From an uncultured Gammaproteobacteria bacterium (lineage in GTDB: Bacteria > Pseudomonadota > Gammaproteobacteria > Pseudomonadales > JAHEGP01), in the NCBI GenBank assembly GCA_963751595.1, contig CAVVVC010000009.1, positions 20,562 to 84,561 of the forward strand: DNA of 64,000 bases. The letters run 5' to 3'. This document shows positions 1 to 64,000 of the stretch, one piece after another. Under the pieces are notes generated by a model, which saw only the letters and a program-made list of their open reading frames with translations, was not told the DNA's origin and did not search any database. The first letter of the stretch is position 1, and every line of letters begins with the position of its first letter. A program made the translations under genes and the position numbers.

Positions 1-368
1 TCCGGATCCATCAGGCCCCGGACGATCAGGCCACCGGCATCGAGTATGCCCGAGCGGAGCTTTTCGACACTCAGTTCTGCGGCCTCGATTTCTGGCAAGC
101 CTCGATAACCCCGGTATTCGCCGTTGGTCTCGGGGGGCCAACTGATGGCGGGAGCCGGCCATTGCATGGCACGGAAGGACTCGATCCGCAGGTCTACCAG
201 GCGCTGTTCCAGGTGTTTGTTGCGTTGTTTCCGATTGGCGCTGGCCAGCAGCTCAATGGCACTACGGTAATCCTTGTTTTGCACCGCAAGATTGGCAGCA
301 TTCAATGTCTGCATAATTTCTGCTGTTGGCGTTTCGTCTGCTGCGGCTGTGGTCTGTTCAATGGCCAT
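1..368 (-). CDS. N-terminal part of a gene running off the window; possibly phytanoyl-CoA dioxygenase-like (2OG-Fe(II)) protein
   Basis: Not in the ORF track. Manual translation from ATG at 368 (GGAG upstream) is open to base 1: MAIEQTTAAADETPTAEIMQ...GLPEIEAAELSVEKLRSGILDAGGLIVRGLMDP. Family call is from recalled resemblance only. Confidence 0.5.
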   Translation of the reverse strand, partial: MAIEQTTAAADETPTAEIMQTLNAANLAVQNKDYRSAIELLASANRKQRNKHLEQRLVDLRIESFRAMQWPAPAISWPPETNGEYRGYRGLPEIEAAELSVEKLRSGILDAGGLIVRGLMDP

Positions 369-629
369 GGTTTGTCTCCGTTGGCGTGAAACGTTTGATT
401 CTGTGTCGACTGAAGTTGTAACCAACTCGTTGCGGCTCGGATGGGCTGGGATCTTATAGATTCTGCGAAAAAGCTTAAACGCGCTGCCAGGCAAAAGCAA
501 TTGTGGGCAACCTTGGCAGCAAGCCGATTGATAGAGTGGATTTATGGAAAATCATCACACTGGGCACCGCGACATCGAATGCGAGTCCCTGGTCAGGCCA
601 GCCCAGCACCAGATTCCAGGCTTACAACA

Positions 630-2512
630 CTATTGCGCGCACAGACCCGCTTGAATTGTATCAACGCCATTGCCAATTTTAGTGCTCTCGGTGCCTGGCG
701 TAACCAGCCTCTCATTTAGCATTAATGGCTTCCCAAGTTGGCCCTGGTAGATGCGCTTTCCACTTGCGTCAGCGCCTAGATAGGTGGGTTCGAGAAAGTC
801 GTCGGGGGGGAGGCCGAAATTGCTGCTCTCCAACTGCGCAACCCTTTCGGCATTGATAAAGACTTCTATCACCGCGCGTTTCGATTTCCGGTACAGCACG
901 AGATCCCCGAAGTGAGAAGCAACAATGACCGCGGAACATCGGCCCCTCGGTGGCGCCGGCGCTTCAAGCTGCAGTCCTTGTACGGTCAGGTAAAGCGTGT
1001 CGCCAATCTGGCGCAGCTGCCACTGTTCTGGCTGCAGGGCAATAACCTGCTCATCCCCTGTTTGTTGCTCATCCGGGGTCAGGCCGATGGCGAAGGTATG
1101 GCCCGCAAAGCCCGGCGCTCGTTCAAATGACTCGCCTTTTACCTGCCCTCTACCACGCTCATCGAGTGGCTCGTAGACCAGGTCGACCCGGCGCTGTTGC
1201 TGTCTCCAGTTGAGAAAATCCGCGTGCAGTTGCGCCATTATGCCGGGGTGGCGCGTCGCGACATCCTGATCTCCCGCAGGCCGTGCGTGGAGGTCGTAGA
1301 ACTTTGGTGGGCCAATGATGTCCTGAGTCATTCGCCAGCGGCCATCGGCAGAGAGGGCGGACCAACTGTGATACTGCGAATTGCCAGACTCCCAGTACAT
1401 AGCCGGTCGGCTTTGTTGCGGATTGTGCACCAGGTCCACCAGGTCGCTCCCATCCAGGCCCGGGGGTATTGCGGCGCCCGCTGCCGTAGCCAGGGTCGGC
1501 AAATAGTCGAGGTTGGAAACAACGCCATCGTGAACATGTGCCGCCGGGTTACTTTATCAGGCCAGCGAATAATCATGGGCGTGCGCACTCCGCCCTCATA
1601 AAAACTGGCTTTGGTACCAAAATACGGCGCGTTGTTGTCGATCTGTTTATTGGTGCCGCCATTGTCGCTGGCGACGATGACCAGGGTATTCCCGCTAAGG
1701 CCTTTTTCGTCGAGCTGGCACAATACCCGGCCCACGTTGTAATCTACCTGTTCCACAAGGCCCGATAGTGGCCAGGCGGCGTGTCGGGATACCGTGCAGG
1801 CGAATTCAGCCATTGGCTCGATGGCGTTATGCGGGGCATAGGTCCAGAAATTTAAAAACCAGGGTTGTCTGCCGGCGAGCGCTGCTCGATAAAGTCAACC
1901 GCCCGGTCAGCCAGAATGGCACTCAGATGCCCCTTGTCGGGGCGGTGGAACCTGTTCGTTTTCCTGCAGCCAGGGGTTGTGGTAGGTGGGGCGGTTGAAA
2001 GCCCATGTGCCGTTTTGTATCGGGTTTCGCATCAAAAACTGATTGAGGAAGCCGAAAAACGTGTCAAAGCCCTGGGCATTGGGCCATGCCAGCCGTGAGG
2101 CAAACCCCATATGCCACTTGCCGATATGGTGGGTGCTATAGCCGGCATCCCGGAGCACTTCGGGCAGCGTTATCAGCTCAGGGGAAATCCCCAGATTATC
2201 CGGCCGGAAGCCGTGGCGAGCGGGAGGCGTGCCAGTGATGGCGCCGATCCGGGTCGCCGTGCAGGTGCTGTCGGTGTAGTGGCGGGTAAAGCGAACGCCC
2301 TCGCTGGCGAGCTGGTCCAGATAGGGCGTTTTAATCGCCCCGTTGCCGTTGGCGCCGAGGTCGTTGAAGCCCAGATCGTCCAGCAATATCAGGATGATAT
2401 TCGGTTTTTTTAAGCCAGCAGGGCGGCTGGCATCGTTTTGCTCGGGGGCACAGGCCGTCAACAGCGCCGCTGTCACCAGCAGGCCCAGCAGCGCGGGGCG
2501 CGTGCCCTGCAT
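630..2512 (-). pseudogene. Arylsulfatase-family lipoprotein with C-terminal LamG-like domain, broken by several frameshifts (pseudogene or assembly errors)
   Basis: Lipobox LLTAC, PNIILILLDDLG, catalytic CTATR, GKWHMG, SDNGG and GTKASFYEGGVRTP are spread over ORFs 1907-2545, 1328-1813 and 630-1502. ATG at 2512 has AGGA upstream. Confidence 0.85.
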
Positions 2513-2541
2513 CAGTCCTGCCGCTAGCAAAGCGTTGGGCC

Positions 2542-3339
2542 TCAAGCCTGGGCCGGTTTTGCCTTGCCCTGGCCGCCCTTACCGTGCTCGCCTGGCTTGC
2601 CCACATCCAGTTTGAAGCGTTTCACCTGGCGGCGCAATTCGAGGAAATGGCTGGCGTGGACATAGAATTGCTTCAGCCGCTGCTGTTCTTCGGGGTCCTT
2701 CGAAAACAGCAATTGCAGCAACTGCTGATCGGGGGTCGCGCCGCCGGGTTTGCGTATGACGCCAAGGCCAAAGCCGTGGTCAAAACGAAAGTTGTCCTCG
2801 GTCCTGGCCTGTAATTCCTCAAAAAATTTCCATGCGCCGAAGTCCTTGATCTTTGCCATTACGTCGTGGAAGAGAATGATGCCCCCCGGCTTTACCTTGG
2901 GGTACCAGGTTTCGAAGTCTTCCTTGACGGCATCGTAGGTATGCAGGCCGTCGATATGCAGCAAATCGATGGAGTCGTCCTCGAAGTGCTGCAGGGCTTC
3001 CTGGAAATACATCTTCAGCAGGTAGCTTGTGCCCCGGTAATACTCCCGGGAGTGTTCCTGCACGCTCTTGTAGATGGAGTCGTCGTAGGCATCGGTATGG
3101 TCGTCACCCTCCCAGCAGTCGACGGCATAGGCAACGCCGTCGATATCGTTTTCCTGCATCGATTGGCAGAAGGTAAAAAAGGAGAGGCCGTTGTAGACGC
3201 CCAACTCGACGACCAGCCCGGGGCGAATCGCCTCGACGATATCGTAGGCAAAGGGTAGGTGATCGACCCAGGTGCTGAACACCATGCGCCGCGGTTGGAA
3301 GCGTTGCAGTGAAGGCGGAAAGTAAATATTGCTGGTCAT
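2542..3339 (-). CDS. Class I SAM-dependent methyltransferase (Methyltransf_24-like), glycan-associated
   Basis: VELGVYNGLS motif I, AVDCWEGD, IDLLHIDGLHTY, PGGIILFHD; start taken at MTSNIYF. Confidence 0.88.
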   Translation of the reverse strand: MTSNIYFPPSLQRFQPRRMVFSTWVDHLPFAYDIVEAIRPGLVVELGVYNGLSFFTFCQSMQENDIDGVAYAVDCWEGDDHTDAYDDSIYKSVQEHSREYYRGTSYLLKMYFQEALQHFEDDSIDLLHIDGLHTYDAVKEDFETWYPKVKPGGIILFHDVMAKIKDFGAWKFFEELQARTEDNFRFDHGFGLGVIRKPGGATPDQQLLQLLFSKDPEEQQRLKQFYVHASHFLELRRQVKRFKLDVGKPGEHGKGGQGKAKPAQA

Positions 3340-3340
3340 A

Positions 3341-4342
3341 TCAGTGAGTTCCCATTGCGTTGTCGTCATCCGGTTCGGACGCCGGGTCATCTTCCCAGGC
3401 CGGAAGTCCGAGATGTCTGAGCCGATTAAACCTGAGCTGTGCCTTGTTTGCGGAAAGCTGCAGATAGGGGAGCGCTTGGGGTGAAACGGTACCCAGGAGT
3501 ACCGGCTCGCGCCGCAGCGCGTGAAAATTGTCGTTCCATATCGCTTGTAGTTGGGCCCGGTGTTGCTCCCGCTCGGTGTTGACTTCACTGTGGCCGGAAG
3601 TGGTTACCCCACCATGGTACTGGTGAAACGAGCCCTCGCCGGGGAGCACCACGAGCTGGCTTTGGGGCAACAGGCCGAGGCTGCGAAACATGTGCAGGTT
3701 GATTGCGCCGCCACCGCGCAGGTCGAAGCGCGGGTCGGCAAAGCCGATCTCGCGGAAACTGCGCATCGGGGCGAACAGGCAATTGCATTCCATGATGGGT
3801 TGCAGGTAGCCATTGGGGTTGGCGCCAGAAATGCTCGATATGTCGAACAATTGATAACCGTTCTCGCGCCAATCGATGCCGGCCAGCAGCGTTTCTTCCA
3901 CGGCTTCGCAGTAGCCTTCCAGCGCGCTCTCGTTCTGTGGCTTGCTGCCGAGCTGGTATCCCGGGATTGCGGTGAGGGCATCGGCATACATGCGCTGGGC
4001 CATCAGCACGTGGTGAATGATGCCGGGGGTCACCATTCGTGCCCCGTCGATAATCAAGCCGACGATCTCGCCGCGGCATTGCTCGAAGGCAAAATTCATC
4101 GCCGGGACCGGTGTCGCGGCAGTTTCCTGGCGGCGGAAAAAGCGGAAGTTGGCGCCAAGATCCGGCAACAGCGACTCATCGAAATTATCGCTTGAGGCGT
4201 TTTCCACCACTACCACTTCGTAATCGTCTTCACCCACCCCCCGCTGATAGGCACTGGACAAGGTGTACAGGGTATTGGCGAGCTGGCGCGCCATCTTGTA
4301 GCCGATGACAATAATCGAAAGCAGGGGTTTCGCTGTCGGCAC
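3341..4342 (-). CDS. Glycosyltransferase family 2 (GT-A)
   Basis: LLSIIVIGY, YEVVVVENASSD, IIDGAR, EGSFHQYHGG. Confidence 0.82.
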   Translation of the reverse strand: MPTAKPLLSIIVIGYKMARQLANTLYTLSSAYQRGVGEDDYEVVVVENASSDNFDESLLPDLGANFRFFRRQETAATPVPAMNFAFEQCRGEIVGLIIDGARMVTPGIIHHVLMAQRMYADALTAIPGYQLGSKPQNESALEGYCEAVEETLLAGIDWRENGYQLFDISSISGANPNGYLQPIMECNCLFAPMRSFREIGFADPRFDLRGGGAINLHMFRSLGLLPQSQLVVLPGEGSFHQYHGGVTTSGHSEVNTEREQHRAQLQAIWNDNFHALRREPVLLGTVSPQALPYLQLSANKAQLRFNRLRHLGLPAWEDDPASEPDDDNAMGTH

Positions 4343-4808
4343 TTTTATCCGCTCCCATGCTGTTGGCGGTGATCCACGCCCTTCGACGGGGTATCCGTCC
4401 GGTGATGGAGGTAAAAGCAGCGCAAAACGGTGTAAAACCTCGCCTGGTATTCAGTCACTGAAAAAGTCGTCGGCTCGGCGCCCGGGGAATGCGACCATAA
4501 AGCCTGAGTTCATGGCGCTGTTCCTGCCACCAATCACGCGGCGGTATTATGCCTTATGCGATTTTTAAGGTATACCGAGGGAGGCCAGATTAATGCCACG
4601 GGTGGCGCCTCGGAGGGGGCGGGCAACGTCGCACGGGCGCAAACGGTATTAGAAAACAGCGAAGTCGATTACAATCGGCGCTCCCAAATTGGCGGAGACT
4701 TGCAGGCAGTCGCGGGGCGACCCCAGCCGGGCTGAAATGGCAGCGAAGGGCGATCATCCGCGAGCGCGCAGGGCGGGAAATCAACATCGACGAGGGCAAG
4801 GGTAGAGT

Positions 4809-7800
4809 ATGAGCGAGTCTTCCAAGCGCGTCATTGTCGTCATCGGCATGCACCGCAGCGGCACCAGTGCCGTGACCCGTGGCCTGCAGTTGCTCGGCGT
4901 AGACCTTGGCGAAAGCTTGTTGCCGCCGGTACCCGGTGATAACGACAAGGGGTTCTGGGAGGACCAGGAGATCTATCGCCTCAACGAACAGGTTCTGGCC
5001 AGGCTCGGAACCTTCTGGCACGGCCTGGCGCCGATTTCAGAGCAGGACCTGCGATCGGCGGATCTGGATCAGGAGCGTGAAGCCGCGGTGAGCATACTCA
5101 CGGCGCGATTTGAAACCGCCGCCGTTTTCGGCTTCAAGGATCCCCGAACGTCAATCCTGCTGCCATTCTGGCAGTCGGTGTTCGAGGAAATGGGGGTTTC
5201 CGACGGCTATGTGTTTGCCATCAGAAATCCCCTCAGCGTGGCGGAATCCCTGCATCGGCGAAATACCATTGACCGCGAGAAAGCGCTCTGCCTGTGGGTG
5301 AAATACACCCTGGAGGCTGTTCGCTACACCCACGGCAAGCCTACGGTGCTGGTTGACTTCGACCTGTTGCTGGATGACCCTCTGCGGCATTTGCAGCGCA
5401 TTGCCCGGGGTTTGAGCCTGCAACCCTGTGACCCCGACAGCGTCGAAGCCCAGGACTACGTTGGTAGCTTTTTGTCCAAGTCCCTGCGCCGCAGCCAGCA
5501 CGGCCTGGACGGCGATGCCCTGCAATTCCGGGCACCGGGCTTGCCGAGGGAGCTTTATACCAGTCTGTTGCGGTCCGCTGACGACGAGGGGGGATTCGAC
5601 GATTATCGCAGCGCGGCCGTCTGGGGAGAGGCCGAGAAGGAGTTTTCCCGCTACCCGGACCTGTTCCAGTACGTCGACCGCACCGTTGCCAGCGCCGAAC
5701 GGGCCGAGCTAGCGGCAAAAGACGCGCAAAAACTCCAGGCGCTGGCGGAAAAGCGCCAGCAGGCGAGTGAGGAGCAACAGAAAAAGGTCGACGAGCGCTA
5801 CGCCGACCTGGCCGAGCGTCACAAGGCGCTGGTCGCGCGCAAGGACTCCCTGCGGTACAAACTTGCACAGCTGCTGCCCGCTGCCGAGGTCACCCAGGCC
5901 CAGCGCGCAGAGCAACAGGCCCGCAAATTACAGGCGCTGGCGGAGAAACGCCTGCAGGAGAGCAAGGAACAGCAGGAGCGGGTCAACCAACGCTACGCCG
6001 ATCTTTCCGAGCGCCACAAGGCCACGCTGGCGAGGCAGGAAGCACTGAAGCGCAAGCTCGCGGAGCTCGAGGCCGCGCAAAAATCCGCGCTGGGCGGTTT
6101 GAAGCTCGGGCAGGCTGGCGGTATTAAAGTGCAGGGCAAACAGCTTGCACGCAAGGTTTGGCATGCCGCGCCATTGAGCCTGGCCGACAAAATCAGGATT
6201 CGCAACGCCCTGTTTCGCTGGCTGCCGTCTCTGTTCTCAGGCACAGCATCCTACCGGATATGGGCTTCCGCCAAAGACCCGGCGCGCAGGTCGCAGCCGC
6301 CGGTAGCGGTCGCAGCCGCCCCTGCAGCCCGCGCAACGCCCGCCACCACGCCCCTGGCGGCCGCGGCCAGCCACCGCGGCGAAGTGCTGATCACCAGCTG
6401 GATGGCGGTGGAAGATCCCATGATCGACGGTCTTGTGTCTCTGGCGCAGGGTCTGGGGGAGCTGGGTATCAGCGCGACTTTCATTGGCAGTGTAGAGCTC
6501 TATCAGCGTCGGGGCTGGCCGTCCTGCATGCGCCATGGCCTGCTGTTGAGCGAGGCGAAGTACCCCGCGGTCACGACGCATTTGCCACTACCCACATGGA
6601 TCGAGCAGATCTACTCCACCGAGACACTTTGGCTACGTAATGCCGCCAACGAAATGCCCGCCGATAAAATCAGGGCCAAGTGCGACCAGGCTTTTCAGTA
6701 CTGGGCCCACCACTTCAACGACGCCAAACCATTGTATGTGCTGGTTTGGGGAACCTCGGCACCCCTCAGCCGGCTCCACCTGATGCTGTGTAAGACCCTG
6801 GGAATCCCGTACATGGTGCTGGAGCGTGGTCACTTTCTGGGCACCCTGCTGGTGGACTGTGTCGGGCATGCATTCAGCTCCGAAAAAATTCTGCGCCTGG
6901 CGGATGTCTGTCCCTCTGAGCCCGGTGATATGACGTCCATCCTGGCGTGGGAAAAGAGCGTCGATGAAAAAGTGCCCTATGACAGCTTCAACTCTGACAT
7001 CAGCAAAAAGCTGGGGCAAAAGCTGGCGACCACCGACAAGCGAATCGTCCTCTACATGGGCGCCAACGATGCCGGCTCCGGTTGCACCCGGGTGGCGCCC
7101 GACCCGGAACAGTGCTCATTCGTATTCAACAGTACCTTCAGTGCGGTGGCTGCCATTCACCGGTCTTTTGCCGAGCTGTTTCCCGACTGTATCCTGGTGA
7201 TCAAACAACACCCGGCTGACAAGAACGACTACGGGGTGTTCGCCGACGAGCAAACCTTGCTGGCCGAGGGCATGAATATCAACCAGTTGATCAAGCTGGC
7301 GGATATCTGCGTGTCCACTTCTACCACCGCATTCGCGAAATGCATCATCGAACGCAAGCCGATCGTGGCGTTGGCAGCCTCGGACATCTCGCTGAAGAAT
7401 ATTGCCTACGAGTGCAACGACCCGACTTCCATTCCGGTGATGATGCGCGCGGCCCTTGCCGGCGACGGTTTCGAACAGAAGTCCCGCAATGGTATGGCTT
7501 TCCTCTATCAGTTGTTCGATTCTTCACTGGTGGGGGTGGACGATAGTATTCCCACCCGACTCAAGATTCCGGATCTGACGCGGATGATTTACCGCCGGTT
7601 GGTGGCGATGACCAATCTGGCATCCAATCCGGTGCACAACAGGCAATATCCCGGCCGGGTGCTGGACGGCGGTGAAGCCCTGGACATCATCGTGCCGGTT
7701 TACCGGGATCTGGAGACGACTCGCCAGTGTCTCGACAGCCTGCTGGCGGCGCGGGGGGTCATTCAATACCGCATCGTTATCGTCAATGACCTGAGCCCCG

Positions 7801-8471
7801 AGCCTGACATGCACATCATGCTCCGCGAGTACGCGCTTCGCGACGGCGTGGTGTTACTGGAGAACCCGGTCAATCTCGGCTTCACCGGGGCGGTGAATAG
7901 GGGCTTGTCACAGTCTGCCGATCGCGATGTCATTGTTCTCAACAGCGACACAGTGGTAAGCAACGACTGGGCCGATCGCCTGTACCGCCACGCCCACAGC
8001 GCCAATAATATCGCCACGGTAACCCCGCTCTCCAACAACGCGTCCATTTTCAGCGTGCGGAATTTCCCCACTGGCTTTGATTTACCGGCGGACTTCGACA
8101 TTGCCGGGTATGACCGCGAGATGGCGGCCAACAATGCCGGGGCATCGGTTGAAGTTCCGGTGGGTCATGGTTTTTGCCTATTTATTAACCGGGCCTGTAT
8201 CGATAGGGTAGGCTTCCTCGATCAGGTAAGCTTCGGCAAGGGCTACAGTGAGGAAGTCGATTTTTGCCTGCGAGCGCGGAAATACGGCTTCGTCCACCTG
8301 TGCGCTGTCGATACCTTTGTCGCCCACGTCGGCGGCGTCAGTTTTCAGGATACCGGTGACAGCCAGCGGCAGAAAAACCGCCAGGTCATCGAACAGAAGT
8401 ACCCGGGTTATTTTGCTGAAATCAGTGCCTTTATCCACCAGGACCCCATCGCCGACTACCGCCTGCCCTAG
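4809..8471 (+). CDS. Multidomain glycan synthase: sulfotransferase-like P-loop domain + coiled coil + KpsS/Capsule_synth-like domain + GT2
   Basis: GMHRSGTS and FKDPRT at the N-terminus; duplicated helical segment 5690-6080; YMVLERGH and LVIKQHPAD (KpsS-like); DIIVPVY, VNDLS, NLGFTGAVN, LNSD and GYSEEVDFCLR (GT2). Confidence 0.85.
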   Translation: MSESSKRVIVVIGMHRSGTSAVTRGLQLLGVDLGESLLPPVPGDNDKGFWEDQEIYRLNEQVLARLGTFWHGLAPISEQDLRSADLDQEREAAVSILTARFETAAVFGFKDPRTSILLPFWQSVFEEMGVSDGYVFAIRNPLSVAESLHRRNTIDREKALCLWVKYTLEAVRYTHGKPTVLVDFDLLLDDPLRHLQRIARGLSLQPCDPDSVEAQDYVGSFLSKSLRRSQHGLDGDALQFRAPGLPRELYTSLLRSADDEGGFDDYRSAAVWGEAEKEFSRYPDLFQYVDRTVASAERAELAAKDAQKLQALAEKRQQASEEQQKKVDERYADLAERHKALVARKDSLRYKLAQLLPAAEVTQAQRAEQQARKLQALAEKRLQESKEQQERVNQRYADLSERHKATLARQEALKRKLAELEAAQKSALGGLKLGQAGGIKVQGKQLARKVWHAAPLSLADKIRIRNALFRWLPSLFSGTASYRIWASAKDPARRSQPPVAVAAAPAARATPATTPLAAAASHRGEVLITSWMAVEDPMIDGLVSLAQGLGELGISATFIGSVELYQRRGWPSCMRHGLLLSEAKYPAVTTHLPLPTWIEQIYSTETLWLRNAANEMPADKIRAKCDQAFQYWAHHFNDAKPLYVLVWGTSAPLSRLHLMLCKTLGIPYMVLERGHFLGTLLVDCVGHAFSSEKILRLADVCPSEPGDMTSILAWEKSVDEKVPYDSFNSDISKKLGQKLATTDKRIVLYMGANDAGSGCTRVAPDPEQCSFVFNSTFSAVAAIHRSFAELFPDCILVIKQHPADKNDYGVFADEQTLLAEGMNINQLIKLADICVSTSTTAFAKCIIERKPIVALAASDISLKNIAYECNDPTSIPVMMRAALAGDGFEQKSRNGMAFLYQLFDSSLVGVDDSIPTRLKIPDLTRMIYRRLVAMTNLASNPVHNRQYPGRVLDGGEALDIIVPVYRDLETTRQCLDSLLAARGVIQYRIVIVNDLSPEPDMHIMLREYALRDGVVLLENPVNLGFTGAVNRGLSQSADRDVIVLNSDTVVSNDWADRLYRHAHSANNIATVTPLSNNASIFSVRNFPTGFDLPADFDIAGYDREMAANNAGASVEVPVGHGFCLFINRACIDRVGFLDQVSFGKGYSEEVDFCLRARKYGFVHLCAVDTFVAHVGGVSFQDTGDSQRQKNRQVIEQKYPGYFAEISAFIHQDPIADYRLP
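5700..6075 (+). repeat. Intragenic tandem duplication, 195-bp (65-aa) period, encoding coiled coil
   Basis: KLQALAEKRQQASEEQQKKVDERYADLAERHKA at 5730 versus KLQALAEKRLQESKEQQERVNQRYADLSERHKA at 5925. Confidence 0.9.
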
Positions 8472-8516
8472 GGCCCGCGGGTATCACGTCGGCACGGGGT
8501 GTATTGAGAGCCAACC

Positions 8517-10157
8517 ATGAACAAAGCGATTGATCCATCCAGGCAACGTTTACTCGACTGCACCTTGCGGGATGGCGGTTACTACAACAAGTGGGACTTT
8601 GATCCCGCTATCGTTCAAAGCTACCTGCAGGCGGTCGCTACATCGGGCATCGAATTCGTTGAGCTGGGTTTGCGCAACTTCCCCAAGGCCGGTTTCCTGG
8701 GACCCTTCGCCTATACCACGGAGTCTTTTATCAATCGCCTGGACCTGCCGCCGGGGCCGACCTACGGGGTGATGGTCGACGCCAAGACCCTGTTGAGTGC
8801 AAAAATGCCCGTCGAGGCAGCCATCGATGCACTGTTTATCGATGCGGCACAGAGTCCCCTGGGGCTGGTGCGGGTGGCCGCCCATTACCATGAAATCGAT
8901 GCCTGTGAAGCCATCGCCCGGGGCCTGAAGCAGAAGGGCTACCTGGTCGGCTTCAACCTGATGCAGTCCGGCGGTAAACCGGACCAGCTGATCGCTGATA
9001 AGGCTGCCCTGATTACCGGCTGGGAGGCGGTTGACACGCTGTACTTTGCCGATTCGCTGGGCAATATGGAGCGTGAAGAGGTACTGCGGATTGTCGCTGC
9101 GCTGCGCCGGGGCTGGCAGGGCGAACTCGGCATTCATGCCCACAACAATATGGGTATGGCGATCAGCAATACCCTCGTCGCGGCGGCAGCGGGTGTCAAC
9201 TGGCTGGATTGCACCATTACCGGGATGGGGCGGGGGGCCGGCAACGCCAAGACTGAAAACATGCTGGCGATACTCGATAAGGCCAACGCGGGCTATCAGC
9301 CAGCCCCGGTCTACGAGCTGGTGATCCGCCATTTCGAGGCGATGCAGCGTCACTATGGCTGGGGCGACAGCCTGCTGTATTTCCTTGGCGCGCAGAACAA
9401 CGTGCACCCCACCTATATCCAGACCCTGCTTTCCGACAGCCATTATGGTACCGATGAGATTGTCGGTGCGATTGCCTATCTGAACCAGCTGGAAACCAGC
9501 AGCTCCTACGACAACATGGTGTTGCAGAGCGCCCTGAGCATCTCCAAGAGCGATCAGCCGGTGAGCGGCTCGGATGACCTCATGCAATTGTTTAATGGTC
9601 GCGAGGTGATGATTCTGGGTAGTGGCGATTCGATGGAGCGCTACAAGGACGATATCGAGCAATATATTCGCGACCGCGCACCGGTGGTGATTTCTGTCAA
9701 CATCGGCTCCGCCGTCGATCCGGCTTTTATCGATTATTACTGCATCTCTCATAACACCAAGTTTCTTTCCGAGAGCGGGCTGTACTCCTGCATTGACAAG
9801 CCCTCGATTCTCCCCCGGCATCGCTTCTCCAGCGAGGAGCTGGCGCAGATCAGCGACTCCATCGCAATTCTGGATTACGGGCTTGAAGTGGCCCGCGACC
9901 GATTCGAAATTGGCGCCAACCACTGTGTACTGCCCTTTGATCTGACCGCGGGTTACGCACTGGCACTGGCGGTCGCCGGCAACTGCGGGCAGATATCGAT
10001 TGTCGGCTTCGATGGCTACGATCGTGGCGATTACCGCCAGCTGGAAATGATCGAACTTCTGAGCCTGTTCAAGCAGACCTCGACTATTGCACCCGTGGCG
10101 CTGACGCCCACCAGTTACCCGGTTGAGCAGGGCTCGATTTATGCGCCCAATATCTGA
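8517..10157 (+). CDS. HMGL-like (DRE-TIM) aldolase with C-terminal Rossmann-like domain; probable ulosonic acid synthase
   Basis: LLDCTLRDGGY, GIHAHNN, GMGRGAGN; C-terminal ILGSGDS...ISVN...VGFDGY. Confidence 0.8.
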   Translation: MNKAIDPSRQRLLDCTLRDGGYYNKWDFDPAIVQSYLQAVATSGIEFVELGLRNFPKAGFLGPFAYTTESFINRLDLPPGPTYGVMVDAKTLLSAKMPVEAAIDALFIDAAQSPLGLVRVAAHYHEIDACEAIARGLKQKGYLVGFNLMQSGGKPDQLIADKAALITGWEAVDTLYFADSLGNMEREEVLRIVAALRRGWQGELGIHAHNNMGMAISNTLVAAAAGVNWLDCTITGMGRGAGNAKTENMLAILDKANAGYQPAPVYELVIRHFEAMQRHYGWGDSLLYFLGAQNNVHPTYIQTLLSDSHYGTDEIVGAIAYLNQLETSSSYDNMVLQSALSISKSDQPVSGSDDLMQLFNGREVMILGSGDSMERYKDDIEQYIRDRAPVVISVNIGSAVDPAFIDYYCISHNTKFLSESGLYSCIDKPSILPRHRFSSEELAQISDSIAILDYGLEVARDRFEIGANHCVLPFDLTAGYALALAVAGNCGQISIVGFDGYDRGDYRQLEMIELLSLFKQTSTIAPVALTPTSYPVEQGSIYAPNI

Positions 10158-10833
10158 CTACGGGGTACTTGTGTTCGACTGCGATGGGGTGATCTTCGAT
10201 TCCAATCGACTCAAGATCGAAGCAATGGAGAAGGCCCTGGGGCTGGCCTGTGGCGACCAACCGGCGGCAGTGGCTGCCTGTGTCGACTATTTCGCCGCCA
10301 ACTTCGGCAAGTCGCGCTACCATCATGTGCAGCACTTCGTCGAGTGTATCCTGGCCGTGGAAAGCCAGCAGCAACAGGCGCTGCACGACGCTATTCTCGC
10401 GGCTTATGCGAGCCAGTGCTATGAACTTTACCTGGGCGCAGCGATCACGCCCGGCGTGCTCGAGCTGATCGCCGCCAGCCCCGGGATCAAGTACGTGGCC
10501 AGCGGCTCCGACCAGGCCGAGCTGCGGCGGGTTTTTGTGGCGCGGGGGCTGGAGCATCACTTTTCGGGAATCATGGGCTCTCCGGCCAGGAAAGCCGATC
10601 TCGTGGGCGCCATTCGCGCCGATCACGCGGATGCCGCGATCCTCATGATCGGCGACGCGGTTTCCGACTGGCAGGCTGCCAGCGCCCACGGGCTTGATTT
10701 CCTGTTTTACGCGCCGCTGTCCAATGTGACAGCGACCATGTTGAGCCTGGCCAAAGAGCACGGGTTCGAGGTGTGTCACGACTTCGGCGCCCTGCTGCCA
10801 ACATCCGGAGGCGCCCTGCAACATGAGTCATGA
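10141..10833 (+). CDS. HAD-family phosphatase
   Basis: FDCDGV motif I, ASGS, K, MIGDAVSD; ATG overlaps the aldolase end. Confidence 0.85.
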   Translation: MRPISDYGVLVFDCDGVIFDSNRLKIEAMEKALGLACGDQPAAVAACVDYFAANFGKSRYHHVQHFVECILAVESQQQQALHDAILAAYASQCYELYLGAAITPGVLELIAASPGIKYVASGSDQAELRRVFVARGLEHHFSGIMGSPARKADLVGAIRADHADAAILMIGDAVSDWQAASAHGLDFLFYAPLSNVTATMLSLAKEHGFEVCHDFGALLPTSGGALQHES

Positions 10834-11566
10834 ACTGGAATATGCGGTGGTGATCCCCGCGCGTTTCGAATCGAGTCGCCTGCCGGGCAAACCCCTCGTC
10901 GACCTGCTGGGGAAGCCGATGATTCAGCACGTCTGGGAGCGCTGCTGCCGGGCGGTGGGGGCGGAGCGCGTGTATGTCGCCACCGACGATCAGCGCATCG
11001 CCAGCGCCTGTGCGAGCTTCGCCGCCCAGGTCATCATGACCTCCAGCGATTGTCTCACCGGTACCGACCGACTGGCCGAGGCCAATGAGCAACTGCAGAT
11101 GGACTTCCTGGTCAATGTGCAGGGCGACGAGCCGCTGGTCGATCCCGCGGATATACTGACCATCGTCGAGCAGTACTGCGCCCAACCCAATACCGTGATC
11201 AACGCCATGTGCGCGATTGACGATCCCGCCGAGCATCAATCGCTGACCGTACCCAAGGTGGTGGCCTCGATCAGTGGCAAGCTACTTTACATGAGCCGGG
11301 CCGGCGTGCCGCTGACCAAGGGCGGCGCCTTCGTCAGTGCCAGGAAGCAGGTGTGCATCTACGCCTTCAGTCGCGAGCACCTGGCCTTCTTCGCCGCGAG
11401 CCCGGGCAAGACGCCCCTGGAGGAAATCGAGGACATCGAGATCCTGCGCTTCCTGGAAAACGACATACCGGTGAAGATGATCGAGGTCGAGGCCGGCAGT
11501 CTGGCCGTCGACGTCATCGAGGATATTCCGAGGGTAGTGGCCAAGCTGAAAGCAGCGGGTCAGTAG
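10823..11566 (+). CDS. kdsB: CMP-ulosonic acid synthetase (KdsB family cytidylyltransferase)
   Basis: IPARFESSRLPGKPL, TGTDR, NVQGDEP, LYMSR, EDIEILRFLEN. Confidence 0.88.
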   Translation: MSHELEYAVVIPARFESSRLPGKPLVDLLGKPMIQHVWERCCRAVGAERVYVATDDQRIASACASFAAQVIMTSSDCLTGTDRLAEANEQLQMDFLVNVQGDEPLVDPADILTIVEQYCAQPNTVINAMCAIDDPAEHQSLTVPKVVASISGKLLYMSRAGVPLTKGGAFVSARKQVCIYAFSREHLAFFAASPGKTPLEEIEDIEILRFLENDIPVKMIEVEAGSLAVDVIEDIPRVVAKLKAAGQ

Positions 11567-11658
11567 CACTGTTCTTTCTAAATCACCCTCACCGCCAGGG
11601 CCGGAGTGTGAGAGTGCACGGCTTGATCCCAAAAGCTCGCCTGATAGCGGGCGTAGCG

Positions 11659-11667
11659 TGGTAAAAT
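11659..11667 (+). promoter_or_regulatory. Possible extended -10 promoter upstream of rmlA
   Basis: TGGTAAAAT about 70 bp before the rmlA start. Confidence 0.35.
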
Positions 11668-11735
11668 GACGGGTCATCGACTTCGACCCAAATGCCTGCA
11701 GCAAATGTTCAGGCTAAATCGCTTACAGGCATCAC

Positions 11736-12602
11736 ATGAAAGGTATTATCCTCGCCGGGGGTTCCGGCACCCGGCTCTATCCCATCACCCGCTCGGTCAG
11801 CAAGCAGTTGATGCCGGTGTATGACAAGCCGATGATTTACTATCCGCTGTCGACCCTGATGCTGGCGGGCATACGCGAGATACTGATTATCTCCACTCCC
11901 CAGGACCTGCCGAATTTCGAGCGTTTGCTGGGTGATGGTTCGCAAATCGGGCTGCAATTGCACTACGCGGTGCAGCCCGAGCCGGAGGGGCTGGCCCAGG
12001 CCTTCATCATCGGGCGCGAGTTTATCGGCGATTCCGCCTGCTGCCTGATTCTGGGCGACAATATTTTTTACGGTCACGGGCTCGGCGCCGACCTGGTCAA
12101 AGCCGCCGGGGTCAATACCGGGGCAACCATTTTTGCCTACCGTGTGCGCGACCCCGAGCGCTACGGCGTGGTGGAGTTCGATGACCGGGGGCGGGCGCTG
12201 TCGATCGAGGAGAAACCCCGTCAGCCGCGCTCGCACTTTGCCGTGACCGGCCTCTATTTTTACGATCGCGAGGTGGTGGATATAGCTGCGGGACTCAAGC
12301 CGTCGCCCCGGGGTGAACTGGAGATCACCGATATCAACAATGCCTATCTCAGGGCCGGCAAACTGCAGGTTGAAACCATGGGCCGGGGCTGCGCCTGGCT
12401 GGATACCGGCACCCACGAATCACTGTTGCAGGCGGCGACCTTCATCGAAACCGTGGAGCAGCGCCAGGGGCTCAAGATCGCCTGTATTGAGGAAATCGCC
12501 TTTCGCATGGGTTATATCAACGCCGAGCAGGTGCTGAGTCTTGCCCGACCCCTGCGCAACAACAGCTATGGCCGCTACCTGATGGAAATGCTCGATGAAT
12601 GA
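11736..12602 (+). CDS. rmlA: Glucose-1-phosphate thymidylyltransferase
   Basis: [42 protein letters not shown]. Confidence 0.97.
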
Positions 12603-13176
12603 ACCCGCCGGATTGAAGATCACCCCGACCCGCCTGCCCGAGGTGTTGCTGATCGAGCCCCAGGTATTTGGTGACTCCCGGGGTTATTTTTTCGAGTCCT
12701 GGCATGCACAGAAGTATGCCGAGCTGGGCCTTGACGCCAATTTTGTCCAGGACAATCAGTCGCGCTCCCACCAGGGCGTGTTGCGGGGTCTGCACTACCA
12801 GCTGCAACAGCCCCAGGGCAAGCTGGTGAGTGTGCTGGCGGGCGCTGTCTTCGATGTGGCGGTGGATATCCGCCGGGGCTCACCGCGCTTTGGCGAATGG
12901 GTGGGTGTCGAGCTCAGCGCCGACAACCATCGCCAGTTGTACGTGCCCCCCGGTTTTGCCCACGGGTTTTGTGTCCTCAGTCCCAGCGCCGATTTTTACT
13001 ACAAGTGCACCGATTTCTATGCCCCCCAATACGAGCATGGCATCGTGTGGAATGACCCCGACATCGGCATCGCCTGGCCAGGCAGCGACTTTGCGGTGTC
13101 TGCCAAGGACTCCAATAACTCAAGCCTGGCGCAATTGGGCGACCGTTTGCCGCTCTACCGGGGTGGCGAATCGTGA
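12595..13176 (+). CDS. rmlC: dTDP-4-dehydrorhamnose 3,5-epimerase
   Basis: [27 protein letters not shown]. Confidence 0.96.
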
Positions 13177-14049
13177 AAGTTCTGGTAACCGGCGCAGCGG
13201 GGCAACTGGGGCGTGAAACCGTGCTGGCCCTTGCAGCAGCGGGGTGTCGAGGTGCAGGGGCTGACCCGGGGGGATGTGGATTTCACGGTGCCGGAAGCGG
13301 TCGAGCGCTTTTTCACGGCACACCCGGCGGACTGGGTATTGCATTGTGCTGCCTACACCCAGGTCGACAGGGCCGAGACCGAAGCCGAGCTGGCATACCG
13401 GATTAACCGCGACAGCGCGGCGGCGCTGGCCAGGGCAGTGAAGCAGGGGGGTGGGCGCCTGTTGCACGTCTCCACCGACTTCATCTTTTCGGGGCACCAT
13501 TCGCGGCCCTACCACGAAGAAGACCCCGCCGCTCCGCTGGGGGTCTATGGCGATTCCAAGTGGCAGGGTGAGCAGCAGGTGATGGCCGAGCTGGACACCG
13601 CGCTGGTGCTGCGCACCGGCTGGGTTTTTGGAGTCCATGGCAATAATTTTGTCAAAACCATGCTGCGCCTGGGTGCAGAGCGGGACGAGCTGCGCGTGGT
13701 TGATGACCAACTGGGCACCCCGTCGGCCACCGCGGATATCGTGGCGGCGATGCTGACGCTGGTGGAGGCCGATGCCGCGGGCGTCTACCACTTCAGCAAC
13801 GAGGGTGTGGCCTCCTGGTACGATTTTGCCGTCGCTATTTTCGAGCATGCGCGACGGCTCGGCTGGCCGCTGACGGTGGCGCGGGTGATACCCATTCCCA
13901 CTGAGGACTACCCGACGCCGGCCACCCGGCCGGGCTATTCGGTGCTCAGCAAACAAAAAATCCGCCGCATGCTGGACTATCCGATTCCACACTGGACGGA
14001 GTCCCTTGCGCTCATGCTGAATGAACTTCAGGGCCGGGAGGAAGCGTGA
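13173..14049 (+). pseudogene. rmlD: dTDP-4-dehydrorhamnose reductase with one frameshift near 13225-13245
   Basis: [13 protein letters not shown] is in one frame; CAAYTQVD, STDFIF, YGDSK and RPGYSVL are in the next frame. Confidence 0.9.
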
Positions 14050-15095
14050 AAACACTATTGGTGACGGGCGGGGCCGGCTTTATCGGCTCCAATTTTATTC
14101 GCTACTGGCTGCGTGAGCATCCGGCTGACAGGGTTATCAATCTGGATGCCCTGACCTATGCCGGCAACCTGGAAAACCTGGCAGATGTCGAGGATTCTGC
14201 CAGCTACCAGTTCCTGCGTGGTGATATCTGTGATTCGGCCATGCTGGAGTCGATCTTCAGCGAGCACGCCATCGATACCGTGGTGCACTTTGCCGCCGAG
14301 TCCCACGTCGACCGCTCGATCAGCGGCCCGGGCGCTTTTATCCAGACCAACATCCACGGCACCTACAGCTTGCTGGAGGCGGCCAGGAAACACTGGGCCG
14401 GGAGCGCGGCCGGACGTCGCTTTCTCCACGTCTCCACCGATGAAGTCTACGGCTCCCTCGGGCCCGAAGACGCGGCGTTTTCCGAGACTACGGCCTATGC
14501 GCCCAACAGTCCGTATTCGGCCTCCAAGGCCGCTTCGGATCACCTGGTGCGGGCGTATTTCCATACCTACGGGCTGCCGGTGGTCACCACCAATTGTTCC
14601 AACAACTACGGTCCGTACCAGTTTCCCGAAAAGCTCATTCCCCTGGTGATCAGTAACGCCATGGAGGGGCGTGCCATCCCGGTATACGGTGATGGCCGCA
14701 ACGTTCGCGACTGGCTCTATGTCGACGATCACTGCAGCGGTATCGACGCGGTACTGGAGGGCGGTCGCCTGGGTGAGACCTACAATATCGGTGGTTGCAA
14801 CGAGTGGCAGAATATCGACATCGTCACCAGCATCTGCGACCAACTCGACAGGCTCGAGCCGGGGCAGCAACCCCGCCGTGAGTTGATCAGTTACGTGCGG
14901 GACCGGCCGGGCCATGACCGGCGCTATGCCATCAACGCCGGCAAAATGCAGCGCGAACTGGGCTGGGAACCCCGTTACCGTTTCGAGCAGGCCATTATCG
15001 ATACCGTGCAATGGTACCGCGACAACCAGACCTGGGTTAACAACGTCAAGAGCGGCGGCTACCAGCAGTACTACCAGAGTCACTACGGCGACTGA
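14046..15095 (+). CDS. rmlB: dTDP-glucose 4,6-dehydratase
   Basis: TGGAGFIG, HFAAESHVDRS, HVSTDEVYG, YSASK, DRPGHDRRY. Confidence 0.97.
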   Translation: MKTLLVTGGAGFIGSNFIRYWLREHPADRVINLDALTYAGNLENLADVEDSASYQFLRGDICDSAMLESIFSEHAIDTVVHFAAESHVDRSISGPGAFIQTNIHGTYSLLEAARKHWAGSAAGRRFLHVSTDEVYGSLGPEDAAFSETTAYAPNSPYSASKAASDHLVRAYFHTYGLPVVTTNCSNNYGPYQFPEKLIPLVISNAMEGRAIPVYGDGRNVRDWLYVDDHCSGIDAVLEGGRLGETYNIGGCNEWQNIDIVTSICDQLDRLEPGQQPRRELISYVRDRPGHDRRYAINAGKMQRELGWEPRYRFEQAIIDTVQWYRDNQTWVNNVKSGGYQQYYQSHYGD

Positions 15096-15118
15096 GAGTC
15101 ATCGCGCCGGCGCGGGCT

Positions 15119-15820
15119 TCAGGTCAGCTTCTGCAACTGCCGATAGAGACGCCGTACCCGCCAGGGCAAGTCATCGAGGGCGGTGAAATTGTGGTGGCGC
15201 AGTTCGGGGGCGTAGAAAGGATCTTCTCCGGCTGTTTCCGACATTCCCAGTGACGCTGCGGCCTGGGCCAGCCGATCCTGCAGGGTTTGTTCATCCCAAT
15301 CGAAGCACAGCATGGGGAAGCGCTTTTTCTTGCGCTCCCGCAGCAGGATTTTGTTGTAGTGTTGCCAAAGCGCCAGCCCGTCGGCGATGGGCAGGTGGCC
15401 GCGTTTTTGCAGCGAGCTCGCCACCGCCATGGGGTGGCGATAAATGCCGATAAACTGAATATCGGGAACCAGCACTTTCCACTGTTCCAGCGCCAGCAGG
15501 GCACGCGGGTCCTTGAAGCCCCAGCAGGGGTTGTCGGCGTGGCTGGCGAGGATTTCACGGGCTTGCTCCACGTGCCGGGCCTGCCATGCTACCCGGGCCG
15601 GTGGGTGATCCCAGCTACCGCCATTGGCGGCCAGCACAGCGTCGTGCAAATCCACGATGTCCTGGTTCTCACGATTGCCCTTGCGGTTATGCGGATTCCA
15701 GGCATGGAACTTGCCCAGCTCGAGGCCGAATTTTTGCAGCGAGCCGGTGAGGAAGCTGGTGCCGCTGCGATGCATTCCGAGAACGCAGATGACTTGGCGT
15801 GGACGTTGACTGGTGGCCAT
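15119..15820 (-). CDS. Stand-alone sulfotransferase-like P-loop protein
   Basis: VLGMHRSGTS, WGFKDPR, YRHPMAVASSL; homologous to the N-domain of the 4809 protein; start at MATSQRP. Confidence 0.8.
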   Translation of the reverse strand: MATSQRPRQVICVLGMHRSGTSFLTGSLQKFGLELGKFHAWNPHNRKGNRENQDIVDLHDAVLAANGGSWDHPPARVAWQARHVEQAREILASHADNPCWGFKDPRALLALEQWKVLVPDIQFIGIYRHPMAVASSLQKRGHLPIADGLALWQHYNKILLRERKKKRFPMLCFDWDEQTLQDRLAQAAASLGMSETAGEDPFYAPELRHHNFTALDDLPWRVRRLYRQLQKLT

Positions 15821-16142
15821 AGGATTAGAGGGTGCTGTGGCGTTTTTGGGATTGCCGGGGTAGCCCGGGTACCACCGGCAGCGCCGACAGTCCCGGATTG
15901 GAATCGGCGGCATACTACAACCTTGCCGTTCCCCCTGCAACGCGAATTGCCCCCGGCCTCTGTCCCAGCGCGGGCCTGTGCTAATATTGCGCACGGTGGG
16001 CGAGCGCCCCACCCACTTTACTGGCGGCAGTCGCAGGATCCCATGAACAACAACCACGCCACGGGCTATTGTGCCGATTCCCGCCCCGAGAGCATCGGGC
16101 CTGGCCGCTCATGGTAAAACTTCCTAGCCGGTATGCGCCCTC

Positions 16143-17066
16143 GTGAGCCTGCCCCGGGTCAATGTACTGTTGTCGAGCTTTAACGGCGCCGGATTCCTGC
16201 GGGCGCAGATTGACAGCGTACTGCAGCAGCAGGGCGTCAAGGTGAGCATTGTGATTCGCGATGACGGCTCCACCGACCCCAAGACCCTGGAGCAGCTAGA
16301 GCAATGGCAGCAGCATCCCCAACTGGAGGTCTACTACGGCGAAAACCGGGGCGCTACCGCAAGCTTTTTCAAGCTGCTGGGGCTGGCCGATGATAGCGCG
16401 GAGTACTATGCCTTCTGCGACCAGGATGATATCTGGCTGGCAGACAAACTGGCGCGGGGGGTAAATCGCCTGCAGCAGCTTGACGAGGACTGTGCCCTGT
16501 ACTGCACGCGCCTGACCTACGTCGATGCGCAGTTGGAGCCAGCGGGCCTGTCCCGGGCCCCGCGCGCTGCCATCACCCCGGCCAACGCCCTGGTCGAGAA
16601 CTTCGGCGCCGGCTGTACCATGGTTTTTACCCCCGCACTGCGCCGGCTCGCCATGCGGCAAAGCGACCCCCGCTTGATCGTGATGCACGATTGGTGGCTG
16701 TATCTGATCGCCGCTTTTCTCGGCCAGGTGGACTACGATATGACGCCCTCCATCCTCTACCGCCAGCATGAGGCGAACCTGGTGGGGGGCAGCAGCAGTG
16801 TCGGCGGTAACGCCCGGCGTCGAATCACCTGGCTTCGCGACTCCAGCCGCCGCAGCCCCAACTGGTGGTCCCAGGCGGCCGAGTTTTACGATGTCTTTCA
16901 CCCACTGTTATCACCCCGGAACCGGCAGCTTCTGGCCCGGATAAGGGCCATGCGATGGGGGTTCAGCCAGCGGCTGGCGCTCACCAGGGGTGACAACATC
17001 CCCTATCGCCAGGGCATGCTGGACAACCTGGCGTTTAAGCTCATGCTGCTGTGCCGGTTATTCTGA
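16143..17066 (+). CDS. GT2 glycosyltransferase, rhamnosyltransferase-like
   Basis: IRDDGSTD, FCDQDDIW, GCTM, MHDWW, LYRQH. Confidence 0.88.
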   Translation: MSLPRVNVLLSSFNGAGFLRAQIDSVLQQQGVKVSIVIRDDGSTDPKTLEQLEQWQQHPQLEVYYGENRGATASFFKLLGLADDSAEYYAFCDQDDIWLADKLARGVNRLQQLDEDCALYCTRLTYVDAQLEPAGLSRAPRAAITPANALVENFGAGCTMVFTPALRRLAMRQSDPRLIVMHDWWLYLIAAFLGQVDYDMTPSILYRQHEANLVGGSSSVGGNARRRITWLRDSSRRSPNWWSQAAEFYDVFHPLLSPRNRQLLARIRAMRWGFSQRLALTRGDNIPYRQGMLDNLAFKLMLLCRLF

Positions 17067-17069
17067 GCG

Positions 17070-18218
17070 ATGCAACGAACCGTCCTTTGCTACTTCATCA
17101 ATGTCGACTGGTACTTCGCCCTGCATTGGCTGGAGCGGGCAAAGCACTGTGTAACCGCCGGGTACGAGGTGCACTTGCTGTGCCAGTTTACCGACCCGGA
17201 GGTGATGGAGCGGTTGCAGGCGGCGGGCATTCACTGTTATCCACTTTACCTGGAGCGTCGCTCCCTCAACCCGCTGTCTTTGCTACGCAGCTATCGCGGG
17301 GCGGCAAAATTGCTCCGTGCCATCGCCCCCGACATTCTCCATTGCATTACCGTAAAGGCCAACATCATCGGTGGCATGCTGACCCGGCGGAGTCAGCTGC
17401 CCCGGGTGTTCAGCGTCACCGGTACGGGCCTCGCGTTTTCCAGCGATACCCCCAGGGCGCGGTTTGCCCGGCACGCGACCGTGGGGCTCTACAGGCTTGC
17501 GCTGGGCGGTGACCATTACCGGGTCCTGTTCGAAAACGCGAGCGACTGCCAGCGATTCATCGAGCTGGGCCTGGGCGATGCCACCCGCAACCGGGTGATT
17601 GCCGGGGCCGGTGTCGACTGCGGGCGATTCGCCTTCAGTGAGCCTGCCCCCCGGGAGCCCGGCCGCATTCTGTTCGCCGCCCGCATGCTCTGGGACAAGG
17701 GGCTGGAGGACGTCATCGCCGCCGCCCGGCTACTGCGCCAGCAGGGCCTGGACTTCCGCCTCGATGTCGCGGGCCTGATCGATACCGACACCCATACGGC
17801 CATCCCCGAGGCGACCCTGGAGGGCTGGCACCAGGCGGGCCTGATCAACTGGCTGGGCGCGGTGGAGGATATGCCGGCACTGCTGGCTGAGGCCGATGTC
17901 GTGGTCTTGCCCACCTGCTACGGTGAGGGGGTACCGCGTATCCTGATCGAGGCCGCGGCCTGCGGCAGGCCCAGTGTGGCGACCGACGTACCAGGCTGTA
18001 ACGATATCGTGATCGACGGCGAAACCGGCTATCTGGTTCCGCTCAAGTCCCCGCAGGTGCTGGCCGCAAGAATTGCCCGCCTGCTCCGGGACAGGCCCCT
18101 GCGTCTGGCGATGGGGCGCAGGGCCCGGGCTTTGGTCAGCAGCCGGTTCGAGCAGGGAATCGTCATTCGCGAGACCATGGCATGCTACCGGGAATTACTG
18201 CGCCAACAGCCGGTATAA
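17070..18218 (+). CDS. GT4 glycosyltransferase
   Basis: GAGVD, ARMLWDKG, EGVPRILIEAAACG, TDVPGC. Confidence 0.9.
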   Translation: MQRTVLCYFINVDWYFALHWLERAKHCVTAGYEVHLLCQFTDPEVMERLQAAGIHCYPLYLERRSLNPLSLLRSYRGAAKLLRAIAPDILHCITVKANIIGGMLTRRSQLPRVFSVTGTGLAFSSDTPRARFARHATVGLYRLALGGDHYRVLFENASDCQRFIELGLGDATRNRVIAGAGVDCGRFAFSEPAPREPGRILFAARMLWDKGLEDVIAAARLLRQQGLDFRLDVAGLIDTDTHTAIPEATLEGWHQAGLINWLGAVEDMPALLAEADVVVLPTCYGEGVPRILIEAAACGRPSVATDVPGCNDIVIDGETGYLVPLKSPQVLAARIARLLRDRPLRLAMGRRARALVSSRFEQGIVIRETMACYRELLRQQPV

Positions 18219-18350
18219 CTGGGCCAGAACAACGCGACAGGCGGGCGCAGTCATAGGCGCAATCGCTGGCTTGGGTTACAATGCCCGCTTTTTTCCACCC
18301 CGGCCTGGCGCGCTATCGGCTGCCGTGGGCAACAGTGCAGAACACCATCG

Positions 18351-19133
18351 ATGAACACGAAACCCTCAGCTTTGCACAGGCACTACCTGGACCTGATTCG
18401 CTATCGCTCCTACGTCGATCTGAAGAGCGAAAGCGCGCAGTCTTACCTTGGCATGCTGTGGTGGATACTCGATCCGCTGTTCTACCTCGCCATGTATTAC
18501 CTGGTGTTCGGGGTCATTCTCCAGCGCGGTGGCGAGGGTTTCGTCGGTTTTCTGCTTTGTGGGCTGGTGTTCTGGCGCTGGTTCGCCAACAGCGTGCTGC
18601 GCGCCTCCAACTCGATCCAGGGCAATTCAGCGATCATCAGCCAGGTGTACCTGCCCAAGCTGATCTTCCCGATCGTGGAGACCATCAGCAATGCCTACCG
18701 GTTCGCCTTTATCCTGCTGATCTTCATGACCTTCCTGGTGATTTACCGACAGACGGTGGAGTGGGTGTGGCTCTCGGCGCTACCGGTTCTCGGGGTGCAA
18801 CTGCTGCTGATATTCGGTGTCGGGATATGTCTTGCGCTGGTGGTTCCGTTCTTCCCCGACATCCGCAAGCTGATCGACAATGTGATGATGCTGTTCTTCT
18901 ACATGTCCGGTATTTTCTTCGACATTCACCAGTTGGAGCCGAAGTTCCAGACCCTGCTGTTCCTCAACCCCATGGCGGTGCTGATCGACCAGTATCGCAC
19001 GGTATTTTTCCGCGACCAGTTGCCGGACTTCGCCGCCCTGGGTAACGTCACCCTGGTGGGGTTGGGGCTGTGTCTGGTCGGCGTCTGGGTCGGCACCCGG
19101 CTCGACAAAACCTATCCACGGGTGATCAAGTAA
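18351..19133 (+). CDS. wzm: Polysaccharide ABC exporter permease
   Basis: YLGMLWWILDP, about 6 hydrophobic segments, LNPMA. Confidence 0.9.
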   Translation: MNTKPSALHRHYLDLIRYRSYVDLKSESAQSYLGMLWWILDPLFYLAMYYLVFGVILQRGGEGFVGFLLCGLVFWRWFANSVLRASNSIQGNSAIISQVYLPKLIFPIVETISNAYRFAFILLIFMTFLVIYRQTVEWVWLSALPVLGVQLLLIFGVGICLALVVPFFPDIRKLIDNVMMLFFYMSGIFFDIHQLEPKFQTLLFLNPMAVLIDQYRTVFFRDQLPDFAALGNVTLVGLGLCLVGVWVGTRLDKTYPRVIK

Positions 19134-19140
19134 GCTGACC

Positions 19141-20253
19141 ATGCCAGCCTCAACCACACCGCTTATCCGCCTGCGCAATGTCAGTTTGGAATATCGCCGG
19201 CGCAGCCTGCTGGGGGGACTCAAGCGCCACCCGGTCCTGAGCGATATCTCCCTCGATATTCGCCCCGGGGAAACCCTCGGTATTATCGGTCGCAACGGTG
19301 CCGGCAAAAGCTCGATGCTGCGCCTGCTGGCGGGGGTGATTGACCCCGACGGCGGCGAGGTCGAGCGCGGCGACCATCGGGTGGTGTTGCTGTCCTATCA
19401 GCTCGGTTTCAACAAGCTGTTGAGTGGTCGCGACAATGCCATCTACAGCGCGCTGCTGCTGGGCATCTCCCGGGCGGAAATCGAGTCGAGAATGCCCGAG
19501 GTGATCAGCTTCGCGGGCCTGGAAGAGGCCATCGACGACCAGTTGCTGACCTACTCCGCGGGCATGCGCGCCAGACTCGGGTTTGCCGTCGCCATCCAGT
19601 CGAATGCCCACGTCATCCTGGTAGACGAGGCGCTGGGGGTCGGCGATCACGCCTTCCGGGAAAAGTCGATGAACTACATGAAGCAGTGGATTCGCTCCAA
19701 CAGAACCGTGGTGTTCGTCTCCCACGACGAAAACTCGGTGCAGACCCTGTGTGATCGGGTGGTGTGGCTGGAAGGCGGGCGGCTGGTGTGCCAGGGCTCC
19801 AGCGATGAGGTTTTCGCCCACTACCACTACTACGACCACGTGGTGGGATTATTCGCCGGGATGATGTCGATGACCGAAGCCGAAGTGCGCGCCCACCCTG
19901 ACAACAGCGACCCGATGGCGGTGGCGGGGAAGTGGAAGGCGCTGGTGCGCAGCGCCTGGCGGGATCAGGATACGCCGAGCACCCGTGGGCCGGGGGGAGT
20001 CAAGGTCTATCGACCCAAGCGAAACATGGTGCTCAGTCATGTGGTGAAAGAAGAATGCGGCCCCAGCGCCTGGGTCGAGAGCACCCGACTCATGGCCCAT
20101 GGCGATAGTGAGCAAGTGGAGCGGGCCTACGAGCAGTTCCTGGCTTTGCTCAGCCGTACCGCCAACCAGTTCAGGCTCGACGAAAATGCCCTGCGCAAAA
20201 CCCCTTACTACCACGAGTTGATCGACTTGTTGCGAACCGTCAAAACCGGTTGA
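19141..20253 (+). CDS. wzt: Polysaccharide ABC exporter ATPase with atypical C-terminal extension
   Basis: GRNGAGKS, YSAGMRARLGF, ILVDEALGVGD, VSH; about 130 extra C-terminal residues. Confidence 0.9.
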   Translation: MPASTTPLIRLRNVSLEYRRRSLLGGLKRHPVLSDISLDIRPGETLGIIGRNGAGKSSMLRLLAGVIDPDGGEVERGDHRVVLLSYQLGFNKLLSGRDNAIYSALLLGISRAEIESRMPEVISFAGLEEAIDDQLLTYSAGMRARLGFAVAIQSNAHVILVDEALGVGDHAFREKSMNYMKQWIRSNRTVVFVSHDENSVQTLCDRVVWLEGGRLVCQGSSDEVFAHYHYYDHVVGLFAGMMSMTEAEVRAHPDNSDPMAVAGKWKALVRSAWRDQDTPSTRGPGGVKVYRPKRNMVLSHVVKEECGPSAWVESTRLMAHGDSEQVERAYEQFLALLSRTANQFRLDENALRKTPYYHELIDLLRTVKTG

Positions 20254-20343
20254 TGGCCCCGGCCAGCCAGCGACGGGGCGCTGGGGAAAATAGAAAAAAC
20301 GGCGCCAACTGTGTATGCTGGCTGGCTGGAAAAAGGTGATTGT

Positions 20344-21894
20344 ATGAGTAAAGATCGGCTGATTATCTTCGATACCACCCTGCGTGACGGGGAGCAAAGC
20401 CCCGGTGCCTCGATGACCCGGGAAGAAAAGGTACGCATTGCCAAAATGCTCGAAAAGATGCGTGTTGACGTGATAGAGGCTGGTTTTGCCATTGCCAGTC
20501 CGGGGGATTTTGCCTCGGTGAGGGCGGTGGCCGAGGCCGTGCAGGACGCCACCGTATGCAGCCTGGCGCGGACCAGTGAGAAGGATATCCTCAGTGCCGC
20601 TGAAGCGCTCAAGCCGGCGCGCTCGCGACGCATCCACACCTTCATCGCCACCTCGCCGATCCACATGCAACACAAGCTGCGAATGGAACCGGACGCCGTG
20701 TTGGAGCGTGCAGTCGAGTCGGTGAGGCTGGCCCGGCAACACACTGACGATGTCGAATTTTCCTGCGAAGATGCCAGTCGCTCGGAATTCGAGTTCATGT
20801 GCCGAATCATCGAAGCGGTCATCGATGCCGGCGCCAGCACCATTAACCTTCCCGATACCGTCGGCTACGGTGAGCCGGGGGAGTACGGCGAATCCGTGGG
20901 GCGCCTGATCGAGACTATCCCCAATGCCCACAGGGCGGTATTTTCGGTGCACTGCCACAACGATCTCGGGCTGGCGGTGGCCAACTCGCTGGCGGCGGTC
21001 ATGCGCGGCGCGCGCCAGGTCGAGTGCACCATCAACGGGCTGGGTGAGCGGGCCGGCAATGCCTCCCTCGAGGAGATCGTGATGGCGGTGCGCACCCGCC
21101 AGGATGTGTTCCCGGTAGAGACTGCCATCGATGCCACCCAGATTGTACCCACATCGCGCCTGGTGTCGTCGATTACCGGTTTCCCGGTGCAGCCGAACAA
21201 GGCCATCGTCGGTGCCAACGCCTTTGCCCACGAGTCGGGTATCCACCAGGACGGCGTGCTCAAGCACCGCGAAACCTACGAAATCATGCGCGCCCAGGAT
21301 GTCGGCTGGGGTGCCAATCGCCTGGTTTTGGGCAAGCATTCCGGCCGGGCCGCGTTCAAGTCCCGGCTCGAGGAACTGGGCTTTGCGGTTGGCGCCGGAG
21401 CGCCCCTCGATGAAGCCTTTGCCCGCTTCAAGGAATTGGCGGACAAGAAGCACGAGATCTTCGATGAGGACCTCCAGGTGCTGATGAGTGACGTCTCGGA
21501 CCAGCAGGCAGCGGCCAAATACGGGCTGCTGTCCCTGGAGGCGTGGTCCAGGACCGGCGACCGGCCCCGGGCCCGCTTGCGGCTGGAACTCGACGGCGAA
21601 GAGCAACAGGTAGAGGCCGAGGGCGATGGCCCCGTGGACGCCACTTTCAAGGCGATCGAGAAGGTGGCGAACAGCCAGACCCGGCTCAAGCTCTATTCAG
21701 TCAACGCGATTACCACCGGCACCGATTCCCAGGGCGAGGTGACCGTGCGCCTGGAATCCAGCGAGGGCCGCATCGTCAACGGCCAGGGCGCGGACACCGA
21801 TATTATCGTCGCCTCTGCCAAGGCCTATCTGGATGCCCTCAACCTGATTGCCGGGGGACGCTTCAAGGCCCACCCGCAGCTCGACGGTGTGTAG
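20344..21894 (+). CDS. leuA: 2-isopropylmalate synthase
   Basis: [36 protein letters not shown]-terminal GDGPVDA. Confidence 0.97.
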
Positions 21895-21906
21895 GGTCTC
21901 CGCGAC

Positions 21907-22623
21907 ATGTCCCGGCGCCTTGCCTACATGCACCAGCTCGGCATCGATGTCTACGTGCCGAGGGTCGTCCTGCCCCGGGCGCGGGCATCCGCGCTGAGTC
22001 TGCGCCCGACGGTCGCGCCTCGGCCCGCCGCTGTGGTCCCGGCGCCTGCCCCTGTCGACAGGGCCGCCCCCGGGGTTCGGCAGGGGCCCCGGATCGAACT
22101 CCCCGAGGAACGCCAGCGCTCCCAAAGACGCCCTCTTGAGCAGCCTGCCGGGAACCCCGCCGCTGCCTCTGCTGTGCGTTTCCAACTGCTACTTGTCGCG
22201 TTTGCCGAAAATGTTCTGTTCGTCTCCGATTTGAAAACCGCCCCTTTGAATCCGGGCCTTGAGGCCAGCGTGATGCAGTTTTTACGGGAGCTGATGTTTG
22301 CCCTGGGACGGGGGGCGGCGGAGGCATCGCCACCGGCTTATTTCCAGTGGCCGCTGGTCAGTCGGCCGGGCGTGGATAACGGCGCCCAGCGGGCGCGGGA
22401 AGTACTGGCGGGTTTTCTCCAGCGCCAACTGCAGGAGTGCCGCCCGCAACATCTGGTATTGCTGGGGGAGCAGGCCTCTGCCTTTGTCCAGCCCGAGGGC
22501 GAACGCCTGGGCAGCACAGCGGTGCAGCTCTGGCGCTCGGTACCCCTGGGCAAGCTGTTTGGCGACCCCCAATCCAAGGCCCAGCTGTGGCGGACGCTGC
22601 AAGCCCTGAATGTTCGTGGCTGA
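21907..22623 (+). CDS. Conserved hypothetical protein upstream of rimI
   Basis: RRLAYMHQLGIDVYVPR N-terminus, FQWP, KAQLW C-terminus; overlaps the rimI start. Confidence 0.65.
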   Translation: MSRRLAYMHQLGIDVYVPRVVLPRARASALSLRPTVAPRPAAVVPAPAPVDRAAPGVRQGPRIELPEERQRSQRRPLEQPAGNPAAASAVRFQLLLVAFAENVLFVSDLKTAPLNPGLEASVMQFLRELMFALGRGAAEASPPAYFQWPLVSRPGVDNGAQRAREVLAGFLQRQLQECRPQHLVLLGEQASAFVQPEGERLGSTAVQLWRSVPLGKLFGDPQSKAQLWRTLQALNVRG

Positions 22624-23092
22624 GCACGCAGGCTTTGTCATTAGCGAACTTGGCATTGAGCACCTGGGAGCCGTGGCTCGGCTGCAGCGCGGGGTGATGC
22701 CGCACCCCTGGAGCGAGCGCCAGTTTGCCACCAGCGTCGAATCGGGCCACCGTTGTCTGATTGCTCATACCCCCGGTGGAGAGCCGGTTGCGGTTGCGGT
22801 GGCGAGCAGGGTGGGGCCGGAGGCGGAATTGCTGACCCTGGCCACCGCAGGCCATTACCAGCGCCGCGGCGTGGCCCGCAGCCTGTTGGCGGTATCGTTG
22901 CACAGCCTTGCGGAGGCAGGGGCTGAAGTCTGCTTCCTTGAAGTCATGGAGGGCAATGCACCGGCGCTGGCGCTATACCAGGCGTTCGGCTTTGCCCAGG
23001 TTGGCCGCCGCCGGGGGTATTATGTCCTCGCAGGCGGCGCGGTAGATGCGCTGGTGATGCGCACTTCACTGCAACATAATAAGGATGGGTGA
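22610..23092 (+). CDS. rimI: Ribosomal protein S18 alanine N-acetyltransferase
   Basis: HPWS, QRRGVA, FLEV, LYQAFGF, RRGYY, DALVM. Confidence 0.88.
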   Translation: MFVAEHAGFVISELGIEHLGAVARLQRGVMPHPWSERQFATSVESGHRCLIAHTPGGEPVAVAVASRVGPEAELLTLATAGHYQRRGVARSLLAVSLHSLAEAGAEVCFLEVMEGNAPALALYQAFGFAQVGRRRGYYVLAGGAVDALVMRTSLQHNKDG

Positions 23093-23493
23093 TCGTGAAA
23101 CTGGTTGAAACGCAATGGTGGGCGATGCCCATCGGCGAGGAATGGAGCGCCGAGCTTGATGAGGAAACCGTCATTATCACTGACGCGGATGGCGTGGGTT
23201 GCCTCGAAGTATCGGTGCTGGAGTGGGATGACGGCGAGCTGACCGGCGACGATTTGCAGATGCTGGCCCAGCAGTTGATTCCCGAGGGGGTACCCGCCAA
23301 AGCGGTCAAGTGTGGCCAGTGGCAGGGGCAGTACTTCAGCTATGTCGACCACGAGGATGCCTGTCGAGACTGGTTATTACAGGGTGGCCAGAAAGTGCTG
23401 CTGGTCAGCTATACTTGCGACCCCGAAAACCAGGGCATGGACGACGCGGCGGTGGATGCCATGCTGGCCGGGTTGGAGCTGCGCGGCGGCTGA
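23089..23493 (+). CDS. Hypothetical acidic protein (DUF3805-like)
   Basis: Start overlaps the rimI stop; W-rich N-terminus, SYTC. Confidence 0.55.
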   Translation: MIVKLVETQWWAMPIGEEWSAELDEETVIITDADGVGCLEVSVLEWDDGELTGDDLQMLAQQLIPEGVPAKAVKCGQWQGQYFSYVDHEDACRDWLLQGGQKVLLVSYTCDPENQGMDDAAVDAMLAGLELRGG

Positions 23494-23618
23494 ACTCGAT
23501 GTGAAAACGACGCCCGGAACCCCGCCGGGCTCATTTGATCAAAGCCGGGCCAGGGCATGGCGCAGCGCCGTCCCGCCCCGGTAGCGTTAACACAATCATC
23601 AGACCACGAAGGTAACCC

Positions 23619-24434
23619 ATGAAACTCAAGCTGTTAACCCTGATCGTCAGCATCGCATTTCTGGTGTCCTGCGCCACCAGCCCAACGGGGCGCCGGCAAT
23701 TGATGCTGGTCTCCGAGGAGCAGGCTATTTCCGCTTCCCGGCAAGCCTACCTGACCCAAATGAACGAGCTCAACGCCAAGGGCAAGCTCAACACCAACCC
23801 GAATGAAGTCGCCCGGGTCGACCGGATCACCAGCCGGCTGGTGGCGCAGGCAGTGAAGATGCGCCCGGATACGGCGAACTGGGAGTGGAGTGTCGAGGTG
23901 ATCGACGACCCCAAAATGGTGAACGCCTGGTGTATGGCCGGCGGACGCATGGCGGTGTATACCGGGTTGCTGCAGCAGATCGAGCCCACTGACGACGAGC
24001 TGGCCCAGGTGATGGGGCATGAGATTTCCCACGCGCTGGCAAACCATACTGCCGAGCAAATGTCGGTGGCGATGGCTACCTCCGCGGGGGTCCTGGTGGC
24101 GGGTATCATGTCGGACCGGCCGGGTATCACCATGGCGGGTGCGGCCGCGGCGGCTACCCTCGCCCTGAAATTGCCCAACAGCCGGACAGCGGAAACCGAG
24201 GCTGATCGCATGGGAATCGAGCTGGCGGCGAAAGCGGGCTACAATCCTGACGCAGCGGCCACCCTGTGGCAAAAAATGGGGGCTGTGGGTGGGGAGGGCC
24301 CTCCCCAGTTCCTGAGTACCCACCCCGCTCCGGAAAACCGCCAGCAGACCCTGAAGGCGCTGGCGCCCCAGATGATGCCCTATTACCAGCAGGCCCGGAA
24401 TGCGACGCTGCCGGAGTACCCGTTGCAGCGCTGA
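23619..24434 (+). CDS. M48 family metallopeptidase lipoprotein
   Basis: Lipobox LVSC, NAWCMAGG, HEISH, ETEAD, FLSTHP. Confidence 0.92.
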   Translation: MKLKLLTLIVSIAFLVSCATSPTGRRQLMLVSEEQAISASRQAYLTQMNELNAKGKLNTNPNEVARVDRITSRLVAQAVKMRPDTANWEWSVEVIDDPKMVNAWCMAGGRMAVYTGLLQQIEPTDDELAQVMGHEISHALANHTAEQMSVAMATSAGVLVAGIMSDRPGITMAGAAAAATLALKLPNSRTAETEADRMGIELAAKAGYNPDAAATLWQKMGAVGGEGPPQFLSTHPAPENRQQTLKALAPQMMPYYQQARNATLPEYPLQR

Positions 24435-24488
24435 CGTCCAGGGTCCGGCGTTTAACGTCGCCGGCCACAAATCCCGGCGCGAGCTTCC

Positions 24489-25193
24489 CTAGCCGGTTAC
24501 CCGCACCCGTTTGCCACCCGCGACCTTCGGGGCCTGCCTGGCGAGCTGGCGTCGTGCCATGCTGGTGTCGATCATATTCTTCAGCGCGATCAACAGGCCG
24601 GTAAAGATAAAGGCGCCGGGTGGCAGCACCGCCAGCAAAAAGCCGGGATAATTATCGAATACAGTAATCTGCCACTGCGCCGCTGCCGGCCCCAGCAACA
24701 GGTCCATATCGGCAAACAGGGTGCCGGCACCCACGATTTCCCGCACGGCCCCGAGCACCACCAGCACACAGGCAAACCCCAGCCCCATGACAAAACCGTC
24801 GTACATCGACGGCAGCACCTTGTTTCTGCTGGCAAAGCCATCGGCCCGTCCGAGAATGGCGCAATTGGTGATGATCAGGGGGATAAAAATGCCCAGGATC
24901 TCGTAAAGCTCGTAGGTATAGGCGCGCATCAGTAACTCGATGCAGGTGACCAGCGACGCGATAATCATCACGAAGGCGGGGAGGCGAATGGCGTCGGCGG
25001 TGAAATTACGGATCAGGGAAACTGCGGTGTTGGAGCAAAGCAGCACCATCATCGTCGCCAGGCCCAGCCCCAGGGCATTGACCACCGAGCCGGTTACCGC
25101 CAGCAGGGGGCAGAGCCCCAATAACTGCACCAGCGCCGGGTTGTTCTTCCACAGACCGTTGATCGAAAGCTCGCGGTAACGGGGTTCAGCCAT
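24489..25193 (-). CDS. rsxE: Rnf/Rsx electron transport subunit E
   Basis: [31 protein letters not shown]. Confidence 0.95.
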
Positions 25194-25860
25194 TGTTGCT
25201 TCCCTTGTTCTCTTCAGCTTCAGTTGCACCCGCCGGGGGTTTGGGTTGCAACAGCGCTTTACGGTTCTCGGCGAAATACTGCAAACTCTGATACACCGCC
25301 CGGGTGACTGCCCGGGGAGTGATGGTCGCCCCGGTAAACTGGTCAAACTCACCCCGGTCCTTCTTCACTTTCCAGCGCTCCGGTGGCGGGTTGCCCAGTG
25401 ACTTGCCATTGAAGCCCAGCACCCAGTCCGACTTCTTCAGGTCGACCTTGTCGCCCAGGCCAGGCGTCTCATTGTGCGCCACCACCCGCACCCCGGCAAT
25501 GGTGCCGTCGGCATTGACCCCGGTAATCAGCTTGAGTGCGCCACTGTAACCGTCGGGGGCCACTGCGGGAATAATCACCGCGACGACTTCACCCTGTTGC
25601 CGGGCAACGTGGATCTGTTGAGGCTGGGGCAAGGCCAGTAGCTCGCTATCGGCGACCGGTACCACATCATCCAGGATCGAATTGTCATGGCGGGAGTCGG
25701 GCACGATTTCAACGAGCGCCTTGGCTCGAGCCGCCCGCTCCTGCACGGCGATGGCGTCCCGGGTGCCCAGGTAGGTCGCCGCGATCGCGGCGGTGGTCAC
25801 GATGGCAAACAGGCCGAGTACCAGGCTGTTTTTCGACATGGCGAGACCGAGAATATGCAT
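25186..25860 (-). CDS. rsxG: Rnf/Rsx subunit G
   Basis: [18 protein letters not shown] motif TGATIT. Confidence 0.95.
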
Positions 25861-25871
25861 TCACTGGTGCC

Positions 25872-26900
25872 CTATTGGTGCCCGTAGGTACGGGGCTGGG
25901 TGTAGTAATCGATAAACGGTGCGGCAAAGTTGGCCAGCAGCACGGCAAAGGCGACCGCGTCCGGGTAGTTGCCCCAGACGCGAATAATGTAAACCAGAAC
26001 GCCCGCCATGGCACCGAAAACCAGCCGCCCGCGGGTACTGACCGCGGAAGTCACCGGGTCGGTAATGATAAAAAATGCCCCGAACATGGTGGCCCCGGTC
26101 AGCAGGTGGAACAGGGGAGAGCCGCCGGAGTGGGAGCTGCCGCTGTCGTAGCCCAGGGCTGACATCAGGGTCAGTGCCCCCAGGAATGCCAGCGGTGCAT
26201 GCCAGCTGAATACCCGCCGTGCCAGCAGGAACGCGCCGCCTAGCAGAAACCCGACATTGACCCATTCCCAGCCGCGACCGCCAAAAAGCCCGAACTGCGG
26301 ATTGGCGGCCCACAGGTCGTTCATCATCAGCGCGTCGTTTTGCTTGAGAATGTCGAGGGGTGTGGCCATGGTAAAGGCATCGATGCCATCGCTGGCGATA
26401 CCGAAGTTGATGCGAATGGCATCGACCAGGCCGGGTACCGACGCCTGGTCGGCCACGGTGCCGGCGGGGGCGCCCCAGGATGTCATTTGCACCGGCAAGG
26501 AAATCAGCAGCACCACGTAGGCTACCATGGCTGGGTTGAACGGGTTGTAACCGAGGCCACCGTAGAGCTGTTTGGCGATGACGATGGCGATCGCCGAGCC
26601 AGTCAGCACCAGCCACCAGGGTGCGTATGGGGGTAGCGAGATGGCCAGCAGGGTGGCGGTGACCAGCGCGCTGTAATCCTTCAGGTAGAACGACACCGGG
26701 CGTCCGCGTAACTTGAGAATGGCTGCCTCGCAGGCCAGCGCCACAATCCCTGCCCAGACGATATTGACCAGGGTGCCGAAGCCGAAAAACCAGGTCAGCG
26801 CCGCCACCCCGGGCAGGGTCGCCAGCAACACCAGGCGCATAACACTGGCGGTGTCCTGCACCTGGTGCACGTGGGGCGATGTGACGCGAATGAATGGCAT
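25872..26900 (-). CDS. rsxD: Rnf/Rsx subunit D
   Basis: SPH, KQLYGGLGYNPFNPA, TMATPL, TDPVT. Confidence 0.95.
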   Translation of the reverse strand: MPFIRVTSPHVHQVQDTASVMRLVLLATLPGVAALTWFFGFGTLVNIVWAGIVALACEAAILKLRGRPVSFYLKDYSALVTATLLAISLPPYAPWWLVLTGSAIAIVIAKQLYGGLGYNPFNPAMVAYVVLLISLPVQMTSWGAPAGTVADQASVPGLVDAIRINFGIASDGIDAFTMATPLDILKQNDALMMNDLWAANPQFGLFGGRGWEWVNVGFLLGGAFLLARRVFSWHAPLAFLGALTLMSALGYDSGSSHSGGSPLFHLLTGATMFGAFFIITDPVTSAVSTRGRLVFGAMAGVLVYIIRVWGNYPDAVAFAVLLANFAAPFIDYYTQPRTYGHQ

Positions 26901-26924
26901 GTTGGCGGCTGTCCTCGCTGGAAA

Positions 26925-28928
26925 CTAGTCGGTGGTTTGACGCTGGGCGGCGTTAACTTTTTGCTCCAGGGTGGCCACAGAGCTGGCGAAGGCCGCCACG
27001 TGTTCGGACCCTTGTGCCTCGGCCTTGGCGAGTTTGTCCCGCGCGGCGGCCAGCCGCCGTTCCAATTTGGCGAGTTTTTCTTCTGGTGTATCCCCGGGTG
27101 CTTTTCCGGCTCGCCTGGCCATTGCCCGCTCGATCGCCGCCTGGGCCGGGTTCGGCGCTGCCGGCTTCACCGCTGCCGCCGCTGTCGGTCGCACGGGCAT
27201 ATCCTGCTTTGCAGCATCGACCTTCTGCTGCAGACTGGTCACAGAGGCTTCGAATGCCGCCAGCTGCGGGTGACCTTCGGCCCGGGCCTGCTCGCACTTC
27301 GCCATGGCTTTCGCAAGCCGCTGTTCCAGCTTGGCAAGCTTGTCGGCGGGGCTCGCCGGAGCGGCGTTGCCGCTGCGTGAAGCCTGGGCCCGGGCGATGG
27401 CAGCCTGGGCCGGATCCAGGGCCTGCTTCTTCGCCTTGCTGCGGGCAATTGCCGCCTTGACGATCGCGGCTTTGGGGTCGTCGGCGCTGGCCTTCGCCTT
27501 TTTGGCTCTTTCCAGGCGCGCCTGGCGCCGGGCTTCCTTCTCGGCCTGTTCCTGCTCCAGCCGCAGTTGGCGCGTCTCGAAGCGCTGTCTGGCGATTTCG
27601 GCGCGCTCGGCTACCTGCCGCTGCCTGGTGATCTGGGCCTTGGAGGCGCGATAATATTGTACCAGGGGAATATTGCTGGGGCAGACATAGGAGCAGCAGC
27701 CGCACTCGATACAGTCAAACAGGTTGTGCTCCTCGAGTTTTTCATGGTCTTTGGAGCGGGCGAACCAGAACAGCTGCTGCGGTAGCAGGGACGCCGGGCA
27801 AACCTCGGCGCAGAGGCCACAGCGGATGCAGGCCTGGGCCGGTTGGGGGGGCGGAAATTCGGTGACGGAGGGCGCCAGAATGCAGTTGCTGATTTTGACG
27901 ATCGGCACTGCCGGGTCGTCCAGTGCGAAACCCATCATCGGTCCACCCATGACCAGACGCTGGGCGGCGCTGGTGTCGAAGCCGCAATGGTCCAGCAGGT
28001 GCTGGATTGGCGTGCCAATCAACACATCGTAATTGCCGGGCCGGGCAACCGCGTCTCCGGTTACCGTGGTCACCCGGGAGATCAGGGGTTCGCCGCGCAC
28101 CACCGCCCGGTACACCGCCGCCGCCGTGCCCACGTTCTGCATCACCATGCCGATATCGATGGGCAGGCCGCCGCTGGGCACCTCCTGGCCGGTGAGGATC
28201 TGGATCAACTGTTTTTCGCCGCCGGAGGGGTAGCGGGTGGGAAAGGTGACCACTTCGATGTGGGTCGTGGACGCCGCCCGACGCACCGCTGCGATCGCTT
28301 CGGGTTTGTTGTCCTCGATCCCGATCAGGATTTCGCTGGGGTTTATCAGATGCGCGAGGATCAGGGTGCCGGCGATGATTTCGTCGGCCCGCTCCTGCAT
28401 CAGGGTGTCGTCGGCGGTAATGTAGGGTTCGCACTCGGTGCCGTTGATGATCAGGGTACCGATGGGCTTCTCCGTGCCCAGCTTGACCGCCGTGGGAAAT
28501 CCTGCACCCCCCAGTCCGACGATCCCGGCATCGCGAATCAGCGCCAGCAATTGCGCCCTGTCGAGGGCGGCGTAATCGTCCACCCCGCTGTGCTGTAGCC
28601 ATTCGTCGCGGCCGTCGGTGGCAATGCTGATACACCGCGCGGTCATGCCCGAGGGATGGGGCACCGGGCGGAGGCCGATTGCGGTGACGATGCCCGAGCT
28701 GGAGGCATGCACCGGGGCGGAAACGAAGCCGTCTCCCCTGGCGATCATCTGACCCTTGAGTACCCGATCACCCACCTTTACCAGGGTTCTGGCGGGCGCG
28801 CCGATATGTTGCCCCAGGGGCAGCACCAGTTGTGCGGGTAGTGGCACCGGCTGAATCCCCCGGCCCAGGGATTGGCTCTTGTTTTCTTCGGGGAGTATGC
28901 CCCCCGGTATGGCGTGCACCCGTCGCAT
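26925..28928 (-). CDS. rsxC: Rnf/Rsx subunit C with repeated helical C-terminal tail
   Basis: GLGGAGFPT, ECEPY, CIRCGLCAEVCP, CIECGCCSYVCP. Confidence 0.96.
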   Translation of the reverse strand: MRRVHAIPGGILPEENKSQSLGRGIQPVPLPAQLVLPLGQHIGAPARTLVKVGDRVLKGQMIARGDGFVSAPVHASSSGIVTAIGLRPVPHPSGMTARCISIATDGRDEWLQHSGVDDYAALDRAQLLALIRDAGIVGLGGAGFPTAVKLGTEKPIGTLIINGTECEPYITADDTLMQERADEIIAGTLILAHLINPSEILIGIEDNKPEAIAAVRRAASTTHIEVVTFPTRYPSGGEKQLIQILTGQEVPSGGLPIDIGMVMQNVGTAAAVYRAVVRGEPLISRVTTVTGDAVARPGNYDVLIGTPIQHLLDHCGFDTSAAQRLVMGGPMMGFALDDPAVPIVKISNCILAPSVTEFPPPQPAQACIRCGLCAEVCPASLLPQQLFWFARSKDHEKLEEHNLFDCIECGCCSYVCPSNIPLVQYYRASKAQITRQRQVAERAEIARQRFETRQLRLEQEQAEKEARRQARLERAKKAKASADDPKAAIVKAAIARSKAKKQALDPAQAAIARAQASRSGNAAPASPADKLAKLEQRLAKAMAKCEQARAEGHPQLAAFEASVTSLQQKVDAAKQDMPVRPTAAAAVKPAAPNPAQAAIERAMARRAGKAPGDTPEEKLAKLERRLAAARDKLAKAEAQGSEHVAAFASSVATLEQKVNAAQRQTTD

Positions 28929-29524
28929 CAGGCCACCGCCTTGCGGTCGCTGGCGATGATATCGCTGCCCTCAGGCGGCAGTTCCCAGCCCCAATTCTGC
29001 AGGGTAGTGGGTACCGGGCGCATTTCGATGCAGTCTACCGGGCAGGGTTCGACACAGAGGTCGCAGCCGGTACACTCGCTGATGATCACCGTATGCATGT
29101 GTTTCGCCGCCCCGAGGATGGCATCCACCGGACAGGCCTGGATGCACTTGGTACAGCCGATGCACTCATCTTCGCGGATGTAGGCATACATCTTCGGCTT
29201 CTCGGCGCCGTGTTCCGCATCCAGGGGTACCGCTTCGACGTCGAGCAGGTCCGCCAGTTGCTTGATGACGGCCTCGCCACCCGGCGGGCACTTGTTGATG
29301 GCGTCACCCTGGGCGATGGCTTCGGAATAGGGGCGACACCCGGGGTAGCCGCATTGTCCGCACTGGGTCTGGGGAAGTATTTCGTTGATCTGCTCGGCAA
29401 TCGGGTTGCCCTCGGTGGCGAACCGCACCGAGGCAAAACCCAGTACTGCCCCGAAGACCAACGCCAGGGATACCAGTGCCAGCAGCGCCGCCCAGAACGG
29501 GTGTGCAGCGATCATCTCCAGCAT
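28928..29524 (-). CDS. rsxB: Rnf/Rsx subunit B
   Basis: [34 protein letters not shown]. Confidence 0.96.
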
Positions 29525-29526
29525 CG

Positions 29527-30105
29527 CTACACCAGCCCTGCGAAGCCCATGAACGCCAGCGACATCAGGCCCGCTGTGATCATGCCGATGGCACTGCCTT
29601 TAAACGGCTCGGGAACGTCGGCGACGTTGAGGCGCTCGCGCATGGCCGAGAACAGTACCAGCACCAGCGAGAACCCCGCCGCCGCACCAAAACCATAGAG
29701 GGCAGATTCAATAAAACTGTGTTGTTTGTTGATATTCAGCAATGCCACACCCAGAACCGCACAGTTGGTAGTGATCAGAGGCAGGTAGACACCCAGCACC
29801 TTGTACAACAGAGGACTGGACTTGCGCACCAGCATTTCGGTGAACTGCACGACCACGGCAATCACCAGAATAAAGGCGATGGTGCGCAGGTAGTCGAGCC
29901 CCAGGGGTTGCAGCAGGTAGGTAAACACCAGGTAGCTCGAGATCGACGCCAGGGTCAGCACAAAGGTGGTCGCGGCCGACATGCCGATGGCAGTCTCCAA
30001 CTTATTAGATACGCCCATAAACGGACACAGGCCCAAAAACTGTACCAGGACAAAGTTGTTGACCAGGATGGCCCCGATCAATAGCAGGCTGTATTCGGCG
30101 ATCAT
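29527..30105 (-). CDS. rsxA: Rnf/Rsx subunit A
   Basis: [24 protein letters not shown]. Confidence 0.96.
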
Positions 30106-30235
30106 AGTCGTACCCTTTGCAGCAGTCTCAGCGGGCGGATGGCGGGCCGGGGAGTCTGGCCGGTGGAGGCGATTGGCCGGGCGTCCAGCCCCGTATCGGA
30201 GCGAACACTCCTGCCCACGTGGACACCCGGGTTCA

Positions 30236-32275
30236 CTATTTTACCCGCATTCCCGGCTGCGCGCCGCTGTCGGGACTCAGTAACCAGATCTCCTTGGCGC
30301 CGGGGCCGGCGGCCAGCACCATGCCCTCGGACACGCCGAAGCGCATCTTGCGTGGTTTCAGGTTGGCGACCATTACGGTCAGTTTTCCCACCAGTTCGGG
30401 CGCGCTGTAAGCCGACTTGATCCCGGCCAGCACCTGGCGGGTCTGACCGCCGAGATCCAGGGTCAGGCGCAATAGTTTGTCAGCGCCCTCGACTTCATCG
30501 GCGGCAACGATTTTTGCTATACGCAGGTCCAGTTTGGCGAAATCCGAAAATTCGATTTGGGCGGCGATGGGTTCGTGATTTTCCGCCCTGGGGTGCTCCG
30601 CCACGGCCGGCGGCGCTTGTGCTGTCATCGCCTCGCGCTGGCTTGCCACCATTTTTTCCAGGCTGGCAGGATCGAGTCGCTGCATCATCGGCTTGAAGGG
30701 ATTAATCCGATGCTGCAGCAGCGGTTCGGGTGGCCGGGACCAGTCCAGGCTGGCATCGAGGAACTCGGCGGCCTTGCCCGCCGTGCGCGGCAGAACCGGC
30801 TGCAGGTAGATCATCAGCACCCGGAACAGGTTGATGCACAGGGAACATACCCCGATAAGCTCCCGCTCCCGGCCAGGCTGTTTGGCCATGGTCCAGGGCT
30901 GCTCGGCATCGAAGTACTCGTTGGTGGCATCGGCCAGGGCCATGATCTCGCGCATCGCCTTGGCATATTCCCGCTGCTGATAGTGTCCGGCAATGACCTC
31001 CCCGGCCACCACCGCCCGCTGCCAAAGCTCGGCGTTGGCCAGCTCCGCCGCCAGCATGCCGTCGCTGCCCTTGGTAATGAATTTGGCACTGCGGCTGGCG
31101 ATGTTGATCACTTTGCCCACCAGGTCGGAATTCACCCGCTGGGCAAAATCCTCGAGATTGAGATCGATGTCATCGACGCTGGCGGTCAGCTTGGCGGCAA
31201 AATAGTAGCGCAGGTATTCCGGGTCGCTGTGTTCCAGGTAGGTCCTGGCGGTGATAAACGTGCCCCGGGATTTCGACATCTTGGTGCCGTTGACGGTCAG
31301 AAAACCGTGGGCATAAATCGCCGTGGGCTTGCGAAAACCCGCCGAGTCGAGCATAGCCGGCCAGAACAGTCCATGGAAGTTGATAATGTCCTTGCCAATA
31401 AAGTGATACAGTTCGGTGTCTGCCTCCGGGGCCCAGTAGCGTTCGAACTCCATGCCGTGTTGGTCGCAGTAATGCCGGAAACTCGCCATATAGCCGATGG
31501 GCGCGTCCAGCCAGACATAAAAATACTTGCCCGGGGCGTCGGGAATCTCGAAGCCGAAGTAGGGGCCGTCGCGGGAGATATCCCATTGCTGCAGGCCCGA
31601 ATCCAGCCACTCGCTGAGTTTGTTCGCCACCTGGCTCTGCAGGCCGCCGCTGTGAATCCACTGCTGCAGTAATCCGCTGAAAGCGGGCAGGTCGAAGAAA
31701 TAGTGCTCCGAGGTGCGGGTTTCGGGGGTTGCGCCGGACAGCGCAGAGCGCGGGTCGATCAACTCAGCGGGGCTGTAGGTGGCCCCGCAGGCCTCACAAT
31801 TGTCGCCGTATTGGTCCGGGGTCTTGCAGCGTGGGCAGCTTCCCTTGATATAGCGGTCTGCCAGGAATAGCTGCTTTTCGGGGTCAAACAGTTGTTCGAT
31901 GTCCCGCTGTACGATGTGACCGTTTTCCCGCAGGCGCCGGTAGATTAGTTCGCTATAGTGGCGGTTTTCCGGTGAATGGGTGGAGTGAAAATTGTCGAAA
32001 TGGACCAGGAAGTCGCCGTAGTCCCGTTGGTGCTCTTCCCGCACCTGCTGGATCAACTGTTCCGGGCTGATGCCCGCCTGCTCGGCCTTGAGCATGATCG
32101 CGGTGCCGTGGGCATCGTCGGCGCAGACGTACAGACAGTGATCGCCGCGTTGATTCTGGAAGCGCACCCAGATATCCGTCTGGATGGCCTCCAGCAGATG
32201 CCCCAGGTGCAGCGAGCCGTTGGCATAGGGCAGCGCGCTGGTGACCAGGATGTGTCGGGTGGACTGTTTACTCAC
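30236..32275 (-). CDS. metG: Methionine-tRNA ligase
   Basis: [13 protein letters not shown], zinc knuckles, KMSKS, C-terminal tRNA-binding domain; GTG start inferred. Confidence 0.97.
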
Positions 32276-32459
32276 AAAAACTCCGGGAAAGTCGCGGGCC
32301 GCAGGCGCCAAAAAAGGGCGCTACTATAGCGTTTTAGCGGCCGTTTTTACAGCGCCGCTGCCTTTGGATCGGCGCCGCCGGCGTCATAATACTTGACTTA
32401 TTTAGTCGGCTTTAGGCATAGTCCGGAGCCTGGAAACTCACTGGAGCAGGCTCCCCGCG

Positions 32460-33557
32460 ATGGCCGATTCACGCCGACAACAGATTGAACAGGCGCTCGA
32501 TCAGATTGCTACGCCCTATCTTGCGCAGGGCCTGGTGGCCAGTGGCAGTGTGCAGTCGCTGGTTTTCGAGGGCGATAGTCTCAAGCTCAGGCTGCGCCTC
32601 GGCTTTCCTGCAGCGGGTATTGTCCCTGAGCTGGTAGAGGCGGTGAAGGGGCAACTGTCCGGTGTCGCCGGGCTTACCAGCGTGAATGTCGAGGTGGGCT
32701 GGGAAGTGCCCAACAATTGCGCCAGGCATGCACTGCCGGCCATTGGCGATGTCCGCAACATCATTGCGGTTGCGTCCGGAAAGGGGGGTGTCGGCAAGTC
32801 GACCTGCGCGGTCAACCTGGCGCTGGCCCTGGCGGTGGAGGGCGGCAGGGTCGGCTTGCTCGACGGCGATATCTACGGCCCCAGCCAGCAGATCATGTTG
32901 GGGGTGAGTGACGAGCAGCGGCCCCAGCAGCACGGCGACAAGCATTTACTGCCCATCGAAGCCCACGGCCTGCAGACCATGTCCATGGGTTATCTCACCA
33001 CCAGCAAGACCCCGATGGTATGGCGCGGGCCCATGGCCAGTAGCGCCCTGCAGCAGATGGTGGGGCAGACCCTGTGGCAGGGCATCGACTACCTGGTGAT
33101 CGATTTACCGCCGGGCACCGGTGACATTCAGTTGACCCTGTCCCAGCGAGTGCCGGTGTCTGGCGCGGTCATTATTACCACGCCCCAGGACATTGCCCTG
33201 CTCGATGCGATCAAGGGTGTCGAGATGTTCCGCAAGGTCGAGGTGCCGGTGCTGGGTGTGATCGAGAACATGGCATGGCACAGCTGCAGTAACTGTGGCC
33301 ACAGGGATTTTGTCTTCGGCGAGGGGGGTGGCGATCGACTGGCCCGGGACTACGGCGTCGAGATGCTGGGGTCGCTGCCGCTGTCAAAAGCGATCCGCGA
33401 GCAGGCCGACAACGGCAAGCCCACCGTGGCTGCTGAACCGGACTCCGAAACCAGTGCCATCTACCGGGATATGGCGCGCCGTATCGGCGCCGCGCTGTGG
33501 CAGCGTGCCGGCGATACCGGGGCGGATGTACCCACCATCCAGATGGTTGACGACTAG
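32460..33557 (+). CDS. apbC: Fe-S cluster carrier ApbC/Mrp
   Basis: [27 protein letters not shown]; divergent from metG. Confidence 0.95.
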
Positions 33558-33642
33558 CGCCTGCAGGCAAGGCAACGCTGGTAGCATCCCCGCCGGCCAG
33601 CCGCTATCATGGCCGCTTTTTTCAGCAGGGAATACACCAGCC

Positions 33643-34209
33643 ATGAGCATCAAGTCAGACAAGTGGATACGTCGCATGGCGACCGAGCAGGGTATGATAG
33701 AGCCCTACCAGGAAGGCCAGGTGCGGACCACGGAGCAGGGCAAGATCATCTCCTACGGTACCTCCAGCTACGGCTACGATGTGCGCTGTGCCGCTGACTT
33801 CAAGGTGTTTACCAACATCCACCCCACCGTGGTCGACCCGAAAAACTTCGACGAAAAAAGTTTTGTCGACGTCTCCGGCGATTACTGCGTCATCCCGCCT
33901 AACTCCTTCGCACTGGCGCGCACGGTGGAGTTTTTCCGCATCCCCCGCAACGTACTCACCATCTGTCTTGGCAAGTCGACCTATGCCCGCTGCGGCATCA
34001 TTGTCAACGTCACCCCGCTGGAGCCCGAGTGGGAGGGCCATGTGACCCTGGAGTTTTCCAACACCACCAACCTGCCCGCCAAAATCTACGCCCACGAGGG
34101 CGTTGCCCAGATGCTGTTTTTCGAGTCGGATGAAAGCTGCGAAGTCAGCTACAAGGATCGCGGCGGCAAGTACCAGGGGCAGTTGGGGGTGACCTTGCCA
34201 AAGGCTTGA
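33643..34209 (+). CDS. dcd: dCTP deaminase
   Basis: [27 protein letters not shown]. Confidence 0.96.
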
Positions 34210-34287
34210 GGTGTTGGCGGCACGGCCCTGCTGACGGTGGCGGTGCGCTGGGACAGCTATCGGGTAATGACCATAGAAGGGTAAAAA

Positions 34288-34641
34288 ATGGATTATCAGG
34301 GAAGCTGCCACTGCGGCGCCATTCAGTTCGAATTCACCGGCCCGCAAATCGACGGGGGCCTGCGCTGCAATTGCTCGATTTGTATCCGCAAGGGTGCGCT
34401 GATGACGGCTTACACCATCGCCCCTGAAGCAATAGCAATAACCGTGCGGGATGACGCGCTGGCGACCTATACCTTCGGCACCGGCGTCGCCCGGCATCAC
34501 TTCTGCAAGCACTGTGGTATCTATACCTTCCACGAGACGATTCGCGCGCCCGGGAATTACCGGGTCAATGTCGGTTGCGTAGCAGGTGTCGATGCCATGC
34601 AAATGCCGGTCACCGTGTTTGATGGAGCGACCCGGTTGTAG
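34288..34641 (+). CDS. GFA family (CENP-V-like) zinc protein
   Basis: GSCHCG, CNCSIC, FCKHCG. Confidence 0.9.
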   Translation: MDYQGSCHCGAIQFEFTGPQIDGGLRCNCSICIRKGALMTAYTIAPEAIAITVRDDALATYTFGTGVARHHFCKHCGIYTFHETIRAPGNYRVNVGCVAGVDAMQMPVTVFDGATRL

Positions 34642-34789
34642 TTTGGTGCATGCACCAGGGCGGCTCGATGCGTCATAGACTGTGCGCGTTACAAGGTTGC
34701 TCGACTCCGGTTCTGGCATCAGCGCCGGGGTTTCGGTCATAATCGTGCTCACAAGTTTGTCGCAGAGAGTTAGCAAGGGGAGAGCACCC

Positions 34790-36307
34790 ATGGCCGTATC
34801 AAGAATACCCCCCCTGGACCTGATGTTCTTCCTGATGGAAACCCCGGCCAGCCCCAAGCATGTGGGGGCGGTGCAGATCTTCAAGCTCCCCGGACGGGCG
34901 CCCAAGCGCTATCTGCGGGACCTGGTTGCAGCCTTCCGCGCGGCACCCGTGGCGCCGCCTTTTAATTACCGGCCACACTTCCCCCGCACGGGCATGCCCT
35001 ATTGGGAGCCGGTGGCGGATCAGGATATGGCGTTTCATGTTCGCCATTCGGCACTGCCGGCACCGGGAAACGACGAGCAACTGCAGGAAACGGTGGCCCG
35101 GCTCCATGCAGGCCCCCTTGAGCGTGATCGGCCGGTGTGGTTTTGTCAGGTTATCGAGGGCCTGAGTGGTGGTCGCTTTGCCATTTACACTAAAATTCAC
35201 CACGCCTGCATCGACGGTGTGTCCGCGATCCAGCGGCTGGGCGCGTCGTTAGCGTCCGGCGCAGCCGATAGCACGGTGCTGCCAATCTGGTCCCACGAAT
35301 CCCACCACGCCGGCAGAGGCGGTCGCGCCCCCCAGGGTGCCCTCGCGGCACTGAACCGCGGCGGTAAGCAGGCGCTCGCCCAGGCAAAGGCGGTGCAGGA
35401 AATCTACGGCGGTTTCGTCAAAATGGGCCTGCAGATACTCAAACTCCACGAGAACCAGGCCCAGCTTCCCTTTGGTGCGCCGCGTACCCGAATGAATGAA
35501 TCGATCCGGCACTCGAGCCGGGAAGTGGCAATGTGTTCGGTGCCGCTGGACCGCGCCAGAGCCCTCGCTGCGACTGCCGGCGGCAAGCTCAACGATGTGG
35601 TGTTAGCGCTGGTCGATGCCGCCCTGGGGGATTACCTGGTGGAGCATGGCGACGCGCCCCAGTCACCACTGGTCGCGCTCTGCCCCATCTCTATTCGCGA
35701 GCAGGATGATGACTCCGCCAGTACCAAGGTGGCGAGTATGCTGGTGCGCCTGGGTCAGCCCGGCGCCGGTGCCGCACAGCGCCTGGGTCAGATCATCGAA
35801 TCCGCTACCGCCAGCAAGGAAGAAGCCCGGCGTATGTCCAAGGAGGGCCTGATGGACTTCGCCCTGGTGCTGGCGGGCCTCGGTGAGTTCCTTGAGCTCA
35901 CCGGGCTCGAACGCACGATTACCCCCTCCTACAATGTGTTGGTATCCAACGTGCCAGGTCCGGGTGCCAAAGCCCTGTATCTCAACGGCGCCAGGATGCT
36001 GGGTTGTTATCCGGTATCGACGCTGCTGCCCGGTGCCAATCTCAACGTCACCGTGGTGACCCTGGGCAACACCATTGATTTTGGGCTGCTGGCCGACAAG
36101 GATGCCATGCCGGGCATTGCCCTGCTGGCCCGGCGCATCGAGGCTCGCTTTGAGGAACTGGAACGGGTTTTGAAATTGGGTAAAGCCATCAAAAAATCCT
36201 CAAAAAAGAAAGGAAAAAAAGCGAAAACACGTGCCGAAAATACGAAAAAAACAAAGACCAAAAAGAGCGTAAGCAAGCCAAGCAGACCCGCGAAGCGTAA
36301 GGGCTGA
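34790..36307 (+). CDS. Wax ester synthase/diacylglycerol acyltransferase with Lys-rich tail
   Basis: PLDLMF, PKHVG, catalytic HHACIDG, NDVVLA, SNVPGP. Confidence 0.92.
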   Translation: MAVSRIPPLDLMFFLMETPASPKHVGAVQIFKLPGRAPKRYLRDLVAAFRAAPVAPPFNYRPHFPRTGMPYWEPVADQDMAFHVRHSALPAPGNDEQLQETVARLHAGPLERDRPVWFCQVIEGLSGGRFAIYTKIHHACIDGVSAIQRLGASLASGAADSTVLPIWSHESHHAGRGGRAPQGALAALNRGGKQALAQAKAVQEIYGGFVKMGLQILKLHENQAQLPFGAPRTRMNESIRHSSREVAMCSVPLDRARALAATAGGKLNDVVLALVDAALGDYLVEHGDAPQSPLVALCPISIREQDDDSASTKVASMLVRLGQPGAGAAQRLGQIIESATASKEEARRMSKEGLMDFALVLAGLGEFLELTGLERTITPSYNVLVSNVPGPGAKALYLNGARMLGCYPVSTLLPGANLNVTVVTLGNTIDFGLLADKDAMPGIALLARRIEARFEELERVLKLGKAIKKSSKKKGKKAKTRAENTKKTKTKKSVSKPSRPAKRKG

Positions 36308-36342
36308 CAAACCCAACCTTTTCCCATGGAGACACCAGCATA

Positions 36343-36705
36343 ATGACCCGCCAGCTGCTCGACGAAAACTCGATTCACCCTGCGATCCGAGACCGCATCG
36401 GTGGCACTGATACCGATACCCTGAAGGAAGTGATCGCCGCTATCGCCGATAACGCCGTGGTGGTCGTGGGTATGGCGCAAAATCCCTACTGCAGGAAAGT
36501 GCGCAAGCAGCTCGACGCGGCGGGGGTGTCCTTCAAGTATCTGGAATACGGCAGTTACACCAAAGAGTGGCAGCGGCGCTTGGTTTTGAAGATGTGGAGC
36601 GGCTGGCCCACGTTTCCCATGGTATTTGTAAAAGGGCAACTGGTTGGCGGTAACAAGGATGTGCAGGCACTGCTGGAGTCCGGTGAGCTGCAAAAGCTGG
36701 TGTAA
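36343..36705 (+). CDS. Glutaredoxin-like protein
   Basis: NPYC, WPTFPMVFVKGQLVGG. Confidence 0.85.
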   Translation: MTRQLLDENSIHPAIRDRIGGTDTDTLKEVIAAIADNAVVVVGMAQNPYCRKVRKQLDAAGVSFKYLEYGSYTKEWQRRLVLKMWSGWPTFPMVFVKGQLVGGNKDVQALLESGELQKLV

Positions 36706-36768
36706 GGGTAGGTCGAGGGTTGGATCATGCCTCGCTAAAACATTAGTGGCTGGTTGCAGGAATAGGCG

Positions 36769-36860
36769 CGCTGCTGCCCGGTCAGGACCGTCTGCAGCAG
36801 GGATGCTGCAGCCGAGCCCCCATGGACGGGTTCACGGCGTGTCCTGACCGGGCAGCAGCG
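36769..36860. repeat. 92-bp palindromic element (MITE/REP-like)
   Basis: Perfect 20-bp terminal inverted repeats CGCTGCTGCCCGGTCAGGAC / GTCCTGACCGGGCAGCAGCG; internal hairpin TGCAGCA-GGGA-TGCTGCA. Confidence 0.75.
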
Positions 36861-36951
36861 GGCCAGCCGTTTTCCGCAGCGGTGTTGTGTTTTACAGAAA
36901 ATAGCCCGCCATTTGAGTGCCCGGCGTAGCGAAGCTTTTCCGCTTCACACC

Positions 36952-37614
36952 CTACAGGTGCGCCCCCTCCGGCGGCAGCCGTTTCCCGTCCAGCAGGGCG
37001 CCCTCGCGGTTCAGGGTCAGTCTTCCCTCGCCGAACCAGTTCGCCACCAGAGGGAAGATGCGGTGTTCCTGCACCAGTACCCGGGCGGCGAGGCTGGCGG
37101 CGGTATCACCGGCCTCGATGGGGACGCGCGCCTGCAGGATGGTGGGCCCGCCGTCGAGTTGCTCGGTGACGAAATGGACGCTGCAACCGGCCTCGGCATC
37201 ACCCGCCTCCAATGCCCGTTGATGGGTATTCAGACCGGGGTACAGCGGCAGCAGAGAGGGATGAATATTGATCAGCCGGCCGCGGAAACGGGCAACGAAC
37301 GGGTCGCCGAGAATCCGCATAAAGCCCGCCAGAATGACCAGCTCTGCACCGAAACCATCGATGCAATCGGCCAGCACGGCATCAAAGGCGTCCCGACTGG
37401 GGTAGTGGCGATGGTCGATCACCGCCCGGTCGATACCCGCGCGGCGGGCCCTTTCGAGACCTTGGGCTTCTTCCCTGTTGGTGATCGCAGCCACGACCCG
37501 GTAGTGGCTGTCAGCCTCGGCCGCGGCGTCAAGCAGAGCCTGCAGGTTCGAGCCCGTGCCCGAAAAAACCACCACCGCGCGGCAGCGTTGGACGCTGTTA
37601 TCTCCGGCGGGCAT
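36952..37614 (-). CDS. purN: Phosphoribosylglycinamide formyltransferase
   Basis: SGTGSNLQA, LAGFMRIL, NIHPSLLP, HFV...LDGGP. Confidence 0.96.
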   Translation of the reverse strand: MPAGDNSVQRCRAVVVFSGTGSNLQALLDAAAEADSHYRVVAAITNREEAQGLERARRAGIDRAVIDHRHYPSRDAFDAVLADCIDGFGAELVILAGFMRILGDPFVARFRGRLINIHPSLLPLYPGLNTHQRALEAGDAEAGCSVHFVTEQLDGGPTILQARVPIEAGDTAASLAARVLVQEHRIFPLVANWFGEGRLTLNREGALLDGKRLPPEGAHL

Positions 37615-37617
37615 CGC

Positions 37618-38670
37618 TTACAGGCCCTTCAGGATGACCGCATCCTGGCCAGCGCCGCGAACGCCGACTTCGCCGATGCGATAGACGGCTTCTCCGGAAG
37701 CCTGCAATTGCGCGATGGCGGCATCCGCCTGGTCGGCCGCCACGCACAGCACCATGCCGATACCGCAATTGAAGGTGCGATGCATTTCGTAGGCTTCGAC
37801 ATTGCCCTGGCTCGCGAGCCAGTCGAATACCGCAGGGCGTTGCCAGCTGTTGACGTCGACATGCGCGTTACAGTCTGCGGGCAAGACCCGGGGTATGTTC
37901 TCCTGCAGTCCGCCGCCGGTAATGTGGGCCAGGGCCTTGACCGTCACCGAGCGCTGCAAAGCGAGTAGCGGTTTGACGTAGATTCGGGTGGGGGCGAGCA
38001 GCGCGCCGGCCAGGGTTTCGTCGCCCATGGCCTGGTTGAGGTCCGCATCGCTGCGTTCGAGAATTTTGCGAATCAGGGAAAAGCCGTTGGAGTGGGGGCC
38101 GCTGGATGCCAGTCCCAGCAGGATGTCCCCGGCCTGAACCCTGCTGCCGTCGATGACTTCGGACTTTTCCACCACCCCGACGCAGAAGCCGGCCAGGTCG
38201 TAGTCGCCGCCGCTGTACATGCCGGGCATTTCTGCGGTCTCGCCGCCGATCAGGGCGCAACCGGCCAGTTCACAGCCTTTGCCGATACCCTCGACGACGC
38301 TGGCGGCGGTGTCGACATCGAGCTTGCCGGTGGCGTAGTAGTCGAGAAAGAACAGGGGCTCGGCACCACACACCACCAGATCGTTGACGCACATGGCAAC
38401 CAGGTCGATACCCACGGTGTCGTGTTGACCCAGGTTCATGGCCAGCCGCAACTTGGTGCCGACGCCGTCGGTGGCCGATACCAGCAACGGCTCCCGATAA
38501 CCGGCGGGGATAGCGCACAGCGCGCCGAAGCCGCCAAGGCCGCTTTGTACCTCCGGCCGGGCGGTGCGCCGGGCAACATGCTTGATGCGCTCGACCAGGG
38601 CATTACCGGCATCGATATCGACACCGGCGTCTTTGTAGCTCAGGCTGGGAGGGGTTTGCTCGTCGCTCAT
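37618..38670 (-). CDS. purM: AIR synthase
   Basis: [30 protein letters not shown]. Confidence 0.97.
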
Positions 38671-38893
38671 GGTGATGGGTCATCGGCTTGATAAAACGGG
38701 GAGGGGATTCTACCAGTTGGGGAGCCGCCAGACCATAAATTGCCGGCGTTGGCTGTTTGAAATTGATCGCGCTTGCTAGAATAGCGCGCCTTGGTCAAAT
38801 GGGGCAGGCGGTATCGGTGACAGAGTCTGGCGGCCTTGAATCATTGCAGTTTTAACCGGTAGCGGTTAGTAGCGGGGTAAATTCTTGATAGAC

Positions 38894-39964
38894 ATGGTGA
38901 GTTGCGGCAAAAAAGTCGCTCTGCTGATTTTGCTGGGGCTCTTCAGCCCGCTGGGTTTTGGGGTCGAGGTGCGTGGCATGTTTCAGGAGTCGGCCACGGT
39001 GAAGGACCAAGGCGCGTCCCAGCGCAAGGCGGCAGCCCAGCAAGCCCTGGGCAAGGTGCTGGTGCGGGTTGCGGGCACCGAGCAGGTGCTGAAGAACGGT
39101 GAGGTGCGGGCCGCGATGAATCAGGCCGACGCCTACCTCCGGCAATTCAGTTACCAGACCAGCGCTGATCAGAGCGAGCCCGCGTTCAGGCTGGACATGG
39201 AATTCCAACCACAGCCGGTTATCGAGATTCTCAAGCAGGCGCAGCAACCGGTCTGGTCAAGTAACCGGCCTGCGGTATTGGCCTGCGTCGAGGTGCAGGG
39301 CTCCGGCGGCCAGGTGATCACTGCAAACTCACGCTCGGCCCCGGTCCTGCTGGCCGAGGCAAAACGTCGCGGCGTACCGCTGCAACTGCCTGCGAGCCGG
39401 GCGGATTGCAATGGTGCCGTTAGCCAGGAGCTGCTGCTCGACGGCAATCTGCAGCTTGATGGCGGTCGCTGTGACGCCCGCTGGTCGATGACCCTGGACC
39501 AGGATGACCAGCGCTGGTCATCGTCAGGCAACAGCCTCGAGGCCTGCCTTGGCAGCGCGGTGGACGAACTGGCCGAGACCCTTTCAGCGACCTACGCCTT
39601 CGCGGCGGTAACCGGATCCACCGCCGGCGAGCCGCTGTTTTTGAACGTAACGGGGATCGATGATTTTTCGGATTATGCCGATGTGGTTCTGATGCTCAAC
39701 AGTCTGGCGATGGTCGATGCCGTCGACGTGGCCGGGGTTGAAGACGGCGCGGTGGACTTTAGCCTCACAGCCAGCGGCAGTGCCGGCAAGCTGCAGCAGG
39801 CCATCGAACTCAAGGGCATACTGGTCGAATCCGAGGCGCCGCCGCCAGCCTACGAAGCGCTGTCGGCACCACCGGGCATCGAACCCGGTTCGACGCCTTT
39901 ACCAGGCTATCCGGCGCCTGAGGCCAAGCCCGAGCGCCTCTACTATCGCCTGGCTTCTCGCTAG
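38894..39964 (+). CDS. DUF2066-family exported protein
   Basis: Signal peptide, VLVRVAG, PVWSSNRP; lies between purM and hda as usual. Confidence 0.75.
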   Translation: MVSCGKKVALLILLGLFSPLGFGVEVRGMFQESATVKDQGASQRKAAAQQALGKVLVRVAGTEQVLKNGEVRAAMNQADAYLRQFSYQTSADQSEPAFRLDMEFQPQPVIEILKQAQQPVWSSNRPAVLACVEVQGSGGQVITANSRSAPVLLAEAKRRGVPLQLPASRADCNGAVSQELLLDGNLQLDGGRCDARWSMTLDQDDQRWSSSGNSLEACLGSAVDELAETLSATYAFAAVTGSTAGEPLFLNVTGIDDFSDYADVVLMLNSLAMVDAVDVAGVEDGAVDFSLTASGSAGKLQQAIELKGILVESEAPPPAYEALSAPPGIEPGSTPLPGYPAPEAKPERLYYRLASR

Positions 39965-39976
39965 CGTCAGCCGCTG

Positions 39977-40687
39977 ATGCAACAATTACCGCTGTCGGTA
40001 ACCCTGCGGGACGACGCGACCTTTGGCAACTTCCAGGCGCTCGCGGGCAATGCCCAGGCACTGCAGACTCTGCGGCGCTTTTCCGGCGCCGACCGCGTCA
40101 TCTACCTTGCGGGACCCCGGGCAAGCGGCCGCAGCCACCTGTTGCAGGCGGTATGCCATGAGCAAAGCGATGCCATTTACCTGCCCATGGCGGAGCTGGT
40201 CGATTACCCCCCCGCCGAGGTGCTCAGTGCACTGGAATTCCAGCCGCTGGTGTGCCTGGATGATATCGATGCCCTCACCGGCAACCGGCTCTGGGAAGAA
40301 GCCCTCTTTCACCTGATGAACCGCAAGGCCGAAGCCGGGGGAGGGCTGTTGGTCAGCGCCTCGCAAATACCGTCCAGGCTGTTCGCAATGCCCGACCTGG
40401 CGTCGCGGCTGCAACAGGGGCTGGCCCTGACCCTGGCCGCGCCCGACGACGAGGACAAGGCCCGCATCCTCATCGCCCGCGGTGACCGGCGTGGCCTGGT
40501 GATTACCCCCGAGGTGGCGAGCTTTGTGCTGCGCCATTATAGTCGCGACCTGTTGCGCCTGATGGATCTGTTGCAGTTGCTCGACAGTCAGTCCCTGAGC
40601 CTGCAGCGGCGCATTACCATTCCCTTTGTCCGCAAGGTTGTCGCAGCAGAACCCCGCGAAAGCCGGCCCGGCCCCCCGCATCGGTAA
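39977..40687 (+). CDS. hda: DnaA regulatory inactivator Hda
   Basis: QLPL clamp motif, GRSHLL, WEEALFHL, DLASRL, ITIPFV. Confidence 0.93.
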   Translation: MQQLPLSVTLRDDATFGNFQALAGNAQALQTLRRFSGADRVIYLAGPRASGRSHLLQAVCHEQSDAIYLPMAELVDYPPAEVLSALEFQPLVCLDDIDALTGNRLWEEALFHLMNRKAEAGGGLLVSASQIPSRLFAMPDLASRLQQGLALTLAAPDDEDKARILIARGDRRGLVITPEVASFVLRHYSRDLLRLMDLLQLLDSQSLSLQRRITIPFVRKVVAAEPRESRPGPPHR

Positions 40688-40816
40688 TTTGTTCCCGGGC
40701 GGCCCACCGTTCTCCGATCAACGCCCAATGGCGCTGATTTTTGCCTCTGATCCGGTTATATTTGGGGCCCGCCCAGCTGCGGGCCCGTTCAATAACAAGC
40801 GCTGTGGAGACTGAAT

Positions 40817-42469
40817 ATGCTGGCAACCCTTACCGAATACCTGGACCAGTGGAACGCTCAATGCCCGGACAAGGTTTGGCTGCGCGAGCTGAGCGGTGGC
40901 GACGACCGCACCTGGACCTGGCACCAGGCCTATACCGAAATCAATGCCCTGGCGGCCTGGGAAGAAAGCTACTTCAACGGCAATGGTCACTGCGTGGGCC
41001 TGCTGTCAAAAAACCGCGCCCACTGGTATTTCGCCGACCTGGGTAGCATTGCCGCGGGCAATGTCGTGGTGCCGATGTTTACCACCCTCATCGGCGAGGT
41101 TGCCGAGTACGTGATGTCGTTTACCGAGATGAAGCTGTTGTTTGTCGGCGAGACTGAAAACTGGGAGCAGGTGCGGCAGGTGCTGCCCACGGGAATCCAG
41201 TTGGTCTGCCTGCCGGGGGTGGAAATCGAAGAGGAACACCTGCGCTGGGAGGATATCGTCGGCCCCAACCGGGGAAAATCGCCGGGCTACCGGTGTCAGG
41301 CGGACGACCTGGTGTCGCTGGTTTTCACCTCCGGCACCACCGGTGTGCCCAAGGGTGTGATGCAAACCCACACTTCCAATATCATACCCGTGAACCGCTT
41401 CGCCGCAGCATTTGCTGTGGCTGAGGGCGGGCGATTCTTTTCCTACCTGCCGCTGTCGCACATTGCCGAGCGCCAGATTGTCGAGGTCAACTCCCTGGTC
41501 AACTGCGGTGAAGTGTACTTCAACGAAAACCTCACGACCCTGATGCGCGACTTGCCCCGCTGTCGCCCCGACGTGATGTTTGGTCCGCCGAGGGTCTGGG
41601 AGCAGTTGCAGCAGGGGATCATCGCCCAGTTTGGCTCGCAGGAGGCTGTCGATGCTGCCCTGGAGGCAGACGCCCCTGGGGTGGGGAAGATGATCCAGGA
41701 GAAACTGGGGCTGGATCAGGCGAAATACCTGTTAACCGCCGCCGCGCCGACACCGCCGGCACTGATTCAATGGTACGACCGGTTTGGTATCCGCTTGATG
41801 GAGGGCTTCGGACAGACCGAGTGCATGGGACCGATCGTGTCCAGCGCCGACGCGCGCAGGGTCGGCTCCATCGGCAAGGCGCTGCCCGGTGTCGAAGTGA
41901 GAATCAGCGAGCAGGGTGAGCTGCTGATCAAGGCCGACGGCTGTTCGCCGGGGTATTACAAGATGCCGGAGAAAACGGCGGAGACCTTTGTCGATGGTTG
42001 GGTCCATACCGGCGACAAGGCGCGGGTGGACGAAGACGGCTTTTATTACCTCACCGGGCGGGTCAAGGACTACTTCAAGACCATTTCCGGAAAATTCGTG
42101 GCTCCGACCTCACTGGAGAATATCTTTGCGGAAAACCCCTTTACCGAGCAGATTTGCCTGCTGGGACGGGGGTACTCCCGCACGGTGATGGTCTGTGTGG
42201 TGGGTGCCAGTGGCCAACAGCAATCCCGGGAAGCGGTGACCAACGCACTGCTCGATCGGGCCAGGGCGGTCAACGAGGCGGTGGAAAAACACGCCCGTCT
42301 CGGCGCCGTGGTGGTATCGACCGAGCCCTGGACCATCGAGAACGGGGTGCTGACGCCGACCATGAAGATCCGTCGCGAGCGCGTCGAGGAGCAGTTCGGC
42401 GAACGGGCCGAGGCCCTGGCTCGACGGGGCGCGGAGGCGGGTGACGTCATGATCGAGTGGCTGGATTGA
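40817..42469 (+). CDS. Long-chain acyl-CoA ligase (AMP-binding)
   Basis: FTSGTTGVPKG, LPLSHIAER, GFGQTE, TGD, LTPTMK. Confidence 0.9.
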   Translation: MLATLTEYLDQWNAQCPDKVWLRELSGGDDRTWTWHQAYTEINALAAWEESYFNGNGHCVGLLSKNRAHWYFADLGSIAAGNVVVPMFTTLIGEVAEYVMSFTEMKLLFVGETENWEQVRQVLPTGIQLVCLPGVEIEEEHLRWEDIVGPNRGKSPGYRCQADDLVSLVFTSGTTGVPKGVMQTHTSNIIPVNRFAAAFAVAEGGRFFSYLPLSHIAERQIVEVNSLVNCGEVYFNENLTTLMRDLPRCRPDVMFGPPRVWEQLQQGIIAQFGSQEAVDAALEADAPGVGKMIQEKLGLDQAKYLLTAAAPTPPALIQWYDRFGIRLMEGFGQTECMGPIVSSADARRVGSIGKALPGVEVRISEQGELLIKADGCSPGYYKMPEKTAETFVDGWVHTGDKARVDEDGFYYLTGRVKDYFKTISGKFVAPTSLENIFAENPFTEQICLLGRGYSRTVMVCVVGASGQQQSREAVTNALLDRARAVNEAVEKHARLGAVVVSTEPWTIENGVLTPTMKIRRERVEEQFGERAEALARRGAEAGDVMIEWLD

Positions 42470-42500
42470 CGGCGGCCGCCTGAGGTGCCCGAAGCGCTGC

Positions 42501-42776
42501 TTATCCGGTCTCGAATCCGGTCGCCTCGGGGAAATCCCGGCAGACTTCCATGGAGACCGAGTCGACCCGGGACAGGGGAGAGCCAGTGCTCAGGCTTGCC
42601 ACCACCGCTTCCACCGCTGCCCGTTCGCCACACAGCAGTACCTCGACCCGGCCATCCGCAAGGTTCTTCGCCCAGCCGGTCAGGTGGTGGGCCAGGGCCT
42701 GTTGCTTGACGAATCCGCGATACCACACGCCCTGTACCCGGCCCGAGACAAAGCCGTGCATGCAGACCCGGGTCAC
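42501..42776 (-). CDS. acyP: Acylphosphatase
   Basis: VSGRVQGVWYR, GWAKNLADGRVE. Confidence 0.92.
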   Translation of the reverse strand: MTRVCMHGFVSGRVQGVWYRGFVKQQALAHHLTGWAKNLADGRVEVLLCGERAAVEAVVASLSTGSPLSRVDSVSMEVCRDFPEATGFETG

Positions 42777-43210
42777 GGCTTGACCTGCGGTTTTCCGTCG
42801 ATCAGGGCGAGTAACGCCTCGTAGGTCTGGGGGCCGATCAGGGTGTGGGCAAGTTGGCCACCGGGGGCAATGAGGTAAGTGGTCGGCAGCACCTTCGGCC
42901 GCTCCAGCTTCAGTTGCTGCCCCGGGTCATCGCCGCTGCTGGGAAATTCGATGCCCATCACCTTGGCAGAGGCGTCGTGGGCCGCTCCGGTCAGGCCGTC
43001 ATAATTGACACCCTGTACTGCAACCCGGTCACCAAGCTCGGTGGCCAGGCGGTTGAGCTCGGGGATTTCCTCGCGACAGGGTGCGCACCATTCCGCCCAG
43101 TAGTTGATTACCAGCCAGCGCTCGGACGCCGCCCCCTTGGGCGTCGCCTGCTGGCCCGGTTCGCAGGCGGTCAGCAGGAAAAAGGTCATCAGGATACTGA
43201 GGTAACGCAT
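42773..43210 (-). CDS. TlpA-family thiol-disulfide oxidoreductase lipoprotein
   Basis: LLTAC, NYWAEWCAPC, LPTT. Confidence 0.9.
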   Translation of the reverse strand: MRYLSILMTFFLLTACEPGQQATPKGAASERWLVINYWAEWCAPCREEIPELNRLATELGDRVAVQGVNYDGLTGAAHDASAKVMGIEFPSSGDDPGQQLKLERPKVLPTTYLIAPGGQLAHTLIGPQTYEALLALIDGKPQVKP

Positions 43211-44484
43211 GGGGCCTCCGGGTTGGCATCTTGGCGGTTTACCAGTGTCGCAATACTTGCGTCCATGGCGTGGTGTCGGGTGGTGTCGCTATCAGCCAGC
43301 AGCTTGCGGGTATGGCGATACCAGGCGGGGGTGTCTTCGCGGGCCGCCAGTGCCCGGGGCTCGAGGCCGCTGGTGTTGAGCGGTTGCCAGCCGTCGGGAA
43401 TCATAGCGGCCAAATCCCACAGGCTGAAGCTGTGCAGGTCTTTGCCCAGAATATACTGGCCCTCGGCGGTGGTATGAATCAGGCCGTTGGCCAACATGGC
43501 ATTGCGTAACTCGTGCCACTGCCGCGCCGGCAGCTTTTGCTTACCCAGCATCCAGGGTGTCCCCTGGATTTCATCGTCGCTGACCGTTTCCCCGCGCTGG
43601 TGGCGCTCGTGAAAAAGCGCCATCAGGCCAACGCTGGTGAGCAGCGGGTGGTAGCGTTTGGCGGTCTGTGGCTGGTAGCTCCCCAGGGCATGCACCAGCT
43701 CGGCGCCGGCCAGAATAATCAGCCAGCTCAGGTTGATCCACAGCAGGAACAGCGGCACCGCGGCAAAGGTGCCGTAAATCAGGGTGAAACTGCTGTGCTT
43801 GACGATCAGGGCAAAGGCCTGCTTGGCGGTCTCGAATGCAATCGCCGTCACCAGACCGCCGATCAGGGCATGCTTCACCCGAACCTTGGCGTTGGGAACG
43901 GCAAGAAAAATCAGGGTGAAGGTAGTGGCCTCCAGCAGGAACGGGGTAATGGCTAGCAGGCGGTGACCGATCCCCAAACCCTCAGTATCGTCGGCAAAAA
44001 TCGACAGTGACACCAGGTAGGTGCTGATCACGAAGCCCAGTCCGATCAGCAGCGGTCCCAGGCTCAGCAGGGCCCAGTAAAGCAGGAAATTGGCGAGGCC
44101 GCGGCGGTCGGTGCGGGTGTGCCAGATCCCGTTCATCGTCTTCTCGATGTTGCGCAGCATAAAGTAGGCGGTCGCAGCAAGAAACAGCAGGCCGACTGCG
44201 GTGAGGGATCGCGCCTGGCCTGAGAACTGTACCAGGGCCGCCTTGACATCGGCACCGGTCTCGGGGAGAAAATTGGCGAATATCCAATCCTGTACTTGCA
44301 CACCCACGGCACTGAACGCCGGTACCAGCGACAACATTACGTAGACCACGGTCAGCAGGGGCACGACCGCAAACAGGGTCAGATAGGTCAGCGAGCCGGC
44401 CCGGGCCTGGCAACCATCGTCGACATAATTGCGATAGGTAAACGCCAGAAAGTGGAACCACTCCTGCAGCTTGTCCATCATCAT
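43189..44484 (-). CDS. yihY: YihY/BrkB family inner-membrane protein
   Basis: AGSLTYLTLFAVVP, IYGTFAAVP, LAGAE; C-terminal winged-helix-like extension. Confidence 0.88.
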   Translation of the reverse strand: MMMDKLQEWFHFLAFTYRNYVDDGCQARAGSLTYLTLFAVVPLLTVVYVMLSLVPAFSAVGVQVQDWIFANFLPETGADVKAALVQFSGQARSLTAVGLLFLAATAYFMLRNIEKTMNGIWHTRTDRRGLANFLLYWALLSLGPLLIGLGFVISTYLVSLSIFADDTEGLGIGHRLLAITPFLLEATTFTLIFLAVPNAKVRVKHALIGGLVTAIAFETAKQAFALIVKHSSFTLIYGTFAAVPLFLLWINLSWLIILAGAELVHALGSYQPQTAKRYHPLLTSVGLMALFHERHQRGETVSDDEIQGTPWMLGKQKLPARQWHELRNAMLANGLIHTTAEGQYILGKDLHSFSLWDLAAMIPDGWQPLNTSGLEPRALAAREDTPAWYRHTRKLLADSDTTRHHAMDASIATLVNRQDANPEAPCVTSVS

Positions 44485-44647
44485 TCAGTCCTCGTGCGGT
44501 CGGGTCTGTTCCGGTGGGCGCCCATAGCGGGTGCTTTCGGGTATGATACGCCGCGTGGCTGCGCGTAACCGGCATGGTCAGGACGCGGCACATTGATCAA
44601 AAATCACTACCGCCGAGTATAACAGAGGAGTTAACGAAGGCCTGCCC

Positions 44648-45599
<952 letters not shown>

Positions 45600-45601
45600 G
45601 C

Positions 45602-46003
45602 ATGGATAGCCCCTTCGAACGACGGATCCAATGGGCGGCCTGGTTTTCCATGGCCTGCTATTTCGGCCTGCTGCTGTCCTTCGTCTTCAAGACGGTGATC
45701 GCACCCATGGGGGGGCGAGAGCCCAACTTTACCATGTTGGCGGTGCATACCCTGCCCCTGTTGCTGTTCCTGCCGGGGATCCTGCGTCGTAATCAGCGAA
45801 CCTATGCCTGGCTGTCGTTCCTGCTGCTGCTCTACTTCGTGCTCACCGTCGAGGGGCTGTTCTCGCCCTTCGCCTCCAATTATCATTGGCTGGCACTGGC
45901 ACTGCTTGTCGGACTGTTTTGCGGTTGTATCGGTTTTATCCGCTGGACCGGCATGGCTTACAAGTGGCAGGCGTCTGCAACCGGAGAAGTAGGCAAAACA
46001 TGA
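45602..46003 (+). CDS. DUF2069 membrane protein
   Basis: PLLLFLPG, YAWLSFLLLLYF; follows arsC-wrbA. Confidence 0.8.
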   Translation: MDSPFERRIQWAAWFSMACYFGLLLSFVFKTVIAPMGGREPNFTMLAVHTLPLLLFLPGILRRNQRTYAWLSFLLLLYFVLTVEGLFSPFASNYHWLALALLVGLFCGCIGFIRWTGMAYKWQASATGEVGKT

Positions 46004-47844
46004 GCGATCAAGAGGTGGGGCCGCTGCGGCGCGGCTGGCGAGGGTTCTGGCGGTTTATTCGTGCCCTGCGAATTGGCATAGCCAACGTGCTGTTCCTGCT
46101 GGTACTGTTTTTCGCGCTTTTTCTCCTCTTCGGCCAAGAGTCGGAAACCGTCAAAAACAAGTCGATGTTACTGCTGGCACCCACGGGAACGGTAGTGGAC
46201 CAGCGCAGCTTCGTTGACCCGCTGGCAAGAATGATTAACCCGGAAGTGGCGCTCAGCGAGACCCCGCTGCACGACTTGATAGAGGTTGTCCAGCAAGCCG
46301 CCAAGGACCCCCGGATGATCGGGATCGCGCTGGATCTGGACGAGCTGCTGGCCATCGACATCAGCAGCGCCCGGGAGTTGGGAGCTGCCCTGCAGGCCTT
46401 CAGGTCCGAGGGCAAGAAAGTGGTTGCGATGGCCGACAATTACGACCAGAACCGCTATTTGCTGGCAACCTATGCAGATGAAATCAACCTCCACCCGATG
46501 GGCGAAGTGAGCATCAAGGGCTTCGGTGTCTTCCCCAATTACTTCAAGGACCTGCTTGATCGGCTCAATGTCGACGTGCACGTGTTTAGGGTCGGTACCT
46601 TCAAGTCGGCGGTGGAACCGTTTATGCGCAACGATATGTCCCCCGCGGCGAAGCAGAACAACGCGCGCTGGCTGAGTTCGGTCTGGGCTAACTACACCAG
46701 TAGCGTTGCCCTGAATCGCGATCTCGATGCGGACAGTATCGACGCCTATGCCAACAACTACGATGAAGTACTGGAAGCGGCACAGGGCGATGCGGCGCGG
46801 GCAGCCCTCGATCGCGGTCTGGTCGACAACATCATGGGACGCGAGGCGATGCTCGGGCGGGTGGCGGAGCTGACCGGCAGGGCTGAGCCCGAGGAATCCC
46901 TGGTTCATTTTTACGAATACCTGGAGCCGTCCGCTGAATCCCTCGCCCTGGCGGCTGCCACCGGTACCGATGTGGTGGGCATCGTGGCTGCAGAGGGCAT
47001 GATTGTCGACGGCCGTCAGCCTCCGGGCACAGCGGCGGGCGACAGTATTGCGGCGCTGCTGCGCAAGGCCCGGGAGGATGATGCGGTCAAGGCGGTGGTG
47101 CTGCGCATCAACAGCCCCGGTGGCAGTGCGTTCGCCTCCGAGGTGATCCGGGAGCAGGTGATGCTGACCCAGCAGGCCGGCAAGCCCGTGGTGGCTTCAA
47201 TGGGCAGCACCGCGGCCTCCGGCGGTTACTGGATCGCTACCGGGGCGGCGGAGATCTGGGCACAGCCCACCACGATAACCGGATCTATCGGCATTTTTGG
47301 GGTCTTCCCCACCATCAATCGCACCCTTGAGGAATGGGGCATACACTCCGATGGTGTCGGCACCACCCGCATGACCGACGCTTTCAGGGTCGATCGCCCC
47401 CTCAGTGAGATCGGCAACAATGCCCTGCAGTCGACCATCGAGCACGGCTACCGGCAGTTTATCGAGCTGGTCTCGGAGGCGCGGGGAATGACTCCGGAAG
47501 CGGTGGATGCGGTAGCCCAGGGCCAGGTGTGGAGTGGTGAAAACGCCCTAGCCATCGGCCTGGTCGACGAGCTCGGTGGACTGCAGGATGCGGTAGCCGC
47601 AGCGGCAAAGCTGGCCGAACTGACGGATTATGAGAGCGTCTGGGTAAGCGCAGACGACTGGCTCGACGCCGGTGTCTGGCGGCGCTTCATCGACGCCAGT
47701 GCGGGCGCTTTTGCCGAGGCGGTGGTGGGCAGGCTGCTGGGTGATTTCGCCGGCGTGACGGGGCTGCAGAAACCTGTCTCAGTGCCACTGCTCAACGACC
47801 CCCGCGGGGTTTACCTGCACTGCATGGAATGCGTTGCCCGCTAG
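46000..47844 (+). CDS. sppA: Signal peptide peptidase SppA, long form
   Basis: FKSAVEP, RINSPGGS, AASGGYW, TGSIG, AQGQVW. Confidence 0.94.
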   Translation: MSDQEVGPLRRGWRGFWRFIRALRIGIANVLFLLVLFFALFLLFGQESETVKNKSMLLLAPTGTVVDQRSFVDPLARMINPEVALSETPLHDLIEVVQQAAKDPRMIGIALDLDELLAIDISSARELGAALQAFRSEGKKVVAMADNYDQNRYLLATYADEINLHPMGEVSIKGFGVFPNYFKDLLDRLNVDVHVFRVGTFKSAVEPFMRNDMSPAAKQNNARWLSSVWANYTSSVALNRDLDADSIDAYANNYDEVLEAAQGDAARAALDRGLVDNIMGREAMLGRVAELTGRAEPEESLVHFYEYLEPSAESLALAAATGTDVVGIVAAEGMIVDGRQPPGTAAGDSIAALLRKAREDDAVKAVVLRINSPGGSAFASEVIREQVMLTQQAGKPVVASMGSTAASGGYWIATGAAEIWAQPTTITGSIGIFGVFPTINRTLEEWGIHSDGVGTTRMTDAFRVDRPLSEIGNNALQSTIEHGYRQFIELVSEARGMTPEAVDAVAQGQVWSGENALAIGLVDELGGLQDAVAAAAKLAELTDYESVWVSADDWLDAGVWRRFIDASAGAFAEAVVGRLLGDFAGVTGLQKPVSVPLLNDPRGVYLHCMECVAR

Positions 47845-47863
47845 CTGGGCTGCCACGCCGGGG

Positions 47864-48175
47864 TTATTCGACGGGGTATTGGGCGCGCCAGGATTCGAAG
47901 CCACCGTCCATGCTCATCACCTCGGCAAAACCCTGCTCGGCAAGGAACTGGCCGGCGCTGATGCTACTGTTGCCGTGGTAGCAATACACCAGCACCGGCC
48001 GCTGACGATCGGTTTCCTGCAGAAACGACCCGATGTTGTCGTTGCTGAGGTGGACCGCACCCTGAATGCGCGACATGCGGTAGGACTGGGGGTCGCGCAC
48101 GTCGACGATAACCGGGTTTTGCTCCCCAATCAGGGCCTGCGCCTTTTCGATTGAGATGCGACGTAACTCCGTCAT
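47864..48175 (-). CDS. glpE: Thiosulfate sulfurtransferase GlpE
   Basis: DVRD, CYHGNSS, DGGFESW. Confidence 0.9.
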   Translation of the reverse strand: MTELRRISIEKAQALIGEQNPVIVDVRDPQSYRMSRIQGAVHLSNDNIGSFLQETDRQRPVLVYCYHGNSSISAGQFLAEQGFAEVMSMDGGFESWRAQYPVE

Positions 48176-48205
48176 GAGAACCTCCCTGGCCAGCGTTGGT
48201 GTTCG

Positions 48206-49342
48206 ATGTCGTCTATTGTAAAACAGCCCCGATCAAATATCCTGCTTCCGCTGGTCCTCGGGGCGCTGGCGCTACTGTGCCTGGGCGGCTGCGAGTCGAT
48301 TGGCTATTACTGGCAGGCCAGTAGCGGCCACCTCGCGCTGCTCGGTCGCCGACAACCGATCGAGACAGTTTTGCAGGATCCGGCGCTGGATGAGCAGCAA
48401 CGCACCCGCCTGCAACAGGTACTGGCCATTCGTCGCTACGCCGAGGCAGAACTGGCCTTGCCGGTGGGGAACAACTATCGCCATTTGATTCAGCTGGACA
48501 GCGATTATGTCAGCTGGAATGTAATGGCGGCCGGGGCGTTATCGCTGGACCCGTTGCAGTGGTGTTTTCCGGTTGCCGGCTGTGTGCGCTACCGTGGCTA
48601 TTTCAAGCGTGAGCAGGCGCAAGCGTTCGCCGAACGCCTTGCGCGCGAGAACTACGACGTGTACCTGGGTCCGGTTGCCGCTTACTCGACCCTGGGTTGG
48701 TTCGATGATCCGCTTTACAGCTCTGTGCTCAATTACCACGAGGTGCGCCTGGCGGGCCTGCTGTTCCACGAGCTTGCCCACCAGGTCGTCTATGTGAAGG
48801 ACGATACCAGTTTCAACGAAAGCTTCGCCTCCGCGGTGGAGACGCTGGCGGTGGCCCAGTGGCTAAGTGACACCGGGCGCAGCGATGAAAGCCAGGCCTG
48901 GGCGGCTCACAAGCGCTGGGTCGGTGTGTTCGTCGCCTGGCTGGCCCGGCAGCGCGGGATGCTGCAGCAGATCTACCAGTCCGACGCCAGTGACGCTGAA
49001 AAGCTGGCGCAGAAGCAGGCCGTTTTCGACGCCATGGTGCGGGAGTATCCCGAGCTGCGTCGCCGGCACAACGGCGACAATAGCTACGATCGCTGGATGC
49101 GGGGCCCCCTTAACAACGCACGCCTGCTGGGCATCGCCAGTTACAACGATTGGCTGGCCGCATTTGAAACCCTTTATCGGCGCCAGGGCTGTGATTGGCC
49201 CAATTTTTACCGCGCGGCCAGTGAGCTGGCGGCACAGCCGCTGGAGCATCGATCCCGTGTCCTGCGGCAGTTGGAGAACGCGGCATCCCGGGATGCTGCA
49301 ACAGGCGGCTGGGACCCGGGCTGCAAGCTGGCCAAACGTTAG
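48206..49342 (+). CDS. Putative zinc aminopeptidase lipoprotein
   Basis: LGGC lipobox, WCFPVAGCV, AYSTLGWFDDP, FHELAHQ, FNES. Confidence 0.85.
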   Translation: MSSIVKQPRSNILLPLVLGALALLCLGGCESIGYYWQASSGHLALLGRRQPIETVLQDPALDEQQRTRLQQVLAIRRYAEAELALPVGNNYRHLIQLDSDYVSWNVMAAGALSLDPLQWCFPVAGCVRYRGYFKREQAQAFAERLARENYDVYLGPVAAYSTLGWFDDPLYSSVLNYHEVRLAGLLFHELAHQVVYVKDDTSFNESFASAVETLAVAQWLSDTGRSDESQAWAAHKRWVGVFVAWLARQRGMLQQIYQSDASDAEKLAQKQAVFDAMVREYPELRRRHNGDNSYDRWMRGPLNNARLLGIASYNDWLAAFETLYRRQGCDWPNFYRAASELAAQPLEHRSRVLRQLENAASRDAATGGWDPGCKLAKR

Positions 49343-49401
49343 ACCGGGCTCGGCACATGGTCGGCGGGTTGTCAGGGTGGCTTGGCGGCCGAAACGAATC
49401 C

Positions 49402-50253
49402 CTATTCCCGACTCAGCGCCCTGAAATCAGCAGCAAATCCCCGCAGCCGCCGAATCGCATGGTCCCGCTGTTTGGGGCTCATGGAGTTGGCTAGCTCGGT
49501 GGCGAGCTGCAGGGAGCGCTCCTGGTTGTAGTCCATGCCTTGCTGGTACTTGGCGTTCCAGAACAGGTAGGGCTCGGCGTAGAGCCGGGAAAGCTCCCTG
49601 GCCATGGCCGACACCGACATATCGGCGGAAACGATAGCGTAAAAGCGCTTGCGCCAGGCCTCCCGGCTTTCGATGGAAAGCTGGCGGTTATCTTTCAGGG
49701 AAGTCGCCCACCGTCTTATCATGGTGCGTTGCTCGTCGTTCAATTTCCCTGCCAGTCGCTTGGCAGCCTTGGTCATGAATTCGTAGCGCTCGTGGTAGAT
49801 CTTCGATAGGGGCTCGTTTTTGAGGTCGTTGCGATCGTCCACCTCCTTTTCCACCATGATCTCGATAATTCCGTCGATCTGCGCGGGGGTCAGGTCGGCG
49901 AGGATTTTTGCCGAGGGTAGCGCCAGGGCGTGCATCAGCTCTTGCCAGGCCTCAAAACTGAACTCGGAATAGCGGCGCATGGTTTCCAGCGTTACCGGTC
50001 CTTCCAGATCGTCGGCCAGGGCATCCAGGCGCACGGCATATTCGGGCAGGGCGTTGATCCGGTGCCACTGGTGAAACTCCTTGACTACGCGCTTGGCATC
50101 GGCCCGTTGCTCGCTTTCAAAATCGATGTAGTCGTCCAGTGACCACATCAGGGCCACATCGAGGAACTCATAGCCCACTCTCACCGCACAGGCGGCCAGG
50201 AACAGGCCTGTCCCGAGTACTAGTACCAGTGTCTTCAGCCTGGCAGTTCGCAA
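49402..50253 (-). CDS. DUF6279-like lipoprotein
   Basis: LAAC lipobox, WHR..LP.Y motif; TTG start with GGAGA upstream (ATG at 50283 is an alternative). Confidence 0.7.
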   Translation of the reverse strand: MRTARLKTLVLVLGTGLFLAACAVRVGYEFLDVALMWSLDDYIDFESEQRADAKRVVKEFHQWHRINALPEYAVRLDALADDLEGPVTLETMRRYSEFSFEAWQELMHALALPSAKILADLTPAQIDGIIEIMVEKEVDDRNDLKNEPLSKIYHERYEFMTKAAKRLAGKLNDEQRTMIRRWATSLKDNRQLSIESREAWRKRFYAIVSADMSVSAMARELSRLYAEPYLFWNAKYQQGMDYNQERSLQLATELANSMSPKQRDHAIRRLRGFAADFRALSRE

Positions 50254-50445
50254 GGTCGGTTCTCCGGGGTTGAGGCTGTGCATTTGTGATCAGGTCATAC
50301 CAAGTATACGCGCAGGTCCGTTCTTCTGCCCATGGAGCAAGGGTCCTGGATGGAAATGGCGGAGGCGCTGGAAGGGCCAGATTGTGGCGCACACCATTCC
50401 GATGCGATCCCGGCGTTGGTCCCTCGGGCCGCTGGTGCCGCCGCC

Positions 50446-51207
50446 CTAGTCGGGCTCTTGGCCAGGCGCGTAACCCAGCAGAACCCGGTCCACAAATTTT
50501 TTCACCAGCGCGTTGGAAAAAGGCGTTTCCTCGGCCCTGGCCAGCACCTGCTCGAGGTGATCGTCGCCGTCGGTGTAGTGCTGCTTGAATATCGTCAGGC
50601 GCTCCACCAGCCGGGCGCGATCGACTTCGGGGTGAAACTGAAACGCCCAGAAGCGCCGGTCGTCGACCTTGAAGGCATGACAGCAGGGCTGGGTGAAAGC
50701 GAGCTGCGTTGCATTGGGGGGGCACTCCACCGAGCGCTCCCGATGAACCGAGACGGCGGCGAAGCCATCCGGGACGTCGCAGAAAATGGGATCAGTCGCT
50801 GCGGCGGAATCGAGGCTGATCGCCACGGTTCCCATTTCGAAACCGCGCTGATCCCGGATGATAGTGCCCCCCAGGGCCAGGACCGCCAACTGGAAGCCAA
50901 AGCAGGATGCAAACACCGGGAAGTCGACCTCGATACAGTGCCGCATGAGGGCGATGCTCGCACCCACGAAGGGATAATTGTCCGGCTCCAGCACGCTGGC
51001 CTCGCTCGCGCCGCCCACGATGAGGGCATCGTACCCTTCCAGTATTTCGGGGCCGAAGTGGGGCGCGTCGAAGGTGTTGTGGATATCCAGTTGCCGTGGC
51101 TCCAGACCACTGTAATCACAGAAACTGGCGTGCTCTTCCCGGCGCACCCGGGGCTCGTCGCGGATCTGCAACAGAAGAAGCTTAAGATGACTTTTTTTGC
51201 CGGGCAT
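50446..51207 (-). CDS. Class I glutamine amidotransferase
   Basis: ASCFGFQ nucleophile elbow, QFHPE. Confidence 0.88.
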   Translation of the reverse strand: MPGKKSHLKLLLLQIRDEPRVRREEHASFCDYSGLEPRQLDIHNTFDAPHFGPEILEGYDALIVGGASEASVLEPDNYPFVGASIALMRHCIEVDFPVFASCFGFQLAVLALGGTIIRDQRGFEMGTVAISLDSAAATDPIFCDVPDGFAAVSVHRERSVECPPNATQLAFTQPCCHAFKVDDRRFWAFQFHPEVDRARLVERLTIFKQHYTDGDDHLEQVLARAEETPFSNALVKKFVDRVLLGYAPGQEPD

Positions 51208-51257
51208 GGGCGGTTTCCCAGGTGGTTGAAAAATAGTGGTCGGTGGCGGGCGCGGCC

Positions 51258-51512
51258 TCAGGCAACACGGCCGCCATGGCGGAAGAACGGGTTCCAGCGG
51301 TGCCGGAGAATGGCACTCGCCCCCGGGTTAACCGGCGCGTATCGGTCTTTCAGACGCTCCAGGCGACGGTGGAACTCAACGTGAATGATGCTCTGTAACA
51401 GTTTGCAGCAATCGCTGAACGCCTCTTTATGCTCGGGGTCGAAATCACTGTCCTGCAGGCACATGGCGATGATGTCTGACTTGCGAAAGGGTATGCAATG
51501 GGCATTGGTCAT
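51258..51512 (-). pseudogene. Truncated N-terminal fragment of a DUF3754/TMEM143-like gene
   Basis: IPFRKSDIIAMC...IIHVEFHRRLERLKDRYAPVNP recalls the family N-terminus, then stops at 84 aa. Confidence 0.55.
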
Positions 51513-51699
51513 AGGAGCTGGATCAGGTCATTGGCGCAGGGCAGGGGATGATAGCAAGCGCCATCTGGAGACTCCAACTTCCGTGTGCAAGGCCACGGAG
51601 GCAGGCAATTTTCGCTTTTTTGAAGCCGGATGCTCTGTTTTAATGGTGGCTCTCGGGATGGCAGTGACCCTCCCTATTAAAAGCTGACGAGGTGGCAAT

Positions 51700-52119
51700 A
51701 TGGATATTATGAAAATGGCGGCGGAGTTGTTCGCCAACGTTACGGCCAACAAGAATCTCGATACCAATCAAATACAGTCCGCGTTGTCGGGCTTGCTGGG
51801 GGGCCAGGGCGGCAATCTCGACCTGGGTAAGATCGTCGCCAGCATGAGCCAACAGGGCGGACTGCAATCGATCGTCAATTCCTGGCTGGGCGATGGTGCC
51901 AATGCGCCCATATCTCCGGATGACGTCAAAAACGTGTTGGGTTCCGATCAGGTGTCGCAGTTTGCTTCCAAACTGAATATCGACCCGGATACCGCTCTCA
52001 ACGGACTGTCCCAGTCGTTGCCTGCGGTGGTGGACAAGGCCAGCAGCGGCGGCTCGCTGCTCGACACCTTCGGCGGGGTGGGTGGCCTGATGAACACCGT
52101 GGGTAAACTGTTCAAGTAA
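51700..52119 (+). CDS. YidB (DUF937) family protein
   Basis: GGLQSIVNSWLGDGANAPISP, LPAVVDKAS; GAGG upstream. Confidence 0.85.
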   Translation: MDIMKMAAELFANVTANKNLDTNQIQSALSGLLGGQGGNLDLGKIVASMSQQGGLQSIVNSWLGDGANAPISPDDVKNVLGSDQVSQFASKLNIDPDTALNGLSQSLPAVVDKASSGGSLLDTFGGVGGLMNTVGKLFK

Positions 52120-52143
52120 CGGTGCCACGGGGCGGGGGAGCGC

Positions 52144-52506
52144 TTATTCCACCTGTACCGTAACCATGTCCGACAATTCGCTGATTTTGCCCTTGGCATC
52201 TACTGCAGTTATCGCGAAAAAGTAGGTGCCGGGGGCCAGGTCGTGAAATTCGTACTGGTTCGTGCCGGTACCCTCGACCTCGATCATGATGCTTTCACCG
52301 GTTTCCTCGACGGTATAGTAGATCTGGTAGCCTGTGAGGTCGCTTGGGCTCAACAATGCCCCGTTTTCCCTTTCCAGGGGTGCGCTCCAGGACAGAACGA
52401 GGCTGTCCTGGTGGCTGACTGGTGGCTGGTCGAAGGTCTGGCCTAGCGCAGAGTGGGTGATACCCCAACAGATGAACCACAGTAAAAACTGTGCAGTCGA
52501 TCGCAT
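52144..52506 (-). CDS. Small secreted fibronectin type III domain protein
   Basis: Signal peptide, LSWSAP, GYQIYY, LAPGTYFFAITAVD. Confidence 0.82.
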   Translation of the reverse strand: MRSTAQFLLWFICWGITHSALGQTFDQPPVSHQDSLVLSWSAPLERENGALLSPSDLTGYQIYYTVEETGESIMIEVEGTGTNQYEFHDLAPGTYFFAITAVDAKGKISELSDMVTVQVE

Positions 52507-52787
52507 TCTTTGTGTCTCTATGTCACTCCCATGGCCATAGTATAGGCAGGATTTTCAGCTTTGGAGCCCCATGAGCCGACCCTTGTTGACAATCTATCCC
52601 GGCCTGGGGGCTTTGGGTCAAGCGCGACGATCGCACCAGCGCGTTGTATGGCGGTAACAAGGTTCGAAAACTGGAATGTGTGCTCGGGCTGCCAACATTT
52701 GGTGGGCGGACCGGAGTGCTGGTGCGAAGCCTGGGTTGGTGGCAGAATCTGGGTTCTGTTCCGTGCTTCCAAAGGAGTGTGTATAAG

Positions 52788-52979
52788 ATGAAAAACGAAG
52801 GCAATGTGGATCGTATTATTCGGGTGATCGTGGGTCTCGGGTTGCTCAGCCTTGTCGTGGTGGGACCCCAGACCCTGTGGGGCCTGGTAGGCCTGGTGCC
52901 ACTGCTGACTGGCATTTTCGGGTTTTGCCCGGCGTATAAACTGCTGGGCTTGAATACCTGTCCTGTCAACAATCGCTAG
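52788..52979 (+). CDS. YgaP/DUF2892 membrane protein
   Basis: NEGNVDRIIR, GFCPAYKLLGLNTC; AGGAG upstream. Confidence 0.88.
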   Translation: MKNEGNVDRIIRVIVGLGLLSLVVVGPQTLWGLVGLVPLLTGIFGFCPAYKLLGLNTCPVNNR

Positions 52980-52982
52980 GAT

Positions 52983-53950
52983 TTGCAGCGGGCTCGTAGC
53001 CCTCGGGGGAGCAGTGGCTTCGCCACGCGGTGTTGCAGCGCGGCTCGTAGCGCCCGGGGCCCAGGGCGCCGAACCGGGATGCCGGCTCTCGCCGACGCTG
53101 CGGTGTTAAATTAAAAAGGCCCACCCTTGGGGTGAGCCTTTTTAATTGGGTACCAGAGGCCGGATTAATCCCACCCGGCCTGCGGGCCGGTTGGTCCCCC
53201 TTCGGGGCTTCGCCACGCGGTGTTGCAGCGTGGCTCGTAGCGCCCTGCGCCCGGGGCCCAGGGCGTCGAACCGGGATGCCGGCTCTCGCCGACGCTGCGG
53301 TGTTAAATTAAAAAGGCCCACCCTTGGGGTGAGCCTTTTTAATTTGGTACCAGAGGCCGGATTAATCCCACCCGGCCTGCGGGCCGGTTGGTCCCCCTTC
53401 GGGGCTTCGCCGCGCGGTGTTGCAGCGCGGCTCGTAGCGGCTTGCGCCCGGGGCCCAGGGCGTCGAACCGGGATGCCGGCTCTCGCCGACGCTGCGGTGT
53501 TAAATTAAAAAGGCCCACCCTTGGGGTGAGCCTTTTTAATTTGGTACCAGAGGCCGGATTAATCCCACCCGGCCCGGGGCCGGTTGGTCCCCCTTCGGGG
53601 CTTCGCCGCGCGGTGTTGCAGCGCGGCTCGTAGCGGCTTGCGCCCGGGGCCCAGGGCGTCGAACCGGGATGCCGGCTCTCGCCGACGCTGCGGTGTTAAA
53701 TTAAAAAGGCCCACCCTTGGGGTGAGCCTTTTTAATTTGGTACCAGAGGCCGGATTAATCCCACCCGGCCCGGGGCCGGTTGGTCCCCCTTCGGGGCTTC
53801 GCCGCGCGGTGTTGCAGCGCGGCTCGTAGCGCCCTGCGCCCGGGGCCCAGGGCGTCGAACCGGGATGCCGGCTCTCGCCGACGCTGCGGTGTTAAATTAA
53901 AAAGGCCCACCCTTAGGGTGAGCCTTTTTAATTTGGTACCAGAGGCCGGA
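52983..53950 (-). repeat. tRNA-linked tandem repeat array, 196/197-bp unit, 4 full copies plus a partial copy
   Basis: (T/G)GGTACCAGAGGCCGGA recurs at 53148, 53345, 53542, 53738 and 53934 (spacings 197, 197, 196, 196). Confidence 0.95.
53894..53933 (-). terminator. Intrinsic terminator of tRNA-Leu, repeated in every array unit
   Basis: Minus strand reads AATTAAAAAGGCTCACCC-TAA-GGGTGGGCCTTTTTAATTT. Confidence 0.85.
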
Positions 53951-54020
53951 CTCGAACCGGCACGCTTTTAAGGGCGGGGGATTTTGAATCCCCTGTGTCT
54001 ACCAATTTCACCACTCTGGC
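53934..54020 (-). tRNA. tRNA-Leu(CAA)
   Basis: GCCAGAGTGGTGAAATTGGTAGACACAGGGGATTCAAAATCCCCCGCCCTTAAAAGCGTGCCGGTTCGAGTCCGGCCTCTGGTACCA: CAA anticodon, long variable arm, encoded CCA. Confidence 0.97.
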
Positions 54021-54063
54021 GGGGCTTGTTGGCTGCGGCGCGGGCCGGCAGCGAAGACGGCGC

Positions 54064-54091
54064 ATTATAGCAATCCGACCCTCGCATGCAA
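54064..54091 (-). promoter_or_regulatory. Sigma70 promoter of tRNA-Leu
   Basis: TTGCAT-16 bp-TATAAT followed by GC-rich discriminator GCGCCG on the minus strand. Confidence 0.75.
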
Positions 54092-54172
54092 CAACAAAGG
54101 GGTGGCCGGATGCTGGATTTGGCTGGCGATTTTCGCTACCCTTGCCGGCCTTTCTCCAACCGGCCTGGCGGC

Positions 54173-56695
<2,523 letters not shown>

Positions 56696-56718
56696 AGCCA
56701 TAGCCGGGAGGCGAAACC

Positions 56719-57252
56719 ATGATTTACCAACTTGAGGACCGCCGGGTAACCTTGCACGGCAGCGGCCACTATATCGCGCCCAACGCCAGTGTCATCGGCT
56801 CGGTCACCCTGGAGGAAAACGTCACAATCTGGTTCAACGTGGTGATTCGAGCAGATTGCGATGCCATTCGTATCGGTGCGGGCACCAATATTCAGGACGG
56901 ATCGGTACTGCACGTGGATCCGGGCTTCCCGGTAACCATCGGTCGCAATGTGACCGTGGGGCACAAGGCGATGATCCATGGTTGCACGATTGGCGATGGC
57001 AGCCTTATCGGTATCAACTCGGTGGTACTCGATGGGGCGAAAATTGGTAAGGGTTGCCTGGTGGGCGCCAACGCCCTGGTGCCGGCCAATATGGAAGTCC
57101 CGGACGGCGCGATGGTGATCGGCAGCCCGGCCAGGGTCAAGCGAATACTGTCGGCTGAGGAGCAGTTACTGTTGCAGCACAATGCCGATCATTACATTGC
57201 CAATGGCAAGACATTTTCCGAGCACCTGCAGGTACAAGACGATGCCAACTGA
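56719..57252 (+). CDS. Gamma carbonic anhydrase family protein
   Basis: Hexapeptide repeats, NIQDGSVLH, GH...HGC. Confidence 0.9.
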   Translation: MIYQLEDRRVTLHGSGHYIAPNASVIGSVTLEENVTIWFNVVIRADCDAIRIGAGTNIQDGSVLHVDPGFPVTIGRNVTVGHKAMIHGCTIGDGSLIGINSVVLDGAKIGKGCLVGANALVPANMEVPDGAMVIGSPARVKRILSAEEQLLLQHNADHYIANGKTFSEHLQVQDDAN

Positions 57253-57436
57253 CAACAGCCAGCCGGTGGCGTCACCGTGTATCGATATCTGCGTGCTGGA
57301 TGAAAATGATATCTGCCAGGGCTGTTATCGCACAGCGAGGGAAATTGGCGAGTGGTCCTGCCTCGACAACCCCGGCAAGCAAGCGGTGATTCAACAGGCT
57401 CAGCGTCGTCGCATTGAATGCGGCGGAATTTTCTAG
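57242..57436 (+). CDS. DUF1289 protein
   Basis: SPCIDIC, CQGCYRT..EI..W. Confidence 0.85.
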   Translation: MPTDNSQPVASPCIDICVLDENDICQGCYRTAREIGEWSCLDNPGKQAVIQQAQRRRIECGGIF

Positions 57437-57627
57437 GTCCATTGCTCCCCTGCCAGTATGCCGCTTCGCTGACCGCTACAGCGTCAGGTGGCCACGTATT
57501 GCAGTGCAAAATGTAAGTGATTGGAGGCCATATTGTGGTACAGTTTCGGCTCCCTGTTCCAGCGTGGGCGGGTGAGGGGTCGCAAAGACCGCTTCTTTTT
57601 TCTCTGATATTTCCCGAGGGGATCAGT

Positions 57628-58215
57628 ATGAAAATCGGTAAGTTATGGATGTACGGTTTGGTCTGCATGATGCTGGCCAATCTTTCGTGGGCGGACACTG
57701 AAAAAGTGGAGGACTACTCCAAAACTGTCAACAATTTCAAACAGATTGAGGCGGTCAATCCGTTTTTTAACACGGCTTATGGCTATGCCGTGTTCCCGAC
57801 TATCGGCAAGGGCGGCCTGGGTATTGGCGGCGCCTACGGTAAAGGCCAGGTTTACCGGGGTGGCAAGGTGACGGGCCATACATCGGTTACCGATATCTCC
57901 TTTGGTTTGCAAGCCGGTGGGCAGGCTTACAGCCAGGTCATCTTCTTCGAAGACAAGAGAGCCTACGACGACTTCACCAGTGGCAACTTCGAATTTGGTG
58001 CGACCGCCGGCGCGGTGGCCGTTACCGCCAGCGCCCAGGCCCAGACGGGTACTGGAGGCGGTGCATCCGCCGGGGCGTCTGCCAGCGCTGGCCAGGGTGG
58101 TAAACAGGCCGACGCCGGTTACAGCAACGGTCTGCTGGTCTTCGTCCTGGGCAAGGGCGGGCTGATGTACGAAGCCACGATCAGCGGGCAGAAGTACAGC
58201 TTCGATCCGATTTAA
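57628..58215 (+). CDS. Ysc84/SYLF lipid-binding domain exported protein
   Basis: Signal peptide, GYAVFP, GGAYGKG, GLQAGGQ, GLMYEATISGQK. Confidence 0.82.
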   Translation: MKIGKLWMYGLVCMMLANLSWADTEKVEDYSKTVNNFKQIEAVNPFFNTAYGYAVFPTIGKGGLGIGGAYGKGQVYRGGKVTGHTSVTDISFGLQAGGQAYSQVIFFEDKRAYDDFTSGNFEFGATAGAVAVTASAQAQTGTGGGASAGASASAGQGGKQADAGYSNGLLVFVLGKGGLMYEATISGQKYSFDPI

Positions 58216-58250
58216 GGGTATTTGCGCAGCCCGTTATCCCCGGTTTCGAT

Positions 58251-58276
58251 GGCCCGCGTCAGTCTGAACGCGGGTC
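58251..58276. terminator. Hairpin between convergent genes, possible terminator
   Basis: GGCCCGCGT...ACGCGGGTC; no clear U-tract. Confidence 0.35.
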
Positions 58277-58341
58277 ACCGCCGGGGCGACCTCCAAACGC
58301 ATTGATCATTAGGGGATACGGTGAGAGTGGTGCGGCTCGGC

Positions 58342-59595
58342 TCAAGGCTGGTAGGCGAGCACCTTTTCTATCCGGTTTTCCCCCAGCTCGGAAATCTCGA
58401 AGCGATAGTCCCCCACCACGACGCCAACCGAATTTTCGGGAATGGCCTCCAGCACCTCCAGTAACAGGCCGTTGAGGGTTCGTGGTCCTTCGGTGGGCAG
58501 CTCCCAGCCCAGCGCCTTGTTGATCTCGCGCACGGTAGCGGCCCCATCGATCAGGTAGGTGCCATCGTCCTGAACCTCGATGTCCTCGACATTATCGGCG
58601 ATGTCCGAGGTGAAGTCGCCGACAATTTCCTCCAGGATATCCTCCAGAGTAATGATGCCCATAACCGCGCCGTATTCGTCGACCACCACGCCGATGCGAT
58701 GCTTGTTTTTCTGGAAATTGTGCAATTGCACATGCAGCGCTGTGAGCTCGGGAATGAAGTAGGGCTCGTGGAGCAGTTGTTCCAGCTGCGCGCGGTCGAA
58801 GGGCCCCTTGCTGAACAATCTTGGGGCATTGCGCAGGTGCAGCATGCCGATAATATTGTTGATGTCGTCACGATACACCGGCAGCCGGGTGTAATTGCTG
58901 GTAAGTATTTTGCGCGCGATCACCTGGTCCGAGTCGTTGAGATCGAGCCCGAAAACCTCGTTGCGTGGTACCATGATGTCGTCGATGGTCACTGTGTCGA
59001 GATCCAGGATATTGATTAGCATGCCCTGGTTCTTGTCCGGTATCCGGTGGCTGGTCGTTCCCATCAGGGTTCGCAGTTCGTCCGCGCTGAGCGCGTCTTC
59101 CCGGGCGTCCTTGGGGTTGATGCCGAAGAGCCGCACCAGTATTCCCGACAGCGTGTTGATCAACCAGACTGCCGGATACAGCACCCACATCAGCGGTTTC
59201 AGTATTACCGTAGCAGGGAATGCGATTCGCTCGGGGCGATAGGCGGCAATCGTCTTGGGCGTCACTTCGGCAAAGATCAGCATCACCAGGGTCAGCAGCA
59301 GGGTTGCCACCGCAACCGCGGCATCGCCGTAGAGGTTGTAGGCGATGATGCCGGCCAGGGCAGCGGCTGCGTTGTTGACGAGGTTGTTGCCGATCAGAAT
59401 CAAGCCCAACAGTTTGTCGGGCCGCTCAAGCATTTCACTGGCCCTTTTGGCGCCGCGATTACCGGTATTCGCCGCATGCCGCAGGCGATAGCGATTGAGC
59501 GCCATCATGGCGGTCTCTGAGCTTGAAAAGAAGGCGGACACGACGATGAGGATGGCCAGCGCGGAAAACAGTATTTCCAGAGGTGTATCGTTCAA
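58342..59595 (-). CDS. CNNM/HlyC-CorC family transporter (DUF21-CBS-CorC)
   Basis: FFSSSETA, GNNLVN, EVTPKT, VVDEYG, EDILEEIVG. Confidence 0.92.
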   Translation of the reverse strand: MNDTPLEILFSALAILIVVSAFFSSSETAMMALNRYRLRHAANTGNRGAKRASEMLERPDKLLGLILIGNNLVNNAAAALAGIIAYNLYGDAAVAVATLLLTLVMLIFAEVTPKTIAAYRPERIAFPATVILKPLMWVLYPAVWLINTLSGILVRLFGINPKDAREDALSADELRTLMGTTSHRIPDKNQGMLINILDLDTVTIDDIMVPRNEVFGLDLNDSDQVIARKILTSNYTRLPVYRDDINNIIGMLHLRNAPRLFSKGPFDRAQLEQLLHEPYFIPELTALHVQLHNFQKNKHRIGVVVDEYGAVMGIITLEDILEEIVGDFTSDIADNVEDIEVQDDGTYLIDGAATVREINKALGWELPTEGPRTLNGLLLEVLEAIPENSVGVVVGDYRFEISELGENRIEKVLAYQP

Positions 59596-59660
59596 GCAGA
59601 GTGTCCTGGCAATTTAAACCGAGCATGTTGCAGTTAAACAGTCCCTGAAGCAACACTTGC

Positions 59661-60464
59661 TCAGCGCTGTAGCACCAGTTCCAGTACGAATTTGCTGCCG
59701 AAATAGGCCAGCATCAGCACGGCAAAGCCTCCCAGGGTCCAGCGAATGGCCGTTGTGCCACGCCAGCCGAGCTGGTGGCGCCCCCATAGCAGCATTGCAA
59801 ATATCATCCAGGCCACCACCGCGAAGAAGGTCTTGTGGGCCAGTGACTGGACAAAAAAATCATCGAGGAAAACCATGCCGCTGACAATCGAAAGCGTCAA
59901 CAGCACCATGCCCACCCAGAGAATTTCAAACAGCAGGGTTTCCATGGTTTGCAGCGGGGGCAACGCGTCGAGTATGCCGCGGATGTGGCGGGCTTTCAGT
60001 TCATGGTTCAGCACACCCAGAGTGACGGCCTGAAACGCTGCGAGTGTCATCACCGCGTAGGCCAATATAGAGAGCAAAATGTGGCTGGCAACCCCCGGGC
60101 CGATGCGGTTGCTGGTTTCGCTGTCCCCTGGCAACGCCAGTGCCCCCAGCAGGGTCAGCCCGGCCAGCCCGTACACCGGAATCAAGAGCTTGTCGATGGG
60201 CGCTCGCAGGCTTCCCAGTAGCGCAATCAATGAGATGAACCAGGCGATGGTGGTGGCGACGGCAAAAAACGAGAGGTTGAGCCCGCCGGGGAGAAACAGC
60301 AGCCGGTAGCAGACCACCGCATGGCAGATTATCGCAACCAGCGCGGCCGCGGTCATGGCAGGGGCCACCGGCTGATAGGACTCGCCGCGCAGGGCGCGCA
60401 GGGCCATGGGGCCAGCGCAAGCGAAATAGAGCAAAGCAGCAGCGAGGGCCAGAAAAGTGGTCAT
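59661..60464 (-). CDS. ypjD: YpjD/CcsA-like cytochrome c assembly membrane protein
   Basis: LPPLQTME, AHKT, GWRG, LAYFGSKFVLE; divergent from ffh. Confidence 0.88.
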   Translation of the reverse strand: MTTFLALAAALLYFACAGPMALRALRGESYQPVAPAMTAAALVAIICHAVVCYRLLFLPGGLNLSFFAVATTIAWFISLIALLGSLRAPIDKLLIPVYGLAGLTLLGALALPGDSETSNRIGPGVASHILLSILAYAVMTLAAFQAVTLGVLNHELKARHIRGILDALPPLQTMETLLFEILWVGMVLLTLSIVSGMVFLDDFFVQSLAHKTFFAVVAWMIFAMLLWGRHQLGWRGTTAIRWTLGGFAVLMLAYFGSKFVLELVLQR

Positions 60465-60715
60465 TGAGTCCGCATCGTGATTCAGGGCAATCCTACGGCT
60501 TAAGTGTGGCATAACAGCGGGGGGCCATGGAAGTCCCGGCATCGTGTTTGTGTCGACAGCGTGGCCGATGGTGGGCAGGATGGTTTATACTGCGCGCCGA
60601 TCCCCGGCGGGGCGCGCAGCAATGCGCGCGCCTTACCGGCAATGCCTTCGTCCCCAGTCAAGTGGCGGCAGGACCGGCGACAGCACGCCGGCAGACGTTT
60701 TATAGAGGTTGCACC

Positions 60716-62107
60716 ATGTTCGACAGTTTACAGGATCGACTTTCCAAATCGCTGAAAACGGTGGCAGGCCAGGCCCGTCTGACCGAGGAAAATGTCCAGG
60801 ATACCCTGCGCCAGGTTCGCATGGCCCTGCTGGAGGCCGACGTTGCCTTGCCCGTGGTCAAGGACTTCGTCGAGAAAGTGCGGGGCAAGGCACTGGGTAT
60901 GGAGGTGTCGGAGAGCCTCAACCCGGGCCAGCAGTTCGTCAAGATCGTTCAGGACGAGCTGCAGGGCATGATGGGAGAGGCCAATGACGCCCTCAACCTC
61001 AGCACCAAGCCCCCGGCGGTGATTCTGATGGCAGGTCTGCAGGGCGCCGGTAAGACCACCAGCGTCGGCAAGCTTGCTCGCTACCTCAAGCAGAACCAGA
61101 AAAAATCCGTTTCCGTGGTGAGTGCCGACGTCTACCGCCCGGCTGCAATCAAACAACTCGAAACCCTGGCCAACGAAGTGGGGGTTCGTTTTTTCCCCTC
61201 CTCGGCGGACCAGAAGCCGGTGGATATCGCCAGGGCCGCGATCGATGACGCGCGCAAGCAATTCATCGATGTCCTGCTGGTCGATACGGCCGGCCGCCTG
61301 ACCATCGACGAAGCAATGATGGCAGAGATTCGGGAACTGCACGGGGCGATCAACCCCATCGAGACCCTGTTCGTGGTCGATGCCATGACCGGCCAGGATG
61401 CGGCCATCACTGCCAAGGCGTTTGACGAGGCCCTCGAACTGACCGGGGTGATCCTCACCAAGGCGGACGCCGACACCCGGGGTGGTGCCGCGCTATCGGT
61501 GCGGGCAATTACCGGCAAGCCCATCAAATTCATGGGCATGGGTGAAAAGACCGATGCTCTGGAGCCCTTCTACCCCGACCGTATTGCCTCGCGCATCCTC
61601 GGCATGGGTGATGTGCTCAGCCTGATCGAGGAAGCCGAGCAAAAGCTCGACCGCAAGAAGGCCGAGAAACTCGCGACCAAGCTCAAAAAGGGTCGGGGCT
61701 TTGACCTCGAGGACTTCCGCGATCAGTTGCAACAGATGAAGAACATGGGTGGCATCTCCAGCATGCTGGAAAAACTGCCGGGCATGGGCAACGTCGCGCA
61801 GATGGCCCAGCAGGCCAATGTCGAGAATACCGTCTTCGCCCAGATGGAAACGATCATCAACTCCATGACCCCGGCCGAGCGGCGCAACCCCGATATCATC
61901 AATGGCTCGCGCAAGCGCCGTATTACCCAGGGCTCCGGCACCCAGGTCCAGGACCTGAACCGGCTGCTGAAGCAGCACCGGCAGATGCAGAAAATGATGA
62001 AGAAGGTGGGTAAAAAGGGTGGCATGGCCCGTATGATGCGGGGCATGGGCGGAATGATGCCCCCCGGGGGTATGCCCGGTGGCATGCCAGGGGGAGGACC
62101 GCGATAA
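60716..62107 (+). CDS. ffh: Signal recognition particle protein
   Basis: ALLEADV, GLQGAGKTT, DTAGR, TKAD, Met-rich M domain. Confidence 0.98.
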   Translation: MFDSLQDRLSKSLKTVAGQARLTEENVQDTLRQVRMALLEADVALPVVKDFVEKVRGKALGMEVSESLNPGQQFVKIVQDELQGMMGEANDALNLSTKPPAVILMAGLQGAGKTTSVGKLARYLKQNQKKSVSVVSADVYRPAAIKQLETLANEVGVRFFPSSADQKPVDIARAAIDDARKQFIDVLLVDTAGRLTIDEAMMAEIRELHGAINPIETLFVVDAMTGQDAAITAKAFDEALELTGVILTKADADTRGGAALSVRAITGKPIKFMGMGEKTDALEPFYPDRIASRILGMGDVLSLIEEAEQKLDRKKAEKLATKLKKGRGFDLEDFRDQLQQMKNMGGISSMLEKLPGMGNVAQMAQQANVENTVFAQMETIINSMTPAERRNPDIINGSRKRRITQGSGTQVQDLNRLLKQHRQMQKMMKKVGKKGGMARMMRGMGGMMPPGGMPGGMPGGGPR

Positions 62108-62157
62108 GCGGCCAGCCCGGGAGGCCGGCGGCTGCGACTGCCGCCGCCAAATAGCAG

Positions 62158-62186
62158 TTTCCAAGCCGGTGTTTTTTCCGTATAAT
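62158..62186 (+). promoter_or_regulatory. Sigma70 promoter of the rpsP operon
   Basis: TTTCCA-17 bp-TATAAT followed by GC-rich CCGCGCC. Confidence 0.65.
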
Positions 62187-62259
62187 CCGCGCCCTTTACG
62201 CGCTGGCTGGGCTGGCGTGGTTTCCATTCGATCGATCAAAACAGGAACAGAGACAAGTC

Positions 62260-62508
62260 ATGGTCACTATTCGTTTATCACGTGGTGGTTCCAAGAAGCG
62301 TCCTTATTATCACATTACCGTGACTGACAGCCGCAAGTCGCGTGACGGACGTTACATCGAGCGCCTGGGCTTCTTTAACCCCGAGGCCCGCGGTCAGGAA
62401 GTTCGCCTGCGAGTGGACAGCGAGCGCGTGCAGCACTGGGTTGGTGTCGGCGCCCAGATGTCCGAGCGTGTCAGTCAATTGGTGAAAGAGGCTGCGAAAG
62501 CAGCCTGA
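62260..62508 (+). CDS. rpsP: 30S ribosomal protein S16
   Basis: [24 protein letters not shown]. Confidence 0.98.
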
Positions 62509-62521
62509 TAGCGCGTCCGGG

Positions 62522-63061
62522 ATGGTCGACTCGGCACCTGAGCAGGTCATCGTCGGCAAGATCACGGCGGTGTATGGCATCAAAGGTTGGGTGAAAATTC
62601 ACTCTTACACCGAGCCGGATACCAACCTCCTGGAGTTCTGCAACCTGCGCATGCGGCGGGATTCCGACTGGACGCCGGTGACCATCGACCAGGGGCGGCG
62701 CCATGGCAAGGGTCTGGTTGCACACATCGTCGGCTGTGACGATCGCAATGCGGCGGGCCTGCTCGCTCAGCGGGAGCTCGCGGTCAGTGCCGAAGAGCTG
62801 CCAGAACCCGCTGACGATGAGGTCTACTGGCGTGAGCTGGAGGGGATGACGGTGGACAGCGTGAATGGCGGAAACCGGCGGGAGTTGGGCCGCGTCAGTC
62901 ACCTGTTCGCCACTGGCGCCAACGACGTGATGGTCGTGGAACCCTCAGCGGACAGCATCGATGACAGGCAGCGCCTGATCCCCTGGGTCAGCGAGCAGTT
63001 TATCCTCGAAATCGACCGCCCGAACCGACGCATCCTGGTGGATTGGGACCCGGATTTTTAG
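62522..63061 (+). CDS. rimM: Ribosome maturation factor RimM
   Basis: YGIKGWVK, TGANDV, LIP, VDWDPDF. Confidence 0.95.
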   Translation: MVDSAPEQVIVGKITAVYGIKGWVKIHSYTEPDTNLLEFCNLRMRRDSDWTPVTIDQGRRHGKGLVAHIVGCDDRNAAGLLAQRELAVSAEELPEPADDEVYWRELEGMTVDSVNGGNRRELGRVSHLFATGANDVMVVEPSADSIDDRQRLIPWVSEQFILEIDRPNRRILVDWDPDF

Positions 63062-63119
63062 CGGAGCCGGAAGCTTCGGTTAAATCGCCTGTACCACCCG
63101 GCAACGCTGGCGCAGCGCA

Positions 63120-63860
63120 ATGAGCTATGACGTAACCATCGTTACCCTGTTCCCGGAGATGTTCGAGGCGGTCACCGGGTATGGCGTGACCGGGCGGGCC
63201 TGCCGCGCAGGACAACTGGCATTGCGGTTTATCAACCCCCGCGATTTTGCCACCGACAAGCACCGCACGGTGGATGATCGGCCCTACGGCGGCGGCCCGG
63301 GTATGCTGATGAAAGTGGCTCCGCTGCGGGCGGCACTGGCCGCCGCCGGGGAACAGCGCCACGTCGTCTACCTGTCGCCCCAGGGGCGGCCAATGGACCA
63401 GATGGCCGTGCAGCGCCTGCGCCAGACTGCCGGTCTGGTTCTGTTGTGTGGTCGCTACGAGGGCATTGACGAGCGCCTGGTGGCGACCGAGATTGACGAG
63501 GAGTTATCGCTGGGGGATTTTGTCCTCAGCGGTGGTGAGCTGGCGGCGATGGCACTAATCGACGCCATGGCACGGCTGCAGCCCGGGGTATTGGGGCACG
63601 AACTATCGGCGCAGCAGGACTCTTTCAGCGAGGGCCTGCTGGACTGCCCGCATTACACCCGCCCGGCGATACTGGACGGGCGCCGGGTGCCGGCAGTCCT
63701 GCTCAGTGGCGATCACGAGAAGATTCGCCGCTGGCGTTTGAAGCAAAGCCTGGGGCGGACCTGGCAACGGCGTCCGGACTTATGGCAACGGCTCGAGCAC
63801 GATGACGAGCAACAGGCACTGTTAGCGGAGTACCTCCGCGAGCTGGCCGATGAAGGCTAA
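63120..63860 (+). CDS. trmD: tRNA (guanine37-N1)-methyltransferase
   Basis: [36 protein letters not shown]. Confidence 0.97.
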
Positions 63861-63951
63861 GTGATAGTCTTCCTCTCGGTTCAGTGCTTCTTACAAGCGG
63901 ACGGGGCATGGTGTCCCTACGCAACGATAGACACAGAAACAGGAGCGCAAC

Positions 63952-64000
63952 ATGAGCAACAAGAACCCGGTTATTCAGCAGATTGAAAAGGAGCAGATGG
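63952..64000 (+). CDS. rplS: 50S ribosomal protein L19, start only
   Basis: AGGAG upstream, MSNKNPVIQQIEKEQM; canonical position after trmD. Confidence 0.85.
   Translation, partial: MSNKNPVIQQIEKEQM

What the first reader, a model, noticed from the sequence alone, without database searches (positions are those of the whole stretch)
52983..54020. Array of structured ~197-bp units behind tRNA-Leu(CAA), each ending in the tRNA's 3' end
Seen: 4 full copies and a partial one. On the tRNA strand each unit reads terminator, about 140 nt of GC-rich hairpins, then TCCGGCCTCTGGTACCA, the tRNA's last 17 nt including CCA. The most distal copy ends CCC. No integrase or cas gene is in the window. Established: E. 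coli tyrT carries 178-bp repeats containing the tRNA 3' end that yield rtT RNA. Inference: readthrough and processing could release a series of CCA-ended small RNAs; alternatively the array supplies extra or decoy att sites for tRNA-Leu-targeting integrative elements.
Basis: partly seen in the sequence, partly recalled or inferred. Interest (0 to 1): 0.72.

Follow-up and report, generated by a model that had tools for sequence, protein, structure and literature searches.

The report
tRNA-linked repeat array, DNA-type hairpins
Behind a leucine tRNA gene sit four and a bit tandem copies of a gene-less hairpin element that ends in the tRNA's own tail; it is a distant relative of the still unexplained tRNA-linked repeats of E. 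coli and likely spreads as a small folded piece of single-stranded DNA rather than working as an RNA.

Summary
The array is real: four 196-197-bp units and a partial fifth behind tRNA-Leu(CAA). Each unit is a terminator-like hairpin, a mirror copy of the tRNA's T-arm, a hairpin module and the tRNA's last 17 nt. It is a diverged member of the E. coli tRNA-linked repeats (TLR; tyrT/RtT). Rfam RtT misses it. A model built from 40 other gammaproteobacterial cores finds the four units (18-21 bits, weak) and 16 E. coli K-12 sites at tRNA or 5S loci. This genome has the module at nine tRNA loci. The largest array lacks CCA tails, and five copies lie in front of a tRNA, inside copies of its 5' end. 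Relatives carry free copies. Loops are mostly c-GNA-g, known as DNA-stable hairpins (60 in 37 cores, 2 on the other strand). Best reading (0.55): a non-autonomous module handled as folded single-stranded DNA, then expanded by recombination. No enzyme was found and no transcript data were usable. CCA-ended small RNAs are possible but probably not the conserved point. Decoy att sites are disfavoured. This scan has reported such arrays before on other DNA (81 notes), some with the same reading.

The parts
53934..54020 (-). tRNA-Leu(CAA) gene, the only one of this anticodon in the assembly
   Evidence: ARAGORN; Rfam RF00005 53.6 bits
54061..54091 (-). likely tRNA promoter: TG-n-TATAAT at about 54072-54064 followed by a GC-rich stretch
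   Evidence: read from the sequence; the consensus scan did not call it; inference
53738..53933 (-). unit 1 (196 bp)
53894..53933 (-). unit 1: bidirectional terminator-like hairpin (19-bp stem with A and T runs); same at 53698-53737, 53502-53541, 53305-53344, 53108-53147
   Evidence: (I12-I15)
53855..53893 (-). unit 1: imperfect mirror copy of the tRNA's acceptor 3' strand and T-arm, GAGAG motif, and hairpin H1 ending in a direct copy of T-stem-5' + TTCGA
   Evidence: I11: 48-nt arms, 71% complementary
53755..53854 (-). unit 1: hairpin module H2-H5 with GCGAAGC and CCCGAAGGG (c-GNA-g) loops, placed where the T-loop would be
53738..53754 (-). unit 1: copy of the tRNA's last 17 nt with CCA; same at 53542-53558 and 53345-53361; 53148-53164 ends CCC
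53542..53737 (-). unit 2 (196 bp)
53345..53541 (-). unit 3 (197 bp)
53148..53344 (-). unit 4 (197 bp), tail ends CCC
53016..53147 (-). partial unit 5: terminator, mirror arm, H1, shortened H2, H3; no tail
52644..52979 (+). flanking gene, YgaP-like membrane protein, converging on the array (context only)
   Evidence: PF11127 E 4e-23
54152..55258 (+). flanking gene queA, divergent from the tRNA, followed by tgt (context only)
   Evidence: PF02547 and PF01702

Best explanation
The array is a tandem run of a tRNA-linked repeat whose core is a gene-less hairpin module, likely a small mobile element handled as folded single-stranded DNA by an enzyme encoded elsewhere, and likely multiplied at this site by recombination between the copies. 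Shown: the unit layout; sequence-and-structure kinship with E. coli TLRs; arms and tails that match whichever tRNA lies next to the module; c-GNA-g loops on one strand; the same module in T-loop copies, in tRNA 5'-end copies and away from tRNAs; 0, 1 or 4 full units at this locus within the genus. Inferred: (1) the module sits in a duplicated piece of a hairpin-forming target (here the T-loop, between positions 58 and 59/60), which leaves an intact tRNA upstream; (2) the mirror arm folds back on the tRNA's T-arm or on the unit's own tail and so rebuilds a duplex copy of the target in single-stranded DNA; (3) unequal recombination or slippage changes the copy number; (4) read-through RNA is a minor by-product here, falling at each terminator. 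The enzyme is not identified; a HUH-type transposase or a recombinase acting in trans is a guess by analogy.
For: Kinship: model R1 (40 cores, none from the window's genus or E. coli) scores the four units 17.9-21.2 bits, against 10.6 for the best other match in the window, and the tyrT/V repeats 68-74 bits. It finds 16 sites in E. coli K-12, at tRNA-Tyr, Pro, Ser, Arg, Lys or 5S loci. Arms track the target: arm-tail pairing scores 163.5 against 106.2 +/- 6.7 in shuffles, n = 43; with one locus per tRNA type, 44 against 29.5 +/- 3.8, n = 12. The arm's last base is C in 6 of 7 loci whose tRNA has G59 and T in 40 of 44 with A59. DNA-type loops: 60 stem-closed c-GNA-g hairpins in 37 tRNA-linked cores found by a pattern that did not ask for them, 2 on the other strand, 1 in 20 chance hits; all four middle bases are used. 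d(GCGAAGC) melts at 76.5 C and the RNA r(GCGAAAGC) at 39 C (PMC13037366, passages). Mobility: modules behind tRNA-Arg(TCT) and tRNA-Arg(CCG) of this genome score 0.97 against each other and 0.69-0.76 against congeners. Five module copies split tRNA-Ser(GCT) 5'-end copies. A tRNA-Arg-like copy is split in its T-loop by the module (L254). 6 of 7 hits in G005 and 8 of 9 in G015 have no tRNA in the fetched stretch. Copy number at this locus: half a unit in G004, 1.5 in G001 and G003, 4.7 here.
Against: No transposase or recombinase is linked: R1 finds nothing credible beside 4 Y1 transposase, 7 integrase and 2 reverse-transcriptase loci of this genome. The window's units are weak matches (E 0.098 for the only one listed in the whole-genome search), and the seed pattern was designed from the window and E. 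coli units, so three short motifs are shared by construction. Members behind E. coli 5S genes are transcribed and bind Hfq and CsrA (PMC8144298). 25 of 59 cores have a GGA-containing loop by a loose count. 46 of 62 tails are kept nearly exact. The G59 cases come from only three tRNA species, and 9 further loci gave no new G59 case. Kin are not independent in any of these counts. Only 4 of 56 viral-contig pattern hits were real elements, all host-side, so no vehicle was seen.
Confidence: 0.55

Rival explanations
1. The units are small-RNA genes: transcription reads through the tRNA terminator, processing releases about 140-200-nt structured RNAs with a tRNA-like 3' end, and these have a regulatory role.
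For: E. coli RrA/B/F, which R1 also finds, are made by read-through of a terminator with 87% efficiency, are processed, and bind Hfq and CsrA (PMC8144298). RtT-family RNAs gave Northern signals in Actinobacillus (PMC4986893, passages). The helices covary (192 cells changed on both sides against 84.8 shuffled) and G-T pairs favour the sense strand. 46 of 62 tails are near exact.
Against: A strong terminator-like hairpin precedes each unit here, and 45 of 61 spacers elsewhere have one, so distal copies would be scarcely expressed. 15 of 62 tails have decayed; the six-copy Arg(TCT) array lacks CCA. The module occurs upstream of a tRNA and free. Stem-closed cGNRAg (3) and cUNCGg (0) loops are not enriched on the sense strand, whereas cGNAg loops number 88 against 4.9 in shuffles. 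The window's module has no GGA loop. The rtT starvation phenotype was retracted (PMC8144298 introduction).
Confidence: 0.22
2. The arrays are by-products with no selected role or mobility of their own: a hairpin-rich hotspot next to a highly transcribed tRNA promotes template switching and slippage, which make the mirror arm and the duplications.
For: Copy number is erratic and arrays end in decaying partial units. 5 of 6 congeners have R1 hits but at different tRNAs, and G002 has none. Imperfect inverted repeats are known substrates of template-switch mutation (recalled).
Against: The GA/GA mismatch motifs and the GAAC, CCC-GNA-GGG and TAATCC elements stay almost invariant from E. coli to this order instead of being corrected. 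The same module appears at unrelated kinds of site with similar ends.
Confidence: 0.12
3. The tails are spare or decoy attachment sites for elements that integrate into tRNA-Leu.
For: tRNA 3' ends and the T-loop region are standard integration targets (PMC4383910, passages). In L116 a restriction-modification region follows the repeat's tail.
Against: In L245/L026, L070/L093 and L106 the inserted element is bounded by a tRNA fragment carrying the gene's own T-loop letters, with the repeats intact behind it. The copied tail is only 17 nt and starts after the T-loop. No second att copy was found for L116. Many tails decay.
Confidence: 0.06
4. The copy number is an assembly artefact and the real locus has one or two units.
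For: No raw or long reads were available and no contig spans the array.
Against: The units differ in linked blocks. Similar arrays of 2-6 units occur at other loci here and in congeners. Independent contigs cross a unit boundary.
Confidence: 0.05

Closest known systems
E. coli tRNA-linked repeats (TLRs): tyrT/tyrV 178-bp repeats, serX, proK, lys and arg units (Egan & Landy 1978 and Rudd 1999, known only as cited in PMC8144298)
   Same: Behind a tRNA gene, 1-5 copies per locus, ending in the 3' end of that gene; same order of parts (mirror arm, GAGAA, H1, TTCGA, module with CCCGNAGGG, TAATCC, tail) in the fetched tyrT region; one model finds both.
   Different: The tail is 17 nt, not 18-19, because this tRNA has G59. 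The module is longer and richer in G+C. A full terminator precedes every unit. The host is another order and the tRNA is Leu(CAA). BLASTN-level similarity to E. coli was not tested; the link rests on the model.
Rfam RtT (RF00391)
   Same: Models the tyrT member. One relative (L159) passes both RtT (48.4 bits, cut-off 45) and R1 (86.5 bits).
   Different: No RtT match in the window even at E <= 10 or in the genome; 1 of 20 tested family loci passes. The Rfam model covers only a corner of the family.
RrA/RrB/RrF small RNAs behind E. coli 5S genes (PMC8144298)
   Same: TLR members found by R1; lie behind a terminator and are made by read-through.
   Different: They carry GGA loops that bind CsrA; the window's module has none.
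REP/REPIN elements and their RAYT (HUH Y1) transposases (PMC3733652, passages)
   Same: Short gene-less palindromic repeats; RAYT acts on single-stranded REP DNA. In G005 the free module lies inside an inverted repeat that looks like a GTAG-type REP (label from my reading of the flanks).
   Different: The unit has no GTAG or CGTC end tag at its borders, is tied to tRNA ends, and no RAYT-like gene was found beside it; the Y1 genes here look like IS200-type elements.
tRNA-targeting integrative elements (attL/attR duplications; PMC4383910)
   Same: A tRNA 3' fragment is repeated downstream of the gene, starting in the T-loop region.
   Different: About 180 bp instead of 2-200 kb between gene and fragment, no integrase, and a mirror copy of the target inside.

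Membership tests
tRNA-linked repeats (TLR) | located directly downstream of a tRNA or rRNA gene, same strand | tested here: met
tRNA-linked repeats (TLR) | 3' end identical to the last 18-19 bp of the upstream gene | tested here: met
   17 of 17 nt in three units, 16 of 17 in the fourth; one base shorter than in E. coli because the unit has A where this tRNA has G59
tRNA-linked repeats (TLR) | one to five copies per locus, several loci per genome | tested here: met
   4.7 copies here; eight tRNA loci with downstream units in this genome, one with six copies
tRNA-linked repeats (TLR) | core homologous to the E. coli repeats | tested here: met
   R1 finds the window units at 18-21 bits (weak; E 2e-4 to 2e-3 in 78 kb), congener units at 27 and 49 bits, and 16 E. 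coli sites; seed motifs partly shared by design
tRNA-linked repeats (TLR) | co-transcribed with the tRNA and processed (shown for tyrT and RrA/B/F) | not testable with these tools
   only assembled contigs of metatranscriptomes were offered
Rfam RtT RF00391 | score at or above 45 bits | tested here: not met
   no match
RrA/B/F-type CsrA-binding TLR | GGA motifs in hairpin loops | tested here: not met
   none in the window's module
REP/REPIN (GTAG or CGTC tagged) | terminal GTAG/CGTC tag and many dispersed copies | tested here: not met
   the unit interior occurs once by BLASTN; all R1 hits at E <= 1e-3 in this genome are tRNA-linked
REP/REPIN (GTAG or CGTC tagged) | associated RAYT transposase | tested here: inconclusive
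   Y1 genes at four loci of the genome, none flanked by the module
integrative element in a tRNA gene | own tyrosine integrase between gene and displaced fragment | tested here: not met
CRISPR array | short repeats with unique spacers and cas genes | tested here: not met
   units are 97% alike along their whole length; no Cas1 in the genome
non-autonomous single-stranded-DNA mobile element (proposed mode) | enzyme that cuts and joins the folded strand; precise filled and empty sites | not testable with these tools
   only indirect signs: loops, varied sites, exchange between loci

The most novel reading that the evidence does not exclude
TLRs, RtT included, are footprints of an undescribed class of tiny non-autonomous DNA elements spread across Gammaproteobacteria. 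A 75-100-nt module of DNA-stable hairpins enters hairpin loops (tRNA T-loops, tRNA 5' ends, REP-like loops) and builds a direct and a mirror copy of its target, so that the folded single strand rebuilds the target duplex: a self-retargeting element whose enzyme is still unknown.
Probability: 0.3. Interest if true: 0.78.

Novelty: new member of a known kind. Interest (0 to 1): 0.42.

Why it matters
TLRs have been known since 1978 and have no known function (PMC8144298). This locus alone is one more member. The work around it gives a model that joins the E. coli repeats, RrA/B/F and repeats in 29 of 61 genomes searched in this order, most of them invisible to Rfam. It also gives a concrete test: treat the sense-strand DNA, not the RNA, as the working molecule and look for the enzyme. 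If that is right, an annotated 'small RNA' family is really a mobile element that rewrites its own targeting arms. If wrong, the family is still much wider than annotated.

Tried and rejected
BLASTN of the unit against its own genome found only the array, which wrongly suggested a single locus; the model found the others. Rfam at E <= 10 gave only generic hairpin matches. RNAalifold on the MAFFT alignment predicted just 7 pairs with no two-sided change, so the structure was set by hand before counting; those counts lean on my choice. The E. coli rtT core matched 1 of 50,697 phage records (a Salmonella chromosomal contig) and 29 of 72,556 plasmid records, all typed non-mobilizable and several of chromosome size; not followed further. 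The viral-contig pattern scan gave 56 hits, 52 of them judged chance by eye. RNA runs X3 and X9 have no contig inside the array; this shows nothing about expression. A test of integration order (repeat added after an island) failed: no second att copy was found in G073 or G019. Folding tRNA plus unit 1 gave the mirror arm invading the T-arm with RNA parameters but an intact cloverleaf with DNA parameters, so energy does not decide between partners. Hammerhead, hairpin-ribozyme and group II intron domain V resemblances were considered from memory and dropped for lack of their core motifs; Rfam has no such hit. Bosl & Kersten 1991 is not held, so it was not read; PMC10542128 had no RtT passage in the version served. 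Ten literature searches found no paper describing these repeats outside Enterobacterales and Pasteurellaceae or reading them as DNA elements; subscription journals are mostly missing from the library.

Full report
Observation. tRNA-Leu(CAA) lies at 53934-54020 on the minus strand, divergent from queA-tgt and converging on a YgaP-like gene. Behind it is an array of period 196, 4.8 copies, 97% matches: four full units (53738-53933, 53542-53737, 53345-53541, 53148-53344) and a partial one down to 53016. Three units end in the tRNA's last 17 nt; the fourth ends CCC. None of the genome's 8 tyrosine-recombinase matches is in the window and no Cas1 was found. Raw reads were not available. Contigs from two DNA runs of one other study cross a whole unit boundary (record 27, 249 nt, 5 differences; record 2, 226 nt, 1 difference). 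The exact copy number is unconfirmed.

Anatomy. On the tRNA strand a unit reads: a 40-nt bidirectional terminator-like hairpin; a 17-nt arm; GAGAG and a hairpin (H1) whose 3' strand copies the tRNA's T-stem-5' strand and TTCGA; a 100-nt module of hairpins; then the tail from T-loop position 60 to CCA. So the tRNA's T-arm is present again, split in the loop by the module, and a mirror copy lies upstream of it. The mirror copy continues the terminator stem and can fold back on the real tRNA end (I11: 48-nt arms, 71%). The E. coli tyrT units, fetched as and read, have the same order of parts.

Relatives. At this tRNA, congeners have 1.5 units (G001, G003), half a unit (G004) or none (G002, whose gene is 82% alike). 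An exact 19-nt pattern found 6 loci in the genome collection, 5 of them real. A gapped pattern designed from the window and E. coli units matched 27 of 301 genomes of the order and 35 of 301 of the class; a part of these are chance hits. Among first hits per locus, 37 had a tRNA within 100 nt upstream and 20 had no tRNA and looked like coding sequence; a few contig-edge or displaced loci were set aside. The tRNA-linked ones follow Leu, Tyr, Glu, Arg, Lys, Ser, Phe, Val and Gln genes and end in a copy of that gene's tail, in some cases decayed.

Family test. I aligned 40 cores, none from the window's genus or E. coli, set a structure by hand and built model R1. On that alignment 77% of cells pair against 64.7% in shuffles, with 192 two-sided changes against 84.8, and slid controls reach at most 53%; RNAalifold alone found only 7 pairs. 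R1 scores the tyrT/V repeats 68-74 bits, congener Leu units 49 and 27, and the window's four units 17.9-21.2, against 10.6 for the next match in the window. In E. coli K-12 it gives 16 hits: 4 Tyr, 1 Pro, 3 Ser, 2 Arg, 3 Lys and 3 of the 5S-linked type; one of these three was checked against the annotation, one read by sequence, one assigned by its equal score. That matches the described TLR family: 22 repeats at ten loci, 1-5 per locus, 18-19 bp of the upstream gene's end, an early function claim retracted, no known function (PMC8144298: passages and the first part of the Discussion; its supplements, which show distribution in Enterobacterales, were not opened). Rfam RtT does not match the window or genome and passes 1 of 20 family loci tested. 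R1 has hits in 29 of 61 related genomes, a few of which supplied seeds. Caveats: the window's units are weak, diverged matches, and three short motifs are shared through the seed pattern.

The same genome. R1 gives 14 hits at E <= 1e-3, all behind tRNAs: Arg(TCT) x6, Ser(TGA) x3, Arg(TCG) x2, Ser(GGA), Lys, Arg(CCG). Pro(GGG) has one more by inspection. The two Arg loci with identical tails have lost acceptor and CCA from their repeats, and their modules score 0.97 against each other but 0.69-0.76 against congeners, which points to recent exchange between loci. Modules of this genome at different amino-acid tRNAs average 0.35 (24 pairs), against 0.22 for same-amino-acid modules of other orders (14 pairs). 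A ninth locus has five module copies in front of tRNA-Ser(GCT), each splitting a copy of the tRNA's 5' end.

Arms follow the target. Pairing of the arm with tail positions 5-10 scores 163.5 against 106.2 +/- 6.7 (43 of 46 loci; three left out: one cut off, one mis-registered, one near-duplicate of the window); with one locus per tRNA type, 44 against 29.5 +/- 3.8. In 52 of 62 first units (10 dropped for lack of the anchor motif) the arm's last base is C for 6 of 7 tRNAs with G59 and T for 40 of 44 with A59, although the window's own tail has A there. This suggests pairing with the real gene, but it rests on three tRNA species, and in L055 the arm fits the unit's own diverged tail better.

DNA or RNA. 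Stem-closed c-GNA-g loops number 88 in 62 cores against 4.9 in shuffles, 2 on the other strand and 3 in the adjoining spacers; cGNRAg and cUNCGg loops are not enriched on the sense strand, and a looser GNRA count gave 48 against 27. Without the model's bias the count is 60 in 37 cores, 35 of 37 with at least one. 51 of 120 such loops with one extra pair are of the GCGNAGC type, which cannot be read as cUNCGg on the other strand. Each full unit of the window has two or three. GCGNAGC hairpins are exceptionally stable as DNA, much less so as RNA, and occur in single-strand origins (PMC13037366, passages). Against this: the E. coli 5S-linked members have the same loops and are proven RNAs that bind CsrA, and 25 of 59 cores have GGA-containing loops; the window's module has none. 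46 of 62 tails are near exact and 15 are decayed; 45 of 61 spacers hold a terminator-like hairpin.

Module away from tRNA ends. 6 of 7 hits in G005 and 8 of 9 in G015 have no tRNA in the stretch fetched. In G005 the module sits inside a short inverted repeat resembling a GTAG-type REP. In G015 several copies are flanked by site-specific inverted repeats of 20-30 bp, and three lie among repeated copies of an HsdS-like gene end (gene label from my reading). In G049 it splits the T-loop of a tRNA-Arg-like copy next to an intact gene. No enzyme is linked: R1 finds nothing credible beside Y1, integrase or reverse-transcriptase genes of this genome. One preprint reports raised 'mobilome' coverage of the tyrT region under stress (10.1101/2024.07.17.603846, one passage); tandem repeats could give that by ordinary recombination or as RNA-DNA hybrids.

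Decoy idea. In L245/L026 an island of about 4 kb with a weak integrase match (E 3e-4, under the cut-off) separates tRNA-Leu from the array, and in L070/L093 and L106 a phage-like region does the same at tRNA-Ser. The boundary fragment carries the gene's own T-loop letters, so the gene was used, not a repeat.

Verdict. A real array and a new, diverged member of the TLR/RtT kind. Membership is well supported (about 0.9). The working mode is inferred: most likely a non-autonomous module handled as folded single-stranded DNA, with local expansion by recombination (0.55); regulatory RNA 0.22; neutral hotspot 0.12; decoy att 0.06; copy-number artefact 0.05. The scan has noted such arrays before in other genomes (81 notes), several with the DNA reading; these are unchecked notes and were used as leads only. 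My note of the GNA idea predates. Ten literature searches found no printed account of this wider family or of a DNA role, within the limits of the library.

Noticed in passing
G000:C4:181050-181945 (outside the window): Five tandem 174-184-bp units between a csrA-like gene (label from my reading) and tRNA-Ser(GCT), each a copy of the tRNA's 5' end split by the same hairpin module.
   Followed up: partly
G000:C1:1010922-1011971, C1:1170717-1171198, C2:24618-24916, C1:348404-348529, C2:445474-445599, C7:218534-218662, C1:690115-690320: Further TLR units behind tRNA-Arg(TCT) (six, no CCA), Ser(TGA), Arg(TCG), Ser(GGA), Lys, Arg(CCG) and Pro(GGG).
   Followed up: yes
G000:C4:2017-2655 and C9:2017-2655: In both tRNA-Ile/tRNA-Ala spacers, tRNA-Ile(GAT) is followed by about 3.6 copies of a 172-bp unit ending in its tail, with a different core that R1 does not match.
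   Followed up: no
G000:C1:345038-345360: tRNA-Gly(GCC) is followed by a 229-bp duplication of its end, filled with 16-bp microrepeats.
   Followed up: no
L181 (G015:C1:370116-373230): Three partial copies of the 3' end of a type I restriction specificity-like gene, each interrupted at a different point by the module; resembles a reservoir of alternative gene ends.
   Followed up: partly
L232-L237 (G015) and L183, L225, L226, L228-L230 (G005): Dispersed module copies, in G015 flanked by inverted repeats that differ at each site, in G005 inside a REP-like palindrome: the best places to look for the enzyme.
   Followed up: partly
L184 (G056:C1:153748-156840): A tandem array of module fragments behind a gene that reads like rpsA, with no tRNA.
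   Followed up: no
L116:3580-4900 (G073): An insertion-sequence-like ORF of about 390 aa (IS481-like by my reading) sits in the terminator between tRNA-Ser(GGA) and its repeat; a type I restriction gene follows the repeat.
   Followed up: partly
L024:1-190: Tandem repeats of the tRNA-Leu 5' end upstream of the gene, at a contig start.
   Followed up: no
G000:C9:85317-85832: A tyrosine recombinase gene about 750 bp beyond the window's end, after the rpsP-rimM-trmD-like genes; probably housekeeping XerD (name inferred from position).
   Followed up: no
G000:C1:1027000-1059000 region: tRNA-Arg(TCT) lies about 47 kb from the tRNA-Pro/His pair, which may mark an insertion.
   Followed up: no
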